Below are positions 1 through 58,340 of a stretch of DNA of 58,340 nt, piece after piece. The DNA is from Chromera velia (taxonomy: Eukaryota): NCBI GenBank assembly GCA_018398765.1, contig JAHBMJ010000060.1:1-58340 (forward strand). The letters are read 5' to 3'. How positions within the stretch are numbered: the first letter of the stretch is position 1; every line of letters begins with the position of its first letter. The notes beneath the pieces were generated by a model. It saw only the letters and a program-made list of their open reading frames with translations, did no database searches and was not told the origin of the DNA. The translations under genes were made by a program, and so were the position numbers.

Positions 1-485
1 AGATTAGGATTGTGGATCATGAAAACTTAGACCACGAAAATCGAAAAAAACATCCCTTTAACATTCACACAAAACGTCCAAGCACTACAACGAAGAAATC
101 AATCTTTCGACAGACGATGGCAAATGGGACCCATTCGACTCATATGACTCATGTCAGAACGAATGTCCATCTGCCCGTCTGTTTGCTGTCTCTGCATGCC
201 GCTATGTCTCTCAATGGAAATCTCAATCCTTCTCAATCGCTCTTTGAGTCTTTCATTGTGCTTCTCTGTCTAGTGAAGGAAAAGGGAACCAATGACACAC
301 TACAGGAACGCACGGCAGACAAAAGGACAGTGTGCCTTCTGATTCTTCGCTTTCTCCGGAAACACACCAACAGACGCCATTTTCTTTTGTGTATGTTCTC
401 TTTGCCCCCACACATAAAAGCCAACAAACATCTACACAGGCAGGCTGCCTAGCTGCCCAAGAAAGGAACAGACCTACTTACTCAC

Positions 486-1993
486 TCACGCACTAACCGA
501 AGGGTCTGTCTCCTCCAGATGTTTGAGGAAATGGGAGAACTTCTCGAAGAAAGGATCGCGGGCCTGCGTCGAAAGCAAAAGGCATTTTTAAAAAAAGACA
601 TTTTGCCAGGAGATGCAAGGGAGAAAATTACGAGCAAGTTGGGGTACAGTGAGCAAGTGAGGAAGGAGGGCAAAAAAACATGCAAATGTCGAATGATGAT
701 GATGAGCACCGACCGGATTACTCAGACAATTAAGTGTGAATAAGAATGTGCAGTGAATTCAAGGAGGGGCAGATCAAAAGCTAAAGCCCGGTAGAGATTA
801 GTCAGTGTCACTGAAGAGAGACAGAATGAGAGAGAGAGAGAGAGAGACAGAGAGAGAGACAACGAAGCGAAAGAGCGATCGACAGAGTAGCCATCGCTTC
901 TTTCCTTCGTCCTATCCGCTCTGTTCAGCTTCCTTTCCCTTGGCCTGTCCCCCCTTCCTTCCCTCTTGCATGTCGCTCCCTCCACCCATCCATCCATCCA
1001 TCCATCCATGCACACGTGCCGTCGAAAAATTTCCTTCCACAACCACGGACTGTCTCTTCCCTCTGTCATCAGCCAGGGAGGACAAAATCCGAAGGCCATA
1101 CCGACAGACCCGTGGAAATACTGTCACGCCCTTTTCTCTTTCCCCAAAATGCACCTTCTCATGTATTGAAAATTGCTTTTCTGAAAAGACCCACAGACCG
1201 ACCGACCGACCAAGAGCTCGATGTTGTTGTGTCCCCCCCCCTCGACCCAGAAGGGCTCGAATGGGTCCGCAGCGTTTCGCCAGAGCTCCTGCAGGCTCGC
1301 ATACGTTCATGGGGATAAATTGAAGGCAAGAGAGGGCGAGAGAGAAGAAAGATGCACATGCAGAGGCGTGGCAAGGAAAGCAGAGATGACTGCCAGCAGC
1401 CGGTGCGAAGGGAAGAAGATCGAGAGATTGATGGCATCGATGGGATCTAGGAGACTTCTTGGCGGGCGGCGGGAACGTCAGACGCAAATATCTAAAGTGT
1501 GTACGCACAGATACTAATTACAGGAATAAGGTGAGGATTTTCAGAAATAAATACTGCTCCTTCTTCCTTTTTTTTTCTTTTTCTTTCTTTTCTGATCTTT
1601 CTTTTCTTGCTTTCGTTTTCCCGTTCTTCCTTCCAAAAACGATAGCGGCCTGTGTGCCTCCCGACCTGTCCATGCCAGAGAGGGACGATTTCGTCTTTTG
1701 TCCCGTGAATGACGTAGAGAGGGCAGAGGACTTTGGCCACCTGCAAGAAGAGAAGAGAACACAACAGTGCCGCGTGCATGCATGCATGGAGAAGTGATTG
1801 CTTATGTGGCTGAATCTGAGTGAGTCATGCGTGTGAAAGGCATCCTTCGGGTACCGGTTCAGACATAACACGGCCTTCAACAATTAAGCTCCATTCACGC
1901 TTGCTCAGCAGCTTTTTTTCTCAAGCCCCTTTCTCTTTAGGCACACCCCAAATGAAAGAAAGAAAGAAAGAAAGAAAGAAAGGAAAGAAAGAA

Positions 1994-2025
<32 letters not shown>

Positions 2026-4308
2026 AAAAAAGAAAGAAAGAAAGGAAGAAAGGAAGGAAGGAAGGAAGGAAGAAAGAAAGGAAGGAAGGAAGGAAGGAAG
2101 CAGGAAGGAAGCAGGAAGGAAGCAGGAAGGAAGCAGGAAGGAAGGAAGGAAGGAAGGAAGGGAAGGAAGGAAAGGAAGGAAGGAAGGTACGAAGGAAGGA
2201 AGGAAGGAAGGAAAGGAAGGAAGGAAAGGAAGGAAGGAAGGAAGGAAGGAGGGAAGGAGGGGAAGGAAGGGAAGGAAGGAAGAAAGGAAGGAAGGAAGGA
2301 AGGAAGGAAGGAAGGGAAGGAAGGAAGGAAGGAAGGAAGGAAGGAAAAGGAAGGAAGGAAGAAACTCATTGGATGAACCTTAGAACCTTAGAAAAGAGAA
2401 AGTCGAAAGTATTGTTTATTTTTCTCTTTTGGGCATCAAAAGACTGCACGTGGACGCATGTGATTCATCCCTGCAACTAAGAAAAGAATCATCAATCTTT
2501 CATTCCGACATCTGAAGATCACATGGGACAGCTGTACGCAGACTCTGTCTCGAAATCAAAGCAGGGGGCAGTGATCCAAAAAGGGTTGTTCTGCTTGACC
2601 CCCAGCGAAAGACAGCAACAAAGAACGAACAAAGAAAACAAACAAACAAACAAACAAAAGAAGGCGGCAAACAATCTCCCCTCCTTGCTCCCTCCCTCCT
2701 TCACTGACTCGATCAATGTTTGCGAACATGTCTCCAGGAAGAGTGAATCGAAGGTTGAATCCGACTCTGTACGCGGACATGAGCGGACTCTGCATGGGAA
2801 TAGTACATCATGGAAATAATACATTCGTCAATCAAATGAGCGACTGGGTGGGTATGTCGGCATTGCATTCGAACAACGAGAAGAAGGACAGGAAAAAAAG
2901 GTGCGAGTAGTGAGGAAGTGAAAGAAAGAGTGAAAACACTCAACACACAAACATGCATTGCGGAGAAGAGAGGATCGATCAAGCACAAAAAATAAGCAAA
3001 ACGATCTGCATAGAGGCCGGATCTATTCAAACAAGCAGGGACAGGACAAACGACAGAAAAAAGGGGCTTTCTCTCATCATGAATGGGGACCAGACCAAAC
3101 CGGAGGTAACGCACGCGCGCGCACACACACTCACACACACACAACACACTCAAAAGCACACGGCAGAGAGAGAGAGAGAGAGAGAGAGAGATTCCATCAA
3201 ATGGACAGACACACAAATAGATACCAAAACGACCCCCCCGCCCCCCCCCACCTGCAAAACGACCCCCCTGACTGCCTTCTTGGAGGCCAGGTAGATGGAG
3301 GGCCCCGATCCCAGAGACCTCCCGTACAGCACTATCTGGTGCCAGGGGATGCCGATGACCTCGGTCAGGTACGCAAACGCAGCCTCAACGTCGGCATACA
3401 CGTTCTTCTCTGTCGGCGAGCCTGTCGACTGTCCGTACCCTGCACACAGACAACAGCGGCCAGCCGATGGATCGGAATTTCTACGGTTCCTTTGCTTTCT
3501 TTTGATTTCCTTTCCTTCTGGACTCTCGAAAGCAAAACGGGAGGGTCACAATGAAGCAGAGGTATAGCCATCACGCAGGAAGATTGACGTGGTGCCTCGG
3601 AGATTACATTCGTTTGCATTTATTTTAATCTGTATGAAAATAAATACGCGGCCATCACGCAGGAAGATTGACGTGGTGCCTCGGAGATTACATTCGGACA
3701 ACGCCCGAGAGAGAGACAATGACGATGAGAGAAAGAGAAAACTAGGCATGACATACCGCTGTATTCATATGCGAACACGTTCACTTCCAGATGTTGTGCG
3801 AGTTCCCGAAAGTACTGAATAATCATCCCAAGGTCCTCTGCGTTGCCGTGGCTGAATAGAAGGGTGAACCGTGCATCTCTGCATCCATCCATCCATTCAT
3901 TCATTCATTCATTCCTTCATTCATTCCTTCATTCATTCATTCATTCATTCATTCATTCACTCGTTCATCCCTTCATTCATTCATTCATTCATTCACTCAC
4001 TCGTTCATCCCTTCATTCACTTGATCACTCGAAGAAATCTTAGTTTTGTGGTTCGGGTGGCCGAGTGAGAGAAAAATCCATGGGCTTTACCTTTCAAGAT
4101 CTTCCGGAGGAATGCCAAGGGGAAACGCGACAGAACAGACAATGGGGAGGGACATGCATGTAGAGGCATGCATCACCATGAATAGGACCCTGCACTCACT
4201 CTCTCTGCTCCATTCAATTCGTCCCCACAAGGTCTGCCTGTCAACCCGTTCTCAACCCATTACTCTCTTCTTGACTCGTGGAGAAGCTTGTCGGGAGGTC
4301 ACACAAAC

Positions 4309-4352
<44 letters not shown>

Positions 4353-4675
4353 GATCTGGGAGAAGGCGAGAGAGAGAGAGAGAGAGAGAAGACACTGAGA
4401 GAGCTCAGGCACACCCTCCCGCTCAATGGATGCCCTATATGAAGGCAGCTGAACATGAAGACATGGAACTGCAGTACCGAGATGCACCCCTTCTGTGCTT
4501 CTTCACGCACCCACACCTCCACAAGCAAGCAAGCAAGCTGAGTGGCCGACCTATCGATGAAGAAGGCAGGCACTACCTCGCCCTCTGTTGTGTGCAGCCA
4601 GATGAGGTTGTGGTCCTTCTGGTAAGAGGAGTCCGGAGGTTGGAACACCAACCTCGAGATGACTCCCTGGCCCAT
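486..4675 (-). CDS. ABHD17/FAM108-like alpha/beta hydrolase (putative depalmitoylase), 7 exons, ~248 aa
   Basis: Phase-consistent GT-AG exons: 4675-4551 (MGQGVISRLVFQPP...FFIDR), 3878-3757 (FTLLFSHGNAEDLG...AYEYSG), 3439-3252 (YGQSTGSPTEKNVYAD...YGRSLGSGP), 2789-2709 (SPLMSAYRVGF...DMFANIDR), 1740-1666 (VIHGTKDEIVPLWHGQ), 1288-1211 (FWVEGGGHNNIELL), 563-486 (ARDPFFEKFSHFL...). The Ser/Asp/His triad motifs are present. The 3' end is uncertain because a possible donor at 497 could add a further exon. Confidence 0.92.
1953..2362. repeat. (AAAG)n/(GAAG)n compound microsatellite in a hydrolase intron
   Basis: Directly visible purine tetranucleotide repeats. Confidence 0.95.
3568..3695. repeat. 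~45-bp direct duplication inside hydrolase intron 2
   Basis: gccatcacgcaggaagattgacgtggtgcctcggagattacattcg occurs at ~3567-3612 and ~3650-3695. Confidence 0.9.
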
Positions 4676-4859
4676 GGTGCCTTTGGTATCGTGTGCAGGG
4701 CCCCTTGCTTCTTTCTTCTTGGGTGGATGGACCGAGGCGAGACGGAAGTGTTGTTTAAAACTCAAGGGAGCATTGTTGGCTCACGCGCGTCTTCTACACA
4801 AGGAGTTGCCCCCATCGTGCGTGTCCACCTGGTCTCTCGTGGAAGGGATCCGTTGGTCA

Positions 4860-5110
4860 TATGAGGTCAGTTATAGCATGCAGGCCGCGACTCTCGGAGG
4901 GGAAGAGTTGTTGATCCTTTATGTTCTTGCGCTCATGCACTAGCTCGTGTATCGGATGACGGCTCATGCAAGAGCATATGGCCCCGGAAAGTTCTGCAAG
5001 CGCGGGGGGGCATGCACTGGCTAAATTAATCTGCGTGCATGGGGCACTTACATGCACGCGAAAAGCGCGCGCGCCATGCATGCAGTGCATGACCGCGATC
5101 TCATCTTGAC
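4860..5110. promoter_or_regulatory. Putative bidirectional promoter with clustered TGCATG/CATGCA motifs
   Basis: Lies between divergent ATGs at 4675 (-) and 5281 (+). About 8 CATGCA/TGCATG hexamers, including gccatgcatgcagtgcatgac at ~5073-5092. TGCATGCA is an established ApiAP2-binding motif in apicomplexans. Confidence 0.55.
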
Positions 5111-5280
5111 ATCTTTCTCCTGACAAACCACTGAGTTTAGCTGACTCTGGCTGTAGCAATATGAATTGGCTTCCGGAAAGTATCGGTTCTAAGTTCATTT
5201 CTCTTGATGCTTTCTGTTGTGATTTGGTCCCTGATTGAAGCACGCGAAGAAACAAGAGCAGAGGAGTAGGGGCGCCGGGT

Positions 5281-5607
5281 ATGAAGACGGCACTTCTTTT
5301 GGTCGTCTGTGTCGCTGTCCTAGCGCACAACTGTTGTAACGCTTTCCTGACGGTTTTTCGGGCGCTTCGGTTGTCGCGTCCCAATGAGTTTGAGATAGAG
5401 GTCAGGTGCAAGACCACCTTGTTGGCAAAGAAGAAAAAGGGACCCCGACGAATAATCACGTTGGAGTGTACGGAGGCCAAGGGCGAGAGGAAGCCCCCGT
5501 CACGTTACATCACACAAAAAAACGTGCGGAATGTACCAGAGAGGCTGGAGCTCATGAAGTACAACCCCCATCTGAAACGACGAACATTACATCGCGAGAT
5601 CAAGTAG
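5281..5607 (+). CDS. rpl33: Nucleus-encoded plastid 50S ribosomal protein L33 with bipartite signal + transit peptide
   Basis: C-terminal [17 protein letters not shown]...[35 protein letters not shown] is typical bL33. The N-terminus is a hydrophobic signal peptide ending CCNA, followed by F and a basic transit-like segment. Single exon. Confidence 0.93.
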
Positions 5608-6339
5608 CCACCCTTCCCTGCTGCACCTCCTCCCTCTTCCCTGTTCCCTTCACCACAACATGAGGAGACGGGAACTGGATGAGGGTGTTGCGAGAGAGAG
5701 GGGAGGGTTGGCTTCATTTTTCAACCTCAACTAATCGTGGAGACGTGAAGGAAACGAGGACGAGTCTCCAATAGAGGGCGTCGGGACAGTTGCGCTCAAA
5801 GAGAAGGGAGGGAGACGCCGTTGTCCTCTCATCTCTTGCTCGTGGAAGAAGTGCTGTCTCCGTAGCTCCCTTGGTGCTTCTTTTTTTAGGGAGGAAGGGA
5901 GAGACCGACTTGAGACCCAAAAAAGGGCAGACGGGATACTTCACGCAATGCTGCATTGAATGTTCAGTTATTGTTTCTGTGTAATTCCTCAGTCTGCCCC
6001 ACCCTGACTTCCCTGTTCTTTTGCAACGTCACCCCATCGCCTCTTCTCGCTCTTCTTTGTTCTTTCGGTTCCTCCACAAACACTTTCTTGCCCACCTCTT
6101 CTCCGGACCCCTCCCGCTCCCGCTCTCCTGTCTCTCCGACGCTACCCCTCCGCAGTATCATATAGTCTTTATTCCTGTTTCTTCTTTCTTGTGCGCTTGA
6201 AGCCCATTGCGTTTCCGTCGTGTTACTCGCTGAGAATTGTTCTCTCTTTGTTTTCCTCCCTCTCTGCAGCCGTGCTTCTGCCCACCCTCTTCAAAATGCT
6301 ACCCTGGTCCTTTCTCTCTTCCCTTCCTTCGTGCCTTGG

Positions 6340-6504
6340 TTCTTTCGTTCCTTTTCTTTCTTTCTTTCGTTTTTTAGTTCTTTCTTTCTTTCTTCCTTCC
6401 TTCCTTCCTTCCGTTCTTTCTGTCTATCTGTCTGTCTAGTCTTTCTTTCTTTCTTTCTTTCTTTCTTTTCTTTTCTTTCTTTCTTTTCTTTCTTTCTTTC
6501 TTTC

Positions 6505-6539
<35 letters not shown>

Positions 6540-6797
6540 GCCTGCTTGCTTGCTTGCTTTCTTTCTTTCTTTCCTTCCTTTCTTTGTTTCTTTCTTTGTT
6601 CCTTTGTGTCTTTCGTTCTTGCTTGCTTGTTTTCTTTTCTTTTCCTTTTTTTTTTATTTTTCCTTTCTTTCTTCCTTTCTTTCTTTCTTTCTTTCTTTTT
6701 TTTTTCTTTCTTTCTTTCCTTCCTTCCTTCCTCCTTTCCTTCCTCTGTTTCCTTCGTTCTTCCTTTCTGGCTTCCTTTCTTCTTCCGTTTGTTTCTT

Positions 6798-6845
<48 letters not shown>

Positions 6846-6891
6846 TCCTTCCTTCCTTTCTTTTCTTTCTTTCTTTCTTTCTTTCTTTTCT

Positions 6892-6948
<57 letters not shown>

Positions 6949-7200
6949 TCGCTCTCTTCCGTTGTTTGTTCATTTGTTTGTTTGTTCGTTCGTTTGTTTG
7001 TGTTGTTCGTTTGTTCGTTCGTCTGTGTCTTTGTTTGTTTGTTTGTTACTCTGCTTCTTCGGAATCCCCCTCTTTCTCGATCTTTTGTGTCGCCTTCTAG
7101 GTCGCCTTGTTTCCCCCCCCGTATTCCCCCCCCTCTCCCCCCCTCTGTCTCTCTCTGTCAGCTCTCTCTCTCTCTCTCTTTTTTTTTCTCGTTCTCTGTT
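6340..7200. repeat. Pyrimidine microsatellite tract (CTTT)n/(CT)n/(GTTT)n
   Basis: Directly visible. The long F/L/S ORFs here are artefacts of the repeat. Confidence 0.95.
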
Positions 7201-7545
7201 AATTTTCTCTTTTCTGCTGTTATTACTTTCAATTACCAAAATAAATTCCTTTAAATTACTTCAGAGTACTCAAACTTGCAGGGCATCGCCGATGTCACCC
7301 GATGATCTATTGTTATTATCATTATTATATATATTATTATGCTTTAAATTGAATTATTTAATAGTTATATATGTTATTTTATTTCACTAGGATTAGGATT
7401 AGGATTTTAAGTGTTTGAATTAAAAAGAAAAATCACTGTTGCTTATCAAACCTGTAGTATCAAACCTATTTTTACGTACGTATATGCGGGATTGGCAGTT
7501 CATTCAAGTTTTTGCATGGTTTCTAAAAACAAAAGTTGAGTACCA

Positions 7546-8011
7546 TGTGGAGTCTTACCCTCTGGCGCTGCCTTCTGGACCCTCGCATGCGCTGTATCTG
7601 AATGAGCCCGCGTGCCGATGCCAGGCTCCGCCGCCGCGCTTTGTTTCGTACGTGTCGCGCATGTCGATCAAAGTTGTTGAAGTCGATCGAGTCTGACCTT
7701 CGTATTCAAGCATGTAACATGTTACTCAAGCAACGGATAACATCGTTTGAGTTTGATGTCTGTTTGTGATAGATCGGGAGTCTGAGACTCTGAGAGAGAG
7801 GAACAGAGAGAAGTATAAGTAAAATTGGGCAATGATAGAATGAACCCAGCTGATTAGAATCTCAGATCGCGCTAGAACTTAAACTGATGTAGAGACGAAC
7901 CTTCTGTAAACTCTTGTATGACTAAGTGTTATAAATCTTCCCTAAGGTTCTTGTCCTCGCTTCACCTTCTATCTGGACGCCATAAGGTGGCCGGACAGGG
8001 GGGACAAAGCA
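7546..8011 (+). repeat. 5' LTR (466 bp)
   Basis: TG...CA termini. Roughly 92-93% identical by eye to 11938-12647 once the MITE is removed. Confidence 0.9.
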
Positions 8012-11000
8012 TTGTGGTGAACGCTCAGCTTAATGAGTATCGACTTTCGTATACCTTCTGTGATGGAGATCAGATCTGTCTCTTTGCGCAACAGTTAGAA
8101 ATAGATTGCAACAATACGGACACAGTCAGGCAAAGACCGTGAGTGGGGGAATTCAGTGTCCCCTTGCGTTCCAAGCTGCCTGGAGCCCTCTTTCGGATAT
8201 CCCCTTCAAGTCCGATCCTGGACTTTGCCTTTATCCTTGGGTGGAAAGCCCAAAGATCGTTGGAGGTCGCCAAAGCCGGTGGTGGAGACGTTACTTGGTG
8301 TTACTCAGACTTTTGAGGAGCTTGACTTCATTGAGACCGCCACCTATAAGCAGATCGCAATCCAAATAGCCAGTCGAGTGCTTTCCTTATGTCTGCTGAT
8401 TCTGCAACTGTCTCCATCTTCCGGACAAGAGTCGGCTGATCACCTTTGCTTGTCTTTGCTGTTGGTTGCTTGCTTGTCTGCACAAAGCTGACCACCTTCG
8501 TGGCCTGCAAACACCTCCAGCGTGTCTGGGTCTGCCTGGACTGGTCCTCCGGCAGCGTTCAAATATAAAAAGATGCCCTTCGATCGTCTCTCCATATACC
8601 TGCAATGCTGCCATTTTCTTCAAAGAGAGAGCTTGTTGCTTCTGGCTATCCGGATGTTGTGCAGATCGTTCAATGAGTGGCCGTTTGATCGAGTGTGTAA
8701 GACTCTGCATGCATGTTAAACAAACAGAAGGGACAGGTGGTGGCGTACCACATGGACCAATGCAGTGACGGCCGGTGTGCCAGCCGGGGAAGGCCTTCTG
8801 CTCTGGGACCCCGACACGACAAGCCTGGAGTAGGAAGGAGGGGGAAGTAAGAAAAGGGTACAAAATGACATCAAGCCTGCCTTCGATAGCAAGAGAGGCA
8901 GAAGGGTCGTGGCAAACCTACTGAGAGACAGAGTACGGCACACGGCAGCTACCGCCTCGTCTCTCGCCGGCGTCAGCAAAATTTTTAATAGGGATCGGGA
9001 AAGGCAAAGCGGGTCATGGGGGAAGGGGGGGAAAGAGGGGGGGAAGCGGGGACAATGGGGAAGGGGGGAGAGGGAGGGAAAAGGGGGGAAAGAGGGGGAG
9101 GGGGGGGTTGCTTCGGGGTGGAGGGGGCAAATCGAATCGAGGCTGGCCGAGAGCATGCGAAGTACTAGCGACTGAGTGTGACTGGAGCATCTTTTGTCCG
9201 GAGTTGAGAGTTCATATGTCGAAAGGAGCAGCAAGGGGATGAAACGAGATAGAAAGAAGAGACGAGATAAAAAGAGACCAGTGGAGCAGTCTGCAATGTG
9301 TCTGGTCCCTTCTTTCCCTCCCTTTATGCAGCTACTGACATGCACGGAGTATGTTTGTGCTCAAGAAGACCGTCGAGTCCTTCTGTCGACGAGAACTCTA
9401 ACTCGATTGCCTACCCCTACATCAGTTACGTGTGAAAAGGGCAGAAGACTGCCTAATTGCCACCGCCATGCGTTTATGTCTGCACATGCCCACTGCCTGG
9501 GACCGCCCTTGTGCCCCTGTACTGAACTCGGAGGAAGGATTAAGCTCATTACAAAGTTAAGCGTTAAAGAAGCAGACTGCGAGAATGACAAGTCTAGACA
9601 ACAAGTTGAGCGCCGCATGTGCCCCGCATTTGGAACTTCTGGGACTCCTTTTGGAAGAGTGAGCTTCCTTCTCTCTCGGCTTTTCTTGGCTTTGCTTTAC
9701 CCGTGGCTTTGGAGTCAGACCCCTCGTATGGCTGAGAGTACGAGCGCACGAGGGGGCGCCTTCATTCGCTGTCCCCTTCTCGTTTCCGTCTGCTGCTTTA
9801 AAACGTTTTGTGTTGTCCTTGGTTTCCTTTTTTAAGAGAAAGAGACTCAGTCTGGAAGAGGTGGAGAGAAAATGAGTAGAGGAGGAGCAAAGAGAGAAGA
9901 AATCTTGAAAGAGATGTCTGTTGAACAAGAAAGAAAAAAAAAGAAAAAAAGCGAGGGGACAGCCTGTGCATGTCTTGGTATCCATTCTGCATCTTCTCCC
10001 TGCAGGGGGATGCCGGTGCTTTGGAGGCCCTCTGGGTTCTCTGGGTATCGCTTCTCCCCCTCGCAGTATGGGAATTGATGGGAGCCCTAGATGGGAGCCT
10101 TGGTGGAGCCAGCCGTCTCTGCGTATGCATTTGCGTGGTGCCAGACGGTGTGCCGGCAGGCGTCTCCCTCCGATAGGTCTGACCGGATGCCGTTCATTCA
10201 TTGATGTCTGTTCTTGTATATTTAGTCGATCTACGGTGTTATTGACGACAAGCGAACAGACACGCATGCAGTCTTCGGGAAGGGAGTGAGATAGAAGAGA
10301 GAGGAGGAAGAGATGTGAATAAATGATATTGTGTGTGAACATATATGTGCGTGAGGCTTTCTGCTGCCGTCCTCTGTTTTTTCTGTCTCTTCACGTTTTG
10401 TTCGTACCTCCGTCTGCCCGTCTACTTTCATTCAGAAAAAAGAACTGAAAGGGGTTCTCTTACAGGCATGCTATTCTGTATATCGCCCGTTTCCTTCCAG
10501 CAGGCCGGTCTGAGAAAGAGAGAGAGACAACGTGGGAGCAAGTGAAACGAAGTCGGAAAACGGAGTTAGCTACCTCTTTCTTTCCGCCGGTTCCGCCTCT
10601 TTCTTTTCGATCAGTCTGTCATTGGTGGTGTTCGATCTGCATCTTTGTTTTGAGACTACGGAGGTGTAGGAGGTGTAGCTTTGTTTTTCCATCTCGCTTC
10701 AAGGGAAACGAAAGCAGCGTGAAAGAGAATTTCAAATAAGAGAAAAAGGAAACGGTGGAACTGTGCAAGTCTTAGAGTTTGGAGAGCGGGGATTTATCAG
10801 AATGAGCCTGTCTATCACTCTTAGAATTTTTACATTGGTCCCATCTCTACTTTCTATTTTATCGCCTTCTGGTGCCCTCTCATACTGTCCCGTTCACATG
10901 GATAGTTTAGAATATGAAGATCTGATGTGGTGGGAGTGTGTATATACGTATATGCATACCTAAACTTTTGTCCCATTAGTTCTTTGGTTGGCCGCACGTG

Positions 11001-11937
11001 TCCGTCTGAGTCTGTTTGTTGCTCTGTGAAAGGTCAATCGGTCTGCCCTTTTCTTTCCCCAGTTTCAGCTGTTTGCTTCTCTGGCTTCTCACTGTGCCTG
11101 CCTTTTTTACTGGCTGCATCGAAACGAACTCTTGTTATACAGACTGTGTTATTAAAAGTGTAGGTCCTTCTCCTCTTGCTTCACTGTAGCCGCGTTTGCT
11201 CGTCTGACTTTGCCGTATTGGTGCAAGACCAGCGCCTCAGAAAAGGAAACTTTAAGAAGACAGTGAGGGGAAAGCGAAGCGGAAATGAGAGGTAAGAGAG
11301 CGAAAGAGAGAGAGATAAAGAAAAAAAGAAAAAGTAAAGTAAATGGCTGCAAGCGCATGCATCGGCATGAAGATGTAAGCGTACATGTGACCGTACGGAT
11401 ACCACGCGGGCCTGACTGTGTCCTACTCTCCGTTGCTCTAAGACTTTCTGTCTAGCATTTCTGTCTCGTTCTTTCTTTCTGGAGGGTACAAAAGGTTAAT
11501 AGAAAGCTGGGAAACGTAAAACCTTACAATGGGAAGCTTGCGGCCGTCGAATGACAGACTCTGCTGTCAGGTAGGGAGGGTATGCTTCTTCAAACCCCGG
11601 GCAAGCCGACGTCCCTAAAACAGGCTTTTCGAGGAAAGACCTGGCAAGTTGGCGTTGCCAGCGAGGCAGTGGTGATAGTAACCTAATGATAGTACCTTTA
11701 CGCACGTTAATCTGATTGACTTGCATCAATGGGAGGAAACTTTTCTGCTTGTCAGCTTTCGTATCTAGATATTTTCGACTATCTCCTTAAAGGTATTCTG
11801 TTAGTTACATGGGTTTACATTGCGTCTGCATGGTTGATCATGTCCTTTTGCTTGCCTTTTTTCCCTTTCCGCGTATACTCGAATCTGTCTGGCTGATCGC
11901 GGGGACCCGATTTTCTTGTTTGTGGCCGGGGGGGATC

Positions 11938-12647
11938 TGTGGAGTCTTACCTTCTGGCGCTGCCTTCTGGACCCTCGCATACGCTGTATCTGAATGAGCC
12001 CGCGTGCCGACGCCAGGCTCCGCCGCCGCGCTTTGTTTCGTACGTGTCGCGTGCGTCGATCAAAGTTGTTGAAGTCGATCGAGTCTGACCTCTGTATTTA
12101 AGCATGCAACATGTTACTCGAGCAACAGATAGCATCGTTTGAGTCTGATATCTGTTTGATAGATTGGGAGTCTGAGACTCTGAGAGAGAGGAACCTAGGC
12201 GATGCACAGTGGTAAAAAAAAAAAAAAGAATAGACATGTCAAGATTTTTTTTTTTTTTTTTTAGTCTGGTGGTTAAAGGTCCAAGCAAACTTAGCAAAGG
12301 TAGGTTTTGTAGTTAGATATGTTTTTGTTATATGTTTCGCACTTCCAATAAAATAATAAAAAAAAAAATAAAAAAGATTAGGCTTCTCGAGATTTTTTTT
12401 TTCTTTTTTTTTATCACTGTGCGTCGCCTAGAGAGGAACAGAGAGAAGCATAAGTAGAAATTGTGCAATAATAGAGTGAACCTAGCTGATTAGAATCCCA
12501 GATTGCAGTAGAACTTAAACTGATGTAGGGATGAACCTTCTGTAAACTCTTGCATGACTGAGTGTTGTAGATCTTCCCTAAGGTTCTTGTCCTCGCTTTA
12601 CCTTCTGTCTGGACCCCATAAGGTGGCCGGACAGGGGGAACAAAGCA
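11938..12647 (+). repeat. 3' LTR interrupted by a MITE
   Basis: Collinear with the 5' LTR apart from the insertion at 12195-12439. Confidence 0.9.
12195..12431. mobile_element. 237-bp MITE (non-autonomous DNA transposon, hAT-like 8-bp TSD)
   Basis: TIRs ctaggcgatgcacagtggtaaaaaaaa ... ttttttttatcactgtgcgtcgcctag (2 mismatches). TSD AGAGGAAC at 12187-12194 and 12432-12439. The empty site is visible in the 5' LTR at ~7791-7810. Confidence 0.92.
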
Positions 12648-25994: not shown

Positions 25995-26384
25995 GGCTTT
26001 CTATATGATTATTCTCTCATCCTCCGACCTTTCTTTCATCAAGTCCCTTTCCTTTACCCATTTGAGACCAGACTCAGGAGAGCGCCTGATTTCAAACCAT
26101 CTCTCACCACCGTGCAACCTTTTATGCCCTAATACAGGTAGAGGAGGAGAAGAAGAAAAAGAAGAAGAATTAAGAAGAAGAAGAAGAAGAAGAGGAGGAG
26201 GGAGAGGAGGGGGGAGAAGAAGAATCTGAAAAAGAAGAAGGGACGATTTGGGAGGAGCATGCGAGGCGGCAGAGCAAAAAGAAGAAGAATCATCCAGAAT
26301 ATCACGATCTCTCCTTCGTTTCTTTCTCCTCCTTCTCTTGCTGCGTGGGACGAGGAGTGTCAAGGCTGGCACAAAAGAGGAAGG

Positions 26385-27048
26385 TCAATAAATAGGAGGG
26401 AGATCGCCCCGTGGTGAAGAGGACTCAGAGTCAGAAAGGCGTGGCGATCCAGAAAAAGGGGACAGAAAACCCTGTCCCCTCGAGCGAGAAAGCTCATTAG
26501 ATGATGGCGAAGGCCATGAAAGCAAAACTTCACTCGAGCTGCGATTCAGTGCAGGATCAGATCCTTCATCGAGTCCCAGCTCACTCTCATCATAAGCAAA
26601 CAACGAAGAAGAGGAAGAAGACGAAAAATGCGAAGATGCAGAGAGACAAGGTTTTTCGGCCATAGCAGATCCAGAAAGAGGAGAAAAAGAGGAGAGAGAA
26701 AGAGAGTTCACAGGATTTTGAACCTGCATACATGCATTCAATGGGTCAATCAGGCCGGGATGGGGGAGGGGTCCAGCTGGATGGCCTCCCTCCTTCCCAG
26801 CACAACCTGACAAATCTCGCGCGGCCCTATTTCCATTAATCCCTCCCCCCTTTCCTTCTTTCCCCCTACTGCCTGCCGTTGAGGAAGAAGAAGAAGAAGA
26901 AGAAGAAGAAGAAGAAGAAGAAGAAAAAGAGGAAGAAGAAAAAGAGGAAGAAGAAGAAGAAGAAGAAGAAGAAGAAGAAGAAGGAGAAGAAGAAGAAGAA
27001 GAAGAAGAAGAAGAAGGAGAAGAAGAAGAAGAAGAAGAAGAAGGAGAA

Positions 27049-27080
<32 letters not shown>

Positions 27081-29640
27081 AGAAAAAGAAGCAGAAGGGT
27101 CTATCCGATGGCCTGGCCTCTCCCCCCCCTCCCCTCCCTGTCCGTTGCCCCCCTCGTTCCTTCCCTTGGCAGGTCCGGCGGAAGAGGAAGAAAAGAAAAG
27201 AGCAGACAAAGAAGAAGAAGAAGAAAAAGAAGAAGAAGAAGAAGAAGAAGAAGAAGAAAGAGCAGCAGCAGCAGCAGCAGAAAAAGAAGAAGAAGAAGAA
27301 GAAGAAGAAGAAGAAAAAGAAGAAAAAGAAGAAGAAGAAGAAGAAGAAGAAGAAGAAGCAGGAGCAGCAGCAGCAAAAGAAGAAAAAGGAAAAGAAGAAG
27401 AAAAAAAAGAAGAAGACGAAAAAGAAGAAGCAGCAGCAGCAGCAGAAGAAGAAGAAGAGGAAGAAGAAGAAGACAAAGAGGAAGCGGAAGGAGAAGGGGA
27501 GGGAGAAGAAGAGGAAGAAGAAGAAGAAGAAGCAAAGGGGGAAGAATTTTTAAAAAGATTCTGACATTTGCCCTGTCTTCCTAAAGAACAGTTCCAGCAA
27601 GCCCTTTTAAGCTTAGCACACCTACAGTGGTTGCAGGTGCTATTCGCAGCACAACTACATTTGCAGCACTGGGTCCTCTCCTCCTTCGACTTCTTTCTCC
27701 CCGAGGCGTCCAGAGGACCTGGGCCGTCACCCCCTCTTTTGTCTTTTCCTTTTTCATTTTCTCCATTCCCTTTGAAGCTTCTTCTATTACCCTCCTTTCC
27801 TTTCTCCCCCCGTTTATCCGTTCCTTTCCTCGTCTCTTCATTTCCTTTCCCTCCTGTCTTCCCCGTTGGTTGGTTCTTCCCCCCTCCCCCCACCCCAGTG
27901 AGAGAGAGAGGAAGAGGAGGTGAAAGAAAAGGAAAAGAAACATTGCATACATCTGTCACCTTCCATTCGATACCTTCTGCACTCCTGTATTCTTCTTTAT
28001 CCAAAGAGATAATATTGTCAGCTACTTCGAGAGGAGAGTGGCGTGTATTGAGAGTCGATGCATCCGAGAGAGGCGAAGGTGTCCTACCTGTGTGAATGTC
28101 ATATGTGATCACTGGAGAAGATAACGTTCTGTCATACTTTCTTTGTCCGAAGTCTACCGAGAAGGCCTCTCTTCTATATATGTACGAGCCGAGCTTACTG
28201 TGATCGTATACTTCATTCCCTCCCTGCCCACCCAAAAAGTCCTCTATGTCCTCCCCTCCAAGTTGCTGCTTCCCATCCCCTCCCTTGAACCCCCTACCCT
28301 AACTCTTTGGAGTTCCCGTCTCCAACAAATCCGGAGGTCTTTGGCCCCACCTCTTTCCAGAAGGCCATCCGCGAGTCCCTTTCCATGCCCCCCTGAAGTG
28401 TCTCCCTGTTCATCTCCCTCTGCCTTGCCGTGACTTGCACATAGGGGGAGGGAGGGGAAACTGTGTCTTCTCAGAAAAAGCATGAAGGGGAGCGCGATCA
28501 GAAACCTTCCCTACCCCACTGACCAGCGTCGGATAGACCGTGGTTCCCCCCAGCCTATCCGTCCCCCCCTTCCCCAGTCGGTCACTGGGGTCTATATGCT
28601 TGTCGCAGGGTGTCGTCGGTCCAATGGTATGATCATTTCCATCGGAGGTTTCAATAACACAATGTGACAGAGGGAATACCGTTTTTTGGAAAGAGATTTG
28701 AGACCGAAAGGAAAACTTCTTTACATAATTTTCAAGGAGCGCAAACCGGTTTGTAACCGAGACAGGGGAACGTTCCTTCCCTCCCTAAAATACCCCTTCA
28801 CAACGCTTTCCCACCCCCCCTTCAGTCCCTGATCTCAACTACCCCAACAGCCCAACTTTTTCCACAGTCTGGAGGATACAATTCACAGCTTGCTCTCTGC
28901 CCTCAATTTTCTTTCTCTCACTGATTCTGTCTATTTCTTCCTTAAGAGTCTGAATTGCCACTGCTCGTTTCTCCATCTCATACACTAACGCCCTTCTCCT
29001 CATCAGTAAACGACTCAACTTCACACAACCTGCCTCATCATCTCCGAGGGATCCGTTATGTGTCGGCATAGGTGGGGTTCGGATCTTTTTCCCCTCCCCC
29101 AACTTCTTTCAGGCTCGAGGGCCCGGAGGGCCATCACCCTCCTCTTCCCTCAGAGAAATTTTTAATTGGGCTCCTCGAACATTTCTCCATCAGACTCATC
29201 CCCTCCTCCGAGCTTCCCCCACCTTGCTGGAGGGGCTGCTGATGCCGGTGTATCATCTCTCTGTCAGATCTGTCCCCTTCTTGCGGGAGATGTGGGTGGG
29301 GTCTGGTGGGATCGATCAATGTCTGCGAACGAACTGAAGAGGGGCCCGGGCTCCACCACCATCTCCTGCCGTTCCTCTCCCCCCCCGACCGGCACCATGC
29401 CAGCTTGTTCAGAGCCCACACCCCCATTGAGGCCAAGCACGGGTTGGGAATTGGGAAAGAAATGTGGGGCAGGCAGGGGTTAGGGTCCATACAGCATTCC
29501 GTCCGAATACCCCTGGTGGTAAGGGTATGGAGACGGGAAGCTAGACGGGAAGCTGTACATGGGGGCTACCATGGGGGCAGTTATGGGGGTAAGTCGAGCT
29601 ATGGCCTCTGCGGGGGGACCATGGCTCCTGGGGTAGAAAA
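26385..29640 (-). pseudogene. LINE ORF1-like region with a coiled-coil segment, a CXC-like Cys cluster and an expanded poly-Ser tract
   Basis: ORF 28235-26385 contains CKCSCAANSTCNHCRCAKLKRACWNCSLGRQGKCQN. (GAA)n at 26880-27540 encodes poly-Ser on the - strand. The upstream pieces (29102-28839 etc.) are interrupted. Confidence 0.6.
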
Positions 29641-31337
29641 CCATAGACGCCCCTTACAGCCTGGGAGGTGTATTCGCGGTATGCAGGGCCTATAACAAAT
29701 TATGTAACAATCTTATATACTAAGTAAGAATCAGCCTAGGAATTAATCTTGGTTGAAAACTAGGTTGAGACCCTACTACTATCTGGTCAATTCTTGAGTA
29801 ATTTACATAGGGATATAATGGATCAATGTTTGAATTTAAACTGCAGCAAACTTGAACGCCACCACTTCTAGAAACGGGTTTTATTCTAGGTTTTATTGTA
29901 TATTTTTCCTGCATGTCACAGGTACAAAACCTAGCAAAAAACGTGAATGACTACATTTTTTTTTTTTAAAATGAGATGTAGGTTTTGATAGATTGCTTGT
30001 AAGTCTAGAGGTCACTCTCGACATATAAACCGCCCAATTTTGTATCACAAATAATAAACCAGAGAATTAAAACGGTTTTTTAAATATTTTTCTTTTTTTT
30101 AATTATGGCATTCATGATCAATAGGCAAACAACTGTTGTTCAAGTTTAAGTGTTATAAGAGTGTTGCACGGGGTGTTGCATAAGTTGCATTAAAAACCAT
30201 ATACTTTTCAGTTAATAAAAAAAAAAATAAAAGATTGGAAACTTTAGTTGAAGTATAGGGTGCGAGTAGGTACAAGCCTGCTGGGCAGCGATGCTTACGG
30301 ACCCACCGGGCTGAGCGTGCAAGCCGAGCTGCATGGGCCGCCGCGAGTATGCAAGCCGAGCGGCGTGGGCCACCGGGGCGGAACGTTTCCATGTGAATCC
30401 GATTTCTGCCGTGCGCATTTAGCATCAGCTGAATCAGATTGACTCACATCGTGCAGAACTAGCTGATCGACTAACTGATCGAATGCCTTTCGGCTGTTCG
30501 TTCTACTCTGCCTTGACGGAGAGACTATTTCATGAAGTAGTTCCACCATCATGGAGATCTAGCTCTACATTCCATTTGACCATCTCTTTGATCATTCTCT
30601 TTTACTTTCTCTTTTTTCTTTTTTGTTTTATTTATGGAGTGCAGAGCCTAGGATTGAATTCTGTGCATACATTTCTCTGCATATGCAGCCTGCCGAACGC
30701 TAGACGCCTACCATAGGCCGATGGTGACGGCGTATGGTGATGATGTCATGATGATAATGATGATGCATGCAGCTGGCATCTAGTTGGCCATATCATCCCC
30801 GGCCCATATGTTACGCCAACGTATTGCTTTCATGTGATTCGTTTACTTTGAGTCAGACCCTGGCTCCAGCTGGTTTCCTTTTTGAAGGCTTTTTCCTGGT
30901 AGAACTTTCTCACTGGAAAGTGCCCTTCCTGAATAAGGCTAACGTGATTTCAGAAGCAAAAACAATTTCCGGGTCAACTTTTTGAACAAATCACAGATTC
31001 ACGCTCTGAAGGAAGAGAGCCAGGCTCGGCATTTCAAACTCCCCTACTAACTAACGGACTAACGTACTTGCAAAAGAGATTGATGACCATTCAGGCAAGG
31101 CACTTGGTTCCTCAAAAATTGCACTCATGAGTCAAAGTCCAGCAAGGAACCAACGAAGGCAGGAAGAAAATCACCAAAACAAATTAGCAAACTACAAAAC
31201 GAGAGAAAAACTTTGAACGATAGGGATACAAAAACACTGCATGTCTGCATACAGTGCTTGATTGAAGACCGTCCTGCCGTCAGTCAGTCTTCATGTCGGT
31301 TCTGCTTCATGAGGGCAATCCGACGAGTCGATCTGTT

Positions 31338-31369
<32 letters not shown>

Positions 31370-31578
31370 TTCTTTCTTTCTTTCTTTCTTTCCTTCCTTC
31401 CTTCCTTCTTTCTTTCTGTCTCTCTTCCTTTCTTCCCTCCTTTCTGTCTTCCTTTGTCTCTTTGTCTCCGCCGTCTCCTTTCCAATGGCTCATTTTTTGT
31501 TTTGTCTCTGTCCTCTCTTTTCAATCAAGTTGTGACCGTTCTCCAATCTCCCCCCTCCTCTTCCCTTCTTCCTTCCCA

Positions 31579-31685
31579 TCAGCTGAGCTGGCTCTTCGTC
31601 TCAGAGGGCAGTTCCACTGTCAACCCTGCAGGGAAGCAGGCAGGCAGGCAGGTAGACGATTCAGTTGATCAATCGACCAACAGAG

Positions 31686-31749
<64 letters not shown>

Positions 31750-33091
31750 TCAGCCAGCAATCGGCAGGTTTTCATTCAGATAATCCGAAACGATCGTGAT
31801 GCATGCAGTTGGTGCGACAAGAAACACAAAAATCAAGATTTAGAAGAAGGGAGGAAAGAAGGAGAGAAGGAAGGAAAGACGGAAAGAAGAAAAGAAGGGA
31901 AGAAGGGAGGAAAGAGGGGCAGAAGGAAGGAAAGAAGGGAGGAGGAAAGAAATAACGAAACGAAGGGGGGGCCTATTAGGAGACAGAGACGGGACCAGAT
32001 GATGCCCAGATAGACAAACAGAAAGGCTCACATGGAGAGGAATGCACACCTAGTGTCGGGCATCTATTGGGGAAGACTGTCTGCCTCTTCCTCAAAGGCA
32101 AACAGTGCAACTGAGAAAAGGCGAAGTACTTTGAGGTATTTTTCTACTATCAATACTATGGGTCTGGCGTCAGGCCGAGGTCACACGACGGCTAAGGAGA
32201 CAGAAAGGAGATAGACACGGACAAAAACATTCACAGACTGACGACGCCAACTGACTGGAAGGCACAAACACGTGCGGCAGAAAGCTGAAAAGGAAGCCGA
32301 CCGAATTTGTGTTGACAGCCAACAGTCGAGAGGAGAGAAAAGAAAGAAGAGACTTCCAAAGTTAAAGTTTGCACCTGAAGAGGGACGTTTTTTTTTCGGC
32401 TCTGCATTTTCCGCTTTCCCGTCAGATTACAGTCGACAGAACTTTCACTACAAATATTTCACTATCTCATTCTAACATCACTCTCTGCACTTTTTCCTGC
32501 GGAGTCATTTTCAAATTTGAAAACCCGAAGCCAGAAAGATTGCCCGGACCCTCACTCGCATTGAATTGAGATCATTTGCCTAGTCACTCACCACTGTTCT
32601 CTGCCTTCAATCGGATCTGACACCCGAGTCGTGACCTGCACACAGACAGAGAGACAAGATTTTTTTTTTCTTCTTCTTTTCACACAGAATTCTTTTTCTT
32701 CTTTTTCTGTATGAGAATAAACACATCTGACACCCGAGTCGTGACCTGCACTCAGACAGACAGAGAGAAAGGAAAAAAAGAAAGGAAGAAAGTTCGGACT
32801 CCATGCATGAGCAGCAGGATTGAGAGACAGAAAGGCCGACAAGCAGCAACGCATTCCATGATTAAATCAAATCCGCAAAAGTTCTTCTCACATCTTAGCA
32901 GTTTCAACAAACCGATTAAAGAACGAACGGACAAACGAACCAAATGAGAGGATGGATGGATGGATGCGCGTGCAGGACTTCTCGTTGTATGGGCTCTCTT
33001 TCGGCCTTTTTTTTTTCTTTCTTTTTTTCGTTCGTTCGTTCTTTCGTTCGTTCTTTCTTTCTTTCTGGGGTAAGGGGCTGGGGGGGGACCG

Positions 33092-33164
<73 letters not shown>

Positions 33165-33577
33165 ATTCCTCCACCCCTCGTTCATGCTGCCTGCTCAAAA
33201 AAGACACGCATCAACACCTCTCGATCCGCTGACTCACTCACTCACTCACTCACTCACTCACTCATTCACTCACTCATTCACTGGCTCACGCACTTCCTCA
33301 CTCACTCACTCACTCACGTGTCGGTCACTCCCACTGCCAAGTCCAGCATGTCAAGCTCTTCCTCGTCGGGCTCGCCCATCTCCTCGAAGTCCTCTTTCTG
33401 CGTTCGTCGGTCCGGTGCATGCGTGCATGGTCAGTTGGGTGGAAGGTCGCTGGAGTTTTGTACATGCGTGCACACATGCAAGCACGCCACCGCTGAAGAC
33501 ATGCGTTTACCCCTAGACTGACTCGCAAACGCACGCAAGCATACGTGCGTCTATAAACCTACATTAGGACATGCAAC

Positions 33578-33613
<36 letters not shown>

Positions 33614-34074
33614 ATTTACATAAAAATGCGTGAGTGCGTCTGTGGGACTGTGCGCCAAAGGGGCATGAAAAAGCGAGCCGACACACGGACACAAGCAGAT
33701 TAGAACAGGAGATGCGAGAGAGACGGGCAAGGGCTCAGAGTGAAGACAAAAGGCACGTGCCCCAAGAGAGATGACACAAAAGAGACAGTCAATCTTTTTT
33801 ATTCTTCCCTCTCTTCTGATTCTTGTGCATACAACAGACAGACAGGTAGATAGGCAGGCAGGGAGGCAGGCAGGGAGAAGCAACAAACAGTGTGTTCTGA
33901 AGCGGTAGAAAGAAGGACAGCCACTCCCTCGATCCATGAAACTGAAAAGAAAAGAAGAAAGAAAAAAAGAAAGAAAGACTGACTGACCGGCTGGCTGGCT
34001 GGCTGACTGACTGACTGACTGAGTGAGTGAGTGACTGACTGACTGACTGACTGACTGGCTGGCTGGCTGGCTGG

Positions 34075-34107
<33 letters not shown>

Positions 34108-34253
34108 TGAATCAATGAATGAACAAACGAGCGAAAGAACGAACGAACGAAAGAAAGAACGAACGAACGAACGAACGAATGAATGAATGAATGAATGAAT
34201 GGCAGAATGAAAGAAGGGGAAGGAGAAAACACAAAGCAACCAAGCAAGCAAGC

Positions 34254-34288
<35 letters not shown>

Positions 34289-35887
34289 GAAGGAAGGACG
34301 GACGGACGGACGGACGGACGGAAGGAAGGAAGGAAAGAAGGAAGGAAGGGAAGGAACGAAGGGAAGAACAGAGACCCATCCATCCCCACCTTCAGGATAA
34401 TGTGGCACGTCGAGCACGCACATTGCCCTCCACAAGCTCCTGCATTTGCATTCGTGTGTGGGGACACAAAAGTCCAAGAAGAAAGAGACGGAACTAGGAG
34501 GTGGGGTGCATGTATAAATAACTCAATGAATGAATGAACGGATAGATGCATGGAACGGATAGATGCATGGATGGATTGATGGATAGGAAGGAAGATAGAC
34601 ATAAATAGATGGATACATGCATCGATAGACATGCAGACAGATCCAGAGAGAGACCGCGCAGAGAGAGAATCGGACAGACAGACAGACCTTCAATCGGAAC
34701 GTCATTCTCGAAGGCGACGTCGAGCATGCTCTGCCCCGGCTGCAGGAAAAATGAATAAAGGAAGATGACCACCCCTCAATCCATCCATCCATGCATCCTT
34801 GGATGCTCGAACGAATCCAATCCACCTTCAGGCATGTCCGGAAGAGATTGCATGATGGGAAGGTAGAGCGAGAGAGAGAGAAAGAGAGAAAGAGGAACCT
34901 AGTTTCTTTCTTCCTTCCTCCCCCCCTTTCCTCCTTCTTTCCTTTCTTCCTTTCTTCCTTTCTTCCTTTCTTCCTTTCTTCCTTTCTTCCTTTCTTCCTT
35001 TCTTCCTTCCTTCCTTCCTTCCTTCTTTCCTTCCTTCCTTGCTTCCTTCCTTCCTTGCTTCCTTCCTTCCTTCTTTCCTTCCTTCCTTCCTTCCTTCCTC
35101 CCTCTCTCCACTGATCGAGAGCGCATTCCTATCTGGAACAAGTACTGCCTAACTCTTCCTGCATGCCTCTACGTCTCTCTCTGTTCATGAGTACAAAATC
35201 CTTGTTGCTTCCCCAAGGTCTCGCCCCCGCGCGTCGCCTTTCACTTGTTTCTTCGACAATCTCCTTACTGGTTATCCAAGCACACGCGAACTTATTCCTC
35301 TCGATCTATCTGTGCCTCTCTGTCTGCTTGGCTTTATACAGAATCTTGTATTAAAACCAACTTACTCCTCTCGATCTATCTGTGCCTCTCTGTCTGCTTG
35401 CCTTTATACAGAATCATGTCTGAAAACGAACTTATTCCTCTCGATCTGTCTGTGCCTCTCTGTCTGCTTGCCCTTATACAGAATCATGTCTGAAAACGAA
35501 CTTATTCCTCTCGATCTATCTGTGCCTCTCTGTCTGCTTGCCTTTATCCAGAATTATGTCTGAAAACGAACTTATTCCTCTCGATCTGTCTGTGCCTTTC
35601 TATCTGCTTGCCTGCAATGCATCAATCCGCATGCGTTCTTCGCATGGCTGTGGAATGCTAGGACCATTCCAACTTACCCTATATGAACAGCTCCACGATT
35701 TCTCTCCACTATGAGAGACGAACGTAACAAAGGTCTCCCCGGGCGCACTCGAAAAAGTACGGGAGAACTGCACAGCGCCTGCAGCTACAGGTTGCCTTAG
35801 TGATAGTTTGGGTCGGTGTGTAGGCACAGAAGGCAGGCTCTTCTGAAGCCCGGTCAGAAACCTCCGATTGATGGTTTGTTTGAGCAT
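31579..35887 (-). CDS. Mitochondrial 2Fe-2S ferredoxin (adrenodoxin/Yah1 type), 6 exons, 160 aa
   Basis: Exons 35887-35678 (basic mitochondrial presequence), 34739-34688 (PGQSMLDVAFENDVPIE), 34439-34390 (GACGGQCACSTCHII), 33397-33318 (PDEEELDMLDLAVGVTD), 32635-32592 (TSRLGCQIRL) and 31625-31579 (GLTVELPSETKSQLS*). Total 483 nt, in frame. Confidence 0.95.
35288..35613. repeat. 70-bp minisatellite, ~4.6 copies, in ferredoxin intron 1
   Basis: Unit gaacttattcctctcgatctatctgtgcctctctgtctgcttgcctttatacagaatcatgtctgaaaac starts at 35288, 35358, 35428, 35498 and 35568. Confidence 0.95.
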
Positions 35888-36099
35888 TTCTGCCCTTTCT
35901 TGAGGAGACGGGATAAGCAAAAAGTCGGAAAAGAAGGGGCACTCGAGGCTTAGCACGACAGTTTTGTGCTTTGCACAAAAAGGAGCAAGACACTTGTAGA
36001 CTCGTGGACGAGAATTGAACGTTACCTCTGATGACCTCTGGCAGGCCTGAGCTGACAGTCACAGGCAGAAGTGATCGAGGAAGCTCGACTTCGCGCAAT

Positions 36100-36300
36100 G
36101 ATCTGACATGCAGAGAGTTCGCCTGCATGCGTAGACGGCATGTAGACGATTGATGACGATTGCATGCTGCTCGGAGCGGGTGCGATGCCGGTGCATGCGC
36201 GTGCATGCATGCGTCAGCTTTGGCTCGGACATGCATGGCTCGGACTGCATGGCACCAATGATGCATCGATCTTACGATCGATCAATGTCAGATCTTGTCA
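36100..36300. promoter_or_regulatory. Putative bidirectional promoter with a dense TGCATG(CA) cluster
   Basis: Lies between divergent starts at 35887 (-) and 36658 (+). Contains e.g. gtgcatgcgcgtgcatgcatgcgtc at 36191-36215 and several further copies. Confidence 0.55.
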
Positions 36301-36657
36301 GAGTTCAATTCAGTCATGTCAAATTGGGTCAATTATATAAGCAAAAGTCAGCGACTGTTACAGCGTCAGATTCATCTCGGTCCAACAGAAACGACTCCGC
36401 GTCTGTGTGATTCGAAAGCTTGCAAAGGCCTCTTTGAAACTTAGGCGTTGCAGCCTGACTCGACGATAAAACGATATAGAGAAGCCTGCATACTGATCTT
36501 TAGAACAAGTGTGCGTGCACCTTGGACACCCTAGAAGGGACGTAGCCTGGCTCGAAAGCTTCGCCACGTGCCTGGTGTGTAGAGATGCTGGTGGAGCTTT
36601 CCGAGAACTTTCAGTCTCCAGGCAGGGGCCCTCTGCTTGACATGAGACAAACAACAG

Positions 36658-38532
36658 ATGCATGAAGATACGAAGAGCGAAGAAAATCAACAGCTTTTGC
36701 AGAGAGACCCTGCGAGGCGCTTCACAGCGCCTGAGGCGCAGCACGGCATGGCGTTTGCAGAGGGAGAAGCCAAAGAGAAGGACACGAGGATGAGTGCGTT
36801 CCTGAGTGCGGACACGTACAGTTTGATGATGATCGCCTTCCTTCCCTGGGGTTTCTGGGCAAAGAAAGGAACCAGTAGGGTCAGGGTAGCTGCACCCACT
36901 GCGTTTGGTCTGTGCCTTCTGTCCGTCTGTCTTCAGTTTTTCTGTCTGGTGTGTCTGGCACCTTCCATGTTTATTTTGGATGAAAAACTGGAGCCGGAGA
37001 ATGAATCAAAAGATCTCAGTCTGGTCGACAACATGAAATCCCAACTGTTGCTCCAAGTCGACATCTTGTCTAAAGAGACAGCATTGTTCTCTTTTGTGAA
37101 GGTGGTCGGTATGATTCTTTTGCTTCTCAGCTGTTTCAATGAGATTGGGGACAAAGCAAGGGGTCTTGTGCTTTTTTGGCAAATTCCCCCAAGGGGTTTT
37201 CTTTGGTTCTTTCCCTGGCTGGTGGGCCTTGCGGGTTTCTTTTTCGTCCAAGTGCTTGTGATCGTCGTTTGTCTTCCCCTCGTTGTCCAGGCAGAAGCCG
37301 CACAGGACGTGATGCTGAACTGTGTCGCTGCTGTGTTCGTCATGGAAGTAGACAACCTTGTGACGAGATTTTTCTTTTCCTCCAATGGATTTGAGTGGAC
37401 AGACGAATGGGAGGTGGGAAGAGAATTGACTGACAAAGAGGTTGACGAAGTTAGAAAGAAAATGAATAGAACGGGAAGGGGGGATGTTTTAGACAGTCGG
37501 TCGTTTGCGTATGGAGCTGAGAGAGCAAAAAACTTCACTCTCCTTGCTACCATGCTGCGTACTGTGGTCACAGCAGTTGTCGGGACGATTGCTTTTTTTC
37601 CTTTCGCCCTCGCATTGTGTCCCGAAAAGAAGTTGACGCAGGAAGGAATCGAGACCACACTTCTGCTCACTGCAGTGTTTGCACTCCCTTTCCTTGGTCA
37701 AGTGATTTTGCTCCTGGCCAACACTGTCGATTGGCAAGAAATATTCGCTGACAATCAGAAGTACCATTATGGTTTTTGGGCGTTTATCAATTTTTACATG
37801 ATCGTGTGGGGGCTCTCGTGCTTCCTTGCACTCGCCTTGATCATCACGCATCTTCGAGACCCCTCGTCATCCTTCACCCTCATATCCTTCCACGGTGCCT
37901 TCTACAGCATCGTAATCCCCCTCATGACCCCCTTGAAGATGGTTGTGATTCCCTCGATCGTCTCCCTCCTGAAGGACGTCACAAGGATGAAATTCTACGG
38001 GAAATTCGCGTGGTTCTTCTCCCTCTCTGGGATTAGAACAGACACCGTGACTGCACAGGAGATGGAGAGGGGGAATCTGCAGATAAATAAAGACGTGGAT
38101 GTCGTCAAACTCTGGTTGTTTGGAACCCTGACAGGGGAAGAGAGACTGAGAGAGATTCAGATTTTCTCCCTCTCCCCCAAAGCAGCAATAGATGCCTTCC
38201 AGATGCTCCCAAAAGATCTTGACAATCTGCTTATCGGGACTTGCGATTTCACCCCGCCTGTCTGGGCAGCGCTTGCTGAGGTCCTCCCTGGCCTCCGGTC
38301 CTTGACTCAGCTCTGGCTTGAGGCTTGTGATATCGAAAATGAGAGTGCGCTTGTCCTCTTTGCCTCCTTGCCCCGATCGCTTAGAATTCTGAAAGCCGGT
38401 TACAATAAATTTGAGCAGAGCGCTTGGGAGGTCGTGGAAGAGAAAGTGAAGAAAGGGGAGCTGCCCGCTCTTTCTGAAGTCTCGACTGATGCGCCACAGT
38501 CTCTTCAGGATGCGATCGGTCAGAACGTGTAG
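36658..38532 (+). CDS. Intronless polytopic membrane protein with C-terminal RNI-like leucine-rich repeats, 624 aa
   Basis: Long, compositionally complex ORF with about 8-9 hydrophobic segments in the first ~440 aa. The C-terminus has LRR-like LPGLRSLTQLWLEACDI and LPRSLRILKAGYNKF. Confidence 0.8.
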   Translation: MHEDTKSEENQQLLQRDPARRFTAPEAQHGMAFAEGEAKEKDTRMSAFLSADTYSLMMIAFLPWGFWAKKGTSRVRVAAPTAFGLCLLSVCLQFFCLVCLAPSMFILDEKLEPENESKDLSLVDNMKSQLLLQVDILSKETALFSFVKVVGMILLLLSCFNEIGDKARGLVLFWQIPPRGFLWFFPWLVGLAGFFFVQVLVIVVCLPLVVQAEAAQDVMLNCVAAVFVMEVDNLVTRFFFSSNGFEWTDEWEVGRELTDKEVDEVRKKMNRTGRGDVLDSRSFAYGAERAKNFTLLATMLRTVVTAVVGTIAFFPFALALCPEKKLTQEGIETTLLLTAVFALPFLGQVILLLANTVDWQEIFADNQKYHYGFWAFINFYMIVWGLSCFLALALIITHLRDPSSSFTLISFHGAFYSIVIPLMTPLKMVVIPSIVSLLKDVTRMKFYGKFAWFFSLSGIRTDTVTAQEMERGNLQINKDVDVVKLWLFGTLTGEERLREIQIFSLSPKAAIDAFQMLPKDLDNLLIGTCDFTPPVWAALAEVLPGLRSLTQLWLEACDIENESALVLFASLPRSLRILKAGYNKFEQSAWEVVEEKVKKGELPALSEVSTDAPQSLQDAIGQNV

Positions 38533-39259
38533 AAAAAGGAAATTTGTAGACTTACAGACTTAAGTTACAGTCTAGGCTGGAGTCTGATTGATTGATTGAA
38601 TTCAGGCCGAAACTTGCCGAAAAGGTATTCTTCCCTCACCCAGAGTCACCCCTTTCCATTCTTCGTCGTATTAAATGAATGAAAGGTGCATGTCAAATTC
38701 ACAGTGTGCTGTTCGTCCGCTTGTCTTACGATAGCTAAGTCCAAACACCGGTCCAAATGATACAAACCGCCTTAACATCACGAACAGCTTCAAATGCCGA
38801 TCTCAATCCTTCTCAATCCAGGTGGATGACTGTGAAAGAAACTAAGTCTTGCATGCTATCCGACTTGGTTAGGCTGGCTCCGACCTAGGCTCCGACTCTG
38901 GCATGCAGAGCTAAAGAGGTGGGTCACCGCGGCTTTTAGCATAGCTGTGCAATCACTAGTGCAATCATTGAATATTAATGGACCTTTCATGCTGATATTG
39001 ATTGGTTGATTGATTGATTGATTAATTGATGTGTTCCTAAGATTTGTTCCACTCTAAGGCCTTTCCACTAACTCACTGGCAAATTGTGGCAATCTCTTGC
39101 CAAAAGATGTATTCAAGCTTAATCATTTTTTAAATTTATTCAATTGATCAAATCTCTCATCAAATTTATTTTCCATCCTTTTTTTTATATTTATCAACAT
39201 CATCACTAACACTAGCACTAACATCATCATCATGCATACGCCACCCCAAGGAGGAACAT

Positions 39260-39290
<31 letters not shown>

Positions 39291-39521
39291 TCCTATCTGA
39301 TCCTATTCTAACGGCAGAAGCAATGGTATATTTATTATTTTTTAAACATTGATTAGTCTACTATAGTTTGTTGATTGACGGAATGCATCAAATAGTTGAC
39401 ACCGCAGTTTCACCGTTTGCGGCACGAATTGCGGCAGTCTCTTATCAGTCTCTTCCAAGTTGAAGGAATCATTACGGACAGTGCAAGCTTTCTGTGAGAG
39501 CACGTATGAAAGAAACACTAT

Positions 39522-42500
39522 TCATCGTTGAGGCTTCGAATCTTGGCTGGCTGCGGTAGCTGTTGCATCTGCCCCTCCCCCTGCTTGTACAGCACTCTCC
39601 TCTCCCTCACCCTCTCCCCCCGGGCCCATTTCAGCTGCAACGGGTGCCGAGGCGGCAGGCACGGGGGGACTCAAGGGTGCCTCGTCGTGCCCAGCAGCAG
39701 ACCCGGCAACTGACTCGGGTGCAGATGCGGGGGGGGACTGGTGCGACGGGGAGACGGCAGAAGACGCCCCCTGCTGCCCGTCTCCATGCTCACCCCCCGC
39801 CTGGCCGTCTCCTTCTGGCCTGGGGTGTTTCCTTGGTCGTCCCTTCGGCCTTCCCGTGCCGACAGACTTGGGGGCTTGCTGGTTGGAGGAACTCTGGACC
39901 CGCGAGACGACTGAACCCGCAGCGGGGGGCACGAGGGACTGCATTGGGTGCTTTGGGGGGGAACCAGACTTCGCTAGGGGTTTCGGGCGTGTGCGTGTGG
40001 GGGAAGTGAGGGAAGCAGCGGCAGCAGCAGCAGAAGAGGAAGAGGATGCAGCAACGTCTCCCGTATCGGGACCTGCTCCACTTTCCTCTGTGACTGTACG
40101 TGCAAGAGCAGTGCCCCGCGCGAGTGTGGAGGGGACGATAGAACGAGGCTCCCATCCAGCAGCGCTATCCTCAGGTTCGTGATAGCGGGGGTTCAACTTG
40201 ATCTGACGGTGGGAGCGGGTGTAAACTCCTGAAGGACCTGGAGAGGGCGGTTGTTTCATTTCTCTTTCTCTTTCTTTCCTTTTCTGTTCTCTTCTTTCTT
40301 CTGTCATGACGGATCCTCGAGGTCTTCCTGGACCCCTTTTTTGAACAGTCTCACCATCCCCCTCATCATCTCCATCCTCATCATCATCGTCACTCGAAGG
40401 CTCAAGATCGGACTCTGCTTTCTTTTCTTTCTCCTCTGTTTTCACCTTCTTGTCAGACGACTGCTTCGTTTTCTCTTTCTCCGGCTTGTCTGCAGACTCC
40501 TCGCGCCCCCTTTTCTTGTCCTTTCCCGTTGAACCGGCTCCCGACGCAGTTCTTTGAACTGTTAGTCCTCCTTTCTTTTCTTTGGGACCCGACTTTTCTC
40601 TAGTCTTTTCCCCCGATCGCCCTAGTGCCTGTCCCTTCTCTCTACTGCCTGCAGAGGAGGAAATCGCCCCCTTCTTCACGCCACCACCTCCACTCACTCC
40701 TCCCGCCAAACCCCGGCTTCCCTGCTTGACCACCCCCCCCCTACTGGGAGCAGCACTAGACCCCCCTTGTTTCTTCGTCCCCCCCCCCCTGTCTCTGTCC
40801 CTATTCCCTCCCCCCACCGCCTCCTTCTTTCCCTTTCCCTTCAATCCCCCTTGTCCCTTTTCCTGGCTATCCGAGTCTTCTTGCTCGTACTGCGCATAGT
40901 CAGCAAGACCAGAAGAAGACGCCTCACGGGAATATGCCCCGGAACCCCGCTGATTCAGAGACGTGGACGACAAACGTCGAGGACCGACGCCCCCTACAGC
41001 CCGAGACACATGCACTCCCCCTCCCCCCCCACCGGCAAACCCCCCTGCTGCTGCTGCAGCTGCTGCTGAAGCCGCCCTATTGGCAGCTCCCATTGTCTGT
41101 ATGATTCTCTTCTGACGGGAGTGGTCTCGGAGGGATTGTTGCAGGAGGGCAATCCGGTGTCTCACTGCCTCCTTCCATGCGGGAAGGAGCCCCAGGTTCT
41201 GGATGGAAAAGGACTTCGCTTCGTTCTTCGTGCGCAGGGCGCTCACGCAGAAACTGTACGTCGACCAGTCGCAGCGGATACCCTGAAACTGCAGAGAGGA
41301 GAGAGAGGTGAGTCGGAGGCAGAGAAGAAGAGAAGAGAACAGAAAAGAGGTTAGATGCAATGAAAACAGGCAGCAAACGGAGATGTTCACAGACAGACAA
41401 GCACACACACGCACACAGAGGGATGACCATGTGAAGAAAAACGTGCACTTATTCCCTCAAGGAGATGATAAGAAAGAAAAATGTTACCCGCAGGCCAGCA
41501 GACGGTCATACCGAGACCGACGAATGTGCGCACGAGCACATCGCGAGCCTGCCTAGAAGTATGCAGAAAAGAAAGGAAGGCCTGTCGGTGTACTACTCAT
41601 CGCAAAAAAACGGGAGGAAAGAGAGAGAAGGCTCACAGAACCAAAGAAACAAAACACAGAGAATAAACCAAAGAAAGAAAGAAAGAAAGAAAGAAACAAG
41701 GAAGGACACCTTCGAATAACTGTGCGATGCTATACAGACAGACAGACAGACAGGCACAGTCTCTCTCTCTCTCTCTCTCTTCCTCGCTGCTGGCTGACCG
41801 ACCGACCGACCGACCTCAGGCAGATTGAAGAGGAGCATTCTGAGAATTTCGATCGGAAGTTTCTGGTGGCTTTTGTGTGGCTCCAGGATCTGATCGAAGT
41901 ACGACAAAACCTTGATGCCGATTCGGCGGATCGCCTTCCTCGCCATTTTCTCTACAGGGTCCTTGAATTTCAACGCCAACCACTCCCCCTCCCCCCGCCC
42001 TGTCGGAAGCTCCGAGGCAATCTCAAAATGAGGCTTGTACTGTTTGCACATCGGCAGACGCGTAGCAAGTTCTGCTGGTTCATGTTCGTCCCCTGAGTGC
42101 ACTTCCCCCCCAGTCCTCCCCGAGAGACGCGCCAACAGCGCTCGGAATGCGCGCCTCCGCGCTCTCTTGAAGCCGTGCCGACGGATACCAAAAGACGTGG
42201 GACCCCGCCACCCCTTCTTGAAATAGTGTTGGGCCAGGTCCCGCTTGAGGGTCCAAGAGAGAGTGTTGAAGTCGAACACCAGCCCCGGGATCTGCAAAAA
42301 GCCAAACAAAAGCAAAAAGAAAGAAAAACAATGGATCTGAGAGAGAGTGTTGAAGTCGAACACCAGCCCCGGGATCTGCAGGAGGGAACGTTACAAGATT
42401 GCGGGCGTGGACTTAGACAGACAAGACAGAATCAGTGAAAAGGAAACGGCCTCTCGGAAGGTAGGAATGTGTTTCCACAGTGCGCCAACGACTTCGCGAG

Positions 42501-45500
42501 GCAGGTTTGGAAGGGATGGAAGAAGGAAGAACAAAGCTCTCGGACGCACCGGGAGGAGAAGAGAAAATAAGAAGAGGAGAAAGGAAGAAAGGAAAGGAGA
42601 AAATGGCAGAGAAGGGAAGAGGAATCAACCCCACGCACAGACAGAACACTGAGGGCACATGCATTCTGTCAATGAATGAATGAAAACTCCTTTTGACTTA
42701 TTTAAATCTGTTTCTTATTCTCTTCCTTTTGCCTCGAAAGTTCCCCATAGCTCCCTCCCACCCCCTCTCTCTCCCATCACAAACAAAAGCTATGCCGTCA
42801 AGAAGAAGTAAGGTGCAATGAAAGAATAAAATAAAAATTCGATAGATCTGCAAGCAAAAAGAAAGAAAAACAAGCAAACAGAGAAACAAAGAGAGCAAGA
42901 AACTTACAAACAAGAAGGTCAACCAACCAGGAGGGTCACTTTCTCCACCAATTCCTTCATCACGCTTGTTTGGACAGGCCCTTCCCACAAGAGTTCCCCC
43001 CACACACGGTTATTCGCATCCAATGGGAACGGTTCTGTAATCGCCTCCTGTCCAGGGATCTGCGCATCCCGCACGTCGAGGATCTCTCTCTTCTGCCCAC
43101 TCACCCACACGGACCGGGTAGGGAACTCCTTCCCATACGCAATCACGTCACTCAAAATGCGGAGGGGGCGCAGGGGTGGGTACGTGGTCTCGGGGGAAGG
43201 GGACTGGCCGGGAGGCACCCGGGGGCCCGTGGGGGTTTGCAGCATTGGGGCTGCATTCAGTCCTCGGGGGGACCGCAGGGGTGATGCCTGCGGCAGGGGT
43301 GATCTTGGCTCGGTAACCATTCCCCTTTCGCGTGCAATCTGAATGAGGGGACAGTTGACAGAAGGGCAAAACCCCGTCGGGAGGCCGTCTCTTCTCGGTC
43401 GGCCCCTGGAGGCTTTGGCTCTTGCCAACATCTCCTGCAACGCTGCTTCTGTAGGCTCGCACTCACATGTCTTCCTCTCCCCCCCCTGACCCCACGCGTC
43501 TGCAGGTGCAAACGGAAACGAACTCACTGACTGCTGCTGAGGAAAGACTGACGATCCTGCTGCGGGTGACTGCCGGAGTACTTTCTTTCCTGCGGGCTCG
43601 TGAGCCAAAAGCACTCTCGGCACCTTCCCACCGACACGGGCCCACTGAGACCAGAATTCTATCGGACCTGCCTTCTCAATGGCAACGAAAGGATCGTCAA
43701 AGTCACTGTCGGCCATTTCAGCTTCAGTGCGGGGCCTGGCACCCAGAGGCAAGGGAAGGGAATTTCCATTTCCCCCTAGATTCCCCTGGTTAGAGGAGTT
43801 TTTACGGGGGTCCATGGTGAGTCCTGCCTCGACTGCGGCTTTGAAGAGCAAATTTCTCTGCTCACACATTTCGTACTCAACTCCATATGCAACGTCAGGA
43901 CCGTCTGAACCTGGTGTTTCGTATCCTCCCCCCTCACCGTTCAGTTCGCATAGAAGTGAATTTGTGTTTCTGTCTCTGATCTTTTTCTTCTTGTTCGGAG
44001 GAGCGGGAGGGAGGAGCTCGGTCTCATCAACAGGATCGAACGGAGGGAGGGGGAAGGACAAAGGGTCCTCCAATAAAGAACAAAAAGGCTTTGGGGGACG
44101 CGAGCGCTTCCCCCCATCCGAAGCCCGGTTGTTCATCCGATCCATCCCCCCTTCGCCATACATCCCATACCCATCCCCCCCCATCCCCGCCTCTCCCTCA
44201 TCCCCCCCCTCAAACCCCATTTCCGAATCTTCTTCTTCCACACGAATGTCGGGACCCTTCAAGTAAACAAACGCATTTCCCTCGAAGGAAGAACACGCAG
44301 GCGGGCCCGGGACCGACCACCCGACCTCCCCGCCCACGGCAGATGCGGCGGCGGGGCTCCCGTCCCTGTCTCTATCTCGGTAGGGGAAGAACGGGGACCT
44401 CTCGCGTCGCCTCCCCTCTCTTCTCTCAGGATCTGATCTGGCCACGATTTCCTGAATGCACCATGGGGTTTCGATCGACATCATGCAGATCAAAGAACAC
44501 ACGAAATCCGAACGACGGTGCAAGAATCCAAACGGAAGTCGCCATAAGCATTTTTCATCTGTCTGTCTTACCTGTGCAAACCCAAAGAAGGCAAAGGAGG
44601 GGAAACAAACATCTCTTGAAAGGAGAGAAGAACGTCGTGTCCACTTCCATCACCACTCAAGCAAAGATGGCCGAAACAAAGCATTGATTCTTATCAATAA
44701 GGGACAAACGGACAACCGCACAGATTGAAAATAGATCCACTTGACATCATGCCCTCACACATCCTCTCGGGAGTCCGCCGTCCCTTCGCAAAACGGAGAA
44801 ATGACGACTGATACCAGGGAGACAGAAAGAAAGCGGGTACATCGGCAGTCAGTGACAGGTCCACAAACTCAAGTTGTTGACTCGGGACACACATGCAGTT
44901 CCTTTTTCTCTCAAACATTCAAAAACAATTTACTCTGGAAGACAAACAGACAGAGCACAGCAGCGTAGATGGCTCTTTCTTCCTTTTCCCAGACACAAAG
45001 ACAGGCAGACTGGCAAACTGACCATCGCCGTCTTCCACGCCCGAAGCAGCTCTGGGTTCGGCAGGCTGTGCCACTCGGAGACTCCGAATCTTTCTCCGTG
45101 CTCCTGCAAGACCTCATCGGCCAGGGGACACGTCAGAAGCTTCTCCAGGGCCTCCTTTCTTGCCTCGATTCTCTTTCTTTCCTTCTCACCTTCCTCCTTC
45201 TCAGTCCCTTCCACTCCCATGGACACGTCGCCTCCATCTGCACCCCCCTCCCTCTCCTCATAATCAGTCAACATCAGATCCGCCCCAGACGCAACTACAG
45301 AGGCAATGAGGGACTTGCGTAGCGCCTCCACCTCCTCTCTTCGCTTTCTCTCCGAGTCTGCACGTGACCTCATGCCGGCCCGCTCCCGATGAGACACTGT
45401 CGCCGTGCCCCCACCAGTCGACAGCGGTGCCCCCGCCAGCTGCTGAGCCTGCTTGTGGGAAAAGCCCAGCAGAGACGCACGACCCGGGGACACGTCCGGA

Positions 45501-46979
45501 GACGGCAAGTCGCCCTTGGGTGTGCCAAACGGTTGACCAAACAAAGACAGCGACTCGTCGTCCCTCAAGAGACCTCCGGGGCCCGTACGACCTGCGGCAG
45601 GGGTGCTGGTTGCAGAGGTGAGCGCAGGGGGTCTGACTCCATTTGCTCTTTGTTGTGTCTGCTGCTGCTGCTGCTGCGGGGAGGCGAATGGGGGCGACTG
45701 GGCGAAGGAAGCGTGGCTGTTGTAAGTGGCGACATGCACAGCCTGCAGGGGCACCGGGGGATACCCAGGGGAGGGATGGGAAGCAGGGAAGGGGGGGCGA
45801 ACCATCGCCCCTCCCGGTCCTTGCATTGCAAAGGGGGGCAACGCGAATCCCCCGTGAGGGTTTGGGGGGGGTCCTGTACCCGCCTGGCTCATGGCTGGTG
45901 GTTGGGGACCGTCGAATGGCACGAGGGAGACGGACAAGTCGTGTGGGGACATGCCGGGGTGTGGGTGATGGGCTGGGGGGTACATTAAATTTGGGTGGTG
46001 GTGGAATGCGCGTGTGGGGGGGAATCCGTGAGGGCCATGGGGGGGTGGGGACATCGCTACCTGACTTCCACCGGGACCTACGGAGACGTGGGGGGGGAGG
46101 CTGCCAGGAGGACCGAATAAATGCATCTGAGACGGACCCCCAGGGCCAGGGGGGAGGGTGGGATAGTCCTCATTGCCGTCTCGTCTCATTCCCTTTGCAC
46201 CTGCTGGTGGCAGTTTCCTCCTGTTGTCTATACTCCCCTTGCCTGCCTGAGCCTGTGTCCGAGCTATCCCGCCTCTGGGGCTCATGGCTGGACGCGGCGG
46301 TGGTCGAGGGATGGTATTTGGTCTCGGGGGGTGCACATCCACCGTTGCCCAAGCGTGTGTGGCATCGGGCATTTCAGGGCTCCCCATTGGAGGGCCCCAG
46401 GCAGGACCAGGGACCCCGGCACCAGGGGGAGCCGGGGCCCCTCTGGGTGGTTGTGTGATTCCTCCTCCCTGAGGAGGGTACACTCTGGAGATCCCCCCAT
46501 TCTCCATACCTGCTGGGAGGAGGCGGTGTGCATCGGGAGGGAAGGGGGCGATGTGGGGAAGGGGATCTACGGATCTGGCTGTGTGTGTTGGGTCTGGAAA
46601 GGCCCCGGCGGGCATACCGAAAGTGTGGGAGGGGGGGGTTGGTGGGAGGGGTGGAAGGGGCGGCCGGTCGAGTGCTTTGAGTGCTGCCTCGAGAAATGTC
46701 TTTTTGGGTGCGCCTGGAGAGAGCCGCAGGGCCTCGCTGGATTCCTTCAGTGCCAACGCCGTCTCGTGGGGTCTCTCTGCGGCCCAATCACGCACTCTCC
46801 TCGTCACTGCACGGAGGCATTCGCGCTGAGTGGAGAGAACTGCGATGCCCTGCCCGGTGTGCCTGGAGACGGAATCTGACAGAGAGGGCACAGCTTTGAC
46901 TTCAAACCCAGACTCCGAGAGCTCGGAGGGAGGGGGGGCGGGGGGATCTGCATAGACAGAGATAGACAGACAAGACACA

Positions 46980-47022
<43 letters not shown>

Positions 47023-50000
47023 GGCGGAGAGACAGGTTCGTTTTGGATTGCTTTCAGGACAAACAGGCAAGAAGACAGGGGGTCAGACAAGCTACAGATC
47101 TCGGCTTCTTTTACTTTCTTTCAGACAGACGTACGGACGGACATGTGCGAAGGCAGTCAGGCGGATGCATGTCAGCTGTTTCGATGCCCTTTTTTCGCTT
47201 CAATCAGAAGCATCAAAGCCGAACAGAACAACACCAAAAAGCCACCCCCCCCCTGAACGACCTGTGAGTTCGGAACTGGAGCTGTAGTCTGGAAACAGCT
47301 CTCCTTTCATGGCCTCGAGGAAACGCACACTTCCCTCCCAAGCGAGTTGACGTTCCCGTACGGGGCCCGCATCGAAAGTCAACTCGTCCTGCGCGCACAG
47401 CGAGCGATCAATAAATAAAGTCCACAAAGAATCGAAAATCTCACACGCGAACGGTTAGAGAGAGAAGAACAGGGACTCGAACGGACACTATGCGAGAAGC
47501 TTAGACGGGAACGTGTCAACTCTTCCCTTCCGTCGCCCGGGAGAGACGAATGACCAAGACGAACCGAGAACCTGCCTAACCCACCCATGCGCGAATCTTC
47601 TCTCCTGCCTTTGCGAAAGCGCAAAGTCGGGGCCACCCTTTCACAAAAACCACTGCGTAGAGTATTTTCGGTTTGCGGGGTTGCCTCTGCTCTTCCCCCT
47701 TGGTTTCTCCAGGGGGTCGATAGAACGACACTTCCTCCGGCTCCACTTCCACCAAACAACGAAGGAAAGTGGAAGGCAACACCAAACCACCAGACCCTGA
47801 GCTGTTCTCTCCACACTCTTTCAGGACATCCTTCTCAGCTGCCTGCGCCTCTGCCACCCTCTTGGGCATCTGAGAGAGGGGCAAATTCTCCAGATGAACC
47901 TTGTTCACCGAGAACAAAGCCGGTCGCAAAGATGCTGTTCCCCCGCTAGCGGAAGAAGAAGAAGCAGAAGGAGCAGGAGACAAACCGCCTGCACTGTCTG
48001 CACTGGGAGGTGCTATCTGTGCCACATAGAAAGAGGCCGCCAGCCTCATTGGGGACCCGGGGGGGGTCTCCACGAGTTGTCGGAGGGTGGGAGGGATTCT
48101 GCGATCAACCATACATACAGAAGTGTGCATGCATAAATCATACAGAATGTGTGGCAAAATAATCAATGAACAATAGTACAGAATTAATGAAAAGAAATGC
48201 ATGTGGGAGGGATTCTGCAATCAACCATACATACAGAGGTGCTTTCGTCCACACATCAAAAAGGATGAAGGCGGAAAAAACCGTACTGATGTCGGGTGCG
48301 CCTTTGTTCAGTCGTCTTTTTTACAAGACAAAGGGGACGGATCGAGGAAAGAAGAAAAGCCAGGCGGCAAAACGTGAAAAAGGAAGAGGGTGGAGTTGCG
48401 CAGCCTTTTCCAACCTATGCAGCCTATCGAAGCCTGCAGGGGCAAACAAAAAAGAACCCGCCGGATATTCCGTCATCACAAATCTGAAAAGAAAAGAAAA
48501 AGCGCGGTCGATCGATCGAGGCAAACCATGCACATTCATTGTTGCCAATGCATTCTCTAGGGAGGGAGAGAGAGAGAAGGCTCGCGCGAGAGTCCAAAAA
48601 GGCATGCATCTCCGGGTGCGTTGCAGTCACGTTTTCCTTTCTTCTCCAACCTGTAGTGGTTCGCAAATGCCAATTCGTTTCCCTTCGTGGAAGCGTCCAG
48701 GACAAGCCAGCCCTCGGGACCCCTGTCTGCCAGCAGCCACAGGCGCAAACCGATGCACATCCCGGGAGCAAGGGGGGTGAACGGAGTGAGAAGAGAAGGA
48801 GGAGACTTCGGCACGGGCACCGGCCCCGTCCCTCCTGCTGGGGCTGCACCCGCTGCCGCTGCCGCCCCTCCCGCATACCGTCCCTGGGGCGACACGGCGG
48901 TGGGCTTCTCCGGGGGTGCAAATTGTTCGTGCAGCGCCATCCTTCTGTCAACCTCCTCCTTCCGCATCAAACGCACAATCCCCGTGACCTCTCCAAGGAA
49001 CATCGCGCGCGTTTCCTCTCCCACAGGGGTGGGTCCCAGGAAACCCAAGCCTGCGTGCGTGCGTCAGTCATATATATGTCAGACAATCGTGGCAACTGTA
49101 CAGATGCACAATGTGAATACATAACAGCCCCCCTTGCTCTTCACCCAGACACACGGGGGCTTCCCAGAAAGAAACCCTCCACTCAACCCTTTTTTTTCTT
49201 TCGGGCAATAGGTGCGGATGAAGCCTTTTGTGTTCCCTGACGGTTGCCAGTGGGAGCTTGCGGCAGACAGAAGAACCGAGCACAAAGGCGACGACAAACA
49301 CAAGCTTGCCTGTCTGAGTGACCAGTCTCCTGACAGAGAGACTGACCGAAGGACGCCTCAAAGTGTTTTGAGGTGATGCACGCGAGGTGACGGGGCTCCA
49401 CAATGCGGACAAGAGAGAGGTACAGGTTTTTCTCGCCTGCAATCAACCGTCCATCCATGCATCCGTCCATATGTCCATACATAAATTGATACGGAACACA
49501 CACAATTGCATGCCATAGACAAACCTTGCCCTGTGGGTGCACCCACACAGACGTACAGACACACACACACACACGGACGGAGGCACGCCCGCCCGCTCGA
49601 AACTAAAGGCACTTGGTGAGCGAGTAATTCAGCAAAGGGGGGGAGGTGCACCTCTTTCACTGGACTCACGCACCACATACACGAGATTGCGGACGCCCGT
49701 ACAGAAAGGAGACGGCACCTAGATTCTCGCATCGCTCTTTTGCCCACAGATGGGCAGGTGCGCTTCATTCCTTCCCCTCCCCTTTCGACCAATTCTCCTT
49801 ACACAGCAGAACGGACCTTCTTCGATCTGCCTGACGAGCTGCTCCTCGTCAGATGGGACTTCCCCTGGCCGTATTCCCTCAATGCGCACTTTCGCTTCGC
49901 CCCCCGCATGCTCGAGCATCGCGGTCCGTGCGGCCTCGGCACTTGGGTGGATCTCATTGTCTGCAAAGAAATTGTAAAGAGATAACATAGAGGACAACAG

Positions 50001-50339
50001 GGATGAGGCATGAAGGAGGCAAAGAGGAAAAGGGAATGAAGAGGGATGAACCTGAAGAGTGATCAACGAAACGACTGTTGCCGGGGGGAGAGGAGAAGCG
50101 AGATTTACTGTCTGCAAAGGGCAATTAAAACCGGACTGACGATTTAGCCACTGGTGTCTTCTCTTTAGACACGCCGTCTGTAGTTCTCCCCAAGTATCGG
50201 GGAAAAATACAGGGGGTGCACTCCCAGATCTGGACACGGTACTGTACGGTCTGCAGACAAGAACACACGAACAGAAATTCCAGCCAGAGGAAGAAATCAC
50301 GAGCGCCAACCATGAATTTTTCCCTTACCTGGAAAGCAT
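39522..50339 (-). CDS. ~2400-aa nuclear protein: degenerate SET domain + Pro-rich linker + two ApiAP2-like domains + two AT-hooks, 12 exons
   Basis: Phase-consistent GT-AG exons: 50339-50329, 50250-50052, 49960-49817, 49718-49670, 49436-49347, 49050-48651, 48098-47585, 47388-47262, 46947-45023, 44451-~42928, 42291-41815, 41288-39522. SET motifs FGLGF...FLGEVTG, VLDASTKGNELAFANHYR, GWPRLCAF...DELTFDAG. AP2-like IPGLVFDFNTLSW...SFGIRRHGFKRARRRAF and FQGIRCDWSTYSF...KSFSIQNLGLLPAWKEAVRHR. AT-hooks KRGPGRPRGS and GRPKGRPRK. The first four exons are less certain. Confidence 0.78.
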
Positions 50340-51095
50340 GACGCCGTAAGATTTTTCTGGACCTCTTCTGTACAAATAACCAGACGCCTACTGTCCCAAA
50401 GACAACGTCTCAGGGATTTCGCTTGCCCGGTCGAAATTTCGTCAGCAGAACGAACGTGTGTAAGCCAGCCATTCTCGGCTTTTGGAGCAAGTTTTCTGAG
50501 GTGGTCAGGTGAAGAAATTTTCCGGCGACATGGCCAACACGTAATCTTGACGGGAAGACCTCACGCTGCTTTCATCATGAACTTCTCTTCCTCCGATCGA
50601 AGATCAGAGATGTCTGTGTCGGTGCATGACAAGGGCGTCTGCAATGTATATATAGCACAGTCTGAAAATGGCCCCGCAATGCCACGAGTCTTACGATTTC
50701 AACAGATCCCGGAAAGCGAAATTTGAGCTGTAGGTGTTCCGGGGTCCCAGGATGTCCCAGGCTGGGCCCGCGAGGTTAATTGAATCTGAGAGGCCCCGGC
50801 AGAATTAGTGACAGGTCATCATACAGATGTCTGCAGGACTTCAATCTCGCGAGAAAACGATCTTCAATCCTCGAGATCGTCGCTCAGATTTGCAATGCAA
50901 CCCAATTGCAACATCACCTGGACGTGTCAAGTTCTCTGTTTCCTTTGAACGAAGACCTCGGAAAGATTTTGGCAGCATCGACTCTGCCTTGATAGCTACT
51001 CACCTGAGCACCGTCAGACAGAGTGGAAGTCCGACAGCAGGCAAAGAGAGAGCCGGCCTGTGAGGTATTAGGGAGGAAAGGCTGCAAGTAGAAAA

Positions 51096-51584
51096 ATGCG
51101 CACATCCTGGTGGAATCTCCTCTACTTTGCTGTATTTCTTCATGCGCTGGCATTTGTTTCTGTGCAAAGCCGCACGGACAGCGTCCCCACTTCAAGACAC
51201 GACATGTTGAAACCCTCAGCAGTCGGTGCAGCCACCGGATCGCCTCCACGAGGTTTGACTGCAGATGCTGCCGGGGCTCCTTCTTCCAGTTTCATCCAGA
51301 AAGAGGCCACAGCCACGCGAAGAAGCGAAGAGGCAAAGACAGATCCACCAACGGAGAAGGCCAAGGGAACAGAAGAGACGCAGAACACGTCAGAAAAGAA
51401 ACGGATTCTCTCCACAAGCACGTCAACTGTGAAACCGATCCGAATGTCTTCCAACGGCCTTGTGGGAATTCTCATGGGTCTCTTCATGACCTTCATCTTC
51501 GTGTCCGGCCTCTCGTGTCTGGTCGGAATTTCAGTGCCTACAGTCTTCGATGACAAAGTACTCCCAATGAACAAGGAGTACTGA
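51096..51584 (+). CDS. Small type-I membrane protein, probably V-ATPase accessory subunit Ac45/Voa1-like, 162 aa
   Basis: Signal peptide, low-complexity lumenal part, and a C-terminal TM (GLVGILMGLFMTFIFVSGLSCLVGI) followed by SVPTVFDDKVLPMNKEY. This resembles the Ac45/Voa1 TM-tail pattern, but the family call is from memory and not searched. Confidence 0.7.
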   Translation: MRTSWWNLLYFAVFLHALAFVSVQSRTDSVPTSRHDMLKPSAVGAATGSPPRGLTADAAGAPSSSFIQKEATATRRSEEAKTDPPTEKAKGTEETQNTSEKKRILSTSTSTVKPIRMSSNGLVGILMGLFMTFIFVSGLSCLVGISVPTVFDDKVLPMNKEY

Positions 51585-52504
51585 CTGACTTGCTCTATAA
51601 ACTAATTCAATAGAGGACCTTCAGAGACAAGACCTCTGTGTGTAAGTGCGTGAAATGGAATCAAATGAGTCCTTTGTCAGTCGTGTGATTGCAGCATTCC
51701 GATCACTCTCCACTTCCACCTCTTCTGTGTAATTTCAGCCTCCCGTTCCACTCTCTTTCCGCCCTCTCACCATCGCTTCCTTCCTCCCACGATTTGCTTC
51801 AGGCGTCGGTCACCTCCATCCAACCCTGATCCCTTCCCTGGTTTGGTCGATCTATTCTCTCCTGTTTCTGTCTCCTTTCTTTTCTTCTTTTTAGTTTTCG
51901 TGCTTCCTTCCCTCAGTCCCACTCCCCTTCTTTCTTTCTGTCTGTCTTTGTCTCCATCTCTCCGCTTGCCTCGACTCTCTGTCTGTCCCTGGGGAAAAGA
52001 AGGAAGACACAGTCTGTCCGTCCTGGCTGGCTGTCTCTGTTTTGTGGGCGAATCAAAGAAGCATTTCTGTTTCAGTTTACAAACAGGAAAAAAAAAGTCG
52101 CATTGGTTTTCCGTCTGCTTCTGCCTGCCGATGCCGTTGTGCACCTTATCTTTTTTGGGGGGGTGTATCTGTTCTGAAAGCGACAAAGAAACGAAAAAAG
52201 TCCCAGAAAATCTTAATTTTCTGTCTTTTTGTCTGTCCATGTTTTCTGAGAAGCCGTGTTTGTGTCGTTTCTTGTGCCCGCTGTTTCTTTTTTCGTCTGT
52301 TGCGTGCATGAAGAGAAGGAGGGAAAAGAAAGAAACGTATGGTCTGTCTGTGTGTTTGTCCATGTACAGTCTCTCCGCTTGCTCAAATTGTCGAAACATT
52401 TCCGTCGCGCCAGACTCCGAAGAACGTTCAAGTGGATGCGTATTCGCGAAAACGGAGAGGCGTCTTTCTTTCTTTGTCTCTTTCGTTCCTGTCTTCCTGG
52501 CTGA

Positions 52505-53241
52505 CGATATAGTCTGTCTGCCTGCCTGTCTATCTACATGAAAAAACGACAGAGAAGAAAACACACATGGTCTATCTGTCTGCCTGCCTGTCTGTCTACA
52601 TGAAGAAATGAGGGAGAAGAAAAAACATATAGTCTATCTGTCTGCCTGCCTGTCTGTCTACATGAAGAGAATGAGGGAGAAGAAAAAACATAAGTCTATC
52701 TGTCTGCCTGCCTGTCTGTCTACATGAAGAAATGAGGGAGAAGAAAAAACATATAGTCTATCTGTCTGCCTGCTTGCCTGCCTGCAATGCCCTGCATGCC
52801 TGTCAGTCTTCTCTTTTTGTCTCTCATGCATGAAGAGGGGGGAGAAGAAGAAACATATAGTCTATCTGTCTGTCTGCCTTCTTGTCTGCCTGCCTGCCTG
52901 TCTGTCTTTTCTTTTTGTCTCTCGTGTACATGAAGAGAAGGAGGGAGAAGAAGAAACAGAGAGTCTGTGTTCTCTGCCCCTCTCTATGTCCGTGTCTGTA
53001 CTTTGAGAGAAGGGAAGAGAAAGATACAGTCAACCCTGTCTCTCTGTCTGTCTCTACGCCTGGAGGTCTGGCACCCTTTCACTAAGAGAGCGCGCCAAAA
53101 GAAGAAGGACAAAAACAGAAGAGAATGAAGAAATGAAGAGAAAAAGGGAAAGAAAAGACGAGATAGTCTGTCTATCTGTCTGTCTGTAGGAAGACGATAT
53201 AGTCTGTAGAAACATATAGTCTGTCTGTCTGTTTGTCTGTT

Positions 53242-53280
<39 letters not shown>

Positions 53281-53570
53281 AGAAAAGACGATATAGTCTG
53301 CCTGTCTGCTTCTGAAGAAAAGGAGGGAGAAGAAGAAGAAACATATAGTCTGTCTGCTTCTTGCTTTCTCTTTTGTCTGTTGTTTAATGAAGACAAGGAG
53401 GGAAAAGAAGTCATGTAGTGCTTGACACTCACTTTTCGGGCCCCCTGCCAGCGTTGTCTGATTGTTTGTTCGTTTTTTTTTTTTCTTTGTTATTTCTTTC
53501 TTTCTCTTTTGTCTGTTGTGTGCATGAAGAAAAGGAGGGAGAAGAAGCAACATATAGTCTGTCTGTCGAA
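52505..53570. repeat. ~62-bp minisatellite/dispersed repeat (catgaagaaatgagggagaagaaaaaacatatagtctatctgtctgcctgcctgtctgtcta) with degenerate copies
   Basis: Tandem copies at ~52537-52780 and further copies at ~52829, ~52929, ~53312 and ~53523. Confidence 0.9.
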
Positions 53571-53639
53571 AGCAAAACTTGCCTGACGGGGGCCACAGGG
53601 ATGAGTCAATGAAACGAAAGAGGAAGAAATCATATCGTC

Positions 53640-53826
53640 TGTTTCTCTTTTGTTTTTTCTGTCTTTCTTTGCTTGCTTCCTTTCTTTCTTTTTACTTGCT
53701 TGCCTGCTATCTCGAGTTCGTTCTATCTATTTTTTCTTTCTTTCTTGCTTGGGTGGTTGTCTGCTTCCTCTTTCTCTCTCTCTCTCCCTCCCTCTCTCTC
53801 TCCTTCCCTCGCGCGCGCGCGTTTTG

Positions 53827-53858
<32 letters not shown>

Positions 53859-54160
53859 TCCTTTCTTTCTTTCGTTCGTTCGTTCTTTTCTTTCTTTCTG
53901 TCTTTCTTTCTTTCTGTCTGTCTGTCTATCTGTCTTTCTTCCTTTCTTTCTTCCTTTCTGTCTTTCTTCCTTTCTGTCTTTCCTCGTTTCTGTCTTTCTT
54001 CCTTTCTGTCTTTCTTCCTTTCCGTCTTTCTTCCTTTCTTTCTTTCTTTCTTTCTTTTTTCCTTTCTTTCTTTCGCAGTTTCTCTTTTTTTGTGCGCGCT
54101 CTCTCGCTTCTTGCTTTTCATTCTCCTCGCTCCCTTTCGCTATCCGTGTTCCTTTTCTCC
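53640..54160. repeat. (CTTT)n-rich microsatellite tract
   Basis: Directly visible. Confidence 0.93.
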
Positions 54161-56869
54161 TAGCTTTTCTCTTGAGTTTCTCTTGCCAGTCCTCCATTCA
54201 TTACCTCAGTTCGTTTGTCTGTTGAAAGATTAGCTTTTACTTCTTTTGCCTCATCTCTTTCCTCCTCTATCCTTGCCCAAGCTGCCTCTTTCCGTGCCTG
54301 TCTCCGCCAGTAGGCTCCTCCCCCCTGCCCCTAGCCCTGCTACCCTGTCTTTTCTTTTTTTTATTTGATATTATTTGACCACTCACTCATACACTAGCTC
54401 ATACATTTTTTTACTGGCATACCACAAAGACTTACTTGTTCTTGCTAGTGTTCCTGGTAGCTTTCTAGGCAGCTTTCCACTGAAGCTTCCAATAATTTTG
54501 ATGATTGACTTTGCAGATATATTATATATATATTGATTGATTGATTGATTGATTGATATGTTCCACCCTAGGGCCTTCCCGCTATGTCTATCTGTCGCCA
54601 GAGCTAGCAGAAAATATAACAATCATGATAGGATATTATCTAGGATATTATACGATGATGAGTCCCCTATCTCTGCTGACCTTGTCCCTTGGGCACTATC
54701 AGGTAGTCGGTCAGGGGTCTCCTCTCACAAAACTCTAAATAATCATACTAAAAAAAATGAAGGCTCTACTCACTTAGTGAAAGTACACAGAGAACAACTT
54801 TAGTCATGCAGTCAGTCTACTTCAAGTACAGAATTCATACATGATCCTACGATGAAGAAGAAGTGTCAGTGGAACTTTGTTCAAAGACTTAAACTTTCAG
54901 GCTTTGAATCGATCAAATTGCTAGCTAAGCGCGCCGCGATTGATTTTTTCCGATTCGAGACGACCGCGCGTGCATGTCCGCGGCAAGAGGCTGTAACGGT
55001 TTGTCCCCAGAAGGCAGTTCTTTGAGTGATTCGTAATCGTTTCTGCTTTGCGGGGCCAGGCGGGGCTTTGCATGCGTGTATGCACCCCGGCCGGCGCCCC
55101 GGAGCGGCCCTCTCGGCCTTTTGAGCGCAATTCTGCCCCGCGTGGGTCCAATTCCTTTCCAGTCCCCTTCCCTTGGGCCATCGTGCAGCCAGCAACGTTC
55201 CACCTGCTAAGGCCGCGCGCTGCATGTCCGCGACTCTCTTTCTGAGCAGTCTGACACATGAAAGATCCGTCTACATGCATCATTTCTCTTCTTTCTCATC
55301 CCTTGCTTCAAGTTGTTCACTTTTTCTGCTTCTTTCATCACATTCAGACCTCGTTCCTATGCTGTTCTGCTGGAGACGGACGTGGAAAATGATGAAGAGA
55401 CGGCAACCAAAAGGAAAGGGAAGCGACAGAACTGATGACTGTTCGTGAAGTAGACGGTGTCACAAAAGAAGAGGCTGGTCAGTCTTTTCATGCCTCTTTG
55501 CGTCTTCTTTCTTTCCTCTTTCGTTTTTGCTGGCTCGCGCTCTCCACAAAGCTGATCTCGTTGTTCTCGCTGCATGGAATCTCATGTGCTTGCTACGTGC
55601 ATGCTGTTCTGGTCTTTCTGTTTCTGGCTCTCTGTACGTCGCGCTTTGCTGCGTCTGTCTGACTTCTTTGTTCTTGAACATACTGCACTGCCTCTTTTTC
55701 TTTCTTTCATGAGACCGTCACTGCTTTATTGGAAAGAGTTGCAGTTAGGAGAAGAAAGGTATTGATAAGGGAAAAGACAAAAATTCATCTGCTTCTCGCC
55801 TCAACTTCCTTCCCCCACTTTCACATGGTCTCTATTGGATGCAGGAGAAAGAAAGAAGGAGAAAAAATTCAACACATGCATTCAGTGTTGTCTGCTTTTG
55901 CTTGTTTTGCCCCTCCCCTCCTCAATTCTCTCCGTTTGTCCCCGTAGGACCGGGAGAGAGTAAAACGTTCAGGGCATGTTCAGTCCGAAAAAGTGATACA
56001 GGTTGGTCCCTTTTTCCGTTTGCATTTCCTTCACTCTGCACATGACGAGAAATGCTGAGAGTCTCTTGAGACCCTCAGTGTGAAAGAGGGTAAAGGAACA
56101 CAAGAAAAAGGAGGGGCACATCCATTTTCTCTGCTCGTAGCAGAATGTGCTGCAAGTCTTTCAGACCAGACTCACAGTGTTGAAGCACGCGCGAGTTCTT
56201 TCATGCTCAGAGAGATAGAGAACACACTCACTGTCAGACAAGCAGAGCATATAAGTGCATGCATTCAGACAGACAGACAGACAGACAGCCAGATGTCCTC
56301 TATCATGTAGATAGACAGACAGAAAAGCAGATAAGCAGAGACACAAACAGATAGATGGACGAACAAACAGACATGTAGACAGACAGACAGACAGGCAGGT
56401 AGATCGACAGGCAGACAGACAGACAGAGAGACAGATGGTGAGACATATTGATGCAGACACCATACACGCAGAAAGAAGACAGGAAACACAGTAAGTATGC
56501 ATCTAAGGCACCGGGAATGAAATCGGGAGAAAAAGAGGAAATGGAGAATGAAAAAATGAAGTTGGGGATGTTTTCTTTGCATTCGTTCTCTTCAATGAAA
56601 GAAAGCCAGACTTGACTAAAGGGAGAGCGGACAGGAGACGGAGTGGGAGAGAGGAGCCGATCAAGCGCTCATCTGTTCCTCTCACCCAGTAAAAATGGAG
56701 GGGAAGTCTAGTCCGCAATCAAGCAGAGAAAGAGAGGAAAAACAAAGAAGGGGCGACTTGGATGGACGTTTGAAGAAGGTACCTTGGGAAAGAAGCGAGT
56801 CGATCGAATCCTTCCAACGAGATGCTGGAACAGAGAAGGGAGAGAACAAAAATGAAAGGAAGAGATAGA

Positions 56870-57090
56870 AGGTTCATTCATACATTCATTGAAGTAAAGC
56901 CTTTGACATTCCCTACGGAAGTGTCCTTGAAAGAGAACAGAAATGAAAGGAAGAAACAAAAGGTTCATTGATACATTCATTGAAGTAAAGCCTTTGACAT
57001 TCCCTGAGGAAGTGTCCTTGCTTCTTGCAGAGCATAACAATATGAGGTCTTGCAGGATGGAAGACTCTGTCCTCTTCCTCCTTCTGGGCA
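56870..57090 (-). pseudogene. Possible gag-like CCHC zinc-knuckle remnant with a local ~60-bp duplication
   Basis: The - strand reads tgttatgctc-TGC AAG AAG CAA GGA CAC TTC CTC AGG GAA TGT, which gives C-x2-CKKQGHFLREC if one base is removed. 56870-56929 is duplicated at 56961-57020. Confidence 0.35.
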
Positions 57091-58340
57091 CTTACGTGAT
57101 CGAGAAGGAAAGAAGGGGAGTCACATGGAGACACAACAGGCAGAGAAATAACAGGTCAGGACAAAGACAAAGTGTTCATGAATGCCATTTCCCTTCTTCT
57201 TTTAGACTACTCTTTTCTTCGGAAGACAAAACTGAAGAAAAAAGCAAACCTCCAAAACGAACACAGAACAGGCCAAAATGCAAGAAAAAATTCCAGTGGT
57301 GAATCGTCTTTCCTCCAGCTTTCCTTCTTTTGAATCCAGTCCCGACGAAACTTGTTAGAGCTGCCGCTGGAGAGTCTCGCGTAATTGGTGGGGGGACACC
57401 AAGCGCTTTGGCATGGACTCCTTCAGGGGTTTTCTTTTGATCGTAGCACTAATTGTCGGCAGCAGTCAAGATCGGAGTCTAGGAAGGAAAACATAGAGAA
57501 AAGCACAATTCTTGCTCGACCTGAGGGTCGACCACCAAAATCATTCATGCATTCGTCCTGTCTGTGTCCGCAGAAGAGGAGAAGAGGGAGAGAAGACCGG
57601 AGAAGACACGCTAGTCTCTGGCCGGCTGTGAGAGACGGGTGAGTTCACCTGTATGACAGTCTCGCGCTTTCTTGGTCACACTTTAGTCTGTCATTGCCGA
57701 AACGAAACCACATGTCCAGTCTTGTGGCTCTTTTTCCTTTTTCATGTGCACGTATGCATGCAAGCATGTTCATTCATTGGGAAAAGAGAAGAAAGTGGGT
57801 AGAAGGATAGAAAGAGAAATGATCTATCATTCATTCAGTCAGAGAGGAGAAGAGAGGTCAGATTCAGTCTGCCAGACAAAGGGTGAGGCGTCCCCCTCCC
57901 TACTTGCCGATGACTCTCGGTTTTGGTTGTAGCAGATGTCTGTAATCCTTCTTCTTTTGTTCGGAGTGAGAGCATAGCGCTACGGCGCGTCGCCCTTCCT
58001 TCACTTTATGATTCTCTGAAGTCCCTGTCTCATGGACTCACCGAGAAATTCCATGTCATTCTGTTCGCGTGAAGGGAAAAACACAGCTAGTGAGAAGGGG
58101 CCCCTCCTTCACTTTGTCAATGTGTTTTCTGGGGAATCACCCCTCCTTCACTTTATGCATTCCGATGCAATGCCATGATCTTTTTCGATCTCTTTTTTTT
58201 TTTTTCGAGCGCCCCTCCTTCACTTTACGAATAATGTGGGACACAAGTGGAGTGTGGGTGGAGGTCGCATAGACAGTGTTACACACGGTGAGAGAAAGAA
58301 AAAATGAGAGAACTGAAACGAGCAAATGCATTCAAAGAAA

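What the first reader, a model, noticed from the sequence alone, without database searches (positions are those of the whole stretch)
39522..50339. SET domain fused to tandem ApiAP2 domains and AT-hooks in one protein
Seen: 12 exons join in phase into a ~2400-aa ORF. Its N-terminal part carries SET motifs in the expected order, and its C-terminal part has two AP2-like segments (~42291-42125 and ~41288-41150) and two GRP-core AT-hooks (~40311-40340, ~39816-39857). Established: ApiAP2 proteins are the main sequence-specific transcription factors of apicomplexans and chromerids and mostly carry few other domains. Inference: this is a self-targeting chromatin regulator that couples sequence recognition to a histone-methyl writer or reader module. 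Automated annotation would probably miss it because both domain types are diverged and split by introns.
Basis: partly seen in the sequence, partly recalled or inferred. Interest (0 to 1): 0.85.

Follow-up and report, generated by a model that had tools for sequence, protein, structure and literature searches.

The report
Algal AP2-like regulator with crippled SET
A predicted gene of the alga Chromera velia, a free-living relative of malaria parasites, carries a damaged histone-methyltransferase (SET) domain that is likely inactive, two likely AP2-type DNA-binding domains and three AT-hook motifs, so it would be a DNA-targeted chromatin scaffold of a kind already seen in Toxoplasma.

Summary
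Largely real but less new than claimed. The exons join in phase (11 exons, 2362 aa; 12 exons, 2385 aa). The gene is Chromera velia Cvel_14677 (UniProt A0A0G4F1N4), whose deposited model uses the same ten downstream exons, including both questioned junctions. No transcript was laid on it. The SET domain is supported: motifs III and IV are the best sites in the whole protein and beat 1000 of 1000 shuffles, and 26 of 30 Atlas hits carry SET. But motif IV reads ELTFDAG, with Ala where 58 of 58 and 36 of 36 matching references have the catalytic Tyr; the motif II Tyr and post-SET cysteines are missing, and about 147 residues are inserted. AP2 evidence is weaker: Pfam AP2 E=0.015 for the first segment, the second only as its internal repeat (3 of 5000 shuffles); folding gave no verdict; no ortholog was found. 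A third AT-hook lies at 43410-43390. SET+AP2 fusion is already described in Toxoplasma AP2VIIa-7. Verdict: new variant, probably pseudo-SET.

The parts
50329..50339 (-). Likely exon 1 (ATG at 50339, strong GTAAGG donor)
   Evidence: the deposited alternative exon 1 (51496-51179) lies antisense to an Ac45/VOA1-like gene
50141..50250 (-). Exon 2
49817..49960 (-). Exon 3
49347..49436 (-). Exon 4; holds a pre-SET-like block (49425-49378) resembling the 'I..P.HPA' block of NDYR-type SET proteins
   Evidence: best site in whole protein, 7 of 200 shuffles as good
48651..49050 (-). Exon 5; degenerate SET motifs I/II (GLGFLG, FLGEVTG 49003-48980) and motif III (48706-48653, DASTKGNELAFANHY)
48415..48483 (-). 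Optional in-frame 69-nt exon (gives the 12-exon form); intron-like composition (GC 0.49, T 0.35), absent from the deposited model
47585..48098 (-). Exon 6; most of the about 147-aa insert within the SET domain, then the C-terminal SET strands up to AFAKAGEKIRAW
47262..47388 (-). Exon 7; SET motif IV DELTFDAG (47388-47365), Tyr replaced by Ala
45023..46947 (-). Exon 8; Pro/Gly-rich low-complexity linker, basic RKRR at 45349-45338
42928..44451 (-). Exon 9; NLS-like NKKKKIR (43995-43975) and first AT-hook
43390..43410 (-).
41815..42291 (-). Exon 10; AP2-like segment 1 (42291-42124) and a helical-looking linker
   Evidence: Pfam AP2 E 0.015, below cut-off
41142..41288 (-). AP2-like segment 2 (start of last exon)
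   Evidence: internal repeat of segment 1: 14 identities, 3 of 5000 shuffles as good, best window in protein; no Pfam hit
39522..41288 (-). Last exon; disordered Gly/Lys/Ser/acidic tail to TGA
40314..40340 (-). AT-hook-like motif 2, KRGPGRPRG
39828..39854 (-). AT-hook-like motif 3, double core GRPKGRPRK

Best explanation
This is likely one Chromera velia gene (Cvel_14677) for a large, mostly disordered, probably nuclear protein whose two likely AP2-type domains and three AT-hook motifs would tether it to promoter DNA, while its damaged, likely inactive SET domain would act as a protein-binding scaffold rather than as a methyl writer. Shown: in-phase exon chain matching the deposited model; SET motifs III and IV; substitutions at catalytic positions; AT-hook cores; internal repeat of the AP2-like segment. 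Inferred: one mRNA; AP2 fold and DNA binding; loss of catalysis; recruitment of other chromatin enzymes, by analogy with the inactive Set3/MLL5/SET-24 class and with AP2VIIa-7 sitting in the TgBDP1/2/5 complex.
For: Exon chain open, all introns GT-AG, T-rich and with stops; same nine downstream introns in the deposited Augustus model, which was made with RNA-seq intron hints genome-wide (PMC4501334 methods). SET motif III score 17.6 and motif IV 14.2 against next-best sites -14.6 and -18.9, 0 of 1000 shuffles each; 26 of 30 Atlas hits carry PF00856, best 0.92. Residue after E[LIV]xx[DSN] is Tyr in 58 of 58 bacterial and 36 of 36 NDYR-type references that match the pattern, Ala here; motif III-IV spacing 179 versus 29-49; no post-SET Cys motif. 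Tyr and ELxF/YDY are catalytic signatures (PMC3178901, PMC9487757); SET proteins lacking them act without activity (PMC12886896). AP2: only Pfam family hit on segment 1; segment 2 its best internal repeat. Strict AT-hook pattern found twice, 0 of 1000 shuffles.
Against: AP2 support is thin: 16 bits against a cut-off of 33.3; a phage AP2 profile did not see either segment (pairwise 150 and 23 of 300 shuffles); local alignment of the two segments was not significant (119 of 2000); the Atlas gave no usable hit. Atlas recognition for the SET exon (1887) is below the 2300 mark for strong evidence. Pfam SET does not hit the joined SET region; N- and C-terminal NDYR-type sub-profiles did not match it. 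The SAM-binding Asn-His is kept, so activity is not excluded, and my references were bacterial and fungal/algal, not apicomplexan SETs. 50 of 108 bacterial references did not match the motif IV pattern and were not counted. No ortholog shows that the fusion is conserved.
Confidence: 0.42

Rival explanations
1. Self-targeting active methyltransferase: the AP2 pair brings an atypical but working SET enzyme to its own target genes.
For: Asn-His of motif III, the D-A-x-x-x-G-N-E run and E-L-T-F-D are kept; Toxoplasma AP2VIIa-7 is described as carrying a methyltransferase domain (PMC10470533). From memory, untested: some apicomplexan PHD-SET proteins such as PfSET10 may carry a similar atypical C-terminal motif.
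Against: Motif IV Tyr is Ala, motif II Tyr is Val, RFxNH Arg is Ala, no post-SET Cys cluster, about 147-aa insert.
Confidence: 0.17
2. One gene with a SET-derived domain and AT-hooks, but the two repeated segments are not functional AP2 DNA-binding domains (chance likeness, or AP2 folds used as scaffolds); DNA contact would come from AT-hooks alone.
For: Sub-threshold Pfam score, no Atlas or PDB hit, phage AP2 profile blind to them; AP2 folds reused as non-DNA-binding scaffolds are known (PMC11742926).
Against: AP2 is the single Pfam family that hits segment 1 out of 24,736; the segments are a significant internal repeat with conserved G, D, SF.I..G..A spacing; the phage profile is also weak on true ApiAP2 (PF14_0633 E 0.4).
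Confidence: 0.2
3. Two neighbouring genes (SET-like upstream, AP2/AT-hook downstream) merged by gene prediction.
For: No transcript was laid across the junctions; an in-frame Met pair lies 10-11 codons upstream of 44451; the deposited model is a prediction and its first exon is probably wrong; no ortholog confirms linkage.
Against: Each large exon ends at a GT donor 2 to 30 codons before an in-frame stop and resumes in phase after an AG; introns are 526-636 nt, no AATAAA; two independent readings chose the same junctions.
Confidence: 0.12
4. A young, lineage-specific chimera whose SET part is a decaying relic without function.
For: No relative among 1.84 billion representatives for the AP2 region except a tandem-repeat artefact; heavy substitutions and inserts in SET.
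Against: About 7 kb of coding sequence stays open across 11 exons; fold-core motifs persist on both sides of the insert.
Confidence: 0.09

Closest known systems
Toxoplasma gondii AP2VIIa-7 (TGME49_202490)
   Same: AP2 factor that carries a SET domain in the same chain; part of the TgBDP1/2/5 chromatin-reader core complex (PMC10470533 passages; PMC5963570 passages).
   Different: It has a PHD finger; none is found here. Here two AP2-like segments and three AT-hooks, SET degenerate. Orthology was not tested: its sequence was not returned by any search.
Plasmodium ApiAP2 factors with AT-hooks (for example AP2-I, PF3D7_1007700)
   Same: Large low-complexity proteins with several AP2 domains plus an AT-hook (PMC6631176 passages).
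   Different: No SET domain is listed among their extra domains in that review; AP2 domains here score far below Pfam's cut-off; no ACDC hit.
Inactive Set3/MLL5/SETD5/UpSET/SET-24 class
   Same: SET fold lacking catalytic residues yet acting in chromatin complexes (PMC12886896 passages).
   Different: Those lack the NH motif as well as the Tyr and usually have PHD; this protein keeps NH, loses the Tyr, and is joined to AP2-like domains. Functional analogy only.
NDYR-type small SET proteins of fungi and algae (L009-L126; Pfam SET)
   Same: Central motif DASxxGNExxFxNxYR and the upstream HPA-like block.
   Different: They are compact single-domain proteins with Tyr intact; this set was picked by a recalled motif resembling the query, so the central match is partly circular.

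Membership tests
SET domain (fold family) | Motif III RFxNHxCxPN | tested here: met
   Best site in protein with a bacterial profile, 0 of 1000 shuffles; F, N, H kept, R, C and N replaced
SET domain (fold family) | Motif IV ELxFDY after motif III | tested here: met
   ELTFD present at best site, in order, 0 of 1000 shuffles
SET domain (fold family) | Motifs I (GxG) and II (YxG) | tested here: inconclusive
   GLG and FLGEVTG lie in the right order by eye, but motif II profiles did not pick the site
SET domain (fold family) | Pfam PF00856 above gathering score | tested here: not met
   No hit on exons, joined region or full protein
SET domain (fold family) | Pseudoknot SET fold | not tested
Active SET lysine methyltransferase | Catalytic Tyr of motif IV | tested here: not met
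   Ala; Tyr in 58 of 58 and 36 of 36 matching references
Active SET lysine methyltransferase | SAM-binding Asn-His | tested here: met
   ANHYR
Active SET lysine methyltransferase | Methyl transfer in vitro | not testable with these tools
   needs an assay
ApiAP2 transcription factor | AP2 domain by profile (Pfam PF00847 cut-off 33.3 bits) | tested here: not met
   16 bits, E 0.015 for segment 1, none for segment 2; the apiAP2-specific HMM of PMC4501334 was not available
ApiAP2 transcription factor | Three beta strands plus C-terminal helix | tested here: inconclusive
   Near single-sequence models: pLDDT 35, pTM 0.21; pLDDT 61, pTM 0.33, two helices, no strands
ApiAP2 transcription factor | Sequence-specific DNA binding | not testable with these tools
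   needs PBM, SELEX or ChIP
AT-hook | GRP core flanked by basic residues | tested here: met
   Three sites; strict pattern 2 observed, 0 of 1000 shuffles reach 2; Pfam AT_hook gave no hit
AP2VIIa-7 orthologue group | PHD finger | tested here: not met
   No Pfam PHD, no CxxC pair, no PHD pattern
AP2VIIa-7 orthologue group | Reciprocal sequence similarity or tree position | not tested
   No apicomplexan protein was returned

The most novel reading that the evidence does not exclude
A free-living chromerid has its own DNA-targeted pseudo-methyltransferase: tandem AP2 domains and AT-hooks aim a SET domain that kept its SAM pocket but lost its catalytic Tyr and gained a 147-residue insert, working as a methyl-lysine or SAM-sensing reader. 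If related to Toxoplasma AP2VIIa-7, the SET-AP2 coupling predates parasitism; if not, it arose twice.
Probability: 0.2. Interest if true: 0.65.

Novelty: new variant of a known kind. Interest (0 to 1): 0.4.

Why it matters
ApiAP2 factors are thought to work by recruiting chromatin enzymes in trans. A covalent AP2-SET fusion is known once, in Toxoplasma, and is uncharacterised. A second case in a photosynthetic relative, with a SET domain that looks catalytically dead, would give a comparative handle on when this coupling arose and whether the SET part writes or only reads. It also shows that sub-threshold AP2 and SET domains are missing from chromerid inventories. The organism is hard to manipulate and no ortholog was found, which limits the pay-off.

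Tried and rejected
Transcript check: no RNA holder listed; four runs guessed to be RNA hold 0.52-0.67 of the words and the model's exons would give 0.62, but nothing was laid, so this is not used as evidence and the junctions stay untested. No whole genome is held, so paralogues in Chromera were not searched. Homologue searches: exon 42291-41815, 0 of 982 candidates; AP2-2 region, only the protein itself among 8; SET exon, 0 of 7992; HMMER over 1.84 billion representatives with the AP2 region, 2 hits: self and P0002, rejected as a 58-59-aa tandem-repeat protein whose score sums 11 weak stretches. The SET region was not run in that library (one job). PDB sequence searches: nothing meaningful. 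PHROGs and NCBIfam: nothing. Atlas on the AP2-1 exon: no usable hit. Two AlphaFold2 runs with two-row alignments: low confidence, no verdict; no fold search was run on them. Phage AP2 profile from 15 sequences: no match. An ACDC-like reading of the linker (by eye, recalled motif) got no Pfam support. Direct splice from exon 1 to 49960 is out of frame (which also held a coordinate slip fixed). The deposited first exon is rejected as probably antisense shadow. Earlier scan findings: none in three look-ups. Iyer et al. 2008 not held.

Full report
Gene structure. The minus strand of 39522-50339 holds long open exons between T-rich, stop-containing introns. Joining them at GT-AG sites gives an open frame from ATG 50339 to TGA 39522: 11 exons and 2362 aa, or 12 exons and 2385 aa with an optional in-frame 69-nt exon at 48483-48415. 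I chose the sites by eye, so phase agreement alone is not independent. An independent reading exists: a search with the start of the last exon returned one protein, identical over the query, UniProt A0A0G4F1N4, Chromera velia Cvel_14677, 2464 aa, named 'Uncharacterized protein'. It maps to the same ten exons from 50250 down and differs from my model in only two blocks: its first exon is 51496-51179, and it lacks the optional exon. Woo et al. made these models with Augustus and RNA-seq intron hints (PMC4501334, methods passages); whether hints covered this gene is not known. No reads were laid, so a single transcript is inferred, not shown.

SET half. Pfam finds no SET domain on the exons, on the joined region or on the whole protein. 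The ESM Atlas gave SET for exon 49050-48651: 26 of 30 hits, best score 0.92, recognition 1887, which the tool calls weak. I gathered reference SET genes with motif patterns (5 of 5 tested from the metagenome set matched Pfam SET, 4 above cut-off). With position profiles from the bacterial set, motif III (98 distinct blocks) scores 17.6 at P0001 residue 336 and motif IV (43 blocks) 14.2 at residue 514; the next-best sites score -14.6 and -18.9, and 0 of 1000 whole-protein shuffles reach either. True members score about 50, so this is a distant copy. Motif IV was not used to select the references. Against this: motif II profiles missed the FLGEVTG site (79 and 90 of 200 shuffles as good), the pre-SET block was marginal (7 of 200), and HMMs of the parts before and after the central motif in 34 of 43 NDYR-type ORFs did not match. 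A SET origin is likely at about 0.9.

The domain is damaged. Motif IV reads ELTFDAG; the position after D is Tyr in 58 of 58 bacterial references that match the pattern (50 of 108 did not match it) and 36 of 36 NDYR-type ones (5 of 41 did not match). The Arg of RFxNH is Ala, YxG reads VTG, there is no post-SET Cys motif, and motif III-IV spacing is 179 residues against 29-49. Asn-His is kept. The motif definitions and the catalytic role of the C-terminal Tyr are from PMC9487757 and PMC3178901 (passages); SET proteins that lack such residues and still regulate chromatin are described in PMC12886896 (passages). No apicomplexan SET sequences were among my references; I recall, untested, that PfSET10-like proteins have an atypical motif IV, and the passages read (PMC11580448, PMC8638923) did not address it.

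AP2 half. Segment 1 (42291-42124) has AP2 as its only Pfam match, 16 bits, E 0.015, against a cut-off of 33.3; segment 2 (41288-41142) has none. The two align end to end with 14 identities; the global score 22.5 is reached by 3 of 5000 shuffles, and segment 2 is the best window for segment 1 in the whole protein, although the local score is not significant (119 of 2000) and the borders were set by eye. A 15-sequence phage AP2 profile did not detect either, but it barely detects a true ApiAP2 either (E 0.4). Two folds with two-row alignments were of low confidence and showed helices only: no verdict. The Atlas had no usable hit. I put the AP2 identity at about 0.7. GRP-core AT-hook motifs occur at 43410-43390, 40340-40314 and 39854-39828; the strict pattern occurs twice, never twice in 1000 shuffles. 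Basic NLS-like runs are present; no PHD pattern or CxxC pair exists.

Relatives. None found: three word-index searches (limited length ranges) and a full HMMER search of 1.84 billion representatives with the AP2 region gave only the protein itself and a repeat artefact. The SET region was not searched in that library. Conservation of the fusion is therefore unshown.

Mechanism. Most likely: a nuclear protein in which the tandem AP2-like domains read a promoter motif, the AT-hooks add minor-groove grip on AT-rich DNA, the long Pro/Gly-rich and acidic tracts provide flexible interaction surfaces, and the SET-derived domain binds partners or methyl-lysine peptides without catalysis (0.42). Rivals: active atypical writer (0.17), segments not functional AP2 (0.2; compare PMC11742926, passages), two genes (0.12), decaying chimera (0.09).

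What is known. Toxoplasma AP2VIIa-7 (TGME49_202490) contains AP2, PHD and SET and belongs to the TgBDP1/2/5 core complex (PMC10470533, PMC5963570; passages). AP2 plus AT-hook is common in Plasmodium (PMC6631176, passages). Chromerids have many ApiAP2 genes (PMC4501334). I found no mention of this gene: 0 hits for its id in the 16 supplements of PMC4501334, and searches for AP2/SET/AT-hook/Chromera combinations showed no description of a chromerid SET-AP2 protein; subscription papers and other supplements were not covered. Also read in passages without bearing: PMC13518913, PMC4117751, PMC3598677. Verdict: a real, unannotated variant of a known architecture, distinguished by no PHD, two AP2-like repeats, three AT-hooks and a probably dead, insert-split SET. 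Interest 0.4.

Noticed in passing
window 42385-42336 and 48245-48205 (minus strand): Two introns of this gene carry an upstream copy of the real acceptor plus the first bases of the exon (about 39 nt copied at 42375 versus 42291; about 11 nt at 48215 versus 48098). Use of 42375 would add 28 residues in frame. Could be local duplications, alternative acceptors or assembly slips.
   Followed up: partly
window 51096-51584 (+): Single-exon ORF with a signal-peptide-like start and an Ac45/VOA1 V-ATPase accessory TM match (E 8e-5), head to head 757 bp from ATG 50339; the deposited Cvel_14677 model overlaps it antisense, so it may be missing from the annotation.
   Followed up: partly
window 23345-24247 (-): Reverse transcriptase domain (RVT_1, E 4.6e-28), probably a retrotransposon; neighbouring long ORFs 24251-25417 and 26388-28298 had no Pfam hit.
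   Followed up: no
window 14060-15777 (-) and 17481-18323 (+): Three ORFs with Receptor L domain matches (E 1.3e-9, 8.8e-4, 1.2e-8) on opposite strands, possibly an inverted pair of surface-protein genes.
   Followed up: no
window 36646-38532 (+): 628-aa open frame with several hydrophobic stretches and a leucine-rich-repeat-like C-terminus by eye; no Pfam hit; converges on the 3' end of this gene.
   Followed up: no
window about 43465-43345 (-): Four cysteines (CEC, then C..VNC) flank the first AT-hook motif; possibly a small metal-binding cluster, untested.
   Followed up: no
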